From NCBI GenBank assembly GCA_017531985.1, contig JAFXJY010000017.1, forward strand, positions 29,690 to 93,689: DNA of 64,000 nucleotides. Direction: 5' to 3'. The notes under the pieces are model-generated. The model was not told the origin of the DNA and searched no databases. It was given only the letters and a program-made list of their open reading frames with translations. This document shows positions 1 through 64,000 of this stretch, piece after piece. Origin of the DNA: Bacteroidaceae bacterium. Lineage in GTDB: Bacteria > Bacteroidota > Bacteroidia > Bacteroidales > Barnesiellaceae_A. The position numbers and the translations under genes are program-made. Positions within the stretch are counted from its first letter, which is position 1, and every line of letters starts with the position of its first letter.

Positions 1-133
1 TGGCTCGGTACATCAATCACATTACCAACACTCGCGAGTGTTTCTGGGGCGATAGAGAGTAGGCTAAATCCTAATATTTTAAAAATATGTTTTAAAACAT
101 ATTAATAGGTTGCATATTTATATTGGTGTAAAT

Positions 134-141
134 TATCTTTG
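134..141 (+). promoter_or_regulatory. Bacteroidetes -7 promoter box (TATCTTTG) upstream of first DUF2807 gene
   Basis: Exact TAnnTTTG match about 35 nt upstream of the ATG at 177. Confidence 0.5.
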
Positions 142-176
142 TGGCGGAATAATGAATAATTAATTTACTTTTGTTT

Positions 177-776
177 ATGAGAATAAGGTTTTTATTTACA
201 TCAGTTATGTTTTTATCCGTTTTACTTATCTGTTCGTGTGGTAAGAAACCGGTAGTAAGTAGTAATAATTATGTAACCAAGCAGATAACCGAAAGTGTTC
301 CCTGCTTCAACAGCATTTCGGTCGATGATGATATCGATGTGGCTTTTGTCACAGGCGAGTGTGCCGTATCGGTGTATAGTGCCGATAATGTCGTGGATTA
401 CATAGCCGTCAAGGTTGAGAATGAAACTTTGCGAGTGGGATATGCGCCCGATGTTGTTGTTGTAGGCGATGATAACACAACCGTGTATGTGTCTGCACCT
501 CAATTGTGTGCTGTTACACACAACGGCAGTGGCGATGTAACGCTTACGGGCGCGACGTCCAATGCTGTATATACAGTTAATGGCAGTGGTGACCTCGATG
601 CCGATGAAATGGTAGCCGACACGCTTACCGTTACAGTAAACGGTAGTGGCGATGTCGATTGTTACGCTCGCAACCTGCTTATAGCCAATCGCGCAGGACG
701 TGGCGAGATAAATTATGAAGGCGCACCTACGTTGCAAGTACAGGCCAATGGTCGTGGTATAGAGCGCGATAATTAA
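177..776 (+). CDS. DUF2807 / head GIN domain protein (putative lipoprotein)
   Basis: ORF 171..776; the first ATG is at 177. Signal peptide with lipobox-like LLICSCG. Repeated NGSGD/GSGDV motifs typical of the DUF2807 beta-helix. Confidence 0.7.
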   Translation: MRIRFLFTSVMFLSVLLICSCGKKPVVSSNNYVTKQITESVPCFNSISVDDDIDVAFVTGECAVSVYSADNVVDYIAVKVENETLRVGYAPDVVVVGDDNTTVYVSAPQLCAVTHNGSGDVTLTGATSNAVYTVNGSGDLDADEMVADTLTVTVNGSGDVDCYARNLLIANRAGRGEINYEGAPTLQVQANGRGIERDN

Positions 777-808
777 TATTAAATTATAAACACCCTAAAG
801 CAACAATT

Positions 809-1459
809 ATGAAAGTAATGAAATTTTTACCGTTGCTTCTCTTGGCAATGGTATGTATAGCCCCCAAGACGTATGCCGATGACGACCGTGCCGGCTATGT
901 AACCGTCGATGTAGAGGGATTGAATAGTTTTGAAAATATTATCTCAAACGCACCATTCGATGTAGAGTTTACACAAAGCAATGTGCAGAGTGTTAAAGTG
1001 ATTGCTGCTCCCAATGAAGCAGAGAATGTGAAACTGTCTGTAATTGGCAAGACTCTCTTTGTGGCAGTTAAGGAGAATACCACCGTATCGAATAATGCCA
1101 AGGTTGTGATTACAGCCCCCGACTTGCTATGTGCCATTACCGGTGCATCGGGCGATATCGATATCAAAAATCTGTGTACTACCAAGTTTACTGCCACAGT
1201 TTCATCGACAGGCGACATTGAGTTGACAGGCAGTTGCGATGATGCCGAATATACCGTAAGTGGTGGTGGTGATATCGATGCCGATGACTTTGTAGTGAAA
1301 GATATATTGCACGCCTCGGTAACAGGCTCAGGTCATATCGATTGTCGCGTGTTGGATACACTCCACGCCTCGGTTACCGGCAGTGGTAGCCTCGAGTATC
1401 ACGGTCATCCACGCACTATCAACCGTTCGGGTCGCAAAGCCGGCATCCGTCACGATTGA
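809..1459 (+). CDS. DUF2807 / head GIN domain protein (tandem paralog)
   Basis: Signal peptide MKFLPLLLLAMVCIA. Repeated GASGDI/STGDI/GGGDID/GSGHID motifs. Adjacent paralog of 177..776. Confidence 0.7.
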   Translation: MKVMKFLPLLLLAMVCIAPKTYADDDRAGYVTVDVEGLNSFENIISNAPFDVEFTQSNVQSVKVIAAPNEAENVKLSVIGKTLFVAVKENTTVSNNAKVVITAPDLLCAITGASGDIDIKNLCTTKFTATVSSTGDIELTGSCDDAEYTVSGGGDIDADDFVVKDILHASVTGSGHIDCRVLDTLHASVTGSGSLEYHGHPRTINRSGRKAGIRHD

Positions 1460-1513
1460 TACCCGGGTGTAGAGGTGTCGCGAGCATCGCACCCTCTACA
1501 AATAGTGAAAAAT

Positions 1514-1554
1514 ACAACAATGCGAGCCACGTTCTTCGTGGCTCGCATTGTTGT
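1514..1554. terminator. Strong hairpin between convergent genes (bidirectional terminator candidate)
   Basis: Perfect 18-bp stem acaacaatgcgagccacg / cgtggctcgcattgttgt with a 5-nt loop. A second REP-like hairpin lies at 1468..1500 (tgtagagg...cctctaca). Confidence 0.6.
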
Positions 1555-1706
1555 TAAAGAACGCAACGGGGATATAGACACAAGAACAAAAAGACAAAGG
1601 GTGTTGAGGGTGGAGAGTCGAAAAATCATCTGCAAAGACGGGAAGCCACATCACACACCTCGCCATAAGTAACCGTATCACCCGATTTTGTGATTCTTTA
1701 ACAATT

Positions 1707-4022
1707 TTAGAAGGGATATCCTATAGCGAGGTGAGGACGGAGGTTTTCCCAGAAAGAGCCTTTTATGTTGTAATAGTCGGTTATGCCGGTGTTGTAGGGT
1801 GCGTGGATAGGAATACCTACGTCGATGCGAACAATCAGGTAGTTGGCGATGTCGTATCGCAAGCCTATACCTGTGCCTAATGCTATTTCACGACCGAATG
1901 AGTTGAGTGTGAGTTGTCCTCCCGGGCGCAACTTGTCCTCCTTGAGTAACCACACGTTGCCGGCATCGACAAAGGCTGCTCCTTGCAGTCCTCCCCATAT
2001 AGGGAATCGCAATTCGATGTTGGCCTCGAACTTGAAACTACCGGTTTGGTCGAAGTAGCCGTTTTCGTTGGCCTCATCGGGATGATAGCTACCCGGGCCT
2101 ATTGAACGAATGGTGAAAGCACGAATGCTGTTGGCACCACCTATGTAGAATTGTTCGCTATAGGGTAACTCGGTAGCATTGCCGTAGGCATAGCCTGCAC
2201 CGAGGAACAAGCGCGATGCGATGCATACGTCGTGTGGGAAGTAGTGGTAATATTTTACCTCATTGGTGAGTTTGACAAACTGTGAGAAGGGGTTGCCAAA
2301 TATCTCTTTTTCGCCTTTTACGCCACACAGCGAGTAGATGCCGTAGAATATATTACCGGCTTCGGTGGCTCCTATCTGCCATACCCAACGGTTGTTGCGT
2401 TCCTTTTCGTAACCGTTGTCGTAGGTGAATGTGTAGCCTATCATTGGTATGAATTGGTCGCGAAAACTCAATGCGATGGCAGGATTATCGGCAAGTGTTT
2501 GGTTAAATTCTTCGGTGCTGTCGAGCATCTTGGTATATACCAATTTGAAGGGTGTGATGTTGTGCATTGCCGTCGATGAGGTGTGGAACTCGTAGGCGTA
2601 TGATGTGTTGAACGACACCATACGGAAGTAGTGGGGGCGATTGATAATATTGGCTCCCAATTGTATGTTGGTACTCGACTTCATTCGGCGAAGATGTCGT
2701 TTGGGGCGCAGTCCGAGCATTCGGGGGAACTTGAGCGTTCCCGTTGCACCGAACTCGTATGAGTTGAATAGCGAACTGCTCTCCTTGCCTGTTTGCCACT
2801 CATAACTGCCGTTGAGGTTGACCGATAGTTGTTCACCTCCTCCAAATAGGTTGTTGTGCGATATACCCACTATAAGACCCGGGCCTATGTAACTGTTTGA
2901 CTTGGATGCCACGTTGGCCTCTACCATAAAGCCTATAGGTAGTGTGTATCGGAGGTCTAAATTGACATCTATCGAGTCGCTGTTTTGTATCGAATCGAAT
3001 GGGGTGACATCCATTACTACCGAACGATATATACCCAATGATGATAGGTTGCGCAGGGTGTTGTTTTGTTCGGACATCGAGAATGTCTTGCCTTGACGCA
3101 GTGTGATGGCATCGGGTAGCAATCCTCGACGCAATTTCAGCCCTTTGTATCCATTTACATCCATAAACCTGTATGATAGTGTGTCGCGTGCAGCCTCTCC
3201 CTCGGGTGGGTATAGGTTGACGGTTATCTTGCCTGTCTTGTATGCACGCAAGGCATTGTCGGGGGTCGATGGGGAGATAAGCATTCGCAAGTCAACCTTA
3301 CCGTTGCGCATAGTGGTATCGGCCTGGTATATTAGATACTCGCTACGAAAGTAGTAGTAGCCACTGTCGCGCAGTATGGTTGTTATGCGTTCGCGTTCGA
3401 GTGCCAGCGTATCGGCATTGTAGCGTTGTCCCTTGTATAACAGCGACTTGTCGCTGTTGCGCCTTATCATATCGGCAAGAGGAGTAGTGTCGTTGGGGAA
3501 GGCAATGCTATCGAGTGTGTAGGGGCTGCCGGCTACAACGTGGTAACTGACGGTGGCTTTTTTGGGGTTTTTCTTGTCGTAGTTGATGGTGTAGGTTGCC
3601 GTAGAGTTGAAGTAGCCATTGTTGAATAAGATGTCCTCGGCAATGCCCGAACGGAGGTCGGGGCGAACAGTCTGTATCAATACCGGCTCTTTGGCAAAGA
3701 TGTTGAAAAGCCAACCCTTGAAACTCTTGGGGTTGGTCGTGTAGAGGTAGTTCCACGCCCACAATTCGGTGGGGATAAACTTCAACGAGTTGGAAGAGAA
3801 GAGGGCGTTGTTGGGAGGAACAGACAGCGATTTTTTCACTTTACCCTTTACCTCCGAGTTGAGTTTCTTTCCGTCGTAACTCTCTATCTTCATCTCCTTT
3901 ACACCGGTGTATAGTGTTTCGTTTTCGGTGAGGCGCTTTGTCGTAGAGCAAGCCGTAAAGAGGGCTAACCATAATGTTATGGCAAGCATACGCAGTGTGT
4001 ATGTAATAATAGACTTCCTCAT
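1707..4022 (-). CDS. tamA: Omp85-family outer membrane protein, TamA-like partner of TamB
   Basis: 771 aa with a lipoprotein-type signal (LFTACS). Omp85/surface antigen D15-like C-terminal barrel ending in GYPF. The start overlaps the TamB stop (ATGA), which suggests translational coupling. Confidence 0.75.
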   Translation of the reverse strand: MRKSIITYTLRMLAITLWLALFTACSTTKRLTENETLYTGVKEMKIESYDGKKLNSEVKGKVKKSLSVPPNNALFSSNSLKFIPTELWAWNYLYTTNPKSFKGWLFNIFAKEPVLIQTVRPDLRSGIAEDILFNNGYFNSTATYTINYDKKNPKKATVSYHVVAGSPYTLDSIAFPNDTTPLADMIRRNSDKSLLYKGQRYNADTLALERERITTILRDSGYYYFRSEYLIYQADTTMRNGKVDLRMLISPSTPDNALRAYKTGKITVNLYPPEGEAARDTLSYRFMDVNGYKGLKLRRGLLPDAITLRQGKTFSMSEQNNTLRNLSSLGIYRSVVMDVTPFDSIQNSDSIDVNLDLRYTLPIGFMVEANVASKSNSYIGPGLIVGISHNNLFGGGEQLSVNLNGSYEWQTGKESSSLFNSYEFGATGTLKFPRMLGLRPKRHLRRMKSSTNIQLGANIINRPHYFRMVSFNTSYAYEFHTSSTAMHNITPFKLVYTKMLDSTEEFNQTLADNPAIALSFRDQFIPMIGYTFTYDNGYEKERNNRWVWQIGATEAGNIFYGIYSLCGVKGEKEIFGNPFSQFVKLTNEVKYYHYFPHDVCIASRLFLGAGYAYGNATELPYSEQFYIGGANSIRAFTIRSIGPGSYHPDEANENGYFDQTGSFKFEANIELRFPIWGGLQGAAFVDAGNVWLLKEDKLRPGGQLTLNSFGREIALGTGIGLRYDIANYLIVRIDVGIPIHAPYNTGITDYYNIKGSFWENLRPHLAIGYPF

Positions 4023-7000
4023 AGAGTGTCGTTATCGGTAGGGGTTTGCGATTGAACAACGTCGGGTACACTGTCGGTTGTCGTTTCGGGTACTCGGGCG
4101 TTGGTGGTTGTATCGTTTGTGGTTGTTGTTCGCGCTTTTTTACGGAATAGGTCAAGCAGCGAATTTACTTGCTTACGGAACAAGAAACCTACGCCGGTTT
4201 GTGTTATTTCGCCCTCTATAATGCTTTCGTATCCCGTTTGTCGGAATGCCTTCAGGTACATATTGTCGCGTTTTGTAAGGCGATATTCAAGCGAAATGTC
4301 GTCGATAAGATTCTCGCGTAGATTGTCGGTGATGTCTTGGTTGGATGCGTAACTGCCACCGATGACAAACTTCAGACGGTTGTCGAACAGGCTCTTTGAG
4401 AATTGATAAGAGTAGTCGGTACGTTGCAATCCGGCTTCATCGAGCCCATAATTGTCGATGCCAAAGGTGAGATCGACACCTCGCAGGGTGCGCTGCGCCC
4501 AAGTATTCAGTTCGTATTCAAGGAAAACGTTGAGGGGGTTGTTTATGAACGTGTTTTCGGCGGCGGCAGCGAGGTTGTCGTATGAGTTGTATATAATCAT
4601 ATTCATCGCCTTCGTCTCGCGCTGTTCCTCGGTGAGTCCTTGTAACTCGTTTTGTATGGCAATGTCGTCGGTTGTGGCGAGGTCGAATGATATGTCGAGA
4701 TTCTTGAGCGTATTGGATATGATAATAGATACCTCGAAATCTACCAATCTCGAATCATCGCCGTTCTTAACTGTCGAACGTTGCGATTGTACGGCAGTGA
4801 TGTTGAATGAAGGGTCGGCAATATTACCATTCCATAGTACATAACTGCCATCTTCGATGTTAAATATCTTTTGTGATATAAAGGGTGGGGTGTAGCGCAC
4901 AAAACCACCTGTGAGAACATATCGGCCTGTAACGTGGTTGTCGCCCAATGCCGATGCTGTGTATTGCAGGTTGCCTCCGCCTATCAGGTCGATACGATTG
5001 TTACCGTCGGCCGATAGGTTGATGCCCAATTGTACGCCTTGGTCTATATCTATATCGATATTGGCTGTCATATTGGCTTTGTGTTTTACCTTTTCCTCTT
5101 TCACATTGCTTGATAGGGTGTCGGAGAAGGAAACAAAACTCACCATATCGGAGTAATCGGGGCCCGAGTTGATGCCACTGCTCTGCATAATGTAGGTGGC
5201 ATTCGTACCCGACAACAGTGATATATCGCCGGCTATTTTCAGCGCATTGAGTGAGCCTCTTACTTGAGCATCTACATCTGTATATACCGACCCGTATAGC
5301 GTTGCCATACGGTTTTCGGCGGCTTGTATGGGTTGGAAGTTCTTGCCTTTCAGGTCGAGGCTTGTTCTTATATCCGACATATCCGATATATCTATCCAAC
5401 CATTGATGTTGAGTGGTTCTTTATTGACTCCTCTGATGCCGTAGTTTCTCATAGCAATGCGACTCTCTTTGACTGTTATGTCGTTGTTGTCGAGCGTTAG
5501 CGATACGCCATAATCGCTCATAAGTGTGCGAGTGTCGTTGAAGCGAATAAAGCCATTGATATTGGGATTGTCCAATGTACCCGAGAGAGTCAAGCGACTG
5601 TCTAATGAGCCCGATACCTCGCCTATATTGGTAGGGATGAAGGCGTTGGCTATCGAAAGGGGGAATTTCTCAATATTGATATTTCCTCCTATGCGTGAGG
5701 GAGAACTGTTGTCGAGGTGTAACGTTGTTGAGAGTATATTCTTGCCATCGCATAGGAGTGTGGCATCGATATTGTTGCCTCCGTTTTTGTCTAACCGATA
5801 ATCGATGTCGGCATTGAAGTTGCCTACTTTGACAGAGTTATATACGAAGTTGTTTAAGTTCAATTTGCCATTGGCCTCTATCTCTTTCTCGGGCATATCT
5901 ACATATAAGTCGGCCGAGAGCAGTCCCGACATAGGTGTAATAAAAGGTGTGACGGTAAACCAGTCGGCAAGTTCTATATCTTGTATATCAATGTGCGCAC
6001 CGTCGATATCTTTGTTGCGACGGTCCTCGGTAGTGGCGAAAATGTGACTGTTGCCGTATGATAATCGAACGTCGGCCGACAGGTCGTGACGGTCGTACCG
6101 GTAGGTCATATAATTGTCTTTATTGAGTTGCCACTTCTTGTAGCCGATGATGGGGTCGGAGGGGCCGAATGTGAGTTGTACAAGTTCGGGAAGAAAATCA
6201 ATCTTACATCCTAACAAGAAGCCTGTTTCGTCGTTTCTGTTGCTTTGTAGGCAGTAGAGTTGGGTGCTGTTGCCCGACAAGAAACCCTCGACGTGAACGT
6301 GTGAGAATTTGTCCAAATTGCCCGGCCTGTTATTGAGTGCCAAGTGGTAGTTGAGTTGATTCTCTTTCTCGTATGCCTTGAGCGTGATGGTGTCGAGTTG
6401 TATATTCGATATTTCGAGTCGTTGTATGAGAGCCGAAAGGTTAAACAGTGAGTCGTTTGATGCAGCAAAAGATGCCGATGCGAGGCCTATGCCTTGGCTT
6501 TTGAGGTAACGATGCACGATATTGTTGTTGCCTATGTGTGCCGCGAACGTAAAGGGTGGCAACCCTCGGTGCAACTCATCCATATTAAGACGCTGTTTCT
6601 GAAATATGGTATCGACAAATTGGGTGAGCCGTTCGAGGCTTGGGCGCAGATGTGTCAAGCCGGCATCCGATGAGAGGTTGAGGCTCATATCGCCGGTGTT
6701 AAAGTCGATGTAACTGTATGTTATGTCGCTTGCAGCGAGCAGGTTTATCGAGTTGGTAAAATAGACGTAATCGCCTATGCCCAACTCTATGCTATCGACC
6801 TCGATGTATGCTTGCACAATGCTGTCGATATTTGAGAGTACCACCTCGGCTGTGATATTGGTTGCAATGTCCAAAGGCTGCTTAACGAGGTTTAAGGCCT
6901 CCAAGTCGAGCATCTCTATTTGTGCTTTCATATCGACGGTAAGCAGGTCTTTCTTGTATAACCCCGAGGCATTGAGTTGTAGTTCGGCCTCTTGTTGTCG

Positions 7001-8830
7001 GCTGTTGGCTGTGAGTTTCCACTTCTCCTCTTTGGCTACAGCATCAATCTCTACGCCTCGATATTCATATCCCTTGTAAGAGAGGGTGTCGATAGTGAGT
7101 TGTGCATCGATCCACATCGAGGGGTTGTCGAGCGAAAAGTGCTCGCCTGCGAGCGTGGCGTGTGCCGACAGATTGCCTATGGTATCGTAGGGCAAGAACA
7201 TATCGAGGGGAATTTGCGAAATGGTCGCTTGTGCATTGTAACTCTCCTGTGCCATATTGTAAGAGGCATCGACATCAATGATACCGTTCATACAGTTGAG
7301 CCACGCCTTGGCTTCTATGTCTTGTGCTACCAAATGAATATCGGCATCAGCCGTAATAGGTTGCATAACGATGCGTGCAGCGAGCGTAGAGTCGGGGATG
7401 TAATTGCTCAATGTGAGTTGTTCGGTCGTGTTGAGCCTACCCGACAAGGTGATGTCGCGCTTATGCTCTTGCAATGCGTTAATTAAGTGGGCTCGGCTGT
7501 CGAGTGTGAAAATGCCCGGTTGCAATAGATTGAGTTTTTCAACAACAATATCTTTGCCTATACCCGAGGCCTCGATGTCGAGTGTGAAAACATCGCTTAC
7601 CGACGCCCATTGATTATCGTTATAAGTGTGCAGGAAATAGTGTTGCGCTGTGGGGAATAGCGATACAACATCGCGACTTGCAATGTGTGCATTGGCAAGT
7701 AATTCGATTGTGGCATCGGGGTCTTTGTCGAGGAGTTGCAAGTCTATTCGGGCATCGGCACTCACATCACTGAAGGGGGTCTTGAGGCTGAAGTCCGATA
7801 GTGTTATTACATTGCTGTCGTTCATTGCAAAGTTGCCTTGGGTGTGAGTGATGTACAAGCCCGAGCGTTCGTGTAGCGACAGGTCGGCAATGTGCAGTTG
7901 CAGGTTGCTGCCTCGGTTGTATATATCGTCAATGTCGATATGGATGTTGTCGGCAGTTATGTGAGAAAAGTCAATACCCTGCTGTGGGGGAAGGTTGCTT
8001 GTAATGTATGCAGCCTTGTTGTCCGACAACTTTACTTTGGCCACTCGTACCAGCCAAGGCTCGGTGGCAGTTGTGTCGGTGGCAGTAGTGCCCGGCTCGG
8101 TGATGGGCTTGTTGCCGAGTGCTACATACCTATAGTCGCCCTTGGTGATATGGATGGTTGCTACATCTACCGATTGTTGCGATAGAGATACTTTTCCGTC
8201 GAGTATATGGGCTTGAGGTATTGTTGCTCGCAGTGTATCTACCGTTCCCGGCATATACATTGTGTAGTCGATATCGGTGAGGCTTATATTTGCTATATTG
8301 ATGTCCCACTCGGCTCGCTTGCCGTCGGTGGTTGTGGTATCGACTTTGTTGCTATACCACAATGCTATTTGTGACTTGTCGAGCGAAATGTCGTCGATGC
8401 TTACCTCCTTCTTCTTTAAGGCTATATTACCACGTTCTACGCCCAAGTTGCCGGCATTGACTTGTAAGTGCAGGGTGGAGTCGGGGGTGATGTAGTTGAT
8501 ATAAGCGTCGTGCAATGAGATATTGCGAATGACTACGCGTCCCCTCAATAATGGAACTAAAGCAACGTTGGCTTGCAGTTGTTGTGTATCGGTAATGGTA
8601 TCGCCATCGGTAGTTGTCGCAACAACATCCTGCAGGACTATTCTCAGGGGAAATTGCAATGAAAATCGCTCTAACGATAGGCGTATAGGCGTATTGTCGG
8701 CCACCCACGATAGGGCATATCGGCTTGCTGCTTGTTGCACCGGTGGTATATATACAACCAATGGTGACAGCAGTATCAGCATTACAAGAACGACAATACT
8801 CAACAGTATGTTCCTTTGTCGGCGTTTCAT
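4019..8830 (-). CDS. tamB: Translocation and assembly module protein TamB (AsmA-like, DUF490-type C-terminus)
   Basis: 1603 aa with a single N-terminal TM anchor (LLSIVVLVMLILLSPLVVYI) and a long beta-rich body. Lies immediately upstream of, and overlaps, the Omp85 gene. Confidence 0.8.
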   Translation of the reverse strand: MKRRQRNILLSIVVLVMLILLSPLVVYIPPVQQAASRYALSWVADNTPIRLSLERFSLQFPLRIVLQDVVATTTDGDTITDTQQLQANVALVPLLRGRVVIRNISLHDAYINYITPDSTLHLQVNAGNLGVERGNIALKKKEVSIDDISLDKSQIALWYSNKVDTTTTDGKRAEWDINIANISLTDIDYTMYMPGTVDTLRATIPQAHILDGKVSLSQQSVDVATIHITKGDYRYVALGNKPITEPGTTATDTTATEPWLVRVAKVKLSDNKAAYITSNLPPQQGIDFSHITADNIHIDIDDIYNRGSNLQLHIADLSLHERSGLYITHTQGNFAMNDSNVITLSDFSLKTPFSDVSADARIDLQLLDKDPDATIELLANAHIASRDVVSLFPTAQHYFLHTYNDNQWASVSDVFTLDIEASGIGKDIVVEKLNLLQPGIFTLDSRAHLINALQEHKRDITLSGRLNTTEQLTLSNYIPDSTLAARIVMQPITADADIHLVAQDIEAKAWLNCMNGIIDVDASYNMAQESYNAQATISQIPLDMFLPYDTIGNLSAHATLAGEHFSLDNPSMWIDAQLTIDTLSYKGYEYRGVEIDAVAKEEKWKLTANSRQQEAELQLNASGLYKKDLLTVDMKAQIEMLDLEALNLVKQPLDIATNITAEVVLSNIDSIVQAYIEVDSIELGIGDYVYFTNSINLLAASDITYSYIDFNTGDMSLNLSSDAGLTHLRPSLERLTQFVDTIFQKQRLNMDELHRGLPPFTFAAHIGNNNIVHRYLKSQGIGLASASFAASNDSLFNLSALIQRLEISNIQLDTITLKAYEKENQLNYHLALNNRPGNLDKFSHVHVEGFLSGNSTQLYCLQSNRNDETGFLLGCKIDFLPELVQLTFGPSDPIIGYKKWQLNKDNYMTYRYDRHDLSADVRLSYGNSHIFATTEDRRNKDIDGAHIDIQDIELADWFTVTPFITPMSGLLSADLYVDMPEKEIEANGKLNLNNFVYNSVKVGNFNADIDYRLDKNGGNNIDATLLCDGKNILSTTLHLDNSSPSRIGGNINIEKFPLSIANAFIPTNIGEVSGSLDSRLTLSGTLDNPNINGFIRFNDTRTLMSDYGVSLTLDNNDITVKESRIAMRNYGIRGVNKEPLNINGWIDISDMSDIRTSLDLKGKNFQPIQAAENRMATLYGSVYTDVDAQVRGSLNALKIAGDISLLSGTNATYIMQSSGINSGPDYSDMVSFVSFSDTLSSNVKEEKVKHKANMTANIDIDIDQGVQLGINLSADGNNRIDLIGGGNLQYTASALGDNHVTGRYVLTGGFVRYTPPFISQKIFNIEDGSYVLWNGNIADPSFNITAVQSQRSTVKNGDDSRLVDFEVSIIISNTLKNLDISFDLATTDDIAIQNELQGLTEEQRETKAMNMIIYNSYDNLAAAAENTFINNPLNVFLEYELNTWAQRTLRGVDLTFGIDNYGLDEAGLQRTDYSYQFSKSLFDNRLKFVIGGSYASNQDITDNLRENLIDDISLEYRLTKRDNMYLKAFRQTGYESIIEGEITQTGVGFLFRKQVNSLLDLFRKKARTTTTNDTTTNARVPETTTDSVPDVVQSQTPTDNDTL

Positions 8831-8944
8831 TTGCTACACAGTGAGTTTAACAACTTTAACCACCCCGAAGGGTCTGTTTCAAAAACATATTCGGCTATGT
8901 TTTGTTTGTTATGATGTCAAACCTTTTAATTAGACGGTAAAAAT

Positions 8945-9409
8945 ATGAAAAAAATGTGGATTATGACACTTTTATCGGCAATGTTTCTTTGTATTTCGGG
9001 TTACAGTTATGCCGATCATCACGAAAAGGAGGTAAGTATGCAGGATTTACCTCAAAGTGTACAACAATTTATCAACTCGCATTTTACAGGAGTGTCGGTG
9101 AGCAAGGCTTGTGTAAAGGAGAAGGGTGTGCATAAAGTGATGCTTACCCAAGGCTACGAAGTGGAGTTTGACCGAAATGGTAATTGGAAGGAAATAGAGA
9201 ATGATTTGCACGCGGCATTACCGGCATCGGTAGTAGGATTGTTACCTCAAACGGCTGTCGATTATATGAATAAAAATTATCCTAACGTTGCTGTATATAG
9301 TATTGAACGTGAGCATAATGGATATGAGGTAAAATTGCACGCCGACCGTATGGTGGAATTGCACTTCGATAAAAACGGCAACTTCCTCCGTAAGAAAATG
9401 GAAGATTAA
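8945..9409 (+). CDS. PepSY-like (beta-lactamase-inhibitor-like) periplasmic protein
   Basis: 154 aa with a signal peptide. Duplicated LP..V..FI/Y...YP......IE......YEV.L motif pattern of the PepSY-like family. A paralog lies at 17653..18108. Confidence 0.6.
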   Translation: MKKMWIMTLLSAMFLCISGYSYADHHEKEVSMQDLPQSVQQFINSHFTGVSVSKACVKEKGVHKVMLTQGYEVEFDRNGNWKEIENDLHAALPASVVGLLPQTAVDYMNKNYPNVAVYSIEREHNGYEVKLHADRMVELHFDKNGNFLRKKMED

Positions 9410-9440
9410 TTCAAATAACTTATAGTTTCACAAAGAACGC

Positions 9441-9480
9441 GCAGAGCCTGCTCAATTTACTTGGCAGGCTCTGCTTCTTT
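9441..9480. terminator. Hairpin terminator between convergent genes
   Basis: 11-bp stem gcagagcctgc / gcaggctctgc followed by a T-rich tract. Confidence 0.65.
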
Positions 9481-9493
9481 ATGGTATTGTATA

Positions 9494-10258
9494 TTACAAA
9501 TTGAAAGGTATATTGATAGGCTCGGTGCGAGGCGCGAAGATGAGTCGGCTGCGGCACAAGGCCTTTTCGCCGTGGCGCAACTCAAGAACGTGGTCGTTCT
9601 CCTCTTTTATCTCTCGGAATACATCGATATCAATGCCGGGACGGGCTTCGTTGGCGTATGCAATCTCGAAACGAGTCACTCGGTTGTTGTCGTACCATTC
9701 AAAGGGATATTGGTTGAGCAGATACTCGACATAACGCGCGCTGTTGACGTGGCGATTGAGGTCGATGTCGCTGTAGCGAACGGTGAAAGAATCGATTTTT
9801 TCGCCCTCCTCGATGCGCATACGCGAGGGGGGCTCGATGGGGCAGGGACGGTCGAGAATGAGGTGGCGCAGTTCGTTTAACTCTTCCATATTGGCATTAC
9901 GGCGAGCGTTGAGGTCGAGTACCAACCAGATGGTGCGTGCATAGCCACATACCTCGCCACGACTGTCGAGTATGGCCATATTTCGGGTAGAGAAACGTGT
10001 ATTATAGTCCTCAATCCACGTTTCCAATGTATAGTTCTCGGTAATCGCTGGGAAACGCTTCATCTCGATAGACAATCGTGATAGTACCCAAGCCGTGCGA
10101 CTTGCTATCATTTTTTCATATCCTACACCCCACAAGTCGGCGTGCATCGATGCTACCTTGATAATGCGACCTACCAAGAAAGGAAGAAACATCTCTTGCT
10201 GTCCGTTGCACTCACCGGGTGTGAGGGTAAATGTTTTTGTGAATAGTTTTTGTTTCAT
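9494..10258 (-). CDS. Acyl-[acyl-carrier-protein] thioesterase
   Basis: 254 aa. Double hotdog-type organisation and N-terminal pattern (TLTPGECN.QQE...) typical of Bacteroidales acyl-ACP thioesterases. Confidence 0.7.
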   Translation of the reverse strand: MKQKLFTKTFTLTPGECNGQQEMFLPFLVGRIIKVASMHADLWGVGYEKMIASRTAWVLSRLSIEMKRFPAITENYTLETWIEDYNTRFSTRNMAILDSRGEVCGYARTIWLVLDLNARRNANMEELNELRHLILDRPCPIEPPSRMRIEEGEKIDSFTVRYSDIDLNRHVNSARYVEYLLNQYPFEWYDNNRVTRFEIAYANEARPGIDIDVFREIKEENDHVLELRHGEKALCRSRLIFAPRTEPINIPFNL

Positions 10259-10402
10259 ATTGGAGCGATTGATGAGTCGTTTAGTTTCGTTTAGCGTTGC
10301 AAAATTAATAAAAAAACGAAATAGAAAGGCATAACCACACTGCGATACAAGGCTGTTATATCTTTTTAAGGCCTCGGGCGTGTTGTACTCGTTTTTTTAC
10401 AT

Positions 10403-10410
10403 TATCTTTG
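10403..10410 (+). promoter_or_regulatory. -7 promoter box TATCTTTG for the Omp85 paralog
   Basis: Exact TAnnTTTG match 48 nt upstream of the ATG at 10458. Confidence 0.5.
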
Positions 10411-10457
10411 CCAAAAATGTCAATTTTTGTTGGCAGTACCTATATACAGCCTGTTTT

Positions 10458-12779
10458 ATGAAGAAACATACCACACACCGATTGTCTATTGCAAGCATCG
10501 TTTGGTTGCTTGTCGTATTGGTTTTGGTGGGCTGTAGCACTACTCGCCACGTGCCCGATGGTGAATATCTGTTGGATAAGGTGCATATCGAAACCGACAA
10601 TAAGAGTGTGCCTCCGGCAATGTTGCGGACATATATTCAGCAAAACCCCAATTATCGTGCATTGGGATTCATTCCTTTCCAATTGGGGTTGTACAATATG
10701 TCGGGTAACGACACGACCAAGAGTATAAATCGATGGCTGCGCAAGGTGGGTGATGCACCGGTGATATATGATGCGAAGGCTATGGATGCCTCTTGCTATC
10801 ATATCTCGAAGGTGTTGTCGAATATGGGCTATATGCACGCCTCGGTTGAGGCCGATACCGTGGCCAAGGGCAAGCGTATGGCTATTACTTATCGTGTTAA
10901 GACCGATGAGCCGTTCTATGTAGATACATTGCTATACGATATCCCACATACGGTTATCGACAGTATTATACACTCGCAACCTTCGTCTATTACCAAAGGT
11001 ATGCTGCTCGACCGTTCGTTGCTCAATCTCGAGCGCGACCGTATCGCTGCTATGTTGCATCGCGAAGGTTTTTATACTTTCAACAAGGAGTATATCACCT
11101 TCAGTGCCGATACGGTGTCGTCGTCGCGAGCCGTAGAACTTACAATGACCCTGCGCCCTATGCCCTCGTTCGACAATCAAGGTACGGCATCGTACGACTC
11201 ATATAGGCAATATCGCATCAACAAGGTATATGTTGTTACCGACCCCGGGGTGGTGGCAATAGACCTCGCGCAAGTAGATGTGAGCCACACCGAGCCTTAT
11301 CGTGGTATTGACATTGTATATGGTGACAACCGATATATCACGCCGTTGGCATTGGCTGAGAACTGCTTTATTATGCCCGGTGAGATGTATAGCAGCGAGA
11401 TGGTCGATCGCACCTACAGGGCATTCGGTCGGCTTACCTATCTGCGCAATATCAACGTGCGATTCAGGGTGCATAACGAGTTGCCCGATGATACACGACT
11501 CGATTGTTACATCTTCTTGGCCCCCGGTAAGTCACAAAATATAAGTGCCGAGGTTGAGGGTACAAACTCGGAAGGCGACTTGGGCGTAGCGGCACAGTTG
11601 ACCTATCAGCATCGCAACATATTCAAAGGCTCGGAAATCTTCACTGCCGAGGTGCGTGGCGCATACGAGAGTGTGTCGGGTACGATACAAGGCCTTATCA
11701 ATGATAGTTACACCGAGATAGGTGGTCGCGTAGGGCTTAAAGTGCCTAAATTCCTCTTTCCGTTTGTGCCATACAAGACACGTCGCAAACTCCTCGCCAC
11801 AACCGACTTCGATGCCTCGGTCAACTTCCAGCAACGCCCCGAATATACCCGTATCATAGCCGGTGCAGCGTGGCGATACAATTGGGCCGACGGTGCGCAT
11901 CGTCACAGGGTTGACCTGCTCGACTTCAACTATGTATATCTGCCATACTATATGGATGGATTCCTCGAGCAGATAGCACCCTCCAATCCACTGTTGCGAT
12001 ACAGTTACGAAGACCACTTTATAATGGGCATAGGCTATAACTTCTATACCAGCAACTTGCCCACCAATACCCCTTTGCAAAAGACTCAATTGAGCAACGC
12101 CTACACACTGCGAGCCACAATCGAGTCGGCAGGAAACCTCTTATACGGTATATCCAATCTTACCGGCCCTGCACCCGACGACGGATATAAAATGTTCGGT
12201 ATAAGATATTCGCAATATGTCAAGGCCAATCTCGACTATAGTTTCCTGCACAACTTCAGCAAGCGACACGGCTTGGCATTCCACGCCGGTGTGGGAGTAG
12301 GAGTACCATACGGCAATTCATCGGTAATGCCCTTCGAGAAGCGTTTCTACTCGGGAGGAGCCAACAGCGTGCGTGGATGGGCTGTGCGTACATTGGGCCC
12401 CGGTAGTTACAACGGATACAATACAGCCAACAACTTTGTGTATCAATGTGGCGACGTACGCCTCGACCTCAGCGTAGAGTATCGCGCCAAACTGTTCTGG
12501 AAAATCGAGTCGGCCATCTTCATCGATGCCGGTAATATATGGACCATCAACGACTACGAAACCCAACCCGGAGGAGCCTTCCGTTTCGATACATTCTACA
12601 AGCAGATAGCCTTGGCCTACGGATTGGGCTTACGTCTCAACTTCGATTTTGTGGTAATACGAGCCGACTTCGGTATGAAAGCCTACAACCCCGCCGACGG
12701 CAGTGTTAAGTGGGCCATAGCAGCACACGACTTCAATCGCGACTTCGCTTGGCACATATCCATAGGCTATCCATTCTGA
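10458..12779 (+). CDS. Omp85/BamA-family outer membrane protein (surface antigen D15 paralog)
   Basis: ORF 10380..12779. The likely start is MKKHTTHRL at 10458, followed by a signal/lipobox (LVGCST). C-terminal barrel with the YSGGANSVRGW motif and terminal GYPF. Confidence 0.8.
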   Translation: MKKHTTHRLSIASIVWLLVVLVLVGCSTTRHVPDGEYLLDKVHIETDNKSVPPAMLRTYIQQNPNYRALGFIPFQLGLYNMSGNDTTKSINRWLRKVGDAPVIYDAKAMDASCYHISKVLSNMGYMHASVEADTVAKGKRMAITYRVKTDEPFYVDTLLYDIPHTVIDSIIHSQPSSITKGMLLDRSLLNLERDRIAAMLHREGFYTFNKEYITFSADTVSSSRAVELTMTLRPMPSFDNQGTASYDSYRQYRINKVYVVTDPGVVAIDLAQVDVSHTEPYRGIDIVYGDNRYITPLALAENCFIMPGEMYSSEMVDRTYRAFGRLTYLRNINVRFRVHNELPDDTRLDCYIFLAPGKSQNISAEVEGTNSEGDLGVAAQLTYQHRNIFKGSEIFTAEVRGAYESVSGTIQGLINDSYTEIGGRVGLKVPKFLFPFVPYKTRRKLLATTDFDASVNFQQRPEYTRIIAGAAWRYNWADGAHRHRVDLLDFNYVYLPYYMDGFLEQIAPSNPLLRYSYEDHFIMGIGYNFYTSNLPTNTPLQKTQLSNAYTLRATIESAGNLLYGISNLTGPAPDDGYKMFGIRYSQYVKANLDYSFLHNFSKRHGLAFHAGVGVGVPYGNSSVMPFEKRFYSGGANSVRGWAVRTLGPGSYNGYNTANNFVYQCGDVRLDLSVEYRAKLFWKIESAIFIDAGNIWTINDYETQPGGAFRFDTFYKQIALAYGLGLRLNFDFVVIRADFGMKAYNPADGSVKWAIAAHDFNRDFAWHISIGYPF

Positions 12780-12799
12780 TAGAAAAAAGGCTCAAAAAT

Positions 12800-12830
12800 T
12801 TTGCTATCCCGAAAAAGCGCACTATCTTTG
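12800..12830 (+). promoter_or_regulatory. Promoter of the tRNA-Gly/tRNA-Leu operon (-33 TTTG and -7 TATCTTTG)
   Basis: TTTG at 12800..12803 and TATCTTTG at 12823..12830, 19-bp spacing, about 24 nt upstream of tRNA-Gly. Confidence 0.65.
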
Positions 12831-12853
12831 TCGTCGCAAAACAAAGTCGCACT

Positions 12854-12926
12854 GCGAAAGTAGCTCAGTTGGTAGAGCATAACCTTGCCAAGGTTAGGGT
12901 CGCGGGTTCGAGTCCCGTCTTTCGCT
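12854..12926 (+). tRNA. tRNA-Gly (anticodon GCC)
   Basis: Hand-folded cloverleaf: acceptor GCGAAAG/CTTTCGC, anticodon loop TTGCCAA, T-loop GGTTCGAGTCC. Confidence 0.9.
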
Positions 12927-12934
12927 CAAGGTCT

Positions 12935-13018
12935 GCCCGGATGGTGGAATGGTAGACACGAAGGACTTAAAATCCTTTGACCATTGCGGTTGTGCGGGTT
13001 CAAGTCCCGCTCCGGGTA
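12935..13018 (+). tRNA. tRNA-Leu (anticodon TAA), long variable arm
   Basis: Acceptor GCCCGGA/TCCGGGT, anticodon loop CTTAAAA, long variable arm, T-loop GGTTCAAGTCC. Confidence 0.9.
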
Positions 13019-13019
13019 C

Positions 13020-13054
13020 AAAACAGGAAATCTCACAGAGGTTTCCTGTTTTTG
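13020..13054 (+). terminator. Rho-independent terminator of the tRNA operon
   Basis: Stem aaacaggaaa / tttcctgttt followed by a T-run. Confidence 0.8.
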
Positions 13055-13163
13055 TGTTTTAGGGGCATAAAGGATCATTATAGAAAAATAGAGTGTCCGG
13101 CTTATTGGTCAAATTAGTACATATCATCGGGGTGGTATTGAGCCAGAAAATCCGATTCATAAT

Positions 13164-13385
13164 TAGGTATAACTTTGAAGCTGTTTGAATTCTATTAGAA
13201 AATATTTCTATATTTGTGCATCTATTTCGGCTTCTTTGAGTCTGTTTTTGTCATCTTTTCTTTGTTGTCTTTTGTAAATAGCCCGCTATTCTCCGCAAAA
13301 CAACAAAGAAAATCTACTCAAAAAAAAGTTCTCAAATAATTCCGAAATAAAATTCAAACAGTTTCTTAATTTATATTATACCTTT
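13164..13385. repeat. Imperfect ~220-bp inverted repeat (long-arm palindrome) in an AT-rich spacer
   Basis: Left arm 13164..13274 and right arm 13296..13385 share the blocks aggtataa, ctgtttgaatt, atttcgg, tttgag and ttttctttgttgt in inverted order. The left arm carries about 27-30 extra bp containing TATATTTG (13209..13216). Confidence 0.6.
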
Positions 13386-13422
13386 GTTGTCACATAAAAG
13401 TAGTCTGAAATAAATCGAATAT

Positions 13423-14979
13423 ATGGAATATCATAACACACTCCCCACCGGTGCAACGTTGCGAGGTAAGTCCTATACCTATCGCATAGAGCGGGTGTTG
13501 GGACAAGGGACGTTCGGCATTACCTACTTGGCAACGACTCGCGTCAAGGTCAATGGACCGCTGGGGGTTATATATACCAATGCCCAAGTGGCTGTCAAGG
13601 AGTTTTTCATGCGTGACTTCAACGAACGCGATGGCGACAGCGTGACCGGTGGTAACAGCATGGGTACTTACAGCAACTACAAGCGAAAATTTGTGCGTGA
13701 AGCCGATAGCCTTAGCAGGATGGATAATCCTCATATTATCAAAGTGTTGGAGTCGTTCGAGGGTAACAATACGGCTTACTATGCTATGGAGTTTTGCGAG
13801 GGAGGAACTCTCGACGACCTGATATGTCGTTATGGAGGACTGGGCGAGACCGATGCCATGCTCTATTTCGAGCAGATAGCCACCGCACTGCACTATATGC
13901 ATCAACGCAAGATGTTGCACCTCGACCTTAAACCCGGCAATATCATGTTGCGAAGCGAGGGAGAGGCGGTGTTGATTGACTTCGGCCTCTCCAAGCAGTA
14001 CACTGCCGACGGACTGCCCGAGACGAGTACCATGATAGGATTGGGTACACCCGGCTATGCTCCCATCGAGCAGGCCAAGCACCGAGATGACAGCAAGCAA
14101 TTTGCCGCCACGCTCGATGTCTATGCCCTTGGGGCAACGCTCTTCAAGATGCTCACCGGCGAACGACCTCCCGAAGCTTCCGATATTGTCAACGATGGTT
14201 TCCCGGTGGAGATGTTGCAGTCACGCGGAGTGAGCGAGCGTCTGATACGCTGCGTGACCAAGGCTATGGCACTGCGTTCGCAACGCTACCCTTCGGTGCG
14301 AGAGATGGCAGCCGATGCAGGTATCGCATTGGTCGACATCCCTCTATCGGCCACCGATCACCACCGGCACGAGACGATGGCTGACGAAGCAACTATAATA
14401 GAATTTCCCATCGATAGCGTGGAAGATGCAACGGAGTTGCCCAATGTACATAACGGACACGAATGGGTCGATTTAGGTTTGTCGGTCAAGTGGGCAACGT
14501 GCAATGTAGGGGCGAGCAGCCCGAGCGATTGGGGTAACTATTATGCATGGGGTGAGACGACCACCAAGACCGAGTATAATTATGGCAAGTGTGCAACATG
14601 GCAAAAGAACTTCGGCGACATCAGTGGGGATTCGCGTTACGACGCCGCCCGTAAGAATTGGGGCGGCAGTTGGCGAATGCCCACGAAAGCCGAGTGCCAA
14701 GAACTCGTGGATAATTGCACATGGACATGGACAACACAAGGCGGACAGACGGGATACAAAGTCACCGGTAAGAATGGCAACAGTATCTTTCTTCCGGCTG
14801 CCGGTTCTCGAAGAGGGTCGTCGCTCTTCAGCCTAGGAGAGTACGGTAGCTGTTGGAGTTCTACGCCCAACGAGAGCGATACCGAGTTTGCGTGTAGCCT
14901 CGGCTTCTATAGCAGCAGTCGCCGCGTGGGCTGGGGCCATCGCTACCGCTGTCTCACCGTCCGCCCCGTTTGTGATTAA
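13423..14979 (+). CDS. Hanks-type Ser/Thr protein kinase fused to a C-terminal FISUMP/DUF1566-like Cys-rich domain
   Basis: Kinase motifs: GQGTFGITY (G-loop), VAVKEF (Lys), HLDLKPGN (catalytic loop), DFG, GTPGYAPIE. The C-terminal ~170 aa (DLGLSVKWATCNVGA...YYAWGE...WRMPT..E...L...LPAAG...CWSST...VRPVCD) is paralogous to 52183..52824. Confidence 0.85.
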   Translation: MEYHNTLPTGATLRGKSYTYRIERVLGQGTFGITYLATTRVKVNGPLGVIYTNAQVAVKEFFMRDFNERDGDSVTGGNSMGTYSNYKRKFVREADSLSRMDNPHIIKVLESFEGNNTAYYAMEFCEGGTLDDLICRYGGLGETDAMLYFEQIATALHYMHQRKMLHLDLKPGNIMLRSEGEAVLIDFGLSKQYTADGLPETSTMIGLGTPGYAPIEQAKHRDDSKQFAATLDVYALGATLFKMLTGERPPEASDIVNDGFPVEMLQSRGVSERLIRCVTKAMALRSQRYPSVREMAADAGIALVDIPLSATDHHRHETMADEATIIEFPIDSVEDATELPNVHNGHEWVDLGLSVKWATCNVGASSPSDWGNYYAWGETTTKTEYNYGKCATWQKNFGDISGDSRYDAARKNWGGSWRMPTKAECQELVDNCTWTWTTQGGQTGYKVTGKNGNSIFLPAAGSRRGSSLFSLGEYGSCWSSTPNESDTEFACSLGFYSSSRRVGWGHRYRCLTVRPVCD

Positions 14980-14991
14980 TTGCCCAAGTAA

Positions 14992-15694
14992 GTAGGGACG
15001 CACCGTTGGTGCGTCCCTACCTCTTGCGAAAACACAGGGGCGAGGTAACCTTTTCTGCCCCTGCGAGCGTAGCGAGATAGGGGAAGTCCCCGCAGGGGGA
15101 AGGGGTTGTGACCTAACGGATGCGTTCAAGCGAACATGATCTATCACCCCTGATTTTTATTATTATTTTAACCCCTCTGTCTCGCAGAGGCTCGACATCT
15201 CCCCTATATTTTCTGACGAAAACACAGGGGCGAAAATGGTAACCCTATCAGCCTGTATACGCTATCGCTTTCCCGTCCTCCGAACGCATTGTCCGTAACC
15301 GTAGGGACGCACCACTGGTGCGTTGATGGCATAATTATATAAAAATCAATTAATATAATAACCGTACGCACCAATGGTGCGTCCCTACCTCAGGAGAAAA
15401 CACAGGGGCGAAAATGATAACAACCAATACGTCGTAGACGTATGGCTATCGAAACCCCACGATGAAGCACGCAGTGCGTAATCGTGGGGTATATGGTGAC
15501 TGGATATGCCACTACGTCGGAGACGTAGTACAGCAATAGTGGGGCATAACGTCTTCGACGTAAGGATACCACACGCACACACATCTACCCCATGTAACGC
15601 TCCGCTCACATGGGGTTTCCACTACACAACGTCTCCGACGTTGCAGCGGTGCGTCCCTACCTCAGGAGAAAATACTGGGGACGAAAATGGTTAC
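14992..15694. repeat. Field of GC-rich palindromic (REP-like) elements
   Basis: Composite unit gtagggacgcaccNNNggtgcgtccctac + ctcaggagaaaacacaggggcgaaaatggtaac. It is full at 14992..15050 and left-truncated at 15364..15421. A right half lies at 15648..15694, the tail alone at 15213..15245 and the palindrome alone at 15301..15323. At least 8 further stem-loops are present. Confidence 0.8.
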
Positions 15695-15760
15695 TTTCTT
15701 CCCAAAGATTCATGGGCAGATTGGTATAAAAAAAATTTCATCGCACTGACAGGTATTGTT

Positions 15761-16020
15761 TACCTTTGAGGTAAACCTCGAAGATACTTTCACTCGCTGC
15801 AAGAAATATTCAAGCAAACTTGATATTTCTCGCTCGTTTATGCTTACCTTTGCGGTAAACCGCGAAGATACTTTCACTCGCTGTAAGAAATATTCAAGTA
15901 AACTTGATATATCTTGCTCGTTTATGCTTACCTTTGCGGTAAACCGCGAAGATACTTTCTCTCGCTGCAAGAAATATTCAAGTAAACTTGATATTTCTCG
16001 CTCGTTTATGCGTATCTTTG
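15761..16020 (+). repeat. 84-bp tandem repeat (3 full units plus the start of a 4th), each unit beginning with a TAnnTTTG -7 promoter box
   Basis: Units start at 15761, 15845 and 15929 (TACCTTTG) and 16013 (TATCTTTG). About 90% identity between units. The last box lies 26 nt upstream of the thyA ATG. Confidence 0.9.
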
Positions 16021-16045
16021 GCAGTGACAATAAAAACAAAATAAT

Positions 16046-16840
16046 ATGAGACAATATTTAGACCTCTTGCAGCATGTTCTTGATCATGGCGTACGCAAGG
16101 ACGACCGCACCGGTACGGGTACCATCAGCACTTTCGGTTATCAGATGCGTTTCAATCTCGATGATGGCTTTCCATTGCTCACGACCAAGGCGTTGCACTT
16201 GAAGTCGATTATACACGAGCTGTTGTGGTTTTTGGCAGGTGACACCAATGTGAAGTATCTGCAAGAGAATGGTGTGCGTATATGGAATGAATGGGCTGAT
16301 GAGAATGGCGACTTGGGTCACATATACGGCTATCAGTGGCGTAAGTGGCGTGACTATCAAGGTGGTCACATCGACCAGATACAGGAGGTGGTGGATACGT
16401 TGAAGAACAACCCCGACTCGCGTCGTATCATTGTCAATGCGTGGAATGTGGCCGATCTGCCGGAAATGAAGTTGCCACCCTGCCATGCCTTTTTCCAGTT
16501 CTATGTGGCTGATGGCCGTCTCAGTCTGCAACTCTATCAGCGTAGTGCCGATATATTCTTAGGTGTGCCGTTCAATATTGCATCGTATGCCCTGTTGTTG
16601 CAGATGATGGCTCAGGTGACCGGTCTGCAAGCCGGTGATTTTGTGCATACTTTGGGCGATGCACATATCTATCTCAATCACTTAGAGCAGGTACAAGAGC
16701 AACTTCGTCGTGAGCCGCGAGCTTTGCCTCGCATGGTAATTAACCCCGAAGTCAAGTCGATATTCGATTTCAAATATTCCGATTTCCAACTGACCGACTA
16801 CGACCCGCATCCTCACATAGCAGGTGTCGTGGCGGTGTAA
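16046..16840 (+). CDS. thyA: Thymidylate synthase
   Basis: 264 aa. MRQYLDLL...DRTGTGT...; active-site region [12 protein letters not shown]; ends [10 protein letters not shown]. Confidence 0.97.
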
Positions 16841-16854
16841 ATAGCAGAATAACT

Positions 16855-17340
16855 ATGATTTCATTGATTGTAGCCATAGCCGCCAATAATGCCATAGGTC
16901 GCAGCCAAGAGTTGCTGTGCCATCTTCCCAATGACCTGAAACGCTTCAAAGCGATTACTTTGGGGCATACCATCGTGATGGGTCGTCGCACTTACGAGTC
17001 GTTGCCCAAGGGTGCATTGCCCGGGCGTACCAATGTGGTGGTAACCGGTAGTGCCGATGCAGCGTGGGAGAATGTCGAGGTGGTTCATTCGGTCGACGAG
17101 GCACTTGCCAGGGAGGAGGGTAAGGAGCTTTTCGTAATAGGAGGAGCAACACTTTATCGCCAGACCCTCGATCGTGCCGACCGCCTCTATATCACGCACA
17201 TACATCATAGTTTTGAGGATGCCGATACGTTCTTCCCCGACCTCGATTATAGCCAATGGCGAGAGATAGAGCGAGAGTCGCACGCAGCCGATGAACGTCA
17301 TCCTTATGACTATACTTTTGTGACTTACGAGCGAAAGTAA
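16855..17340 (+). CDS. folA: Dihydrofolate reductase
   Basis: 161 aa. MISLIVAIAANNAIG...LPW-type N-terminus, GRRTYESLP, VIGG motif. Immediately downstream of thyA. Confidence 0.93.
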   Translation: MISLIVAIAANNAIGRSQELLCHLPNDLKRFKAITLGHTIVMGRRTYESLPKGALPGRTNVVVTGSADAAWENVEVVHSVDEALAREEGKELFVIGGATLYRQTLDRADRLYITHIHHSFEDADTFFPDLDYSQWREIERESHAADERHPYDYTFVTYERK

Positions 17341-17582
17341 TAGTGACGTGTGAGGTTAAGCACAGCCGAGCCACTGTCGGTCGATAATAAGGTGTGTTCT
17401 ATCAATCGGTAGACAAATTCATCGTTGTCGGTAGTTTCTATTTCGGTCGCTTTTGAATCTATTGCAGTATGTATCTAATTTTCATTTAGTTACAATGTTC
17501 GCATTGTGCCATTGTGTGAAATTGGAAATTTTCTCACAATAATCTTACAATCAACTCGATCTAATGGATAGAACCTCTATAA

Positions 17583-17629
17583 AGAGAATGTGTGGGTAGC
17601 CTTTGCGTGCCATCTACACATTCTTTTTT
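17583..17629 (+). terminator. Rho-independent terminator about 240 nt downstream of folA
   Basis: Stem agaatgtgt..tag / ctacacattct followed by TTTTTT. Confidence 0.7.
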
Positions 17630-17652
17630 GTCTTGGCGTTGCGATGCCGATA

Positions 17653-18108
17653 TTATTCGTACCAATGTACCAGAACATTGCCCGTAGGGTCGAAATAGAG
17701 TGTGATGGTAGGTGAGGTGGCTAACTCGATGTTGTATCCTGCCGATGACCGTTCGATGGCACTTACCTCAAAGTCGGCATACTCGCTGGCAAGATAGTCA
17801 ATTATGTTCTCAGGCAGTACTGCTTTAATAAGCTCGGAGGGCAGTACAGCGTGGTTGCTATCGATTTCCTGCCAACGTCCGTCGCCATAAAAAGTGAGTT
17901 CGTAACCGTTGTCGAGAGTGACCTCGTAGCGAGGTTCTTCCTTGTGTCGTTCGGCCTGAGTAACGACATTGTTGGGAAAATATTTTTGTAGGAAAGTCTG
18001 TGCTTCGGACGGCAGGTCGTCGAAGTAGACCGAGTCATGTTCGTTACAAGCTATCCAGCCGAAACATAACAGTGCGAGAAGAGTGGCAGTAAATAAGAAT
18101 TTTTTCAT
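17653..18108 (-). CDS. PepSY-like periplasmic lipoprotein (paralog of 8945..9409)
   Basis: ORF 17653..18237. The start at 18108 is preferred because MKKFLFTATLLALLCFGWIAC is a classical lipoprotein signal. A TACCTTTG box on the minus strand at 18279..18286 leaves the start or leader length uncertain. Confidence 0.6.
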   Translation of the reverse strand: MKKFLFTATLLALLCFGWIACNEHDSVYFDDLPSEAQTFLQKYFPNNVVTQAERHKEEPRYEVTLDNGYELTFYGDGRWQEIDSNHAVLPSELIKAVLPENIIDYLASEYADFEVSAIERSSAGYNIELATSPTITLYFDPTGNVLVHWYE

Positions 18109-18428
18109 AGCTTTTTTCCTTTTACAACATCGTTGGTGTGTAAAAGGTTTATGCAGCTGATCGGTAGAGTCAACTTGAAAAAGGGAGAATGGAATGAAAA
18201 GGCACAAAAAAAAATTGATTGTCATCCCGACAACCAATCTTCGTTAACCTTAATTCTAATACCATGAAAAACACGATGCAAAGGTAGTGCGTTTTTGTGC
18301 TATTGTCAATAGTAGAGGGTTGCAAAGTTATTGTATTTAATAATATTTAACAAACCTCTATCCAATTCCCTTCATTTTAGTTGATTGTGATAAATAAAAT
18401 GGTGGCATAAAGAATGGATATAGTGAGT

Positions 18429-20249
18429 TTATTTCTTGATGACCATCTCACAGTGAGAGCAGTCGAAGTGTAATGAAAGAGTTATATTGCCATGTTGCAG
18501 GGTGAGAGGTGCAGTGAGATTCTTACCTTGTGGTGTGCGTAGGCAAGCCCCGAGGTGGTGTCGCAAGCAGTGTCGCGTACGCATGAGTTCGGCCTCTCTA
18601 ACCGGCTGTAATTCAAATGCCGGTCGACACGATTTTACACCATGTTGACGGTAAAAGGCTTCGGAGAGGGGATTAGCGATATTGGCATGATAGTCGACCT
18701 CGTCAGTGTGCCACAATGTGTGCGATGAGGCATGCTTGCGTCGGTCGGAACGGTAGGCGAGGCGACGAGAACGGTCGAACCATTCGATGGCTTCGCGTCG
18801 CCATGTCGACAGGAGCGAGGGTGGGATGAAATAGTCTTGCGAGAGTGATATTTCGATGTGCGTAGCTCGGTAGGGCGTGTTGCCGAGTTTGCCAAGTTCT
18901 TGACGTTGACGGTCGGATTGTGGTGTGCGACTCGGTGTCTTTTCGCAGTCGCAGCGGTGTGTAATGCTGTTTTTGCCATCGCTGATGGAGAGAGCAAATC
19001 CATGCGGTTGTTCGGTTAGTGTGATAGAGACCTCGATGTGTCGTTGAGCGGTGGGGCGAGCCAGTTGCGAGTCAAAGAGTTGGTCGCTGTTGCGGAACAA
19101 AGTGATACCTCGTGATATTTGTAAGGGAGTGGCGGCATGCAGAGTGTTGCCTTCGACCCGATTGACGCGAAACCCATGAAAACTACCATTGGTGTCTATG
19201 TAGCACAATCCATCGCCATTGTGTAACGATGCCCGGCTTTCGACCACAATGGTGCGATTGTTGATGATGCGTTGTACGCGACCTATGGGTTCGCCTATCG
19301 ACTTGGGTGTGTCGGGTTGTATGATGGGATCTTTGCTACGACCATCGAGGAAGTAGTGAGTAAATCCGCGATTGAAACTTTTATAGGGGTCGGGGGTGAA
19401 TGTGAGGGTGGATACTCCTTCCGAAGCTCTATACAGTGTGTCGCTGCGACGAGCTATAATCTTGTCGAGAGCCTGTCGATAGTAGGCTGTGATGTTCTTG
19501 ACGTATGTTACGTCTTTGAGACGGCCTTCAATTTTGAATGAAGAGGCACCGGCATCTATAAGCTCTTCAAGGCGATTGCTCTGGTTGAGATCTTTGAGAG
19601 AAAGTAGGTGCTTGTCGATGGCAATTTTGCGACCTTCCCCATCGATAAGGGTATAGGGCAGTCGGCAGAATTGGGCACACTCACCGCGATTGGCACTGCG
19701 ACCGCTCAGTGCAGCACTCATGTAGCACTGTCCGCTGTAACTTACGCACAAAGCACCATGAACAAAGACTTCCAGAGGCACATCGGTGGCTACCGAAATG
19801 TTGCGTATGTCTTGCAGGGATAATTCGCGAGCGAGTACGACCTGCGAAAAGCCTGCATCGGCAAGAAATTGTACCTTTTCGGGGCTGCGATTGTCGCATT
19901 GAGTGCTGGCATGAAGGGCAATAGGGGGTAAGTCGAGGCTCAATAAGGCCATGTCTTGTACAATGAGTGCGTCGACACCGGCATAATATAGTTCCCATAT
20001 AATGCGGCGAGCATCATCGAGTTCTTCTTTATATAATATAGTATTGAGGGCAACATATACACGAGCGTTATAGGTGTGGGCAAAGCTGCAAAGTCGGGCT
20101 ATATCGGCTGTTGTACAACCGGCCGCCGCTCTTGCTCCGTAACGAGGAGCTCCAATGTACACAGCATCGGCTCCATGAAGGATGGCTTCTATACCTGTAT
20201 CGGCATTCTTGGCAGGTGCCAGTAGTTCTATTGCTCTGCGTTGTTTCAT
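18429..20249 (-). CDS. Peptidase U32 family protein (collagenase-like / PrtC-type)
   Basis: 606 aa. N-terminus ELLAPAKN...AI..GADAVYIG; E.FVHGALC.SYSGQC signature region of the U32 family. Confidence 0.85.
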   Translation of the reverse strand: MKQRRAIELLAPAKNADTGIEAILHGADAVYIGAPRYGARAAAGCTTADIARLCSFAHTYNARVYVALNTILYKEELDDARRIIWELYYAGVDALIVQDMALLSLDLPPIALHASTQCDNRSPEKVQFLADAGFSQVVLARELSLQDIRNISVATDVPLEVFVHGALCVSYSGQCYMSAALSGRSANRGECAQFCRLPYTLIDGEGRKIAIDKHLLSLKDLNQSNRLEELIDAGASSFKIEGRLKDVTYVKNITAYYRQALDKIIARRSDTLYRASEGVSTLTFTPDPYKSFNRGFTHYFLDGRSKDPIIQPDTPKSIGEPIGRVQRIINNRTIVVESRASLHNGDGLCYIDTNGSFHGFRVNRVEGNTLHAATPLQISRGITLFRNSDQLFDSQLARPTAQRHIEVSITLTEQPHGFALSISDGKNSITHRCDCEKTPSRTPQSDRQRQELGKLGNTPYRATHIEISLSQDYFIPPSLLSTWRREAIEWFDRSRRLAYRSDRRKHASSHTLWHTDEVDYHANIANPLSEAFYRQHGVKSCRPAFELQPVREAELMRTRHCLRHHLGACLRTPQGKNLTAPLTLQHGNITLSLHFDCSHCEMVIKK

Positions 20250-21166
20250 CTTATTTTATTGAGGTCGTAGGGGGTGAGTTGATATACAAAGTAGTTGAGC
20301 CAATTGCTAAACAGCAGATTGCCATGCGAACGCCAACGTACTATTGGTTCGTTATCGGGATTGTCGTCTCGGTAGTAGTTGAGCGGAGGTTCGATGGGCA
20401 GACCCAGTGCGAGGTCACGTCGATACTCGGTGTCGAGGGTATAAGGAGCATACTCGGAGTGACCTAAAATGTAGAAATCGCGACCACCGCGAGCCATAGC
20501 AATGTGTACGCCGCAATCGTCGGAGTAGGATAGCAGAGTGAGGGCTTTCTCTTTCTCGATGTCTTCGCGAAATACTTCGCAATGTCGGCTATTGGGGACA
20601 TAGAAAATGTCGTCGAATCCTCTAAACAGAGGATTGTGGTTGTTGTCAACTTGTTGGGTCGCAAAGACTCCAAATCTTTTTTTATCAAGCATCCGCTTGG
20701 GGATACCATAGCGGTAGTGGAGAGCGGCTACGGCTGCCCAGCAGATGTGTAGTGTGGAGGTTACATGGGTGTAAGCCCAGTCGAAAATATCGGTCAATTC
20801 ATTCCAGTAATCGACTTGATTGAAGTCGAGATGTTCGACAGGTGCCCCGGTGATAATCATACCATCGTAATTGTTGTTGCGTATATTGTCAAACTCCTTG
20901 TAGAATGCATCAAGGTGTTCTTGCGGTGTGTTGCGAGATGTGTGACCTGATGGAACTATCAGGTCAAGTTCAATCTGCAAGGGCGAGTTGGATAATAGAC
21001 GTAGCAGGTCGGTCTCAGTAACAATCTTTAAAGGCATAAGATTGAGAATGACAATGCGTAAAGGGCGAATGTCCTGAGCATCGGCACGATGATTGTCCAT
21101 TACGAAGATATTCTCGCGGAGCAACATATCGACAGCGGGCAGCGAAGCCGGTATCTTAACGGGCAT
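20246..21166 (-). CDS. metA: Homoserine O-acyltransferase (MetA family)
   Basis: 306 aa. MPVKIPASLPA...LRIVILNLMP...; MetA-family pattern. A 4-nt overlap with the downstream U32 gene. Confidence 0.9.
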   Translation of the reverse strand: MPVKIPASLPAVDMLLRENIFVMDNHRADAQDIRPLRIVILNLMPLKIVTETDLLRLLSNSPLQIELDLIVPSGHTSRNTPQEHLDAFYKEFDNIRNNNYDGMIITGAPVEHLDFNQVDYWNELTDIFDWAYTHVTSTLHICWAAVAALHYRYGIPKRMLDKKRFGVFATQQVDNNHNPLFRGFDDIFYVPNSRHCEVFREDIEKEKALTLLSYSDDCGVHIAMARGGRDFYILGHSEYAPYTLDTEYRRDLALGLPIEPPLNYYRDDNPDNEPIVRWRSHGNLLFSNWLNYFVYQLTPYDLNKIR

Positions 21167-21190
21167 GTACGGTCGGGATTAAAAGTTGTG

Positions 21191-21592
21191 TTACTTTTTG
21201 TTGCGAGATCTGTTCGAGGGCTTCTTGTTGTTTTTCTCCGACAGCTGTTTGGTTGTAGTATTCGTTCGAGATGTCGACGATGTTCGACTGTTACGAGCCA
21301 TTCCTCGTTGTCCCGAACGTCTTACTTGCTTCTCGTCGGTTGCCTCCTCTGCAACGCGAGGAGGTCCCCAGCGGTGTTTCTTGGGACGAGCTTCACGAGG
21401 AACAAATGCCAGATTTTCTCCATCGATACGCACTTTGTCATCGTCGGTAACGCGATCGCCGGCAGTGGCAAGGCGGTTGTTTATCGTTACACGTTGGTCT
21501 TCAATGAGTTTGTCGGCCTCACGACGCGAACAGAAACCATAATCGCTGATGTATTTGTTGATGCGAATACCTTCGTTGTTTTTCTTTTCCAT
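21191..21592 (-). CDS. Stand-alone S4 RNA-binding domain protein with a basic/Ser-Thr-rich C-terminal tail
   Basis: IRINKYISDYGFCSRREADKLIEDQRVTINN matches the S4 domain at the N-terminus of RluF/RluB-type synthases. No catalytic domain follows. The tail is rich in R/K/S/T/N. Confidence 0.7.
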   Translation of the reverse strand: MEKKNNEGIRINKYISDYGFCSRREADKLIEDQRVTINNRLATAGDRVTDDDKVRIDGENLAFVPREARPKKHRWGPPRVAEEATDEKQVRRSGQRGMARNSRTSSTSRTNTTTKQLSEKNNKKPSNRSRNKK

Positions 21593-21607
21593 AGTGATAG
21601 TTTGTTA

Positions 21608-22447
21608 TCAACCCAGTTCAATTTTTTGAGCCGTGATGTTGTCTTGAAGGAAGAGAGCCGCGGTGTCGGCAAATTTCCTCTCAGATTCGGTTGTCAAATA
21701 GGTGCATGTGCCATGAGTCGAGCATCGCTCTTCCATCTCAGGATGTCGAGCTAAGTAGTCTTTAAGACTGTCGGCTACCAATGAACCTTGTGATAGGATG
21801 TTGATGTGAGCCGGCAGGTGCTTACGAATGAGGTTGTAAAGCAGAGGATAATGGGTGCATCCCAATATTACGGTGTCAATGTTGCTTTCCTGAGTCATAA
21901 GTTCGGAGATGTATTTGCCGACAAAGTAGTCGGTGCCTTCGTTGTCGGTCTCGTTGTTCTCAATGAGAGGAACCCACATGGGGCATGCTTGTCCGTAAAC
22001 GTTGAACTTGGGGTATAATTTATGAACTTCGGCTGTGTAAGAGCCCGATTGTATAGTTCCCGGAGTACCTAATAGCCCTATATTTCCATTGTTGCTGATG
22101 CGACTCAGAGCCTCGACCGTGGGACGGATGACACCTAATACACGACGTTGAGGGTCGATGTGTGGCAGGTCGTTCTGTTGTATGGTGCGTAGAGCCTTGG
22201 CCGATGCGGTGTTGCAGGCCAATATAACCAGTTGGCAGCCTCGGTCGAATAGATATTGTACGGCTTCGAGCGTAAACTTGTAGACGATTTCGAACGAGCG
22301 AGTACCATAGGGGGCTCGGGCGTTGTCGCCTAAGTATATGTAGTCGTATTGCGGTAGAGCCTTTCTTATCTCGGATAGTATGGTGAGTCCGCCGTAACCC
22401 GAGTCAAAGATACCGATGGGGGCTTGTGTCATTGTAAGTTGAGGCAT
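21608..22447 (-). CDS. murI: Glutamate racemase
   Basis: IGIFDSGYGGLT, LACNTAS and GCTHYP motifs. ORF 21608..22495; the start is probably at 22447 or 22432. Confidence 0.93.
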   Translation of the reverse strand: MPQLTMTQAPIGIFDSGYGGLTILSEIRKALPQYDYIYLGDNARAPYGTRSFEIVYKFTLEAVQYLFDRGCQLVILACNTASAKALRTIQQNDLPHIDPQRRVLGVIRPTVEALSRISNNGNIGLLGTPGTIQSGSYTAEVHKLYPKFNVYGQACPMWVPLIENNETDNEGTDYFVGKYISELMTQESNIDTVILGCTHYPLLYNLIRKHLPAHINILSQGSLVADSLKDYLARHPEMEERCSTHGTCTYLTTESERKFADTAALFLQDNITAQKIELG

Positions 22448-22547
22448 GAAGGTTATTTCTCGAAAAAAGCTGTATCGGTATAGATAATCCGACACAGCTT
22501 TTCATGTATTAGTATAGGCATCTTGTCGGGAAATGTCCCGTAAGAGC

Positions 22548-23048
22548 TTATTTTATACCCAATTTGGTCTTAACAAGGGGTGTGACATCTTCGTTGCCTA
22601 TACCTTTATAGTAGGCTGCATTGGCATCAAAGATGTAAGTAAAACCATTCTCCGAACCAACTGCATTAATGGCGTCCATCAATTTTTGTTGGATGGGGAT
22701 GAATAATTCTTCTTGTTTCTTGGCAAGGTCTTGCTCAGCCACTTGACGGAAACTTTGTATGCGTTGATCCATAGCTTGCAACTCTTCGTAACGACGCATT
22801 TTGATAGTTTCGGGAACGGTGTCACCCATGGCTTGAACTTCTTGGTATTTCTTTTGGAAATCTTCTTGAAGTTTTACAAATTCGTCCTCATAACGTTTGG
22901 TAAGGTCTTGCATTTGTTTTTCGGCTTCGATACGCTCGGGCATGGCTGTAATAACATCGGTTGTGTTTACTGTGCCGAATTTCAAAGATTGTGCTACCAT
23001 AGTCATAGGCAAGCAGCACAAGAGGGCAATAATAAATTTTTTAAGCAT
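22548..23048 (-). CDS. OmpH/Skp family periplasmic chaperone
   Basis: 166 aa with a signal peptide and a coiled-coil-rich K/E/Q sequence. Sits downstream of bamA as in other Bacteroidetes. Confidence 0.85.
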   Translation of the reverse strand: MLKKFIIALLCCLPMTMVAQSLKFGTVNTTDVITAMPERIEAEKQMQDLTKRYEDEFVKLQEDFQKKYQEVQAMGDTVPETIKMRRYEELQAMDQRIQSFRQVAEQDLAKKQEELFIPIQQKLMDAINAVGSENGFTYIFDANAAYYKGIGNEDVTPLVKTKLGIK

Positions 23049-23115
23049 AATATTGTTTTTTAATTGTTTATTACTGTGTTGGTTTTAACAATTTCAGGCG
23101 ACAAATTTAAATATA

Positions 23116-23631
23116 TTATTTGGAATATCCCAATTTTGAGAGTACATCATTGCTAATATCGGCCTTGGGCGATGCAAAAATGATGTTGCTTGACGATGCT
23201 CGGTCTATAACCATCATATATCCTCTCTCTTCCGATAGCTTTTTGACAGCATTGTATATGTCGTCTTGAATGGGTTTCATGAGGCTTTCACGCTTCTTGT
23301 ATAGCTCGCCCTCAGGACCGAAATATTTGCGGCGTAGTTCTTGAACTTCTTGCTCTTTGGCTTTGACTTCGTCAGCTCGTTGAGTTTTCATTTCATCGGT
23401 GAGAAAAACCATATCGGCCAGATAGTTCTTGTACAGAACTTCGGCTTCGGAAGCCAAGTCGTCACACTCTTTCTGCCAGCGTTTGGCAACTTGATTGAGT
23501 TGTTCATTAGCCATTTCGTACGAAGGTATATTTTTAAGTATATACTCCATGTCGATGAGAGCATATTTTTGTGCCGAAGCAGCTACTATGCCTGCGACAA
23601 CAACACATAAGGTGATAATTAGCCTTTTCAT
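23116..23631 (-). CDS. OmpH/Skp family periplasmic chaperone (tandem paralog)
   Basis: 171 aa with a signal peptide, in the same context as 22548..23048. Confidence 0.85.
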   Translation of the reverse strand: MKRLIITLCVVVAGIVAASAQKYALIDMEYILKNIPSYEMANEQLNQVAKRWQKECDDLASEAEVLYKNYLADMVFLTDEMKTQRADEVKAKEQEVQELRRKYFGPEGELYKKRESLMKPIQDDIYNAVKKLSEERGYMMVIDRASSSNIIFASPKADISNDVLSKLGYSK

Positions 23632-23764
23632 ATTGTTTCTTTTTGGTTAGACAATTGTTTTTTCACTATGACTGATTTTGTGGCATAAAGTTAAATATAT
23701 CCCTTCATCAAGTCTTTATTTATGGTTGTTTTTTTAACTCAATTAACATAATTGATAGTTATTT

Positions 23765-26392
23765 TTAGAACTCTTGACCCAAAATGAAGTGGAAGTGACT
23801 GCCGCCTCGTGTGCCGAATACTTTATCGAAACCGTATGCCCAGTCGATACCCAACATACCTATCATGGGCAGATATACGCGAATACCTGCACCGGCCGAG
23901 CGTTTCATCGAGAAGGGGTTGAAGTCGCGAATGTCTTGCCAAGCATTACCTGCCTCGACAAAAGCGAGGCCGTAAATGGTGGTAGAGGGTTGCAGCAAGA
24001 ACGGGAAGTGTAGTTCGAGGGCAAAACGAGTGTAGGCATAACCTTCGTATCCCCATGGAGTGAACGAGCCGTTATCGTATCCACGCAGACCTATTGTCTC
24101 TGTTGCGTAGGTGTAAGAACCTGTCATACCATCACCACCAACATAGAATGTCTCAAATGGTGATTTCTTGTAGCGATTGTAGCTGCCTAACAGACCGAAG
24201 TCGGCACGGGTCATGAGTACCAATGTGTATTGAGTTTCGGGACTGGTGAGTGGTGTGTATGTACGACTCTTGAACTTAATCTTGTAATATTCAATCCAGC
24301 GGTACATCTCTTGCTTGGACTTCTGTGTATTCTGTTGCGAGAGGCTCTTGTAATCCTTGCCATCCCATGCCGAGTAGGGAGGTGTGAGTTGCACTGACAA
24401 CGAGAATTGCGAACCACGACGGGTGTATATAGGGTTGTCGAGCGATGTGCGAGCCAGTGTTGCACCCAGTGTGATGCTGTGTGATGTACCGGTGTTCATG
24501 TAATAGAGGTAATCCCAGTTTTTGAGCATATAGGCTTGATAACCGAGGTCGACCATGAATGTGAAATAATCGTCAGGCCATGAAAGACGCTTACCGAAAG
24601 AAAAGTTGACACCTACCATCTGTAACGACTTAGAGGGGTCGTAAGCATTCATAATCTGTGATTGATAGTAGGACTGGTCGTAGGCACCGTAACCGTAGCC
24701 GTATCCACCGTAAAGGTAGGGGTTGTAGTAGTTGTTGTTATAATATGAACTTTCTATACCCGTCTGCATGCTGTAATAGGCCGATACCGAGAATTGGTTG
24801 GGGCGTTTACCTCCGAACCATGGGTCGACGAATGATATGCTGTAAGCCTGATAATAGCGGGCATTGGTCTGGGCACTGATGGTGAATGTCTGACCATCAC
24901 CTTGCGGAATAATACCTTTGTAACTCGATGGATTGAACAAGTTACGCATGGAGAAGTTGGTGAATTTCAAACTCAGTTTTCCAATGATACCCGTCTGACC
25001 CCATCCGGCCGAGAACTCGATTTGGTCGTTCGACTTGGAGGTTAAGTTCATTTCAATATCCACTGTTCCATTTTCGGGATTGGGCTTGGGTTGTATGTCC
25101 ATTGTCTCGGGGTCGAAGTGTCCGGTTTGTGCAATTTCACGAGCCGAACGTACGAGGTCGGTTTTGTTGAAAAGTTCGCCCGGTTTTGTGCGTAACTCAC
25201 GACGTATTACATGCTCGTATAATCGGTCGTTTCCGTTGATTATTACTTTGTTGATGCGGGCTTGCGGACCTTCGACAATCGACATTTCGAGATCGATTGA
25301 GTCGTTGGATATGTTGGTCTCCAATGGAATGAGGCGGAAGAAGAGATAGCCCTTGTCGAGATAGAGGTTCGATACAGCATCATCGTCTTCGTTGATGCGT
25401 TTATTGAGCAGTTTCTGGTTGTACACGTCGCCCGGTTGCAGACCTAAGAATTCGGAGAGAACATCATTGGTATAGACTGTGTTGCCTATCCATCGTATGT
25501 CGCGGATGTGGTATTGATTGCCTTCATCGATTGAGATATATAGGTCAACTTTGTTTTTGTCGTAGGGTACGATACTGTCGCACACGACAACGGCATCGCG
25601 GTATCCTTTTTCGTTGTATTTCTCGGTGAGAACTTGCAGGTCGTTCTCGAAGTCGCTTTCGACAAATTTTTTCTGCTTGAAGAGAGTGAGTATGTTGTCT
25701 CTTTCACTGGTTTTCTTCATAGCCCACTTCAAGTCGAAGTCGGAGAGAACCTCGTTGCCTTTGAAGTATATCTTGTGAACTTTTATTCTTTCATTTTTAT
25801 TTACATTGATGTCAACGATTACTTCGTTTTTGTGAGCGAGATCTTCGTGTTGTACGAGTTGTACTTCGGCATTTTTAAAACCTTTTTCGTCGAAGTATTT
25901 TTTGATAATCATCTCGGCTCGGTCGACAATATTGGGCGTTATCTGTTGTCCTTTGACAAGACCCAAACGGCTCTCTAAATCCTCTTGCTCGCCTTTTTTC
26001 ATGCCGTTGTAGTTGATTTGTGAAATACGAGGTTGAGGAGTAAGACGTAATTCAATCCATGCTTTATCACCGTAAGTCTTGGTAAGAACAATCTCAATGT
26101 CGGAGAATAGCCCTTGTCTCCAAAATCGTTTGGCGGCATTGGTAAAAGCATCGCCCGGGATTTCGACACGCTGTCCGACTGATAGTCCCGAGTATCCTAT
26201 GATGATATAATCTTCGTAATTATCAGCACCGCTTACAGTGATGCCTGCTATTTCGTAGGTCTTGGGTTTATTGGTATATACTACTGTGGGGTTGTATATA
26301 GTATCGTTGACGAGGGCTTGTGCATGCGATAATGAGGTGATGCACAGGCTCGCAATGAAGCTAAGGATGAGTATGTAGGACTTATGTGACAT
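23765..26392 (-). CDS. bamA: Outer membrane protein assembly factor BamA
   Basis: 875 aa with a signal peptide, POTRA-like repeats and a large C-terminal barrel ending ILGQEF. Conserved position between uppS and skp. Confidence 0.93.
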   Translation of the reverse strand: MSHKSYILILSFIASLCITSLSHAQALVNDTIYNPTVVYTNKPKTYEIAGITVSGADNYEDYIIIGYSGLSVGQRVEIPGDAFTNAAKRFWRQGLFSDIEIVLTKTYGDKAWIELRLTPQPRISQINYNGMKKGEQEDLESRLGLVKGQQITPNIVDRAEMIIKKYFDEKGFKNAEVQLVQHEDLAHKNEVIVDINVNKNERIKVHKIYFKGNEVLSDFDLKWAMKKTSERDNILTLFKQKKFVESDFENDLQVLTEKYNEKGYRDAVVVCDSIVPYDKNKVDLYISIDEGNQYHIRDIRWIGNTVYTNDVLSEFLGLQPGDVYNQKLLNKRINEDDDAVSNLYLDKGYLFFRLIPLETNISNDSIDLEMSIVEGPQARINKVIINGNDRLYEHVIRRELRTKPGELFNKTDLVRSAREIAQTGHFDPETMDIQPKPNPENGTVDIEMNLTSKSNDQIEFSAGWGQTGIIGKLSLKFTNFSMRNLFNPSSYKGIIPQGDGQTFTISAQTNARYYQAYSISFVDPWFGGKRPNQFSVSAYYSMQTGIESSYYNNNYYNPYLYGGYGYGYGAYDQSYYQSQIMNAYDPSKSLQMVGVNFSFGKRLSWPDDYFTFMVDLGYQAYMLKNWDYLYYMNTGTSHSITLGATLARTSLDNPIYTRRGSQFSLSVQLTPPYSAWDGKDYKSLSQQNTQKSKQEMYRWIEYYKIKFKSRTYTPLTSPETQYTLVLMTRADFGLLGSYNRYKKSPFETFYVGGDGMTGSYTYATETIGLRGYDNGSFTPWGYEGYAYTRFALELHFPFLLQPSTTIYGLAFVEAGNAWQDIRDFNPFSMKRSAGAGIRVYLPMIGMLGIDWAYGFDKVFGTRGGSHFHFILGQEF

Positions 26393-26411
26393 ATTGTCTG
26401 GTTATATATGC

Positions 26412-27167
26412 TTATGCTTTGTCGCAGGTTTGTACTTGTTCACTTGTTTTGCCAAATCGGCGTTCGCGACTCTGATAGTCGATGATGGCACGACAGAGGC
26501 TTTCTTTGTTGAAGTCAGGCCAATATTCGTCGGTAAAATAGAACTCGGCATAAGATAGTTGCCATAGAAGGAAGTTGCTGATGCGAAGTTCTCCTCCGGT
26601 GCGAATGAGCAGGTCGGGGTCGGAGAGGTGGGCTGTGGTGAGATGGGATGCCAATAGCTTGTCGTCAATGTCTTGTGGCTTTATTTCACCCGAAACAGCT
26701 TTTTGTGCCAGTATTTGAGCCGCATGAGTTATCTCCCATCGAGCAGAGTAGCTGAGGGCTAAATTTAGCGTGATGCGGTTGCCTCCGGCTGTATCTTCAA
26801 TACACTTTTTCAGGCGTTGTTGTACGTCGTCGGGCATACGAGAGATGTCGCCTATCACACTTAGTCGCACTCCGTTTTCGATCATACCGGGAGTCTCTCG
26901 TTCGATGCCGAATACGACAAGTGCCATTAAGGCGTCAACCTCTTCTTGTGGTCTGTTCCAATTCTCGGTTGAGAAGGCATACAACGTTAGACATTCAACA
27001 CCCAGGTCGGCTGCGTCGTTAGTGATTTCGTGTACGACATCAAGACCTTTGCGGTGACCTTGTGAGCGGTCGAGGTTGCGTTCTTTTGCCCATCGTCCAT
27101 TTCCATCCATAATGATGGCTATGTGGCGTGGTACACGTTGTAAATCTATTTTTTCTACAAGAGACAT
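26412..27167 (-). CDS. uppS: Isoprenyl transferase / undecaprenyl-diphosphate synthase
   Basis: [13 protein letters not shown] and FS.ENW.RP..EV signatures; [12 protein letters not shown]. Confidence 0.95.
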
Positions 27168-27198
27168 CTCCGGTAATTTTTTTGGTTTCTAATAGTAT

Positions 27199-27888
27199 TC
27201 AATAGTCATCGGGACAAGTATTGCATGGTAATGTCTTGAACCCGAAGTCGTAGGTAATGGTAAAGACCAGTGTTGAGAACCAGTCGGTGTTTTTAAGTGC
27301 CGAGCTTGGTATCTTGTAAGGGTCTTTGAGATCTTGGCTGTCGATGCGGTCGCCTAAGACCTTGTGCATGGCAAATTCCAGACCTAAATTCCATCGCTCT
27401 GCCACCTTGTATTTTGCACCTATGCCAAAGGGTATATTGACGGTGAAAAAGTTGTTTCCCTCAGGAAATCCGGCACAGAAAGCCAGTCCGGCTGTAATGT
27501 ATGGCGATATGCGACTGGTATTTTTGTAGGCGTAGCCTATGCCATAGTTCAAAAAGTTAAATTCGGCACGACACCCTGCATCGAAGAGTGTGGTGTTGAA
27601 ACTGTATTCACCCCCTCCGGGGAAAATATTATTTCGGTCGGCTGTGTTGCCCGAAAGCATGGCTGCCGACAAATTTGCCCTGATAGCCCAACGGTAGTCT
27701 ATTACATAGCGGAAGATAGCTCCACCGGTAAAGCCCGGGCGATATATGATAGATGTCTGGTTGGCATCGCCCCAATAACTGCTGATGCCGGCCTCGACTC
27801 CTATTTCGTATTTATAATCCTGTGCAAGTGTCTTGTGAAGGCAACTTCCTATAAGAAAAATGCTCAGGATGGTCAAGATTCTTTTCAT
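27199..27888 (-). CDS. Small outer-membrane beta-barrel protein (DUF6089 / PorG-like)
   Basis: 229 aa with a signal peptide and alternating amphipathic beta-strand pattern. It occupies the position next to uppS-bamA that PorG (PG0189) occupies in Porphyromonas gingivalis; that is recalled from memory, not searched. Confidence 0.5.
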   Translation of the reverse strand: MKRILTILSIFLIGSCLHKTLAQDYKYEIGVEAGISSYWGDANQTSIIYRPGFTGGAIFRYVIDYRWAIRANLSAAMLSGNTADRNNIFPGGGEYSFNTTLFDAGCRAEFNFLNYGIGYAYKNTSRISPYITAGLAFCAGFPEGNNFFTVNIPFGIGAKYKVAERWNLGLEFAMHKVLGDRIDSQDLKDPYKIPSSALKNTDWFSTLVFTITYDFGFKTLPCNTCPDDY

Positions 27889-27962
27889 ATTGCAGTCTCT
27901 TTGTAATGTGTATATAACTAAGAACGTAAATGAAAGGGTGAAAAGTATCTTGCTGTTAAAAT

Positions 27963-29420
27963 TTATGGTATGGGTTCAAATCTCAGACGGTTGATGATAC
28001 CACGCCACACTTGGTTGTAGTTTATTCCGTCATGTGATTTTCCTCCAAACATATATATATATGGTACTAATGTGTTGTCTTTGGTACTGTACATGGGTAT
28101 GCGACGATAGTTCTGTGGGATGGGTAACATATCGATGCTCTCCCATGAGGGAATAGGACTGTTGATGGGTTCGTCGCAGATGATGACAGATGCAAATCCT
28201 CGGGGTAGGATGTATCCGGGCAGAATCATTTCATCACCGGCTTCTTTCCATGTCACGCCATAGTTGTTGGAAATCCATATGTCGCGTAGGGCTGTTGTCT
28301 CGTTGATACCACCTATTACAAACCAAGTAGGCATCTCGGTGGTAATCCAGTTGTCGTCGACGAAGAATGTAACGTAGGGGAAGAAAGTTGCTCCTTCACG
28401 AGCCGGAAGTGTGTTGTTGAGTCTTGCCCAATTGCTGCCATCATATCCCCACATAGCACCTGTCAGTGAACCATCGGCTGTGCGTCCTCCTATTATCATG
28501 CCTTGGGGTGTGGTGAGCCAAGGAGAGTCGTAGGTGAGCATATCGCTATGACCCGATACAGGAAATCCTTGGGCTGTGGGTTGTGGTGTGTATCCCTCGG
28601 GACGGGGGTATATGTCGTGATAGTAGTTGCTTCCATCATGAGTGAGTGTGAGCAACTGTTCATCCAAGCAGCCTATGATGGCGGCGTATTTCTGATTAGT
28701 ACTGTTCCAAGTAATACCATCGGTCGATGTGTGCAGGATGCCGTCGTTATCGAGTAGATATAATGCGTTATGACCGGCTCGTAACGATTGTAGTTGGGGG
28801 GTGAACGATAGGTCGAGTGTTGTGATATCCCATTCGTCGCCGGGTCGGACGGCCGTTGCACGGTAGTATGTATCGTTGCGTTGCATGTAGCAGTGTATGA
28901 GTCCGTTGTATTGTATGGTACGTTGCTCTTGGAGCGAACCTTCCCCGGGAAGTGACGAGTATTGTACTCCGCCCCATGTGAGACGATCGGACTCCATGGT
29001 GTGTACGTTGACCTTTATCTGATAGTCTTTGGTATATAATTTGCTTCGTGACACAACTTTGGCATGGATGGGGAATGTGAGGTCTATTTTTTTCTTGTTG
29101 TGGTCGAGATAGTTGTAGGTCGTATCGAGGGTCGATATGGTGACTTCCGAAGCACTATCTGTTGAGATATTGATGGCGAGTTTTGATACATCGGTGCCTT
29201 TGGGTAAAGAGTCGGCATTGTAGATGAGACCTTTTTCGAGGTCGATTGTGAAAAATACGGTGTTGAGGTTGTCGAGTATGGTTGTGTCGGCCGAAAGTGA
29301 AAAGGCTGTTATGCGTACACTATCGGAGTGCTTGAATTTCTCCTCTTTGTCGTCTCTACATGCTGTGAGTGTACATATCAGTACACATAAAAGTATTGTA
29401 TATCTTAGAAATTTTGTCAT
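27963..29420 (-). CDS. Hypothetical lipoprotein
   Basis: 485 aa with lipobox LTACRD. No family recognised with confidence; the W/G-rich repeats could be a beta-propeller. A minus-strand TATCTTTG box lies just upstream, near 29471..29478. Confidence 0.45.
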   Translation of the reverse strand: MTKFLRYTILLCVLICTLTACRDDKEEKFKHSDSVRITAFSLSADTTILDNLNTVFFTIDLEKGLIYNADSLPKGTDVSKLAINISTDSASEVTISTLDTTYNYLDHNKKKIDLTFPIHAKVVSRSKLYTKDYQIKVNVHTMESDRLTWGGVQYSSLPGEGSLQEQRTIQYNGLIHCYMQRNDTYYRATAVRPGDEWDITTLDLSFTPQLQSLRAGHNALYLLDNDGILHTSTDGITWNSTNQKYAAIIGCLDEQLLTLTHDGSNYYHDIYPRPEGYTPQPTAQGFPVSGHSDMLTYDSPWLTTPQGMIIGGRTADGSLTGAMWGYDGSNWARLNNTLPAREGATFFPYVTFFVDDNWITTEMPTWFVIGGINETTALRDIWISNNYGVTWKEAGDEMILPGYILPRGFASVIICDEPINSPIPSWESIDMLPIPQNYRRIPMYSTKDNTLVPYIYMFGGKSHDGINYNQVWRGIINRLRFEPIP

Positions 29421-29599
29421 TGGCTAATGATGTTTTTTGTAAGCAATATATAACAAACGACAAAGATAGCAACTTTTTTTATCATAGAGGTATATAGATG
29501 TACACAATTATAATTATTTAGAGATAAATAAACGTCGTTTTTAATTTTATTGTGGTTATAAGTGATGGATAAGCGTGTCGGGCTTGTGTTGCAGGATGC

Positions 29600-30634
29600 T
29601 CAGCGATTGACCAATATGTGAGTGTGGTGTGCAGTGTTGTGTCTGATGGTTTGCCATATTGTGCCTTTTATACAAGGGGCTTCTATGCCACTGTGCAGTT
29701 GTGTCGGGGCAACTTCGATACGAGCTTCATCCCATAGATCGGCATCGATGAAGGACTGCAATAATTCTCGTCCACCCTCTACGATAAGACTCTGTATATT
29801 ACGGAGGAAGAGGGTGTGGGCAATGTCTTGTGGCGTGATGTCGGCGGTGTTGAGAGTGATAGATTCAATGTTGTCATGGGAACAATTGCCATTGATGAGT
29901 AGTGTGGGTGTAGAACCATCGCAAATAGTATAATGCTCGGGTATGCGGTGATGGCGATCAATGGTAATACGCAAAGGATTCTTCCCATGCCAATATCGAG
30001 TGGTGAGCGAAGGATTGTCGGTTAAAATAGTATTAGTCCCTACGATGATGGCATCGTGCGTTGCTCGCAATCGATGTGACCAAGAGCGTGTGGTGGGAGT
30101 GGAGAAGATGGTGGCATTTTCGTTAGGTTGGCGATTGCGGTCGATGTATCCATCGCAACTTTGAGCCCATTTTAATGTGATGTAGGGCCGTTGTTTCTGC
30201 TGGTAGGTCATGAACTTGCGATTGAGCCAAAGGCATTCCTCTTGCAAGACGTTGACTGTAACTTTTACGTTGTTTTTACGCAAACACTCAACACCGCGAC
30301 CACTTACTTGTGGAAAAGGATCGAGGCATCCCACAACAACGTGAGGAATACCTGATGAAATGATAAGGTCGCAGCAAGGAGGTGTTTTGCCATGATGCGA
30401 ACAAGGCTCTAATGAAACGTAGATGGTCGATTGCGAGAGTAGGGATTTGTCGCGTACCGATGCGATAGCATTAACTTCGGCATGAGCTTCGCCACAACGA
30501 CGGTGGTACCCCTCGCCAATGATGCGTCCATCGCACACAACTACTGCACCCACCATAGGATTGGGCGATGTGTTGCCGTCGGCCATTCGAGCCAATTGTA
30601 AGCAACGTTGCATATATCGTTCGTGAATATTCAT
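29600..30634 (-). CDS. ribD: Bifunctional riboflavin biosynthesis protein RibD (deaminase/reductase)
   Basis: CMP/dCMP deaminase zinc motif HAEVNAI...PCSHHGKTPPC plus a C-terminal RibD reductase domain. Confidence 0.93.
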   Translation of the reverse strand: MNIHERYMQRCLQLARMADGNTSPNPMVGAVVVCDGRIIGEGYHRRCGEAHAEVNAIASVRDKSLLSQSTIYVSLEPCSHHGKTPPCCDLIISSGIPHVVVGCLDPFPQVSGRGVECLRKNNVKVTVNVLQEECLWLNRKFMTYQQKQRPYITLKWAQSCDGYIDRNRQPNENATIFSTPTTRSWSHRLRATHDAIIVGTNTILTDNPSLTTRYWHGKNPLRITIDRHHRIPEHYTICDGSTPTLLINGNCSHDNIESITLNTADITPQDIAHTLFLRNIQSLIVEGGRELLQSFIDADLWDEARIEVAPTQLHSGIEAPCIKGTIWQTIRHNTAHHTHILVNR

Positions 30635-30670
30635 GCTGCAAACTTACTAATTTTCTAAATATTTTTTTGT

Positions 30671-30687
30671 AAATTCGCGGCGAATTT
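30671..30687. promoter_or_regulatory. Perfect 17-bp palindrome in the divergent ribD/prmC intergenic region (candidate operator)
   Basis: aaattcgc-g-gcgaattt, centred in the 97-bp divergent spacer. Confidence 0.3.
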
Positions 30688-30731
30688 TAGAAATGGCTTA
30701 TTTTTTAATTCGTTACTCTTGAAAGAATGTA

Positions 30732-31574
30732 ATGAAACAGACTCTCGATTTAATACATAGCTTGCTGGCGGACTATTATCCCAAAGGCGAGATTGAGGGC
30801 TTCATTCGGTTGATATTCGAGGAATTATGTGGTTATACAACAGTGGATTTGTTGCTGAAACGTGAAGACGAATTGCCTGTCGAAACCAGAAACAGGATAG
30901 TGTCGATAGTGGAACGATTGAGGCAATATGAGCCTATTCAGTACATCCTTGGAAATGCTTACTGGAATGAAATGAGCCTTGCAGTGGGAAGCGGTGTGTT
31001 GATACCCCGTCCCGAGACAGCTGAGATTGTGAGGCATATTATCGCAGAGATGGGCGATGTAAAGGGGCATGTATTGGATGTGTGTACGGGCAGTGGTTGC
31101 ATAGCCATAGCTCTATCGCGAGCATGGAGAGATGCGAAGGTCGAAGGTTGGGATATTTCGCCCACAGCCTTATCGTATGCTCGTCGAAATGCCGCGGAGT
31201 GTGGAGTCGATGTTCGGTGGTGTGAACGTGATGTGTTGTTATATACCCCTGAGAATAAGCCACGCTATGCGGTAATGGTAAGTAATCCGCCGTATGTGCT
31301 GAATAGTGAGATGTGCGATATGGATGATAATGTATTGCGATATGAACCACACGAGGCTTTGTTTGTTCCGGATGAAGAGCCATTGTTGTTTTATCGAGCC
31401 ATTGCCGGCATTGCACTATGCGAGTTGATACCCGGAGGAGTGCTTTATTTTGAGATAAACAGTCGAATGAGTGAAGCCTGCTGTGATTTGTTGCAGTCGA
31501 TGGGATTTGTTTCGGTCGAGGCATATCGCGATTATAGAGGACAGTATCGCATGGTGCGAGCTGTTAAGAGTTGA
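30732..31574 (+). CDS. prmC: Peptide chain release factor N5-glutamine methyltransferase
   Basis: 280 aa. SAM-binding VLDVCTGSGCIA and catalytic NPPY (VSNPPYV). Confidence 0.9.
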   Translation: MKQTLDLIHSLLADYYPKGEIEGFIRLIFEELCGYTTVDLLLKREDELPVETRNRIVSIVERLRQYEPIQYILGNAYWNEMSLAVGSGVLIPRPETAEIVRHIIAEMGDVKGHVLDVCTGSGCIAIALSRAWRDAKVEGWDISPTALSYARRNAAECGVDVRWCERDVLLYTPENKPRYAVMVSNPPYVLNSEMCDMDDNVLRYEPHEALFVPDEEPLLFYRAIAGIALCELIPGGVLYFEINSRMSEACCDLLQSMGFVSVEAYRDYRGQYRMVRAVKS

Positions 31575-31621
31575 GAAATAGTAGAAAAATAAATCATATA
31601 TAGCAAAAGAAAGAAATAATA

Positions 31622-32113
31622 ATGTCGGATGTAATTACGCGAGACGAAGCGTTTCGTAAATTGGCTGCCCGATGCACCGCTAAGGAGTGTTGTGTGTCGG
31701 AGGTGCGAGAAAAATTGCACAATTGGAATATTCAGCGTGTAGATGAAGATAGTATAGTCCAGCAATTATTATCGGAGCGATATATCGATGAAGATAGATA
31801 TTGTCGTGCATTTACACATGATAAATTTAAGTTTGATGGTTGGGGACGTATCAAAATAGGATATACGCTGAGACAGAAGCAAATAGATCCGCTGACAGTC
31901 TCACAGTCGATACAGACCATTGATGAAGAAGAGTATTATCAATCGTTGCAACATCTGCTGAAAGGTAAAAGTAGAGGTCTGAAAGCTATACCGGCAGAAT
32001 TGCAGGGGGAGAAGTTAATGCGATTTGCAATGTCTCGCGGATTTGAGCCGGAATTGGTGCGTGAGTGTCTCAAAGGTATGTCCTTGCAATGCGAGACTGG
32101 TTTAGAGATATAG
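31622..32113 (+). CDS. recX: Recombination regulator RecX
   Basis: 163 aa. Three-repeat helical pattern (C..KE.CVSEV..KL......E..I...L..E.YIDE.RY..AF) typical of RecX. Confidence 0.8.
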   Translation: MSDVITRDEAFRKLAARCTAKECCVSEVREKLHNWNIQRVDEDSIVQQLLSERYIDEDRYCRAFTHDKFKFDGWGRIKIGYTLRQKQIDPLTVSQSIQTIDEEEYYQSLQHLLKGKSRGLKAIPAELQGEKLMRFAMSRGFEPELVRECLKGMSLQCETGLEI

Positions 32114-32784
32114 CCGATTTTTTCTTTCCACGCACTTGTCAGGTGTGTGATAGGGTATTGTTGCACAATGAAAATCATCTGTGTACCCATTGCTTGTTAA
32201 ATATGCCCCGAACGGAATTTGTTCGAGATCTCGACAACTCGATGGCACAACTATTCTATGGTAAGTTGCCAGTACAACGTGCGTTGGCCTATTTCTATTT
32301 TACCAAAGGGAGTGATTATCGCACGCTCATACATCGCATCAAGTATCATGGCGAGAAGGAGTGTGGACAATATTTAGGTAGGATGTTTGCCCGAGAATAT
32401 CGGTTGGATGATATTTGGACTGGCATTGATTACATAGTACCGGTGCCATTGCATCGTCGGAAGGAACAGAGACGTGGATATAATCAGAGTGAGTGGATAG
32501 CTCGTGGTATTTCACAAGAGACGGGTATACCGTTGTGTTGTGGTGTATTACAGTGCAAGACGCATCGCCAATCTCAGACACAAAAAGGTATCTACGAACG
32601 ATACTTGTCAACTCGCAATGTCTTTGAATTGCAGCCATCTTCGCCTCTTGTCGGCCGTCATGTTCTGCTCGTCGATGATGTGGTGACAACAGGAGCTACC
32701 CTGTTGTCGTGCGGTGAGGTCTTGTTGCAAGGTGGAGTCAAGCAATTGTCCCTCTTTACATTAGCAGCGGCACGCATGACTTGA
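32089..32784 (+). CDS. comF: ComF family protein (phosphoribosyltransferase-like)
   Basis: N-terminal zinc-finger-like CQVC...CTHC. C-terminal PRTase motif VLLVDDVVTTGATL. The start is chosen at MRDWF; ORF 32065..32784 overlaps the end of recX. Confidence 0.8.
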   Translation: MRDWFRDIADFFFPRTCQVCDRVLLHNENHLCTHCLLNMPRTEFVRDLDNSMAQLFYGKLPVQRALAYFYFTKGSDYRTLIHRIKYHGEKECGQYLGRMFAREYRLDDIWTGIDYIVPVPLHRRKEQRRGYNQSEWIARGISQETGIPLCCGVLQCKTHRQSQTQKGIYERYLSTRNVFELQPSSPLVGRHVLLVDDVVTTGATLLSCGEVLLQGGVKQLSLFTLAAARMT

Positions 32785-32921
32785 ATAATCAAATGGATGA
32801 TATTCTATATAGCAAGATGTCAGACCGCAAAGGGGGGTGTCTTGTGGTAGGGGAATGGTATAAAATACCATATCAGGTTAAATAATTTGTCTTGGTTGTA
32901 ATGGAATATTGGCATTTTTTT

Positions 32922-32929
32922 TAACTTTG
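32922..32929 (+). promoter_or_regulatory. -7 promoter box TAACTTTG upstream of pyrE
   Basis: Exact TAnnTTTG match 67 nt upstream of the pyrE ATG. Confidence 0.5.
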
Positions 32930-32995
32930 CACTCGATATATCAATGCTCACTATCGGGCAGAGATGAAAATACAAACTTTAAAAGATAAAATAAT

Positions 32996-33640
32996 ATGAA
33001 AACCGTGGAAAAATTATTGGCCGAAAAATTGTTGAATATCTGTGCTATCAAGTTACAACCGGCCAATCCTTTTACTTGGGCTTCGGGATGGAACTCGCCC
33101 ATATATACCGATAATCGTCGTACTCTTTCTTATCCCGATGTACGCAGTTTTATCAAGGTTGAGTTGTGTCGTCTTATTCTTGAAAACTTCCCCGAAGTTG
33201 ATGCTATTGCGGGTGTGGCAACCGGTGCAATTGCACAAGGTGCATTAGTAGCCGATACTTTGTGCCTACCTTATGTGTATGTGCGTTCGTCTCCCAAGGA
33301 TCACGGTCTTGAAAATCTTATTGAGGGTGACTTGAAGCCCGGACAGAAAGTTGTGGTTATCGAGGATCTCGTTTCGACCGGAGGTAGCAGTATCAAGGCT
33401 GTCGAAAGCATCCGCAATGCAGGTTGTGAAGTGATAGGTATGGCAGCGATATTTACCTATGGCTTCCCCGAGGCAGCACGTCGCTTTAAGGAGGCTAATG
33501 TCGAGTTATTGACATTGAGCAACTATAACGCCATGCTCGAAGTTGCTATTGAGACCAATTATATAGCACCTGAGTATCTCGAAACATTGCAAGAGTGGCG
33601 TAAAGATCCTGCCAATTGGCAAGCCGATAAGAAAATTTGA
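32996..33640 (+). CDS. pyrE: Orotate phosphoribosyltransferase
   Basis: 214 aa. FTWASGW.SPIY.DNR; PRPP-binding VVVIEDLVSTGGS. Confidence 0.93.
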   Translation: MKTVEKLLAEKLLNICAIKLQPANPFTWASGWNSPIYTDNRRTLSYPDVRSFIKVELCRLILENFPEVDAIAGVATGAIAQGALVADTLCLPYVYVRSSPKDHGLENLIEGDLKPGQKVVVIEDLVSTGGSSIKAVESIRNAGCEVIGMAAIFTYGFPEAARRFKEANVELLTLSNYNAMLEVAIETNYIAPEYLETLQEWRKDPANWQADKKI

Positions 33641-33651
33641 TACCCTTCTTT

Positions 33652-34077
33652 ATGACATCGTTCGAGAGTAAAATAACCCGAATACCGGCTCCTATCGATA
33701 AGGTGTATGCCAAGTTGTCCGACCTGAATAATCTGGAAGCTATTCGCGATAGAATCCCTGCTGATAAGCTCGCTCAGATTAAGGAGATGCGATTTGATGC
33801 GGATTCTTGTACAATAAATGTTGATCCCGTAGGAGCATTGACATTTCGTATTATCGAGCGAGAAGCTCCCAAGTTGGTAAAATTTTCAGCCGAAAATTCG
33901 CCTCTGCCACTATTTATGTGGGTACAGTTTGTCCCTGTCGATGAGCAGAATACCAAGACTCGTATCACTGTGAAGGCCGAGATAAATGCATTTCTTAAAC
34001 CAATGGTGTCGAAACCTCTGCAAGAGGCGATAGATCGCATGGCCGAAATGTTGGCGGTTATTCCTTATAATAATTGA
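33652..34077 (+). CDS. SRPBCC (START/polyketide-cyclase-like) family protein
   Basis: About 141 aa. The pattern (I.AP.DKVY..LSDL.NL) and size are typical of SRPBCC. The ORF opens at TTG 33637; the first ATG is at 33652. Confidence 0.55.
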   Translation: MTSFESKITRIPAPIDKVYAKLSDLNNLEAIRDRIPADKLAQIKEMRFDADSCTINVDPVGALTFRIIEREAPKLVKFSAENSPLPLFMWVQFVPVDEQNTKTRITVKAEINAFLKPMVSKPLQEAIDRMAEMLAVIPYNN

Positions 34078-34102
34078 CACACAGTGTAGTGTGTAAAAAT
34101 AA

Positions 34103-34153
34103 GAGAGTGATTGTTGTGTGCTTGTATCAAGCTCCGATGGCCACTCTCTTTTG
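34103..34153 (+). terminator. Rho-independent terminator candidate
   Basis: Stem aagagagtg / cactctctt followed by a T-run. Confidence 0.5.
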
Positions 34154-34215
34154 TTGTTATAATAGATGAAATATTAATCAGTGGAATTTAAGGAAGTTCC
34201 TCTCAGAGTGTAGCT

Positions 34216-34698
34216 ATGAAAATTATACGACTTATATTCTTGTGCGTGGTGCTAATGGCAATGGCAGCTTGTGAGTATGCCGAGTATGATCGTATTCCGG
34301 CGGCTCCGGTACGCATAGAGTTTGGTACAGCTGCCATGTGGAGTGTCTATGGAGTGCGAGCCTATCCCGATCATCGCGAGTATATCAAGGAGGAAAATAA
34401 GCCCAAGGGGTTCTCATATGTTGCGAACTCATATACCGGATATGGAGGAGTGATGCTGGTGTGCGATCCTGTAAATACTGTTCATGCCTACGATCTGGCA
34501 TGTCCAGTCGAGCGTAGTGCCAAGGTGCGTGTCGATTTCGATAACGAAGACTTGGTGATACGGTGCAAATCATGCGGTTCGACCTACGATGTAACTACCG
34601 GAGTGCCACTATCGGGTCGTGCCAAAGAAAATAAGTATTATCTCCAACCTTATGCAGTATATTTCAGTCCTATGGGAGGTGTGTTGGTGACAAGATAA
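34216..34698 (+). CDS. Hypothetical lipoprotein (Cys-containing, Rieske-fold-like but lacking His ligands)
   Basis: 160 aa with lipobox MAMAACE. Contains DLACPVE...IRCKSCGSTYD. The function cannot be supported. Confidence 0.4.
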   Translation: MKIIRLIFLCVVLMAMAACEYAEYDRIPAAPVRIEFGTAAMWSVYGVRAYPDHREYIKEENKPKGFSYVANSYTGYGGVMLVCDPVNTVHAYDLACPVERSAKVRVDFDNEDLVIRCKSCGSTYDVTTGVPLSGRAKENKYYLQPYAVYFSPMGGVLVTR

Positions 34699-34772
34699 CC
34701 GTTTGTGACCGCAAAAAATGGGAATGTGGAATATAAATGGAGAAAGTGTGTTGTTTTTTCAATATAAATAAT

Positions 34773-34780
34773 TAACTTTG
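34773..34780 (+). promoter_or_regulatory. -7 promoter box TAACTTTG upstream of fbp
   Basis: Exact TAnnTTTG match about 80 nt upstream of the fbp ATG. The leader contains an 8-bp hairpin agcaatgt/acattgct. Confidence 0.5.
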
Positions 34781-34861
34781 CTATCGTTAATTAACGAGAG
34801 ATGAGCAATGTTGTGAATACTCTTACGACATTGCTGTAAAATCAGCCTAAACTAAGATACT

Positions 34862-36850
34862 ATGATAACACAATCGGATGAGTTGATGAGAGATGATGTA
34901 AAGCATGACTTGCGTTATCTTACTTTGCTTTCAAAAAAGTTTCCTACCGTAGCCGAAGCCTGCTCCGAGATTATCAATCTTGAAGCCATATTGGATTTGC
35001 CCAAAGGAACAGAACACTTTCTAACCGATATTCATGGAGAGTATGAAGCCTTCCAGCATGTATTGCGAAATGCCTCAGGCTCGGTGAGTCGCAAGGTGGA
35101 TGAGGTATTCGGGCAGACCTTACGGGAATCGGAGAAAAAAGAGTTATGTACGCTGATATATTACCCCGAGGAGAAGCTTGAACTTGTGAAGGCTGCTGAA
35201 AATGATATAGAAGACTGGTATAGAATAACACTGCATCAACTCATACGAGTGGCACGTGCAGTGTCGTCGAAGTATACTCGTTCCAAGGTGTCAAAAGCCC
35301 TTCCACAGTCTTTTGCTTACATTATGCAGGAGTTGCTGCATGAGTCATTGTCCGAGCCTAAGCAGGGATATGTCAATGTTATTATTTCCACAATCATAGA
35401 GATAGGTCGTGCCGACCATTTCATTATTGCTATGTGTGAATTGATACAGCGACTTACCATCGACTCGCTGCACATAGTGGGAGATATTTTCGACCGTGGT
35501 CCCGGTGCACATATTATATTGGATACTCTGCATAAGTATCATGACATTGATGTGCAGTGGGGTAATCATGACATATTGTGGATGGGTGCTGCTTGTGGTA
35601 ATGAGGCTTGTATTGCCAATGTGTTGCGAATAGCATTGCGATATGGTAATTTGTCGACCATCGAAGATGGATATGGTATCAATCTCCTGCCTTTGGCAAC
35701 ATTCGCAATGGATGTTTACGGCGATGATGAGTGTGAGATGTTTATGCCTACTGCTACTGCTATGGCTCATAGTGCAAAGACCAATCGACTTATAGCCAAG
35801 ATGCAGAAGGCTATTGCTATTATACAATTTAAGGTCGAGGGACATATCATTGACCGCAATCCCGAATATGAAATGCAGGATCGTAACTTGCTCGACCAGA
35901 TTGACTATGAAAACGGAACGATTGTAATGGCAGGAGCAACGCAAGAGTTACGCGATAAAAATCTGCCGACAGTCGATCCTAAAAATCCGTATAAACTGAC
36001 CGATGAAGAGGCCAGTGTGATGCAAAAGTTGCGTCTCTCGTTTATCAATAGTGATAAAATGCGTAAGCATATGCGTTGGTTATATGCCAAGGGTAGCTTG
36101 TATCTTGTGCGAAACTCCAATCTTATGTTCCATGCTTCGATGCCGATGAACGAAGATGGCTCTTTTATGAAGGTGATTGTTCATGGCAAGGAGTATTGTG
36201 GAAAGGCTCTCTTCGATAAGGTCGACGAAGTGGTGCGTGCGGCTTATTATGGCAGTCCCACGAGTGAGCAACATCAGCGTGATGTCGACTATATGTGGTA
36301 TCTGTGGTGTGGACCTCATTCGCCTTTCTTTGATAAGGATAAGATGACGAACTTTGAAAAATATTTCATCGCCGACAAAGAGTTGAAAAAGGAAAAGAAG
36401 GGCCATTATTATACGTTGCGAAATGAGTATGATATATGTGTGAAAGTGTTGAAGGAGTTTGGTCTTGAAGGACCCCATTCGCACATTATCAATGGTCATG
36501 TCCCTGTAAAGGTTGCGAAAGGAGAGCAGCCGGTGAAGGCAGGAGGTAAGTTGCTGGTAATAGATGGCGGATTTTCCAAAGCCTATCAGTCGGAAACGGG
36601 TATTGCGGGCTATACGCTCATATATCATTCCCGAGGCTTACAACTTGTACAGCACGAGCCATTCCAGTCGACCCAGAAAGCAATTGAAGAGGGTGTTGAT
36701 ATTATATCCAATCGTTTTGTTTTGGAATTTACCAACGATCGCGTGAAAGTGCGAGATACCGATATAGGACGTGAGTTGATAGGACAAATCGAAGACTTGA
36801 AGAAGCTCTTATGTGCCTATCGTTCGGGACTGATTAAAGAGAAAGAGTAA
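34862..36850 (+). CDS. fbp: Fructose-1,6-bisphosphatase class 3
   Basis: 662 aa. Metallophosphoesterase motifs (IVGDIFDRGP, GNHD) and length typical of class III FBPase. Confidence 0.9.
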   Translation: MITQSDELMRDDVKHDLRYLTLLSKKFPTVAEACSEIINLEAILDLPKGTEHFLTDIHGEYEAFQHVLRNASGSVSRKVDEVFGQTLRESEKKELCTLIYYPEEKLELVKAAENDIEDWYRITLHQLIRVARAVSSKYTRSKVSKALPQSFAYIMQELLHESLSEPKQGYVNVIISTIIEIGRADHFIIAMCELIQRLTIDSLHIVGDIFDRGPGAHIILDTLHKYHDIDVQWGNHDILWMGAACGNEACIANVLRIALRYGNLSTIEDGYGINLLPLATFAMDVYGDDECEMFMPTATAMAHSAKTNRLIAKMQKAIAIIQFKVEGHIIDRNPEYEMQDRNLLDQIDYENGTIVMAGATQELRDKNLPTVDPKNPYKLTDEEASVMQKLRLSFINSDKMRKHMRWLYAKGSLYLVRNSNLMFHASMPMNEDGSFMKVIVHGKEYCGKALFDKVDEVVRAAYYGSPTSEQHQRDVDYMWYLWCGPHSPFFDKDKMTNFEKYFIADKELKKEKKGHYYTLRNEYDICVKVLKEFGLEGPHSHIINGHVPVKVAKGEQPVKAGGKLLVIDGGFSKAYQSETGIAGYTLIYHSRGLQLVQHEPFQSTQKAIEEGVDIISNRFVLEFTNDRVKVRDTDIGRELIGQIEDLKKLLCAYRSGLIKEKE

Positions 36851-36971
36851 GAGAAAGAAATAATCCCTTATATGGCAAGACTGACGAAGAATTTTTGTTG
36901 GTCTTGTCTTTTTATACACTTGCAAGAGCCGTAAATTATATATAAATTTGTCGGAAAATAAATACAATGCC

Positions 36972-39437
36972 ATGAACCGCTTTGCCGATGTGATATTACC
37001 ATTACCGTTGTATCGATATTTTACTTATCGCATACCCGATGAGATGCAAGGACGCTTGCGTCAAGGTCATCGTGTGGTAGTGTCATTTGGGCGGTCGAAA
37101 TTTTATACTGCCATTGTGGTAGCACTGCACGACATGGAGCCGCAGGGTTATGAGGTGAAAGAGATAGCAACGTTGCTTGATGATGAGCCTATTGTGTTGC
37201 GTACGCAATTGAATTTTTGGCAGTGGATAGCCGAGTATTATCTATGTTCGGTAGGCGATGTGTATAAGGCAGCCTTACCATCGGGGCTGAAACTCGAAAG
37301 TGAGACATCGTTGACAATAAACAACGACTACGAGGAGGATGTGGATAATAGACTTACGGAGCGAGAGGCTGTGTTGCTGCAAACTCTTGCCGGTCAAGGT
37401 CGACTTACGGTACAGGAGCTGGAAAAGGCAACAGGATTGCGTAATACCTTGCCGGTGTTGCGGAGGCTTGTTGAGCGAGAGGCTGTGTTTGTCACAGAGC
37501 GGATGCGAGTCAACTATAAGCCTAAGACCGAGGTGTGTGTGCGATTAACTTTCGAGCAAGGCAATCATGAAGCCTTGCGGGCAGCATTTGATCTTGTAGG
37601 GCGAGCCAAACAACAGGAAGTGCTGTTGCTGTCGTTTCTCGATCTGTCGCATTTTATGCAGAAAGGGTGTTATGTAGAGGTGTCGCGTAGTGAGTTGTTG
37701 GCACGAGCCGATGTGTCGCCGGCAGTATTGGCCGGACTGGTCAATAAAGGCGTGATGGAGACATACAAGCGTGAAGTGAGCCGTTTTGTCCCTTTGGTGC
37801 ATCGGAGTGTCGAACTACCCCGGCTCAGCGATGAACAGTCGCGTGCTTTGGGAGAGATATATGGCAGTTTGGGTGATAAATCGGTCTCTTTGTTGCATGG
37901 TGTGACGTCAAGTGGCAAAACTGAAATATATATCCACATTATAAATAATATCTTACAGCAAGGTAGACAAGTGCTGTACCTTGTTCCCGAAATAGCACTG
38001 ACCACACAACTTACCGAGCGGTTGCAGCGTGTCTTTGGTGATAAGTTGCTGATATATCATTCTCGATTTTCGGACAATGAGCGGGTGGAGATATGGTATA
38101 AAATGCTGCGAAGTCGTGAGCCGAGAGTGGTGCTGGGGGTTAGATCGTCGGTTTTTCTTCCCTTTCACGACATGGGATTTGTGATAGTTGATGAGGAGCA
38201 TGAACCCAGTTACAAGCAATACGATCCGGCACCCCGTTATCATGCACGCAGTGCGGCCATCGTCTTGGCAGGAATGTATGGGGCTAAGGTGTTGCTTGGC
38301 TCGGCAACTCCGTCGATTGAGAGCTATTACAATGCACTGACCGGTAAGTATGGACTGGTGGAGTTGTTGGTGCGATATTCCAATAATCCCCTTCCCGACG
38401 TACGAACCATCGACATGCGAGAGCAACGTCGTCGCCGACAAGTAAAGGGGAATTTTTCCCAAGCTCTGATAGATGCAATGCAAGGGGCATTGAAGCGAGA
38501 AGAACAGATTATTTTGTTTCAGAATCGCCGCGGTTTTGCTCCTATGGTTGAGTGTCGCGAGTGTGCTTGGATACCTAAGTGTACGCAGTGCGATGTGAGT
38601 CTTACTTACCACAAGCGTGACAATCGTCTGGTTTGTCACTATTGCGGATATTCGTGTGAGATACCTCATGTATGTCCGGCATGTCTGCAAGCGACTATTG
38701 AGGTGCGTGGATTTGGAACGGAACGAATAGAAGAGGATGTCGAAGAGATGTTTCCCGATGTAAAGATGGCACGTATGGACTTGGATACTACTCGTTCTCG
38801 TAATGCTTATCAAGAGATTATTGACGATTTTGCCTCGGGTAAGAGTAAAATACTGGTAGGAACGCAGATGGTAACCAAGGGTCTTGATTTTGACCGCGTA
38901 AGTGTAGTGGGAATACTTAGTGCCGATACGATGCTTTCCTTCCCCGATTTCAGAGCCTATGAGCGGGCTTTTCAGATGATGTCGCAAGTGGCAGGTCGCT
39001 CGGGGCGAGGCAAAAGCCGGGGCGAGGTATTGTTGCAAACATCTCAACCCGAACTACCTATTATCGGTCAAGTTATAGCTCACGATTACATCGGTATGTA
39101 TCAAGAGCAGATACTCCAACGTCAGCAATTTGGTTATCCTCCATTTACACGCCTTGTGTACATCTACTTGAAGCATCGCGATGAGGCAGTTCTCGATACA
39201 TTGTCGCAGCAATATGCAACACTGCTTCGTAAAGTGTTTGGCGAGCGAGTGTTGGGACCCGATAATCCACCTGTGGCACGCATACAGTCGTTATACATTC
39301 GCAAGATAATGCTTAAAGTAGAGATAGCAGCATCCATGTCGCAAGTGAAAGACTTGCTAAGAAAGATATACGAAAATTCACTTGCCGATTCACGATTTAA
39401 GCAACTCGTGCTTTATTACGATGTAGACCCCATGTAG
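36972..39437 (+). CDS. priA: Primosomal protein N' (replication restart helicase PriA)
   Basis: Walker A GVTSSGKTE, DEAH-like VDEEHE, and Cys-rich zinc region CRECAW..C.QCD...CHYCG...CP.C. The ORF opens at TTG 36948; the first ATG is at 36972. Confidence 0.93.
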   Translation: MNRFADVILPLPLYRYFTYRIPDEMQGRLRQGHRVVVSFGRSKFYTAIVVALHDMEPQGYEVKEIATLLDDEPIVLRTQLNFWQWIAEYYLCSVGDVYKAALPSGLKLESETSLTINNDYEEDVDNRLTEREAVLLQTLAGQGRLTVQELEKATGLRNTLPVLRRLVEREAVFVTERMRVNYKPKTEVCVRLTFEQGNHEALRAAFDLVGRAKQQEVLLLSFLDLSHFMQKGCYVEVSRSELLARADVSPAVLAGLVNKGVMETYKREVSRFVPLVHRSVELPRLSDEQSRALGEIYGSLGDKSVSLLHGVTSSGKTEIYIHIINNILQQGRQVLYLVPEIALTTQLTERLQRVFGDKLLIYHSRFSDNERVEIWYKMLRSREPRVVLGVRSSVFLPFHDMGFVIVDEEHEPSYKQYDPAPRYHARSAAIVLAGMYGAKVLLGSATPSIESYYNALTGKYGLVELLVRYSNNPLPDVRTIDMREQRRRRQVKGNFSQALIDAMQGALKREEQIILFQNRRGFAPMVECRECAWIPKCTQCDVSLTYHKRDNRLVCHYCGYSCEIPHVCPACLQATIEVRGFGTERIEEDVEEMFPDVKMARMDLDTTRSRNAYQEIIDDFASGKSKILVGTQMVTKGLDFDRVSVVGILSADTMLSFPDFRAYERAFQMMSQVAGRSGRGKSRGEVLLQTSQPELPIIGQVIAHDYIGMYQEQILQRQQFGYPPFTRLVYIYLKHRDEAVLDTLSQQYATLLRKVFGERVLGPDNPPVARIQSLYIRKIMLKVEIAASMSQVKDLLRKIYENSLADSRFKQLVLYYDVDPM

Positions 39438-39533
39438 CCTGATAGGCTGAGAGTTGCCGCAAAGAGTGTGGTAGGCAATAAAATAGCTACTGCTTACGTT
39501 ACTATTGTGTACATTATTTAATAGAGTTTTGCT

Positions 39534-40694
39534 ATGCACTTTTTTTATTTCAATAGTCGTATAGGTAAATATATATTCTTTGCCGTAGCAGTCATTCTTG
39601 TAGGTGGTTCGCTGTGGATATCTAACAATCTTGTTCGCAAGTTGGAAAAAGAAGAGCGTAACAAGATGGAAATATGGGCAGCAGCGACGAGTGAGCTTGC
39701 CACAATGACCTCTGATGCCGATATCGAACTGATACTCTCAATCATACGAAGCAATACCACTATCCCCGTTATAGTGGTAGACGAAAATGATGAGATAACG
39801 CAGTACTCAAACATTTCAATCAATTCGACCGATACCGTTGGTTATTTGTCGCGTAAGTTGGCGTCGTTTCGTGATAACGGCTCATCTATTGCCATTGACT
39901 TGGGTGACAATATGACCCAGATGCTATATTATGAAGATTCTATCCTTTTGCGGCAGCTCTCATATTTCCCCTATATACAACTGTTGGTACTTATAGTCTT
40001 TGCCATCATAGCTTATATAGGGTTGATTAGTGTCAAGCGTGCCGAGCAGAATAAAGTGTGGGTAGGACTTTCCAAGGAGACAGCCCATCAGTTGGGTACA
40101 CCTATATCATCGTTGATGGCATGGATTGAATTGTTGAAAATCAATGATGATGTAGACCAAAGCATTGTGGCAGACATGGATAAGGATGTGAAACGCTTGT
40201 CGATTATTGCCGACCGTTTTTCCAAGATAGGTTCAGTACCCGACAAAGAGTTGGTCTATGTCAACGAGCTGTTGGAGGATACTTGCGATTATATGAGTAC
40301 TCGCATCTCCAACAAGGTGAGTCTCCGCTTGCACATGCCCGATGATGCCGAGGGTGTGATGTTGTGTCGCTCGCTTGTCGAATGGGTTATTGAAAATCTC
40401 TGTAAAAATGCCGTCGATGCCATGGGCGGTGAAGGCGTTATCGATGTAACCTTGTCATCGAGTCGTAAGCAGGTCTACATTGACGTTACCGATAGTGGGA
40501 AGGGAATAGCACGAAAGGACTTTGACAATGTGTTTAAGCCCGGCTATACGACCAAGAAACGAGGTTGGGGGCTGGGGCTTACGTTGGCACGACGCATTAT
40601 ACAGGAGTATCACAATGGACAGATTTATGTCAAAGATTCGGACCCCGGTGTGGGTACAACCTTCCGCATAGAACTACCCAAGATAGTCATTTAG
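39534..40694 (+). CDS. Sensor histidine kinase (orphan, two TM segments)
   Basis: H-box ETAHQLGTPISSL; N/G boxes (NLCKNAVDAM, DSGKGI, GWGLGL). No adjacent response regulator. Confidence 0.85.
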   Translation: MHFFYFNSRIGKYIFFAVAVILVGGSLWISNNLVRKLEKEERNKMEIWAAATSELATMTSDADIELILSIIRSNTTIPVIVVDENDEITQYSNISINSTDTVGYLSRKLASFRDNGSSIAIDLGDNMTQMLYYEDSILLRQLSYFPYIQLLVLIVFAIIAYIGLISVKRAEQNKVWVGLSKETAHQLGTPISSLMAWIELLKINDDVDQSIVADMDKDVKRLSIIADRFSKIGSVPDKELVYVNELLEDTCDYMSTRISNKVSLRLHMPDDAEGVMLCRSLVEWVIENLCKNAVDAMGGEGVIDVTLSSSRKQVYIDVTDSGKGIARKDFDNVFKPGYTTKKRGWGLGLTLARRIIQEYHNGQIYVKDSDPGVGTTFRIELPKIVI

Positions 40695-40855
40695 CTCCGA
40701 TGTCGGGAAAATCCTCTTTGACGCTCTATCTATTCACTATATAAGTATCCCATAGTAATCATTAAAAACACACCCCCCCGCGGGTGTGGAGTTATTGCAT
40801 ATACATTATTATAAAGTTATTGCATTGATAGAGAATGAAAAAATATTAAAAAATA

Positions 40856-40886
40856 TTTGTCTTGTAAAATAAAAACACTACCTTTG
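40856..40886 (+). promoter_or_regulatory. Promoter of the rplM-rpsI operon (-33 TTTG, -7 TACCTTTG)
   Basis: TTTG at 40856..40859 and TACCTTTG at 40879..40886, 19-bp spacing, leaving a leader of about 100 nt. Confidence 0.6.
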
Positions 40887-40998
40887 CAGTCCGATTATTA
40901 GCCAAATAAGACAGTAAAGCACGCGAATTGTTCTTCCTTTGGCCGGGAAGATAATAAGTGGGCAGTATTAAGTAACTAATTATTAAAACTTTAAAGCA

Positions 40999-41454
40999 GT
41001 GAACACTTTAAGTTATAAGACCGTATCAGCCAACAAGGCTACAGTAACCAAAGAATGGGTGGTAGTAGATGCTACCGACCAAGTATTGGGTCGTCTTGCA
41101 AGTAAAGTTGCCAAAATTTTGCGTGGCAAATACAAACCCAACTACACTCCCCACGTAGATTGTGGAGACAATGTAATCATTATCAATGCCGACAAAATTG
41201 TACTTACCGGCAAGAAAATGACAGACAAAGAGTATATCGACTTTACCGGCTATCCCGGTGGTCAACGTTTCAAATCGCCTGCCGACTTGATGGCTAAGGG
41301 TGCCGACCGCCTTGTACTCCGCGTAGTGAAGGGTATGCTTCCCAAAAATAAACTCGGTGCACAATTGTTGCGTAACCTCCGTGTGTATGGCGGTGCCGAG
41401 CATGAGCATGCTGCTCAAAATCCCCGAATTATAGATATTAACCTCTACAAGTAA
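40999..41454 (+). CDS. rplM: 50S ribosomal protein L13
   Basis: 151 aa. W.VVDA..Q.LGRLAS.VA..LRGK.KP.YTPH. Apparent GTG start. Confidence 0.95.
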   Translation: MNTLSYKTVSANKATVTKEWVVVDATDQVLGRLASKVAKILRGKYKPNYTPHVDCGDNVIIINADKIVLTGKKMTDKEYIDFTGYPGGQRFKSPADLMAKGADRLVLRVVKGMLPKNKLGAQLLRNLRVYGGAEHEHAAQNPRIIDINLYK

Positions 41455-41460
41455 TATAAT

Positions 41461-41853
41461 ATGTATCTTCTCGAAAAAGCTGTAGTAGGCCGTCGTAAAG
41501 CAGCCGTAGCTCGCGTATTTATCAAAGAGGGTAATGGTACTATCACCATCAACAAACGCGACTTGACTAATTATTTCCCCTCGTCGATACTGCAATATGT
41601 TGTAAAACAACCCCTCGCTACACTCGGTGTGGTTGAGAAATATGATATCTTGGTTAACCTCAATGGTGGTGGTTACAAAGGTCAAGCTGAGGCTCTCCGT
41701 CTCGCTATCGCTCGTGCATTGGTAGCCTTGAACCCCGAAGACAAAGCAATTCTCCGTCGTGAAGGCTTCATGACTCGTGACCCCCGTGCTGTTGAACGTA
41801 AGAAACCGGGTCGTCCCAAAGCTCGTAAACGCTTCCAATTCAGCAAACGTTAA
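41461..41853 (+). CDS. rpsI: 30S ribosomal protein S9
   Basis: 130 aa. GRRK.AVARV...G.G.I.IN; C-terminus KARKRFQFSKR. Confidence 0.95.
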   Translation: MYLLEKAVVGRRKAAVARVFIKEGNGTITINKRDLTNYFPSSILQYVVKQPLATLGVVEKYDILVNLNGGGYKGQAEALRLAIARALVALNPEDKAILRREGFMTRDPRAVERKKPGRPKARKRFQFSKR

Positions 41854-41993
41854 TCTATTTGTAAGCTCAGGGCGACAAGTAAAAGAACGTTTAGTATCCA
41901 AATTGCCGCGACTTGGCTCGCTGCTTGATGTAGCGGCTTAACTACCCGGCAATTGTAATAGTAGAATGTAAACGAAAAAAATAGTAAAGAAAA

Positions 41994-42809
41994 ATGGCTC
42001 TTACATCATTTGAACAACTTCTCGAAGCAGGTGTACACTTCGGTCACCTCACAAGAAAGTGGAATCCCGCTATGGCTCCTTATATCTTCATGGAGCGTAA
42101 TGGCATTCACATCATCGACTTGTATAAAACAGTAGCAAAAATCGACGAGGCAGCTGCTGCCTTGAAGTCGATTGCCAAATCGGGCAAAAAAGTACTTTTT
42201 GTTGCTACTAAGAAACAGGCTAAGCAAGTTATTGCCGACAAAGCTACTTCGATCAACATGCCCTATGTTATCGAGCGTTGGCCCGGTGGTATGCTCACCA
42301 ACTTCCCCACTATCCGTAAGGCAGTGAAGAAGATGACCACCATCGACAAGATGACTAAGGATGGCACTTTCGATAACCTTTCAAAACGCGAAAAACTCCA
42401 AATAACTCGTCAACGTGCTAAGCTCGAAAAAACTCTCGGTAGTATTGCCGACTTGAGCCGCCTTCCTGCCGCGTTGTTTGTTGTTGACGTTCTTAAAGAG
42501 CAAATCGCAGTACGCGAGGCCAACCGTCTGGGTATCCCCGTATTTGCAATGGTCGATACAAACTCTGATCCTTCAAACATCGACTTCGTAATTCCCGCCA
42601 ACGATGACGCTTCAAAATCGATAGAGGTTATCCTCGATGCATTGTGTGGTGCTATGGCTGAGGGTATCGAAGAACGCAAAGTGGAGATGGTCGATAAGGA
42701 GGTTGATGAGACTGCTGCTCCCAAGCGTGAACGTAAAGCTCGCATTCCTCGTCGCAAAGCCGACGACAAAGAAGAGGTTGCTGAAAAGAATACCGAAAAC
42801 GAAGAGTAA
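41994..42809 (+). CDS. rpsB: 30S ribosomal protein S2
   Basis: 271 aa. LLEAGVHFGH..R.WNP.M.PYIF; charged C-terminal extension. Confidence 0.95.
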   Translation: MALTSFEQLLEAGVHFGHLTRKWNPAMAPYIFMERNGIHIIDLYKTVAKIDEAAAALKSIAKSGKKVLFVATKKQAKQVIADKATSINMPYVIERWPGGMLTNFPTIRKAVKKMTTIDKMTKDGTFDNLSKREKLQITRQRAKLEKTLGSIADLSRLPAALFVVDVLKEQIAVREANRLGIPVFAMVDTNSDPSNIDFVIPANDDASKSIEVILDALCGAMAEGIEERKVEMVDKEVDETAAPKRERKARIPRRKADDKEEVAEKNTENEE

Positions 42810-42901
42810 TCAATCTCATACACAAGAGCGATCCTTTGATACATAACAAGGCACGCTCTTTGTTTTTTATACCGAATATTAACTACTAAAATAATACTAC
42901 T

Positions 42902-43891
42902 ATGGCAGTAACAATGGCAGAAATCAGCAAGCTCCGCCAACTTACCGGAGCCGGCATGATGGATTGCAAAAAAGCATTACAAGAAGCTGACGGCGATATC
43001 GAAGCCGCAAAAGAAATAATCCGTAAAAAAGGACAAGCTGTTGCAGCTAAGCGTGAAGACCGTGAAGCTGCCGAAGGTTGTGTTCTTGCTAAGGCTGACG
43101 GCGGCTATGCTGCTATCGTTGCCTTGAAATGCGAAACTGACTTCGTTGCCAACAACGAGTCGTTCGTTGCCTTGACCAACCGTATCCTCAATGCAGTAAT
43201 GGAGGCTAAACCCAAAACTCGTGAGGAAGTACTCGCTCTTACTATTGACGGTGTAGAGGTTGCTACTCTTATTACCGATGAGATAGGTAAGACTGGTGAG
43301 AAGATGGAACTCGGCGACTTTAACTATATAGAGGCTGAACATACCGTAGTTTACAACCACCAAAACAAGAACCAACTCTGTGCTATCGTAGGTCTTAACA
43401 AGGTGAACGATGAGGCCGGTAAGCGTGTAGCTATGCAAATTGCCGCTATGAACCCCATCGCTATCGATGAGGATGGTGTATCGGAGGATATCAAGAATTC
43501 CGAAATTGCAGTGGCTGTTGAAAAGACTAAGGCTGAACAAGTACAAAAGGCTGTTGAAGTAGCTTTGAAGAAAGCCGGTATCAACCCTGCTCACGTTGAC
43601 TCGGAAGACCACATGGAGAGCAACATGGCTAAGGGTTGGATTACAGCCGAAGAGGTTGCCAAGGCTAAGGAGATTATCGCCACCGTATCGGCTGAGAAGG
43701 CTGCCAACCTTCCTGAGGCTATGATTCAAAACATCGCCAAGGGTCGTCTCGGCAAGTTCTTGAAGGAAGTTTGCTTGCTCAACCAAGAAGACATCATGGA
43801 GGCTAAGAAGTCGGTTCGCGATGTTCTCAAAGAGATGGATGCCGACTTGAAGGTAGTAGCTTTCAAGCGTTTCACTCTTCGTGCTGAGTAA
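42902..43891 (+). CDS. tsf: Translation elongation factor Ts
   Basis: 329 aa. ISKLRQLTGAGMMDCKKAL N-terminal UBA-like motif. Follows rpsB. Confidence 0.95.
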   Translation: MAVTMAEISKLRQLTGAGMMDCKKALQEADGDIEAAKEIIRKKGQAVAAKREDREAAEGCVLAKADGGYAAIVALKCETDFVANNESFVALTNRILNAVMEAKPKTREEVLALTIDGVEVATLITDEIGKTGEKMELGDFNYIEAEHTVVYNHQNKNQLCAIVGLNKVNDEAGKRVAMQIAAMNPIAIDEDGVSEDIKNSEIAVAVEKTKAEQVQKAVEVALKKAGINPAHVDSEDHMESNMAKGWITAEEVAKAKEIIATVSAEKAANLPEAMIQNIAKGRLGKFLKEVCLLNQEDIMEAKKSVRDVLKEMDADLKVVAFKRFTLRAE

Positions 43892-43916
43892 TAACTCCGT
43901 TCATTCTGTTTATAAG

Positions 43917-43954
43917 AATACTGTGTCTCAGTTGTGGGATGCAGTATTTTTTTT
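43917..43954 (+). terminator. Rho-independent terminator of rpsB-tsf
   Basis: Stem aatactg / cagtatt followed by an 8-T run. Confidence 0.7.
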
Positions 43955-44270
43955 GTATATATGTGCCGATGGGTAGAATCTTAATTATAAATTTAGGGTG
44001 CTATAAGTGGTGTAATGAAAAAATTACTAATTTTGTGCTTGCAAACTAATAAAGGAGTTTAATAGTTTGCCACGACAGACATAATAACAAAAGCATTAGC
44101 TTGTATTCTTGTTTCAGAAAATTCGCCAAAATTTAAAGAAGCAATCAAGGGTAAAAGTTGATGCTCACAGTGTATACTGTGGGCTTTTACTCATATATGA
44201 TTGCAAGGTGTTTGGCGATACCTCTGAAACGTAGATGAAAGGAAAGTCCACTTTTTCTATACACTGAGGT

Positions 44271-44477
44271 ATGTATCATGCAGGTCAAATAATAAAAGAA
44301 GCATTGCATCGGAAAGGCAGAACGGTGACATGGTTTGCCGAGAGGATGTGCTGTACGCGTACCCATGCACATAAAATGTTCCGCAAGAAAAATCTGGATA
44401 TAGATATTATGTGGCGAGCTTCGCTTGTGTTGGAGTGTGATCTCTTTGCAGCAATGTCGCAAAGACTTCCGTTGTGA
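44271..44477 (+). CDS. Small helix-turn-helix (XRE-like) DNA-binding protein
   Basis: 68 aa. The pattern G.IIKE.L...GR.V.WFA..MCC.RT...K.F.K..LD.D...R.S..LE.D.F resembles small Bacteroidales HTH proteins; this is recalled, not searched. Confidence 0.5.
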   Translation: MYHAGQIIKEALHRKGRTVTWFAERMCCTRTHAHKMFRKKNLDIDIMWRASLVLECDLFAAMSQRLPL

Positions 44478-44559
44478 AGCGTGCCGCGAGGTGTGTCCTT
44501 ATCGGATACTGTGTCTGTTGTGGAAACGGCTTGGTGAGATAATGTTGTTGTGGTGGTTG

Positions 44560-44567
44560 TATATTTG
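44560..44567 (+). promoter_or_regulatory. -7 promoter box TATATTTG upstream of the small ORF
   Basis: Exact TAnnTTTG match 60 nt upstream of the ATG at 44627. Confidence 0.45.
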
Positions 44568-44626
44568 TCTCAAACTAATAAAAGCAATCCACGAAGCTGT
44601 TAGAGTGGGATAAAAATTTGAGAATT

Positions 44627-44818
44627 ATGAGTATAATTGTAGAAAATGTAATCTCTAAGAAAAATGAAGGTTATTCTTCTTATTATGGTACTGTTGTTGT
44701 AACTGTTCGTAATACAGAGACTGGTGAAGTTAGAACAGCTACTGCTAGTTATAACCCTTCTAAGAGCGAAGCAGTAGCTACGGCGGAAGCAATAGAGGAG
44801 GCTTCTAATAAATTTTGA
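44627..44818 (+). CDS. Small hypothetical protein (63 aa)
   Basis: ORF 44618..44818 with its own promoter box and a strong terminator. A/T-ending codon usage differs from neighbouring genes. No family recognised. Confidence 0.4.
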   Translation: MSIIVENVISKKNEGYSSYYGTVVVTVRNTETGEVRTATASYNPSKSEAVATAEAIEEASNKF

Positions 44819-44864
44819 AAATTTAGTATTGTTCTATAACAATTGAGAGTTTGTAATGAATACG

Positions 44865-44895
44865 AAAAATCCGAGACGAAAATCTCGGATTTTTT
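44865..44895. terminator. Bidirectional Rho-independent terminator (small ORF / glmS)
   Basis: Perfect 12-bp stem aaaaatccgaga / tctcggattttt, with an A-run upstream and a T-run downstream. Confidence 0.85.
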
Positions 44896-44921
44896 GTGTT
44901 GTTATGAAAAGTTGTATAATT

Positions 44922-46766
44922 TCACTCCACCGTAACCGACTTGGCGAGGTTGCGGGGTTGGTCTACGTCTTTGCCTTTGCACACTGCAATGTGATAGGCG
45001 AGTAGTTGCAAGGGGATGGAGGCCAACAGTGGGTATAGGAAGTCGGTTGTTTCGGGTAGTTCTATGACGTAGTCGGCGATTCTCGAAATAACGTCGTCGC
45101 CCTTGATGACGAGTGCTATTACCTTGCCTTGTCGAGCCTTTATCTCTTGAATATTGCTGAGTACTTTTTCGTATAGTTTCTTGTTGGTAGCTAACACGAC
45201 GACAGGCATTTCGGCATCAATCAGGGCGATAGGGCCGTGCTTCATCTCGGCAGCAGGGTAACCCTCGGCATGGATGTATGAGATTTCTTTGAGTTTCAAT
45301 GCACCTTCGAGTGCTACGGGGTAGTTGTATCCGCGGCCTAAATAGATGAAGTTGTGTGCGTAGGTAAATGTACGCGAGAGTGATGCGATGGAGTCGTTCG
45401 ACTTTAAGATTTCTTCTATCTTGTCGGGGATGAGAAGTAGTTCTTGGAGTGCCGATTCGAGATCTTCTTGTGAGATGGTGTTGCGTTCTTTGGCTATGCA
45501 TAGGGCAAGCATGGTGAGGACGGTAACTTGTCCGGTGAAGGCCTTGGTCGAGGCTACACCTATTTCGGGTCCGACGTGTATGTAGGCACCTGTATCGGTG
45601 TTGCGAGCTATTGATGAGCCTACCGAGTTGACAATGCCATAGACGAAAGCACCTCTGTCACGAGCCAATTCGATGGCGGCTAACGTGTCGGCTGTCTCGC
45701 CCGACTGGGAGATGGCTATTACGACATCGTTGTTGTTGATAACGGGGTCGCTGTAACGGAACTCCGATGCGTAGGCAACCTCGACCGGTATGCGACAGAA
45801 GTTTTCTATCAGGTTTTTGCCTATCAGTCCGGCATGCCAAGAAGTGCCACATGCTACGATGATAAATCGATGAGCGTTGATGAGACGTTTGCCGTGGTCG
45901 ATAACCGATGAAAGTCGTATTTCGGTTCCGTCGCTGCTGATGCGGCCTCTCATGCAGTCGAGCAGGCATCGAGGTTGTTCGAAGATTTCTTTGAGCATGA
46001 AGTGCTCGTATCCTCCTTTTTCTATTGCACCGAGGTCGATGTTTATCTCGCTTACTTCATGGTCGACAAGTTCGCCCTGGATGGTGACGCATCGAAGTCC
46101 TTCGTGGCGGTTGATGATGGCTATCTCGTCGTCGTTGAGGTATATGATGCGGTGGGTGTATTCGACCAAGGGTGTGGCATCGGAGGCGAGGAAGTATTCG
46201 TTTTCGCCCAGTCCGATAGCGAGGGGACTCGACTTGCGAGCGGCGATGATTTCGTCGGGATTGTTCTTGTCGAGTACGGCAATGGCATAGGCTCCGATGA
46301 CTTGTTTTAAGGCACGCTGTACAGCCGATAGGAGATTGGACTTGTGTTCTTGTTTGTAATACTCGATAAGTTGTACGAGGACTTCGGTATCTGTCTCACT
46401 GACAAACGAGAAGCCCTTTGCGATGAGTTTCTCTTTCAGAGAGGCGTAGTTCTCAATAATACCATTGTGAATGAGAGAAAGTGTGCCGGATGATGAGAAG
46501 TGGGGATGAGCATTCTCGCGACATGGGATGCCGTGGGTAGCCCATCGGGTGTGTGCTATACCGATTGTACCTGAGTCGTCTTTATCGGTGAGGAAGGATT
46601 CTAAGTCGGCAACTTTTCCTTTTGCTTTATATACATTCAGTTCTCCATGTTCGTTAATCATAGAGACGCCGGCACTATCGTAGCCACGGTATTCAAGTCG
46701 ATGCAAGCCTTTAAGAAGAATGGGGCATGCTTGCTGATGGCCTATATATCCAACAATTCCGCACAT
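44922..46766 (-). CDS. glmS: Glutamine--fructose-6-phosphate aminotransferase (isomerizing)
   Basis: 614 aa. MCGIVGY N-terminal nucleophile, two SIS domains, C-terminus NLAKSVTVE. Confidence 0.97.
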   Translation of the reverse strand: MCGIVGYIGHQQACPILLKGLHRLEYRGYDSAGVSMINEHGELNVYKAKGKVADLESFLTDKDDSGTIGIAHTRWATHGIPCRENAHPHFSSSGTLSLIHNGIIENYASLKEKLIAKGFSFVSETDTEVLVQLIEYYKQEHKSNLLSAVQRALKQVIGAYAIAVLDKNNPDEIIAARKSSPLAIGLGENEYFLASDATPLVEYTHRIIYLNDDEIAIINRHEGLRCVTIQGELVDHEVSEINIDLGAIEKGGYEHFMLKEIFEQPRCLLDCMRGRISSDGTEIRLSSVIDHGKRLINAHRFIIVACGTSWHAGLIGKNLIENFCRIPVEVAYASEFRYSDPVINNNDVVIAISQSGETADTLAAIELARDRGAFVYGIVNSVGSSIARNTDTGAYIHVGPEIGVASTKAFTGQVTVLTMLALCIAKERNTISQEDLESALQELLLIPDKIEEILKSNDSIASLSRTFTYAHNFIYLGRGYNYPVALEGALKLKEISYIHAEGYPAAEMKHGPIALIDAEMPVVVLATNKKLYEKVLSNIQEIKARQGKVIALVIKGDDVISRIADYVIELPETTDFLYPLLASIPLQLLAYHIAVCKGKDVDQPRNLAKSVTVE

Positions 46767-46815
46767 ATTATATAGGTAGTAGATTTAGTTTCAAACTATT
46801 GTGTTCAAATTATTT

Positions 46816-46938
46816 ACAAAGATAGTGGTAAGCGAGCGAGAAATATCAAACTTGTTTGAATATTTTTCACAGCGAGCAAAAGTATCTTCGCGGTTTACTG
46901 CAAAGATAAGAATTATTGGCAAACAATTCTTATCTTTG
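46816..46938 (-). repeat. Single copy of the 84-bp promoter-bearing unit (homolog of the thyA tandem repeat), bracketed by TATCTTTG boxes and a 14-bp perfect inverted repeat
   Basis: Minus-strand TATCTTTG boxes at 46901..46908 and 46816..46823. The sequence between them is about 80% identical to the units at 15761..16012. The palindrome caaagataagaatt/aattcttatctttg spans 46901..46938. Confidence 0.8.
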
Positions 46939-46940
46939 AT

Positions 46941-46973
46941 AAAAAAAATACCACCCTAAAATGTTAGGATGGT
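46941..46973 (-). terminator. Rho-independent terminator of the tRNA-Val cluster
   Basis: On the minus strand, a 9-bp stem ccatcctaa / ttagggtgg (one C-A mismatch) followed by a 9-T run. Confidence 0.7.
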
Positions 46974-46986
46974 GATGAATCTTTTG

Positions 46987-47061
46987 TGGGCGTTGACGGA
47001 TTCGAACCGCCGACCCTCTGCTTGTAAGGCAGATGCTCTAAACCAGCTGAGCTAAACGCCC
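46987..47061 (-). tRNA. tRNA-Val (anticodon TAC), copy 1
   Basis: Reverse complement GGGCGTTTAGCTCAGCTGGTTTAGAGCATCTGCCTTACAAGCAGAGGGTCGGCGGTTCGAATCCGTCAACGCCCA; anticodon loop CTTACAA. Confidence 0.9.
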
Positions 47062-47115
47062 TCGTAAGGAAGAGTGCCGAGGCACCCTCTGGGAATATAT
47101 AAAGTTGAATAATGG

Positions 47116-47190
47116 TGGGCGTTGACGGATTCGAACCGCCGACCCTCTGCTTGTAAGGCAGATGCTCTAAACCAGCTGAGCTAAACGCCC
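47116..47190 (-). tRNA. tRNA-Val (anticodon TAC), copy 2 (identical)
   Basis: Identical 75-nt sequence, 129-bp period. Confidence 0.9.
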
Positions 47191-47244
47191 ATTATACTTT
47201 TCGAGTGGTTTGTTTCTCTCGCATGAGAAGCCGTTTTGTCTCGG

Positions 47245-47319
47245 TGGGCGTTGACGGATTCGAACCGCCGACCCTCTGCTTGTAAGGCAGATGCTCTAAA
47301 CCAGCTGAGCTAAACGCCC
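47245..47319 (-). tRNA. tRNA-Val (anticodon TAC), copy 3 (identical)
   Basis: Identical 75-nt sequence. A minus-strand TACCTTTG box at 47344..47351 is the likely promoter. Confidence 0.9.
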
Positions 47320-47414
47320 GAGTTGTATTATCGAAAAGCGATGCAAAGGTAATACTAATTTTTGATTCACAAAACAATTTCGCAAAAATATTTCAAAAAA
47401 CTAATAAATAATGC

Positions 47415-47422
47415 TATCTTTG
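47415..47422 (+). promoter_or_regulatory. -7 promoter box TATCTTTG upstream of purB
   Basis: Exact TAnnTTTG match 27 nt upstream of the ATG at 47449. Divergent from the tRNA-Val promoter. Confidence 0.6.
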
Positions 47423-47448
47423 CACTCACAACCGTAATAAATTCGATT

Positions 47449-48792
47449 ATGCAAATCACCCCATTAACAGCTGTGTCGCCCATCGATGGACGTTATCATA
47501 GCAAAACGGCCTCTTTATCGGCCTATTTTTCGGAGTTGGCTCTTATCCGTTACCGTGTGCGTGTAGAGATAGAGTACTTTATAGCCATATGCGAGTTGCC
47601 CCTTCCTCAGTTGGAGACTGTTGACAAAGCAGTGTTTGAGGAATTGCGTGATATATATCGTAACTTTACGCAAGAAGATGCTGCCCGCATAAAGGAGATA
47701 GAGGCGGTAACCAACCATGATGTAAAGGCCGTAGAGTATTTTATCAAAGAGCAATTTGACCGTCTGGGGTTGGAACGATATAAAGAGTTTATACATTTCG
47801 GTCTGACATCGCAGGATATTAATAATACAGCCGTTCCCTTGTCTATTAAGGAGGCTATCTATGAAGTGTATCTGCCCATGCTCAACGAGATGTTGTCGAT
47901 ACTGAACGGATATGCCGAAGAGTGGGCTGATATACCCATGCTTGCCAAGACACATGGACAACCGGCATCTCCTACACGCCTTGGCAAGGAAGTGCGAGTG
48001 TTTACATATCGTCTCGAACAGCAGGTTGAGCAGTTGCGTAACATACCCATCAGTGGCAAATTTGGTGGAGCAACGGGTAATTTCAATGCACACCGCACTG
48101 CCTATCCCACTATCGACTGGCCTGCCTTTGGTGCATCGTTTCTGCACAATAATCTGGGAATAGAGCGAGAGGCGTATACTACACAGATATCCAATTATGA
48201 TAACTTGGCGGCTCTCTTCGATGCTATGCGTCGCATCAATACGATTATTATTGACCTTGATCGCGACTTCTGGCAATATATATCGATGGAATATTTTAAG
48301 CAGAAGATTAAGGCCGGAGAGGTGGGTTCATCGGCAATGCCTCACAAGGTCAATCCTATCGACTTTGAGAACTCGGAGGGTAACCTCGGTATAGCCAATG
48401 CAATCTATGAACATCTTGCAGGTAAATTGCCCATCTCTCGTTTGCAACGCGACCTGACCGACTCGACAGTGTTGCGTAATGTAGGTGTACCTATGGCACA
48501 TACATTAATAGCCATAAGCAGTACCATCAAGGGCTTAGGTAAGCTATTGCTCAACCGTCAGGCCATAGAGCGAGACTTGGATAATATGTGGAATGTTGTG
48601 GCCGAAGGAATACAGACCATCTTGCGTCGCGAGGGCTATCCTCAACCTTATGAGACACTCAAAGCTCTTACACGCACCAATGCTGTAATAGATGAGCAAG
48701 CTATCAGTGCATTTATCGATACACTCAATGTGTCGGATGAAGTGAAGGAGGAGTTGCATCGCCTCTCACCGCAATCCTATACCGGTTTCTGA
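47449..48792 (+). CDS. purB: Adenylosuccinate lyase
   Basis: ORF 47362..48792; the start is at MQITPLTAVSPIDGRY. Fumarate-lyase signature GSSAMPHKVNP. Confidence 0.95.
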   Translation: MQITPLTAVSPIDGRYHSKTASLSAYFSELALIRYRVRVEIEYFIAICELPLPQLETVDKAVFEELRDIYRNFTQEDAARIKEIEAVTNHDVKAVEYFIKEQFDRLGLERYKEFIHFGLTSQDINNTAVPLSIKEAIYEVYLPMLNEMLSILNGYAEEWADIPMLAKTHGQPASPTRLGKEVRVFTYRLEQQVEQLRNIPISGKFGGATGNFNAHRTAYPTIDWPAFGASFLHNNLGIEREAYTTQISNYDNLAALFDAMRRINTIIIDLDRDFWQYISMEYFKQKIKAGEVGSSAMPHKVNPIDFENSEGNLGIANAIYEHLAGKLPISRLQRDLTDSTVLRNVGVPMAHTLIAISSTIKGLGKLLLNRQAIERDLDNMWNVVAEGIQTILRREGYPQPYETLKALTRTNAVIDEQAISAFIDTLNVSDEVKEELHRLSPQSYTGF

Positions 48793-49075
48793 TGTGAATG
48801 AAGATGTTGCTATATTAAAAGAGGTTAAAAAGTGGAGTGGGGATAAACTTTGAACAACTTTATCTGTTACGTTAACAAACCCTTGCCACTTTTTAGCTCT
48901 TTTATGATGGAAAATTAAAAAATACTTTGCAACTTTGCATTCAAAATAAAAAGAGAGTATCCAAGTAAAAACCTTAATGAGACAGATAACTCTAACAGAA
49001 AAATAAAAACAAAGAAAAGAGATATATACACAGCCGAGAGGCTAACAATTATAAACAATTAAATAAATTACGTAC

Positions 49076-50596
49076 ATGGACGAAGAAAAGAAAGTAAAAC
49101 GCCCCCGTATTAATGAAAGTCGCGGTGCGATGCACGAAGATTTTACCGCAAACACAGAGAAAAATGTAGAAAACGGTACTCACGATTATCAATCATCGAC
49201 TTACGGTAGTGAACGCCCCTCGTATAATGGCGAACGTCGTCACTATAACAATGGAGGCTATAACAACAATCGCAACGGTTATAATAACAATCGTTACAAT
49301 AACGGCGGTTATAACAATCGCTACAATAATAACGGTGGTTACAACAATAATCGCTACAACAATCGTTACAATAACAATAATGTCGATGGCGAAAATGCCG
49401 AAGCGGCTAATGGTTATAATCAAGAAGGTGGTTATACCGGCAACCGTGGTGGTTATAACAATAATCGCGGTGGCTATAATAACCGTGGCTACAATAACAA
49501 TCGTGGCGGCTACAACAACAACCGTTACAACAACAACGGTTATAACAATCGCTACAACAATAATGGTGGCTATAACAATAATCGCTACAACAATCGTTAC
49601 AACAATAATGCCGATGGTGAAAATGTCGAAGTAACTAACGGCTACAACCAAGAAGGTGGTTACTCCAACAATCGTGGTGGATATAACAACCGTGGCGGAT
49701 ATAATAACAATAGAAACTTCAACAATCGCGGTGGTTACAACAATAATCGTGGTGGTTATAATAACAACCGTGGTGGCTACAATAATAACAATCGTAACAA
49801 TCAACGCGGTGGATTTAACAAACGATTTACACCACGTCCACAACGCATTGAGTATGAATTGCCACCGATCGATCCTACACAACCCATCCGATTAAACAAA
49901 TTCCTTGCCAATGCCGGTATATGTTCACGTCGAGAGGCTGATGAATTTATACAAGCAGGCGAGGTGCAAGTAAATGGCACAGTTGTTACCGAACTTGGTT
50001 CGAAAATTACTCCTGCCGACATCGTAACATTCCGCGGACAAGAAGTGGGTCTTGAAAGCAAGGTGTATGTCCTACTCAACAAACCCAAAGATTGTGTGAC
50101 AACAGCCGATGATCCCCAAGGTCGTCTCACTGTGATGGATATTGTTCGCAATGCATGTTCCGAGCGTATCTATCCTGTTGGCCGACTCGACCGAAATACC
50201 ACCGGCGTGCTTTTGCTCACCAATGATGGCGATTTGGCTTCAAAATTGACACATCCGCAGTTTATTAAGAAAAAAATCTACCATGTGTGGACAGATAAGG
50301 ATGTAACCGAGGAAGATATGCAACGCATCGCCGATGGTATAGAACTTGACGATGGCAATATCCACGCCGATGCAGTAAGCTATGCCACTGAGACCGATCG
50401 TAATCAGGTAGGTATAGAGATACACTCAGGACGCAACCGTATAGTGCGTCGCATATTTGAAGCTCTTGGTTATCACGTTATAAAACTTGATCGCGTGTAC
50501 TTTGCCGGTCTTACCAAGAAAAATTTGCCTCGTGGACGTTGGCGTTATCTTACACAAGCCGAGGTAAACATGCTCATGATGGGCTCGTTCGAGTAA
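49076..50596 (+). CDS. rluB: RluB/RsuA-family pseudouridine synthase with a long N/G/R/Y low-complexity N-terminal extension
   Basis: S4 domain IRLNKFLANAGICSRREADEFI, catalytic motif GRLDRNTTGVLLLTNDG, and about 215 aa of GGYNNNR-type repeats at the N-terminus. Confidence 0.85.
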   Translation: MDEEKKVKRPRINESRGAMHEDFTANTEKNVENGTHDYQSSTYGSERPSYNGERRHYNNGGYNNNRNGYNNNRYNNGGYNNRYNNNGGYNNNRYNNRYNNNNVDGENAEAANGYNQEGGYTGNRGGYNNNRGGYNNRGYNNNRGGYNNNRYNNNGYNNRYNNNGGYNNNRYNNRYNNNADGENVEVTNGYNQEGGYSNNRGGYNNRGGYNNNRNFNNRGGYNNNRGGYNNNRGGYNNNNRNNQRGGFNKRFTPRPQRIEYELPPIDPTQPIRLNKFLANAGICSRREADEFIQAGEVQVNGTVVTELGSKITPADIVTFRGQEVGLESKVYVLLNKPKDCVTTADDPQGRLTVMDIVRNACSERIYPVGRLDRNTTGVLLLTNDGDLASKLTHPQFIKKKIYHVWTDKDVTEEDMQRIADGIELDDGNIHADAVSYATETDRNQVGIEIHSGRNRIVRRIFEALGYHVIKLDRVYFAGLTKKNLPRGRWRYLTQAEVNMLMMGSFE

Positions 50597-50669
50597 TACC
50601 AAGTAAGAAAATAATTCGCCACCGCTACTTCTTGTCGAAGGGCGGTGGTTATTAAAGAAATAAATAAAA

Positions 50670-52067
50670 ATGGAAACACTGAGAAGAACAAAAATAGCAG
50701 ATGTATTCAACCCCTCGCTCATAGGTTCGACTGTGTGTGTAAAAGGTTGGGTGCGTACACGTCGCGGTAATAAGCACGTTAACTTTATAGCTCTTAATGA
50801 TGGTAGCACCATCAAGAACATACAAGTTGTAGTCGACCTTGCCAACTTTGATGAAGAGACACTTAAACCTATAACAACCGGTGCAAGCCTTTGTGTTGTG
50901 GGAAAACTTGTAGAGTCGATGGGTAAGGGTCAAACAGCCGAAATACAGGCTGAGAAGATAGAGATATATGGCACAGCCGATCCCGAGCAATATCCCTTGC
51001 AAAAGAAAGGTCATAGTCTCGAGTTTCTACGCGAGATAGCTCACTTGCGTCCTCGTACCAATACCTTTGGAGCAGTGTTGCGTATCCGTCACCACATGGC
51101 CTATGCCATACACAAATACTATAACGATCACGGATTTTTCTACCTTCACACACCACTTATCACAGCAAGCGACTGTGAGGGTGCCGGTGCTATGTTCCAA
51201 GTGACAACTCTCGACCTCAACGAGTTGCCTCGCAACGAGGAGGGTAAGATTGACTATGCACAAGACTTCTTTGGTAAACAGACCAGCCTGACTGTGTCGG
51301 GACAACTTGAAGGTGAGCTTGGAGCCACTGCATTGGGTGCTATCTACACTTTTGGTCCTACATTCCGTGCCGAAAATTCTAACACTCCTCGCCACTTGGC
51401 AGAGTTCTGGATGATAGAACCCGAGGTCGCTTTCAATGATATTACCGACAATATGGATCTTGCCGAGGACTTCCTTAAATATTGTATCAACTATGCACTT
51501 GACAACTGCATGGATGATCTTAACTTCCTCAGTGAGATGTATGACAAGGAGTTGATCGACCGATTGCGTTTTGTGGTAGATAACGACTTCGTGCGTCTGC
51601 CCTATACCGAAGGTATTAAGATACTCGAAGCCTCGGGCGAAAAATTTGAATTCCCCGTATATTGGGGTGCCGACCTCCAATCGGAGCATGAGCGTTACTT
51701 GGTAGAGAAACACTTCAAGAAACCTGTTATCCTCACCGACTATCCCAAGGAGATAAAGGCTTTCTATATGAAACTCAATGATGACAACAAGACTGTGCGT
51801 GCCATGGATGTACTCTTCCCCCGCATCGGTGAAATCATCGGAGGCTCAGAGCGTGAAGCCGATTACAATAAGTTGCTTGGTCGCATCGAAGAGATGAATA
51901 TTCCCATGAAAGATATGTGGTGGTATCTCGATACCCGTCGTTTCGGTACAGTGCCTCACGCTGGTTTCGGTCTCGGTTTCGAGCGTCTGTTGCTCTTTGT
52001 GACAGGTATGACAAACATTCGCGATGTAATACCTTTCCCCCGTACACCCAAGTCGGCAGAATTTTAA
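50670..52067 (+). CDS. asnS: Asparagine--tRNA ligase
   Basis: 465 aa. N-terminal OB fold (V.GWVRT.R....V.FI.LNDGS); class II motifs ([13 protein letters not shown]). Confidence 0.95.
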
Positions 52068-52090
52068 AGAGAACAAATACTTTATATCAG

Positions 52091-52118
52091 AACGCATCGC
52101 TTGTCGGTGCGTTTTTTT
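52091..52118 (+). terminator. Rho-independent terminator of asnS
   Basis: Stem aacgcatcg / cggtgcgtt followed by a 7-T run. Confidence 0.75.
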
Positions 52119-52144
52119 ATATTGTAATGAAGAGTGTTTTTTAT

Positions 52145-52152
52145 TACCTTTG
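52145..52152 (+). promoter_or_regulatory. -7 promoter box TACCTTTG for the stand-alone FISUMP/DUF1566-like gene
   Basis: Exact TAnnTTTG match 31 nt upstream of the ATG at 52183. Confidence 0.55.
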
Positions 52153-52182
52153 TCGAAAAAATAAACAATAACACATTGTAAG

Positions 52183-52824
52183 ATGAGATGCAAGAGTTAT
52201 GATCATGACCAATGCAATGATGATGTTGATTCTCATAAGCAAGTGGATGCAAAATTGGTAAATGTACATGCGTATATCGATTTAGGATTGCCATCCGGTG
52301 TGAAGTGGGCTACTTGTAATATAGGTGCTTCTCTCCCCGAGGAATGTGGCAACTATTATGCTTGGGGCGAAGTAGAAACGAAGAGTGAGTATCTATATGA
52401 GGAGTGTGTAACGTATGAGAAAAGCATCGATAGTATAGATGGTGATGAGAGATATGATGTTGCCAGAGCCTATTGGGGTGAAGCTTGGCGAATTCCTACA
52501 CAGCAGGAGTTTCAAGAACTGATAGACAACTGTACATGGGTGTGGGATGAACAGAAGAAGTGTTATAACGTCATTGGGAAAAATGGCAATTGTATTATCC
52601 TGCCGGCTACCGGATGGTTTTATGGTGAAAGTATCAAGGGTAGAGGAGAGTATGGAACATATTGGAGTGCTACAAGCTATAAAAGTGATGAGCGTGTAGA
52701 CCTCAATGAAAATATACGGGAGGAGGCCTATTATTTCTATTGCGATGATAGTGGTGAGCGTTTCGTCAGTTGGGGCAATCGCGGTGTAGGTCGTGCTGTG
52801 CGACCGGTGTGCGATGCACTCTGA
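52183..52824 (+). CDS. Stand-alone Cys-rich FISUMP/DUF1566-like domain protein (paralog of the kinase C-terminus)
   Basis: 213 aa. [17 protein letters not shown]...YYAWGE...WRIPT..EF.EL..NCTW...LPATG...YWSAT...VRPVCD is collinear with 13423..14979 residues ~345-518. No signal peptide; an in-frame stop lies immediately upstream. Confidence 0.75.
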
Positions 52825-52933
52825 TAGAATACTGCTAAGAATAAAGTCGTTAGTTGAGGAGTATATATGGAGTAAAAAAGAGATAGATAAAAGTTTTTTC
52901 TTCATTTTCATGTGTTTGCAACGGAACTTTCAC

Positions 52934-52941
52934 TATCTTTG
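52934..52941 (+). promoter_or_regulatory. -7 promoter box TATCTTTG upstream of pnp
   Basis: Exact TAnnTTTG match 35 nt upstream of the ATG at 52976. Confidence 0.6.
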
Positions 52942-52975
52942 CACGATTTTTAATGGAAAGAAAAATAAAGATTTT

Positions 52976-55210
52976 ATGAATGTCGTAAAAAAGACCATCG
53001 ATCTGGGTGATGGAAGAACCATTACCATCGAGACCGGCAAGTTGGCGAAGCAAGCCGATGGTGCGGTAGAGGTACGCATGGGCAACACAATGTTGCTTGC
53101 CACAGTGTGCTCGGCACGCGAAGCCGGTGAGGGTGTTGACTTTATGCCCTTGCAAGTAGAGTACAAAGAGAAATTTTCAGCTTTCGGACGTTTTCCCGGT
53201 GGATTTACCAAGCGTGAGGGACGTGCCTCGGATTATGAAATCCTTACAGCCCGTCTTGTAGACCGCGTATTGCGTCCGTTGTTCCCCGATAATTATCATG
53301 CCGATACATTTGTAAACATTACTATGTTCTCGGCTGATGGTGTTGATATTCCCGATGCATTGGCCGGTTTGGCCGCTTCGGCAGCTATTGCTGTGTCGGA
53401 CATACCTTTCAATGGTCCTATCTCGGAAGTGCGTGTAGCTCGTGTGGATGGAAAGTTCCGCATTAATCCCACATTCGAAGAGCTTGAACGTGCCGACATG
53501 GACTTGATGGTGGGTGCTACCTACGACAACATCATGATGGTGGAAGGTGAGATGAATGAAGTGTCGGAGCAAGATTTGCTCGAAGCATTAAAGACCGCTC
53601 ATGATGCTATCAAGGTTCACTGCCGCGTGCAAGAAGAACTTGCCGAGGCCGTTGGCTCGACTGTTAAGCGTGAGTATTGTCACGAAATTAATGATGAAGA
53701 GTTGCGTGCTGATGTCAAGGCTAAGTGCTACGACAAGGCCTATGCCATAGCTCGTCAAGGTAATGCCGATAAGCACGGTCGCATGGAAGCCTTTGAAGCC
53801 GTTTGCCAAGAGTACTTGGATGCTATGACCGAGGAGGAGCGTGACGAGAAAGAATCGCTCGTTCGTCGTTACTATCATGATGTAGAGAAAGAAGCTATGC
53901 GTCGATGTGTACTCGATGAGGGAGTGCGTTTGGATGGTCGCAAGACAACTGAGATACGTCCCATCTGGTGCGAGGTTGACTACATTCCCGGCCCTCATGG
54001 CTCGGCAGTCTTTACTCGTGGCGAAACACAATCACTCTCAACCGTTACATTGGGTACAAAACTCGATGAGAAACTCTTAGACGATGTACTCAATCAAGGT
54101 CATGATCGCTTCTTGTTGCACTATAACTTCCCTCCCTTCTCAACCGGTGAAGCTAAGCCCGTTCGTGGTGTAGGTCGTCGTGAGATAGGTCATGGTAACT
54201 TAGCCAATCGTGCATTGAAGAGCATGATTCCTGCCGACTATCCCTATTGCATTCGTGTCGTATCGGATATCCTTGAATCGAACGGTTCGTCATCGATGGC
54301 CACCGTATGTGCAGGTACTCTTGCGTTGATGGATGCTGGTGTGAAGATTAAGAAACCGGTATCGGGTATCGCTATGGGATTGATTACCGATAACTCTAAA
54401 TATGCAGTCCTCTCGGACATCCTCGGAGATGAAGACCACTTGGGCGATATGGACTTTAAGGTGACAGGTACTCGCGATGGTATTACTGCTACGCAGATGG
54501 ATATCAAGGTTGATGGCTTGTCTTATGAGATTCTTGAAAAGGCACTTCTCCAAGCTCGTGAAGGTCGTATGCACATTCTTGACAAGATAGAGGCTACTAT
54601 TGCCGAGCCTCGTGCCGATCTCAAACCCCACGCACCCCGCATTGAGACGATGGTCATACCTAAGGAATTGATAGGTGCTGTGATAGGTCCGGGCGGAAAG
54701 ATTATACAAGGTATCCAAGAGGCCAGCGGTGCTACTGTAACTATCGAAGAGATAGATGGTGAGGGTCACATCGAAATATCGGCTCCCGGTCGTGATGCTA
54801 TCAACGAGGCATTGCGTCGTATCAAAGCTATTACGCAACAACCCGAAGTAGGCGAAACTTACACAGGTGTTGTGAAGTCGATTCTTGCATTCGGTGCATT
54901 TGTCGAGTTTATGCCCGGTAAGGATGGTCTGCTCCACATCTCGGAGATAGGTTGGAATCGCATCGACAGTATGGAAAATTCGGGTATCAAAGAGGGCGAT
55001 GAACTTACTGTGAAATTGCTCGAAATAGACCCCAAGACAGGTAAATTCCGTCTCTCTATGAAGGCTCTTCAACCCCGTCCCGAAGGTTATGTAGAACCTG
55101 AGCGTCGCGAACGTAGAGAACCTCGCGGTGATCGCGGTGACCGTCGCAACAACAATCGTCGTGAGTTCCGTGGTGATCGTCGCAACGAGCGTGATGACAA
55201 CAACGAATAA
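52976..55210 (+). CDS. pnp: Polyribonucleotide nucleotidyltransferase (PNPase)
   Basis: ORF 52793..55210; the start is at [14 protein letters not shown]. Two RNase PH domains, KH and S1 domains. R/D/E/N-rich C-terminal tail. Confidence 0.95.
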
Positions 55211-55231
55211 TATTTGTTGAAATATATTTAC

Positions 55232-55271
55232 AACACCGAGTCGCTACAATAAGTGACTCGGTGTTATTTTA
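55232..55271 (+). terminator. Rho-independent terminator of pnp
   Basis: 11-bp stem aacaccgagtc / gactcggtgtt followed by a T-rich tract. Confidence 0.75.
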
Positions 55272-55338
55272 TGGCTATAAGTTGTGTTTGGGTCACTATT
55301 TTTTGTATTTTTGCACACACATCTATCATATATTCCTA

Positions 55339-58164
55339 ATGATAACACATACATTCCGATTTTCGACATTATCGCTCATAATACTCGCATGCATGCTGTG
55401 TGTAGTGACTACATTGAAGGCACAAGATTGCGAGGTCGTTGCCCATGTTATGGAGTCGAGTGGTGAGGAAATGGTCGGCTCTTTGGTGTTGTTTCAGCCC
55501 GGAACATCTACACGATATACACAGCTGACCGAAGTAGATGGAGACAAAGGATTTTTTTGTGGGGATAGGTATTATATAACAATAGAGAGCGTCGATGGGG
55601 GTGAGTGCGTGTGTCGATATTATAATGCCGGGAGCTGGGTGCAGGTGGCAACACACACTTTCAATGAAGATGTAAGACAACTACTATCGGCTGTCTACAA
55701 TCCCGCCGATAGCGTTGTGTATTGTGTGATGCAGGATGCAGGTACGCGAGAATATATCTTGCAGAAGGTACGTATCGATGATAATACATTGGCAATCGAG
55801 GAGGGTGAAAGCATGGTGCTGCAACGAGCTTTTTATGCTTTAAGTGCTACCCGTGAAGGAGATCTCTATGGTTTCGCCACCGATGCAGGATTGTATCGAA
55901 TTAGTGCTTCCGATGGTAGCAGTGAAAAATTGTTCTCTACAAGCAGTGTCGGGATGGATACCCAGTCGACATGGATCGATGCTGAGGGCGTAGTGTACAG
56001 AGCTGTGCCATCGAGCATAGGTACAACGATATATAGCTACACCCTCGATGATAAAAGAGAGAAGATGGTCAAGGTATATACATCGGTCAAGAGAATTGTG
56101 GCGATGGCTGCCAATGATTTTACCATCGACAACAGTAAGCCTATGCCCGTTACTGATGTGACTGTGCGGTGGGAAGAAAATCACAATAACGGTACTATAT
56201 CTTTCGTTGCTCCCGGTGTAGATATAAATGGAATAGAATTGACCGATAGTCTCACAGTCAGAGTATTAGTCGATGATATAGAGATAGCGACGTTGCGAGT
56301 GCAACCTCTTACTCGATGTCAGTTGCCCTATGTGTTTACTGACGGGATGCATAAGATAGAGATTGTGGCGAGTAATGAGTATGGTGATAGTCAAGAGGTG
56401 ATATGTGAAGTCTATGCCGGTTACGATGTTCCGCAGCCCATAAAACGGGTTGGAGTGACATGCGATTTCCCCTATGTCGATGTGATGTGGGCTGAGCCTT
56501 CCGGCGAGCATGGCGAGGCGGTTGATGTTGATAATCTTCGATACAAGGTTATTCGTTACCCCGATTGTGTGCTGATTGCCGATACGGTAGCAACAAGTGT
56601 ACGAGACTCACTTCCATCTATGCCGTTCTATTACCAGTATGGAGTAGTTGCTTATTTACCCGATTATGAAACGACAGAGACTAAATCTATATCGTTTTAC
56701 TATGAGTGTAAGATGCAACCCCCGTTCAGTTTTACATATTGGGATCATAATATCTTCAATGCATTTCAGGTCGAAGATGCCAATGGTGACGGTGTTACAT
56801 GGGAGTATTTCAAGACGATTTCTGACGAATTTGTTTTGCGATATAAGTATAGTGGGATAAATGCGGCTGACGATTATCTTTATTTCCCCATCATGCAGTT
56901 ACAGGAAGATGTTTACTATGAGGTAACGGCGTATATGCGGACAGGAAGTGAAAAGTATGGCGAGATGTTCTCAATGGGACTTAAACCCATGAATGAGCAG
57001 CAAGGTCATATCGCTCTATTATCGCATGCGGCTGTCGATAGCAAGCATAGTACACCTTATAGTAAAGGATTTGTGGTAGATGAAAGTGGCGATTATAGAC
57101 TATATGTGCATTGTAGCAGTCCGGCCAATAGGCACATCTTATATATCGATAGTGTTGTGTTGACGATGCAACACATTACAACACAGCCACAGCCGGTGAG
57201 TGATGTGGAGTTGCTTACCGATGATCAGCAACCAAGCGTTGTGACGATCGCATGCATGGCTCCCACTACAAGTGTCGATGGGTTACCACTTGACGACCTG
57301 TACGAAGTGGCCATATATCGCAATGGAGAAGTTATATATACAAGTGCATCGCCCATGCCGGGTGCATCGATAACTTATCGAGACTCGGTGTGCGAGATAG
57401 GTAATTATGACTATACGATTATTGCAAAGAATACAAGTGGAAGCAGTAGCCCGGTTACCCGAAGCATAGTAAGAGGTATTGCAACGTTTCCTTTTAGTCA
57501 CGACTTTGCCGATGGAGCCGGTTTTTTTACCACTATCGATAATAACAATGATGATGTAACGTGGCACTTTTACGACGACCGCTTCTTGGGATGTATGCGT
57601 TACCTGTCGAGTGAGACGCACGCAGCTGATGATTGGTTGATAACTCCACCTATCTTTCTCGCCGATTCGATACGCTATCAAGTGGAGTATAGTTGTTGTG
57701 CAGGACATAGTCACTATCCCGAGTCGATTCGTGTAATATTGGGTCGTACACCGCAGCCCAATGCCATGTCTATGGTCATAGACGACCTTATTGAATTTAC
57801 CACCATCTCGCCCGACACATGTGTCATTGTTCCGTTTGATATACCGGTATCGGGTGTTTATTATATGGCATTTCAAGCTGTAAGTCCGGTCGATAGTTAT
57901 GCCATACTCTTCCGTAATGTTGCAGTGAATGAATACGACCCCATGTCTGTCTCATTGCCCATGAGTGACAGCTGCAAGGTGTGGGGAAGTGTGGGCAGTA
58001 TTGTGGTCGATGCAATATCCGAAAATGATATTTTGATATACCATCTCGATGGCCGATTGGTCGAGAAGCGAAAAACAAAGACTCATCGTCAACATATCGT
58101 CATTGCACCCGGTATGTATATCGTGTGTATTGACAATGTGCCTACCAAGGTGGTGGTGAGATAA
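55339..58164 (+). CDS. Large secreted T9SS cargo protein with two adhesin-like (choice-of-anchor J / cleaved-adhesin-like) modules and a C-terminal sorting domain
   Basis: ORF 55261..58164; the start is at MITHTFRFSTLSLIILACMLCVVTTLKAQ (signal peptide). A TATTTTTG box lies at 55306..55313. The C-terminus LIYHLDGRLVEKRK...GMYIVCIDNVPTKVVVR matches the T9SS CTD pattern. There are two modules with DGVTW/DDVTW...AADDYL/AADDWLITPP motifs. Confidence 0.7.
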   Translation: MITHTFRFSTLSLIILACMLCVVTTLKAQDCEVVAHVMESSGEEMVGSLVLFQPGTSTRYTQLTEVDGDKGFFCGDRYYITIESVDGGECVCRYYNAGSWVQVATHTFNEDVRQLLSAVYNPADSVVYCVMQDAGTREYILQKVRIDDNTLAIEEGESMVLQRAFYALSATREGDLYGFATDAGLYRISASDGSSEKLFSTSSVGMDTQSTWIDAEGVVYRAVPSSIGTTIYSYTLDDKREKMVKVYTSVKRIVAMAANDFTIDNSKPMPVTDVTVRWEENHNNGTISFVAPGVDINGIELTDSLTVRVLVDDIEIATLRVQPLTRCQLPYVFTDGMHKIEIVASNEYGDSQEVICEVYAGYDVPQPIKRVGVTCDFPYVDVMWAEPSGEHGEAVDVDNLRYKVIRYPDCVLIADTVATSVRDSLPSMPFYYQYGVVAYLPDYETTETKSISFYYECKMQPPFSFTYWDHNIFNAFQVEDANGDGVTWEYFKTISDEFVLRYKYSGINAADDYLYFPIMQLQEDVYYEVTAYMRTGSEKYGEMFSMGLKPMNEQQGHIALLSHAAVDSKHSTPYSKGFVVDESGDYRLYVHCSSPANRHILYIDSVVLTMQHITTQPQPVSDVELLTDDQQPSVVTIACMAPTTSVDGLPLDDLYEVAIYRNGEVIYTSASPMPGASITYRDSVCEIGNYDYTIIAKNTSGSSSPVTRSIVRGIATFPFSHDFADGAGFFTTIDNNNDDVTWHFYDDRFLGCMRYLSSETHAADDWLITPPIFLADSIRYQVEYSCCAGHSHYPESIRVILGRTPQPNAMSMVIDDLIEFTTISPDTCVIVPFDIPVSGVYYMAFQAVSPVDSYAILFRNVAVNEYDPMSVSLPMSDSCKVWGSVGSIVVDAISENDILIYHLDGRLVEKRKTKTHRQHIVIAPGMYIVCIDNVPTKVVVR

Positions 58165-58224
58165 TGGTAATAATCAATACCTTTATAAAACATCTTTATA
58201 AAAGGTTTCACCAACTTTTCTTAT

Positions 58225-59391
58225 CTAAGCATCTTGTACTCTTCTTATATTTTCTATACCACTCTTTGATAGCTCTGCGACTATGCACCGAGCTGCTCGT
58301 TGCGGTGCCCCCGGAGCTCCTAATCGTTGAGCTACTTCGTTATATCCTTCGGTTACTCTATTGTGTACTTGCTTGTCGTGAAGTAGGAAGTTCAGCTCTT
58401 CGCGTATGCGTTCGGCTGTGCAATGGTGTACTAACAATTCTGTCACAACACTGCGGTCGGCGATGAGGTTGACAAGTGAGACATAACGAACTTTGAGCCA
58501 TCGTTTAAAGATATTGTAGATTAATGCTCCACCCGGCATTGCGTAGCACACCACTTGTGGTACATGAAGTAGAGCGGCTTCGAGTGTAGCGGTTCCCGAT
58601 GTTACGATAGCCGCTGAACTTTGTGCCAGCAATCGATAAGTTGCGTTGAATGTGACTGATACTTTACCTTCTTCGAGATATGGTGTGTAGGTGTCAACTT
58701 CTATACCCGGTGCTCCGGCTATAACCAATTGATAATCGGTAAAACCATATGCCGCTTCTATCATGCGAGGCAGATTGCGACGAATCTCGGCTCGTCGACT
58801 ACCTGCGAGCAAAGCTATGATCGGCTTGTCGGGCAGATGGTGATGAGATATGAACTGTGCGAACGTTTCGTTACTGTGCGAACGTTTCGCCAATTCGTCG
58901 ACCGTTGGATTTCCCACATAATGTATATTGTAGTTGTGGCGACGATAAAATTCGACCTCAAAGGGTAGAATGGAAAATACTTTGTCGACGTATCGTCGAA
59001 TGGACTTGATGCGATATTCTTTCCATGCCCACAGTTTGGGAGAGATGTAATAATATATCGGTATGCCCAATGTGAGTTTGATATGTCGGGCAACTTTAAG
59101 ATTGAAACTCGGGTAGTCAATAAGAATAAGAACATCGGGACGCCATGCTTCGATGTCACGCTTGCAATTGTGCAGATTATTTAATATGGGGCGAAGGTGT
59201 GCAATTACCTCGGTGAACCCCATATAAGCCATTTCGCGATAGTGCTGCACACAAGTACCACCCACAGCGGACATCATGTCACCACCATAGAAACGAAATT
59301 CGGCATTTGTGTCTTCTTGTGCTATTGCTGCCATTAAGTGCGAGGCGTGGAGGTCGCCCGATGCTTCACCTGCTATTAAATAATACTTCAT
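58225..59391 (-). CDS. lpxB: Lipid-A-disaccharide synthase
   Basis: 388 aa. MKYYLIAGEASGDLHAS N-terminus typical of LpxB. Confidence 0.93.
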   Translation of the reverse strand: MKYYLIAGEASGDLHASHLMAAIAQEDTNAEFRFYGGDMMSAVGGTCVQHYREMAYMGFTEVIAHLRPILNNLHNCKRDIEAWRPDVLILIDYPSFNLKVARHIKLTLGIPIYYYISPKLWAWKEYRIKSIRRYVDKVFSILPFEVEFYRRHNYNIHYVGNPTVDELAKRSHSNETFAQFISHHHLPDKPIIALLAGSRRAEIRRNLPRMIEAAYGFTDYQLVIAGAPGIEVDTYTPYLEEGKVSVTFNATYRLLAQSSAAIVTSGTATLEAALLHVPQVVCYAMPGGALIYNIFKRWLKVRYVSLVNLIADRSVVTELLVHHCTAERIREELNFLLHDKQVHNRVTEGYNEVAQRLGAPGAPQRAARCIVAELSKSGIENIRRVQDA

Positions 59392-59548
59392 TTATCGGTT
59401 CTCTGTTTTTTTACAGTGCAAAAGTACAAAAAACTACACAATCACATGCTTAATAACCTTGTAAATAGACTTAAAGATATTAAAAGTGAGTGCATCGTTA
59501 TTGTATTGCCTATACAATAATTAGCCTCGATTATCGTTTATCTTGTAT

Positions 59549-60985
59549 ATGAAAAGAGTTCTATTTCCCATAACGATGCTGTTGCTATGCCTTACAGGAT
59601 TGTTTACAGCGTGTATCGATGATAGTTTTACCACATCGTCCAACGATGTGTTGGAATTTTCGGTCGATACGATTAATTTTGATACTATCTTTACCGATGA
59701 AGGAACAGCTACTCGTTCACTCAAAGTATATAATAGAAGTGATAAATCGTTGCGAATAAGTTCTATCAACTTGGGTAAAGGTGACAACTCGGGCTTTGTT
59801 GTCAATGTTGATGGTCTATCGGGTACAGCATTCAGTAATACCGAGTTGAGGGGTAACGATAGTCTTTTTATTTTTATCATGGCTAATATGGCTGAAACCG
59901 GTCAGTTACAGCCTGTTGAGGCTCGTGATTCAATAGTGTTTGTTACCAATGGAGTGACTCAGCATGTAAAGTTGTTGGCACAGACGCAGGATGCCAAGCG
60001 GGTGAAAGGACTGGTAGTAAATGGAGATTCGCTATTGACGGCCGAGAAGCCATTTATTGTTTATGACTCATTGGTTGTGGCTCACGATGCTACCCTTACA
60101 ATAGAACCCGGAGCAACACTCTACTTTCACAATGGTGCATCATTGCAGGTATATGGTAGGTTAGTGGCAGAGGGGCAACCCGGACTGCCGGTAACGTTGA
60201 GAGGTGATCGTCTCGACCGTATGTTTGATAATCTGCCCTACAATAATCTTGCCGGTCAATGGGGTGGAATACGGTTTCATGAAGGGAGTTATGATAATCG
60301 CATAACGCATGCAATGGTGCGAGGCACAACATGGGGAATTGTGTGCGATTCTACCGACCTTTCGCACACTACGCTGACCATTCACAATAGTATTATACAC
60401 AATTCGACAGCCAATCTTCTTGATATAGCATGCAATCGTGTGAGGATAACCAATAGTGAACTATCTGATGCAGGAGGTTCGGTTATCTCCATTCGCAGGG
60501 GTTACGCCGATATTACGCATACAACGATAGTCAATTACTATTTCTACGATATGATAAAAGGGGCCATTGTGCATACTCCTACATGTGAAGAACTGATAGA
60601 GTGGGGGGTGCATTTGACTCTCAATAACTGCCTTATTGCAGGTAATGCTTCGCCGCTTTCTGAGGGCGACTTTACAGGAAGTGATGTATATCTGAATAGT
60701 TGTCTGATAGCCGGTGTCGAAGGTAGTGATGATGCCAATTTTATTCACACCATGTGGAATGGTGAACCAAAGTTTTGGCTTATCGACCGAGAAAATTATC
60801 TCTACGATTATCGCATAGGCTCACCCGAGTCGGCAGCCGTAGGATGGGGAGCAACAGCTTATGCCAATGATTCAACGGCTGTTGATATGTATGGAGTAAG
60901 TCGTCTTGAGCGTGTCGATGTGGGAGCTTACCAGTTTACCATTCCCTCACCCTCATACGAGGAAAAAGAAGATAAAGCCTTGTAA
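59549..60985 (+). CDS. Hypothetical lipoprotein (N-terminal Ig/ASH-like domain plus probable right-handed beta-helix)
   Basis: Lipobox LTGLFTAC. An N-terminal F..D.I.FD.....T......V.N......I.....G pattern, then repeats of I.NS...A-type turns. The ORF opens at TTG 59543; the ATG is at 59549. Confidence 0.45.
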   Translation: MKRVLFPITMLLLCLTGLFTACIDDSFTTSSNDVLEFSVDTINFDTIFTDEGTATRSLKVYNRSDKSLRISSINLGKGDNSGFVVNVDGLSGTAFSNTELRGNDSLFIFIMANMAETGQLQPVEARDSIVFVTNGVTQHVKLLAQTQDAKRVKGLVVNGDSLLTAEKPFIVYDSLVVAHDATLTIEPGATLYFHNGASLQVYGRLVAEGQPGLPVTLRGDRLDRMFDNLPYNNLAGQWGGIRFHEGSYDNRITHAMVRGTTWGIVCDSTDLSHTTLTIHNSIIHNSTANLLDIACNRVRITNSELSDAGGSVISIRRGYADITHTTIVNYYFYDMIKGAIVHTPTCEELIEWGVHLTLNNCLIAGNASPLSEGDFTGSDVYLNSCLIAGVEGSDDANFIHTMWNGEPKFWLIDRENYLYDYRIGSPESAAVGWGATAYANDSTAVDMYGVSRLERVDVGAYQFTIPSPSYEEKEDKAL

Positions 60986-60987
60986 TT

Positions 60988-61416
60988 ATGCAACTATCGA
61001 ATGTGTGGATGGCTTATGCCGATGATACTGACATGGGCATGGTAGTAGTGCGAGGTCGCATGCATATGGATGCAGTGCGGCTGTCGGGCGATTTTAATAT
61101 CAGAGTTGAAATGCAATGGCTGATTCAAGGTGATGATAAGGGTACTCCTACCGATGTCGAATCGGAGGTGATAGAACGAGTGATGAGTATCGTATGTGAC
61201 GCAGTAGAGCGTGGCAATGTGGCTGTGTTGACAGCTATACACACCGGTGCCCGACAGGTACGATACATATTTTATGCAACAAGTATCGATGCCTTTTCGC
61301 AATCGGTTCAACCGCTTTTACAGCGGTTGGGTAATCTCCCCCTGCATATAGCAGCTGTTGTTGATGAAAATTGGAGCGACTATACATCCATGATAGCCCG
61401 TCAAGCCATGACATAG
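60988..61416 (+). CDS. DUF695-like protein
   Basis: 142 aa. W.AY start and a G.P...E...IE.V pattern reminiscent of DUF695; this is recalled, not searched. Confidence 0.4.
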   Translation: MQLSNVWMAYADDTDMGMVVVRGRMHMDAVRLSGDFNIRVEMQWLIQGDDKGTPTDVESEVIERVMSIVCDAVERGNVAVLTAIHTGARQVRYIFYATSIDAFSQSVQPLLQRLGNLPLHIAAVVDENWSDYTSMIARQAMT

Positions 61417-61514
61417 TGTTATGTGCAACTATTTATCAATAATGTTGATGCGGTATCCATTTTTTTTGACTACTTTTGCGATGTCATTTATCATTATTAA
61501 CAATACAACTTACA

Positions 61515-62657
61515 ATGAAGAAATATTTAATATATGTGATGCTTGCGGTTGTCGCCCAGTTTGTTGCTTGCGATAATACTCCTAAGTTTACTATTAGTGG
61601 CACTATCGATGATGCCGATAGTCTTACGTTATACTTAGAAGATATAACCAACACTCGGAGCGTGCTGCTTGACTCGGTAATGCTTGATGCGACCGGAAAA
61701 TATTCATTTACACAACAAGTCCCCGAGCAAGCGGGTTTCTATCGATTGTCGTTGGGCGAACAGTATGTGTATCTCGTAGTTGATACAGTAGCCAATATAA
61801 AATGCAATGGTACGTCCCGTCATCTCTCTACCGATTATACAATAGCAGGTAATGACGATTGTGCTGTGGTGCGAGAAGTGACCTTGGACGGTGGTAAGCT
61901 GAAAAGCATTGTGAATAATGCTCTGTCGATGAGTGGTCGCGAAAGCCAACAAGTTGCATTGGATAGCATAGCAGCTTATAAGGAGCGTATGACCGCACTC
62001 ATCTTGCAGGAACCGTCGTCGCCGGTGGCTTACTACATACTGATGCAACGCATCAACGGATTGCCCATATTCGACACCTTTGACCCTCACGACAATCGCA
62101 TTATCGCTGCGGTGGCAACAGCTCATGAAGTGTATGCCTCAGAGGCTCCTCGTACAGCAATATTACGTGACATTGCTTTGCAGGGTATGGCAGCACGTCG
62201 TAGTGAGAAGCAATCGGCCATAGAGATTGATGCCGATAAGGTGACTCATGTGGACTATGTGGACATAGCCTTGTATGACGTAAAAGGAAAGGAACAAAAA
62301 CTCTCATCGGTCGCGACCGAAAAGAAAGTGGTATTGCTCGACTTTACTGCCTATGCTCTCGAATACTCGCCTGCTTACAACATGCAGTTGATGGAAATAT
62401 ATGAAATGTATCGTAACAGAGGGCTTGAAATATATCAAGTATCGTTCGACAGCGACTATAATCGTTGGCAGACTGTGGCCGATAATCTGCCTTGGATAAG
62501 TGTCAATGATGCCGACAATGTGTATTCGACACTCGTTACCCTCTACGATGTTCAATCGCTGCCTACATGCTATGTAATAGTGAATAATGGAGAGCAGATA
62601 TTACGTCCTGTCGATGTAGACGACTTAAAGCAAAAATTGACACAAATTATGGGTTAA
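61515..62657 (+). CDS. Thioredoxin-fold (TlpA/AhpC-TSA-like) lipoprotein lacking the CxxC motif
   Basis: ORF 61476..62657; the start is at MKKYLIYVMLAVVAQFVAC. The C-terminal VVLLDFTAYALEYSPAYN...EIYQVSFDSD...W...LPW..V.D aligns by eye with the TlpA pattern, but WCGPC is replaced by ALEYS. Confidence 0.6.
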   Translation: MKKYLIYVMLAVVAQFVACDNTPKFTISGTIDDADSLTLYLEDITNTRSVLLDSVMLDATGKYSFTQQVPEQAGFYRLSLGEQYVYLVVDTVANIKCNGTSRHLSTDYTIAGNDDCAVVREVTLDGGKLKSIVNNALSMSGRESQQVALDSIAAYKERMTALILQEPSSPVAYYILMQRINGLPIFDTFDPHDNRIIAAVATAHEVYASEAPRTAILRDIALQGMAARRSEKQSAIEIDADKVTHVDYVDIALYDVKGKEQKLSSVATEKKVVLLDFTAYALEYSPAYNMQLMEIYEMYRNRGLEIYQVSFDSDYNRWQTVADNLPWISVNDADNVYSTLVTLYDVQSLPTCYVIVNNGEQILRPVDVDDLKQKLTQIMG

Positions 62658-62719
62658 CAGCATAAAACACAAAAAAATAAAATTATCATATTTTATTTGC
62701 AAAACACAAAATAAACCCA

Positions 62720-62783
62720 TACCTTTGCATTCGTAATAGACAAGGAGACCCGGTCAATACGGCGGGGTTTCTTTTTTATTTTG
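62720..62783 (+). promoter_or_regulatory. greA leader: -7 box TACCTTTG followed ~18 nt later by an intrinsic terminator (attenuator / short leader RNA candidate)
   Basis: TACCTTTG at 62720..62727. Stem gagaccc (62745..62751) / ggggtttc (62764..62771) followed by TTTTTTATTTT. The greA ATG is at 62840. Confidence 0.5.
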
Positions 62784-62839
62784 TTCTTTGTGAACCAAGA
62801 TAACATTAATATTTATCCTAATCTTAACAAAAAAGAATT

Positions 62840-63310
62840 ATGGCCTATAACTATATGACCGAAGATGGTCTGAAAAAGTTGAAAGAAGAATTGACTCACA
62901 TGGAGAGTGTCGAGCGTCCTCGTGTTGTAGCAGCTATTGCCGAAGCTCGTGACAAGGGTGACCTCTCGGAGAATGCCGAGTATGATGCAGCGAAAGAAGC
63001 TCAGGGTATGCTCGAAATGAAAATTGCTCAGCTACGCGATACCATAGCCAATGCTCGTATCATTGACGATAGTCGCCTCAATACTGATGAGGTGCAATTG
63101 CTCAATAAGGTTAAAATTAAGAATGTGGCAAATGGAGCAACAATGGAATACTCGATTGTATCGGAAACAGAGGCCGACTTGCGTGCAGGAAAAATTTCAG
63201 TAGCTACACCCATTGCCAAGGCTTTATTGGGACATCGTGTAGGTGATGTTGTCGAAGTGCAAGCACCTGCCGGAAGAATTAGTTTCGAAATTCTCGAAAT
63301 CAGTATTTAA
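62840..63310 (+). CDS. greA: Transcription elongation factor GreA
   Basis: 156 aa. G...L..EL......RP.....I..AR..GDLSENAEYDAAKE signature. Confidence 0.95.
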   Translation: MAYNYMTEDGLKKLKEELTHMESVERPRVVAAIAEARDKGDLSENAEYDAAKEAQGMLEMKIAQLRDTIANARIIDDSRLNTDEVQLLNKVKIKNVANGATMEYSIVSETEADLRAGKISVATPIAKALLGHRVGDVVEVQAPAGRISFEILEISI

Positions 63311-63349
63311 GTTACTTTGAACCGTTGCGAATAATTTTGCAAATTATAG

Positions 63350-63386
63350 ACAGCGGAGTACCCCGATAAGGCTGGTACTCCGCTGT
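63350..63386. terminator. Hairpin terminator between convergent greA and tspO
   Basis: 13-bp perfect stem acagcggagtacc / ggtactccgctgt. Confidence 0.7.
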
Positions 63387-63403
63387 CCTTGTGTAAGAGA
63401 ATA

Positions 63404-63868
63404 TCAGTTGTGCAGATAGATATATCCGTTCAGATAAGTGGCCATTATCAACCATACAATGTAGGGGATAAACAAGTAGCTTGCAGTGCGATGATGTCGG
63501 TGGGTGAGCATGATATATATCAACACCACGATGTCTAATGCAACAATATCTATCAACCCCCATAGCGGATTACGCATGTAGAAAAACAGTATGCTCCATA
63601 AGAAATTGAGCAGTAATTGAAGGATAAAAACGATTGTAATAGCTCGGCGGTCGGTATACATCGAACCCGTTACAAGACCTATCGATATGCCCATGAGTAG
63701 ATAAAGAATACTCCACACTATGGGGAAAACAATATTGGGAGGTGTGAGTGATGGGCGGTTGAGTAGGGGATACCATTGAGTCAAGGCATCGGCTTGAAAA
63801 TAAGAGGCGGTGAGACCTACCGCAAAACAAACAAGCACCGCTATGGGAATAGTAAATACTTTGTGCAT
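63404..63868 (-). CDS. tspO: TspO/MBR family tryptophan-rich sensory protein
   Basis: ORF 63404..63946; the start is at MHKVFTIPIAVLV. Five TM segments; W-rich motifs (WYPLLNRPS.TPP..VFP.VW..LY). Confidence 0.85.
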   Translation of the reverse strand: MHKVFTIPIAVLVCFAVGLTASYFQADALTQWYPLLNRPSLTPPNIVFPIVWSILYLLMGISIGLVTGSMYTDRRAITIVFILQLLLNFLWSILFFYMRNPLWGLIDIVALDIVVLIYIMLTHRHHRTASYLFIPYIVWLIMATYLNGYIYLHN

Positions 63869-63926
63869 AGATAAGATTTTTTTTATGTGTAACAGCTGTG
63901 GTGACCGATTTGTTTGTCGAGCCTCA

Positions 63927-63961
63927 TAAAAAAACGCACCTTGCATTTTTGCAAGGTGCGT
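63927..63961 (-). terminator. Rho-independent terminator (minus strand) for a gene beyond the window end
   Basis: 12-bp stem acgcaccttgca / tgcaaggtgcgt with a T-run on the minus strand. Confidence 0.7.
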
Positions 63962-64000
63962 TGAGTATAACGGATAATGAGTTATTAAGCGTTAACCGAA

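Follow-up and report, generated by a model that had tools for sequence, protein, structure and literature searches.

A dispersed Bacteroidales repeat, probably promoter-bearing, is amplified in tandem upstream of thyA-folA

The thyA-folA operon examined here is preceded by a three-unit tandem array. This array is probably an amplified copy of a dispersed, promoter-bearing Bacteroidales repeat that inserts at -7 boxes and whose terminal box acts as the main promoter. We propose that the unit inserts into the promoter of a host gene, at its -7 box, and generates a box-body-box arrangement in which the last box would be as far from the ATG as before. An A/T-rich block, a TTG at about -33 and, just before the box, a stretch rich in T would come from the 3' half of the body, and the gene-proximal box would become the gene's main promoter together with this element-derived upstream sequence. 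At thyA, the unit would then have been amplified by unequal recombination or slippage between units, yielding a polymorphic array of one to four units.

Architecture of the array and its unit

The window, the whole 64-kb stretch of DNA analysed, contains an array at 15760-16020 that Tandem Repeats Finder (TRF) describes with an 84-nt period, 3.1 copies, 93% matches, 0 indels and a score of 459. A TACCTTTG box opens each unit (15761, 15845 and 15929), and a TATCTTTG box closes the array, with 25 nt between this terminal box and the thyA ATG at 16046. The 84-bp triplication that the earlier note described before thyA-folA is borne out by TRF, by four phased TAnnTTTG boxes and by two hairpins in each unit.

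15760-15843, + strand: unit 1, with box TACCTTTG at 15761-15768, hairpin 1 at 15760-15787 and hairpin 2 at 15802-15830 (TRF, pattern matches and family model R1, 98.7 bits)
15844-15927, + strand: unit 2, with box at 15845-15852, hairpin 1 at 15844-15871 and hairpin 2 at 15886-15914 (TRF, pattern matches and RNA fold, z = -4.6)
15928-16011, + strand: unit 3, with box at 15929-15936, hairpin 1 at 15928-15955 and hairpin 2 at 15970-15998 (TRF, pattern matches and family model R1, 97.2 bits)
16013-16020, + strand: terminal TATCTTTG box, the putative principal -7 box of thyA-folA
16046-16840, + strand: thyA, thymidylate synthase (Pfam PF00303, E = 4.5e-129)
16855-17340, + strand: folA, dihydrofolate reductase (Pfam PF00186, E = 8.3e-61)

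The -7 motif of Bacteroidota sigma-A (sigma-ABfr) promoters, defined as TAnnTTTG (PMC7366714), is present in the four boxes of the array and in two boxes at glmS. All four array boxes match this consensus, as had been noted earlier, but a single box is unremarkable in itself, given that the window contains 63 such motifs against an expectation of 43.5 ± 6.4. It is the phasing of the boxes and their family-wide conservation that carry the weight.

The unit consists of a 75-nt body and a 9-nt copy of the box (YTAnnTTTG). An alignment of 143 units gives the consensus GTATCTTTGAGG-TAAA-CCTCGAAGATAC-TTTCG-CTCGCTGTG-AAAAATATTCAAGC-AA-GCTTGATATTT-CTCGCTCGTTTATTCG-TATCTTTG. Unit 2 folds at -23.1 kcal/mol, with z = -4.6 for the sense strand and z = -2.7 for the antisense strand. 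The two small hairpins originally predicted for each unit both fold on the sense strand, although hairpin 1 is longer than claimed: its stem has 12 bp, and throughout the family the box itself takes part by pairing with CGAAnnTA. Both-sided changes occur in all 12 pairs of this stem, and its covariation reaches 0.193, compared with 0.104 ± 0.005 after shuffling (0 of 500 as high) and 0.04-0.07 for slid partners. The GAGG/CCTC versus GCGG/CCGC difference between units had been interpreted as a compensatory change under selection. All four combinations exist among strains, and thus that pair gives no evidence of selection within the species; it is across the family that the covariation is strong. 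Hairpin 2 is partly fixed by the search pattern, and its variation was judged on copies found by the model only. Its compensatory variants include TTGAAG/CTTCA in at least five loci as well as ATACTGAAAC/GTTTCGTAT, CCAAGC/GCTTGG and TGCAAGT/ACTTGC. Moreover, an identical 31-nt insertion, ACCTGCCTTAGCACTTGGCTTGTCCAAGA, with a flanking CAAGA repeat, is located exactly in the hairpin 2 loop in three different MAGs (L047 3466-3593; L050 7474-7602; L059 3378-3502). Units with this insertion represent a subfamily common to several species.

In which form is the hairpin selected? The T.G wobble at TTTG:CGAA is fixed on the sense strand (72 of 85). With this fixed wobble excluded, well-formed hairpins lack the wobble signature of a sense RNA, containing 19 G.U cells against 35 A.C cells. 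Since G.U is rarer than A.C, sense RNA is not clearly the selected form, which is possibly single-stranded or extruded DNA, unless palindrome-preserving mutation accounts for the pattern.

The unit has no terminal inverted repeats; the ends of the body share only an inverted TAAAC pentamer, and the ends of the unit are direct repeats of the box. Nor does the family exhibit a sharp 5' terminus, as part of a further unit, either 7-8 nt or a decayed remnant, stands in front of many first units. About one-third of the units that stand first or alone have neither a 5' box nor hairpin 1 and keep hairpin 2 and the 3' box before the ATG. At four positions (L046, the first unit of L049, L102 and the first unit of L116), a GCAACGC-TTATTTC-GCGTTGC hairpin takes the place of hairpin 1 before the conserved half with hairpin 2 and the box, which suggests that the family is modular. 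In L039 (2174-2290) and L089 (3158-3274), two hairpin 2/box modules stand back to back in opposite orientation, possibly as a divergent promoter pair derived from one element.

The array was also considered as coding sequence and rejected as such: its 97-codon frame has no ATG, periods in the family range from 83 to 86 nt, and one strain's unit contains a 1-nt deletion. Spurious ORFs of 82-103 aa run across the array (window 15756-16049; L002 2711-3004; L159 531-842), and in P0001 (361 aa) a gene caller fused the array frame to ThyA. Such calls arise because 84 is divisible by 3 and one frame of the unit is stop-free.

A non-coding spacer of 780 nt (14980-15760) separates the array from a Ser/Thr kinase gene. 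It contains three copies of a 46-nt repeat (at 14998, 15366 and 15638), composed of a perfect 13-bp palindrome, GTAGGGACGCACC/GGTGCGTCCCTAC, and, further along, GGGGCGAAAA, and it also contains four small ACGTC-N3-GACGT hairpins at about 15430-15650. Among all loci fetched, the 46-nt repeat is limited to the thyA spacer of the window species. The content of this spacer and the upstream gene vary by strain (L004, L005 and L009).

A dispersed family with filled and empty sites

The unit belongs to a large family. With one genome sampled per species, at least 118 loci match one degenerate pattern fixed on the hairpin 2 core. The matches listed derive nearly all from uncultured Bacteroidales MAGs and include Bacteroidaceae, Alistipes, Barnesiella, Coprobacter, Muribaculaceae and Paramuribaculum as hosts. 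In 24 of these listed loci, two to four copies follow each other in tandem, 83-86 nt apart; when diverged neighbours are recovered by the model, about 37 of 136 arrays, roughly a quarter, contain two or more units. An ORF of at least 60 aa lies downstream of the 3' box in 109 of the 118 loci listed, at a median distance of 32 nt (interquartile range 22-51), which fits the 5' UTR lengths of Bacteroides thetaiotaomicron (median 32 nt, mode 23 nt; PMC7366714).

The downstream genes share no common theme: among the matches listed, 111 proteins fall into 96 clusters with 141 Pfam families, and the gene sets that follow units differ from genome to genome. Because units occur in many Bacteroidales genomes and precede 96 or more clusters of unrelated genes, a leader specific to thyA and glmS or a fixed regulon is ruled out, and the idea of a device dedicated to thyA/folA or to thyA/glmS is abandoned.

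Rfam searches with the array and the glmS copy returned no match at the gathering score or even at E <= 10. The literature searched on Bacteroidales repeats, mobile promoters and Bacteroides MITEs contains no description of this repeat family, which is apparently undescribed so far. Pattern scans of viral contigs and of PLSDB plasmids each gave 0 matches. One candidate phage copy, in MT839067.1, was treated as bacterial: the record is an unverified scaffold from the human gut, and the ORF downstream resembles a bacterial alpha/beta-hydrolase. No transposase or other protein family recurs near the copies in the 118 loci listed. With neither inverted termini nor a recurrent transposase, the term mobile is based on the distribution of the unit and on one pair of filled and empty sites. 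This pair is located at glmS.

46817-46909, - strand: glmS unit, with 5' box at 46908-46901, a 75-nt body and 3' box at 46824-46817
44922-46766, - strand: glmS (Pfam SIS and GATase domains); the 3' box of the unit ends 50 nt before its ATG

The glmS unit is bracketed by two TATCTTTG boxes and is matched by family model R1 at 46813-46912 on the minus strand with 99.8 bits. It is about 81-82% identical to the thyA units over approximately 98 aligned columns. In the 64-kb window, the thyA array and the glmS unit are the only significant matches to the covariance model. A weak match at 55230-55317 was discarded as a further copy because it is an ordinary terminator and promoter. The glmS unit directly follows three identical tRNA-Val(TAC) genes, arranged as a 129-nt tandem repeat on the minus strand (46986-47319), and both this repeat and the thyA array are places where several metagenome contigs end.

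In a close relative (L166, GlmS 95% identical), the spacer between tRNA-Val and glmS keeps the same 47-nt upstream flank, a single CTATCTTTG and a co-linear downstream flank that is 82% identical. At the position of that box, the window contains TTATCTTTG, the 75-nt body and CTATCTTTG, and is longer by exactly 84 nt. The 9-nt YTATCTTTG thus occurs once in the relative and twice around the body in the window, the pattern of a target-site duplication at this one site. The exact 84-nt gap between co-linear flanks indicates that the unit is a discrete insertion or deletion bounded by a duplicated -7 box. The state of the relative could represent precise deletion by box-box recombination instead of an ancestral empty site, but an outgroup (L167/L169, 87% GlmS identity) is likewise devoid of the unit.

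Four relatives whose ThyA is 92-95% identical have 0 units at thyA and a single TAnnTTTG at -29 to -33 from the ATG; the family model found no match in the thyA upstream regions of these 92-95% relatives. The terminal box of the array is located at -33, the same distance as the box of the unit-free relatives. The occurrence of the unit is patchy. Both thyA and glmS are preceded by units in the window species; in GCA_054266695.1, three stand before thyA (L159) and glmS lacks them (L166); and contig NODE_81 has the unit at glmS (L011) and lacks it at thyA (L160). Given that presence is patchy in both directions, the proposal of an older glmS copy and a younger thyA array was discarded. A metagenome scan with the unique thyA 5' flank, aimed at a 0-unit allele of the window species, gave 0 matches. 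The L160/L011 contig (ERZ1767482 NODE_81) encodes a GlmS identical to that of the window and a ThyA that is only 94% identical, next to another upstream gene, which suggests recombination around thyA or a mosaic of close lineages.

The boxes also carry a signature of their site. The variable dinucleotide of the 5' box agrees with that of the 3' box of the same locus in 25 of 29 cases, compared with 11 of 22 between loci of one genome (p = 0.012). Such within-locus agreement is expected from target duplication or from integration that depends on box homology. The hairpin 1 arm often tracks the site-specific box as well (TC/GAAGATA, TA/GAATATA and CC/GAAGGAG).

The number of units at thyA varies among strains, as the earlier note anticipated. 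In metagenome assemblies from short reads, in which tandem repeats may collapse and several contigs end inside the array, strains with identical ThyA have one unit (L004), two (L003), three (the window, L001, L005, L006 and L009) or four (L002). The strain alleles differ by several substitutions, and the one- and three-unit forms recur in independent samples. Variants such as the TAAA/AAGG loop are shuffled among array positions in different strains, and a relative with 98% ThyA identity has three units with different variants. The glmS locus has one unit in all eight informative contigs. Median identity is 90.5% within arrays and 72.9% between loci (95th percentile 85.9%), demonstrating that arrays grow by local duplication or unequal exchange rather than by repeated insertion. 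It is plausible that slippage changes the number of units and thereby tunes thyA-folA expression.

Candidate promoters and alternative readings

The terminal, gene-proximal box is most likely the main promoter, and the box under selection, because it is the best-conserved one. The 3' box is conserved at 90% or more across the 143 units. The consensus is retained in the terminal box of 19 of 23 arrays and in 80 of 92 single units, compared with 13 of 28 internal boxes (Fisher p = 0.01). Nine arrays combine a degenerate internal box with an intact terminal box, and none shows the reverse. Where a hairpin 1 arm can be recognised (72 loci), the consensus is kept by 65 of the terminal boxes and 48 of the 5'-most boxes; among discordant loci, 21 retain only the terminal consensus and four only the 5' consensus. 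Furthermore, of the 48 arrays that follow a divergently oriented gene, 35 show a sense TAnnTTTG nowhere but in the element, leaving the boxes of the element as the sole canonical candidates there.

The sequence upstream of the box is also promoter-like. In 91 non-element promoters from the same genomes, positions -42 to -36 are A/T-rich and positions -7 to -3 are T-rich, and the element matches this native profile at both the A/T-rich block and the T-rich stretch. A -33 TTTG is expected about 19-21 nt upstream of the -7 motif in sigma-ABfr promoters. The G of the element's CTTG lies at -23 from the box (22 nt before its TA), 2 nt beyond the native TTTG peak at -21, a weak signal. A small RNA in the window serves as a calibrator of the distance from box to transcription start site (TSS).

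18205-18274, - strand: FopS sRNA (Rfam, 77 bits), with a TACCTTTG box at 18286-18279

The 5' end of FopS (18274) is 5 nt past its box. Applying this offset, we infer a thyA TSS near 16025 and a 5' UTR of approximately 21 nt, where about 20-35 nt is typical, and starts from the upstream boxes would fall in the TAAA loop of hairpin 1. A PepSY-like gene follows closely downstream of FopS.

The upstream boxes in the window all still match the consensus and may fire. It had been suggested that thyA is read from four phased promoters, and in an extended form of this idea slippage would tune thyA-folA, possibly under antifolate selection in livestock. We regard this as possible, though on the doubtful side. 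Beyond the perfect TAnnTTTG of all four window boxes, the internal boxes share the element-derived upstream context of the terminal box, the 5'-most box retains its native upstream promoter region, and the copy number is one to four at thyA in comparison with a fixed single unit in 8 of 8 contigs at glmS. However, polymorphism is expected of any tandem repeat, and throughout the family decay is far more frequent in internal and 5' boxes than in terminal ones, so that the family does not generally need those upstream boxes. The single box of unit-free relatives, kept at the distance of the terminal box, also argues against this view. The four boxes thus stand as consensus matches, but four equally firing promoters are doubtful because the family preferentially keeps the terminal one.

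Alternatively, the unit could be a purely selfish repeat that targets -7 boxes. The boxes would then be target duplications, and the gene would be read from its displaced native 5' box through a structured leader. The 9-nt direct repeat at the filled glmS site, the agreement of 5' and 3' boxes at each site, the two covarying hairpins, which recall REP, PATE and Correia-type elements, and the native upstream sequence still joined to the 5' box are all consistent with this scenario. It is nevertheless unlikely: the terminal box is better conserved than the 5' box (65 versus 48 of 72), approximately one-third of first or single units have lost the 5' box and hairpin 1 and yet kept hairpin 2 and the 3' box, and the body mimics native upstream promoter features.

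A bolder version of the insertion model, to which we give little credence, would make the unit a mobile element that finds resident -7 boxes by complementarity or homology, duplicates the box, replaces the upstream promoter region and forms head-to-tail arrays. It would move as a single-stranded DNA hairpin, possibly through a circular intermediate of box plus body, and the length of the thyA-folA array would act as a population dial for antifolate tolerance. This targeting idea leans on the hairpin 1 arm, CGAAnnTA, matching the site-specific dinucleotide of the box.

A structured cis-regulatory RNA (a leader, a riboswitch-like element or an sRNA-binding site) of a regulon that includes thyA and glmS is highly improbable. 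Compensatory changes in two hairpins, better folding of the sense strand (z = -4.6 versus -2.7) and the T.G wobble fixed in 72 of 85 would suit an RNA. The lack of any Rfam match up to E <= 10, the absence of a common function among the downstream genes, the patchy presence among near relatives and, apart from the fixed wobble, the excess of A.C (35) over sense G.U (19) cells would not. Moreover, a transcript that starts from the unit's own box would begin in the hairpin 1 loop and therefore could not form hairpin 1.

Equally hard to sustain is the view of the palindromes as operators for a dimeric transcription factor with a large regulon: the dyad is near-perfect to its centre (innermost CG 91, UA 42) and the centre of hairpin 2 lies some 28 nt before the box, around -41 from the TSS, where a class-II activator would bind, but the stems change by compensatory substitution (TTGAAG/CTTCA, CCAAGC/GCTTGG and others) without conserving their sequence, the 31-nt insertion at the palindrome centre in three MAGs would part the half-sites, about 50 nt of non-palindromic sequence is also conserved, indicating common descent and not convergent sites, and gene sets differ between genomes. 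The covarying hairpins and the loop insertion together favour a stem-loop over a dimeric operator on duplex DNA.

Relation to known repeats and significance

Several families of short bacterial repeats resemble the unit in part. Pneumococcal BOX elements are modular intergenic stem-loop repeats with a variable number of tandem subunits and reported effects on the expression of neighbouring genes. The unit is likewise a small modular intergenic repeat with stem-loops and a variable tandem number, but BOX differs in sequence and host, is organised as boxA-boxB(n)-boxC, has no tie to a promoter hexamer or octamer and does not duplicate a box on insertion. In REP/BIME-REPIN sequences and palindromes derived from IS200/IS605, the hairpins act as single-stranded DNA, and insertion is sequence-specific through a short target. 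These elements resemble the unit in being short and non-autonomous, with covarying hairpins, clusters and no adjacent transposase (for REPIN, see PMC3575422). They do not duplicate their target and usually reside at 3' ends or between convergent genes, whereas the unit lies 5' of genes, is flanked by a 9-nt direct repeat and, in the 118 loci listed, has no linked RAYT or TnpA. The direct repeat at the filled glmS site sets the unit apart from REP/IS200 elements in their defining feature, and its termini, which are not inverted, lack the defining feature of MITEs. Insertion sequences of Bacteroides activate cfiA, erm, nim and similar genes through outward promoters (reviewed in PMC9330008). They resemble the unit as mobile DNA that brings a TAnnTTTG-type promoter to a downstream gene, but they are 1-2 kb long and encode transposases, in contrast to the 84-nt non-coding unit.

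Among the nearest concepts are also putative mobile promoters (PMPs), similar non-coding sequences (at least 80% over at least 50 nt) upstream of unrelated genes (Matus-Garcia, Nijveen and van Passel 2012; summarised in PMC3575422). The thyA and glmS units exhibit this degree of similarity in front of non-paralogous genes in one genome. PMPs share with our family the spread within a genome and across genera and families, the lack of a known mobilisation mechanism and, for most, the lack of an Rfam match (PMC3575422). PMP is an operational category and not a family, whereas the unit has a defined box-hairpin 1-hairpin 2-box architecture; the unit also departs from that category in its unit-sized filled and empty sites, its tandem arrays and its Bacteroidota -7 box.

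Correia elements of Neisseria (approximately 100-150 bp) are gene-adjacent, carry promoters at their ends (PMC2649163; Siddique et al. 2011, as cited in PMC3575422), are transcribed to hairpin-forming RNA and affect neighbouring genes (PMC2649163). Like the unit, they are dispersed next to genes, bear promoters at their ends (putatively so in the unit) and vary in presence among strains. Unlike the unit, they have terminal inverted repeats, a TA target duplication and no head-to-tail arrays, whereas the unit has direct terminal repeats formed by the -7 box, two internal hairpins, a strict gene-ward orientation and tandem amplification.

If the preferred reading of an inserted, promoter-bearing repeat holds, one common and portable promoter module drives many genes in Bacteroidaceae, Rikenellaceae, Barnesiellaceae and Muribaculaceae, with turnover among close relatives and the capacity for tandem amplification. 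It would constitute a concrete and tractable example of mobile promoters in a phylum that departs from the E. coli paradigm of promoter logic, would provide a natural compact and possibly strong promoter part for Bacteroides engineering, and would account for assemblies that repeatedly break, and ORFs that are wrongly called, in front of such genes. The precise targeting of -7 boxes and the site-matched hairpin arm would point to an as yet undescribed insertion mechanism. In addition, a promoter module of variable copy number before the trimethoprim target would be one way, amenable to testing, for gut bacteria of livestock to come to differ in drug tolerance.

A further repeat region of the window is located in a coding sequence. 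A pseudouridine synthase gene at 49076-50596 (S4 and PseudoU_synth_2 domains) encodes an N-terminal repeat region of approximately 230 residues, which is rich in Gly, Tyr, Asn and Arg and is built from degenerate 15-21-nt repeats of the GGTGGTTATAACAAC... type.
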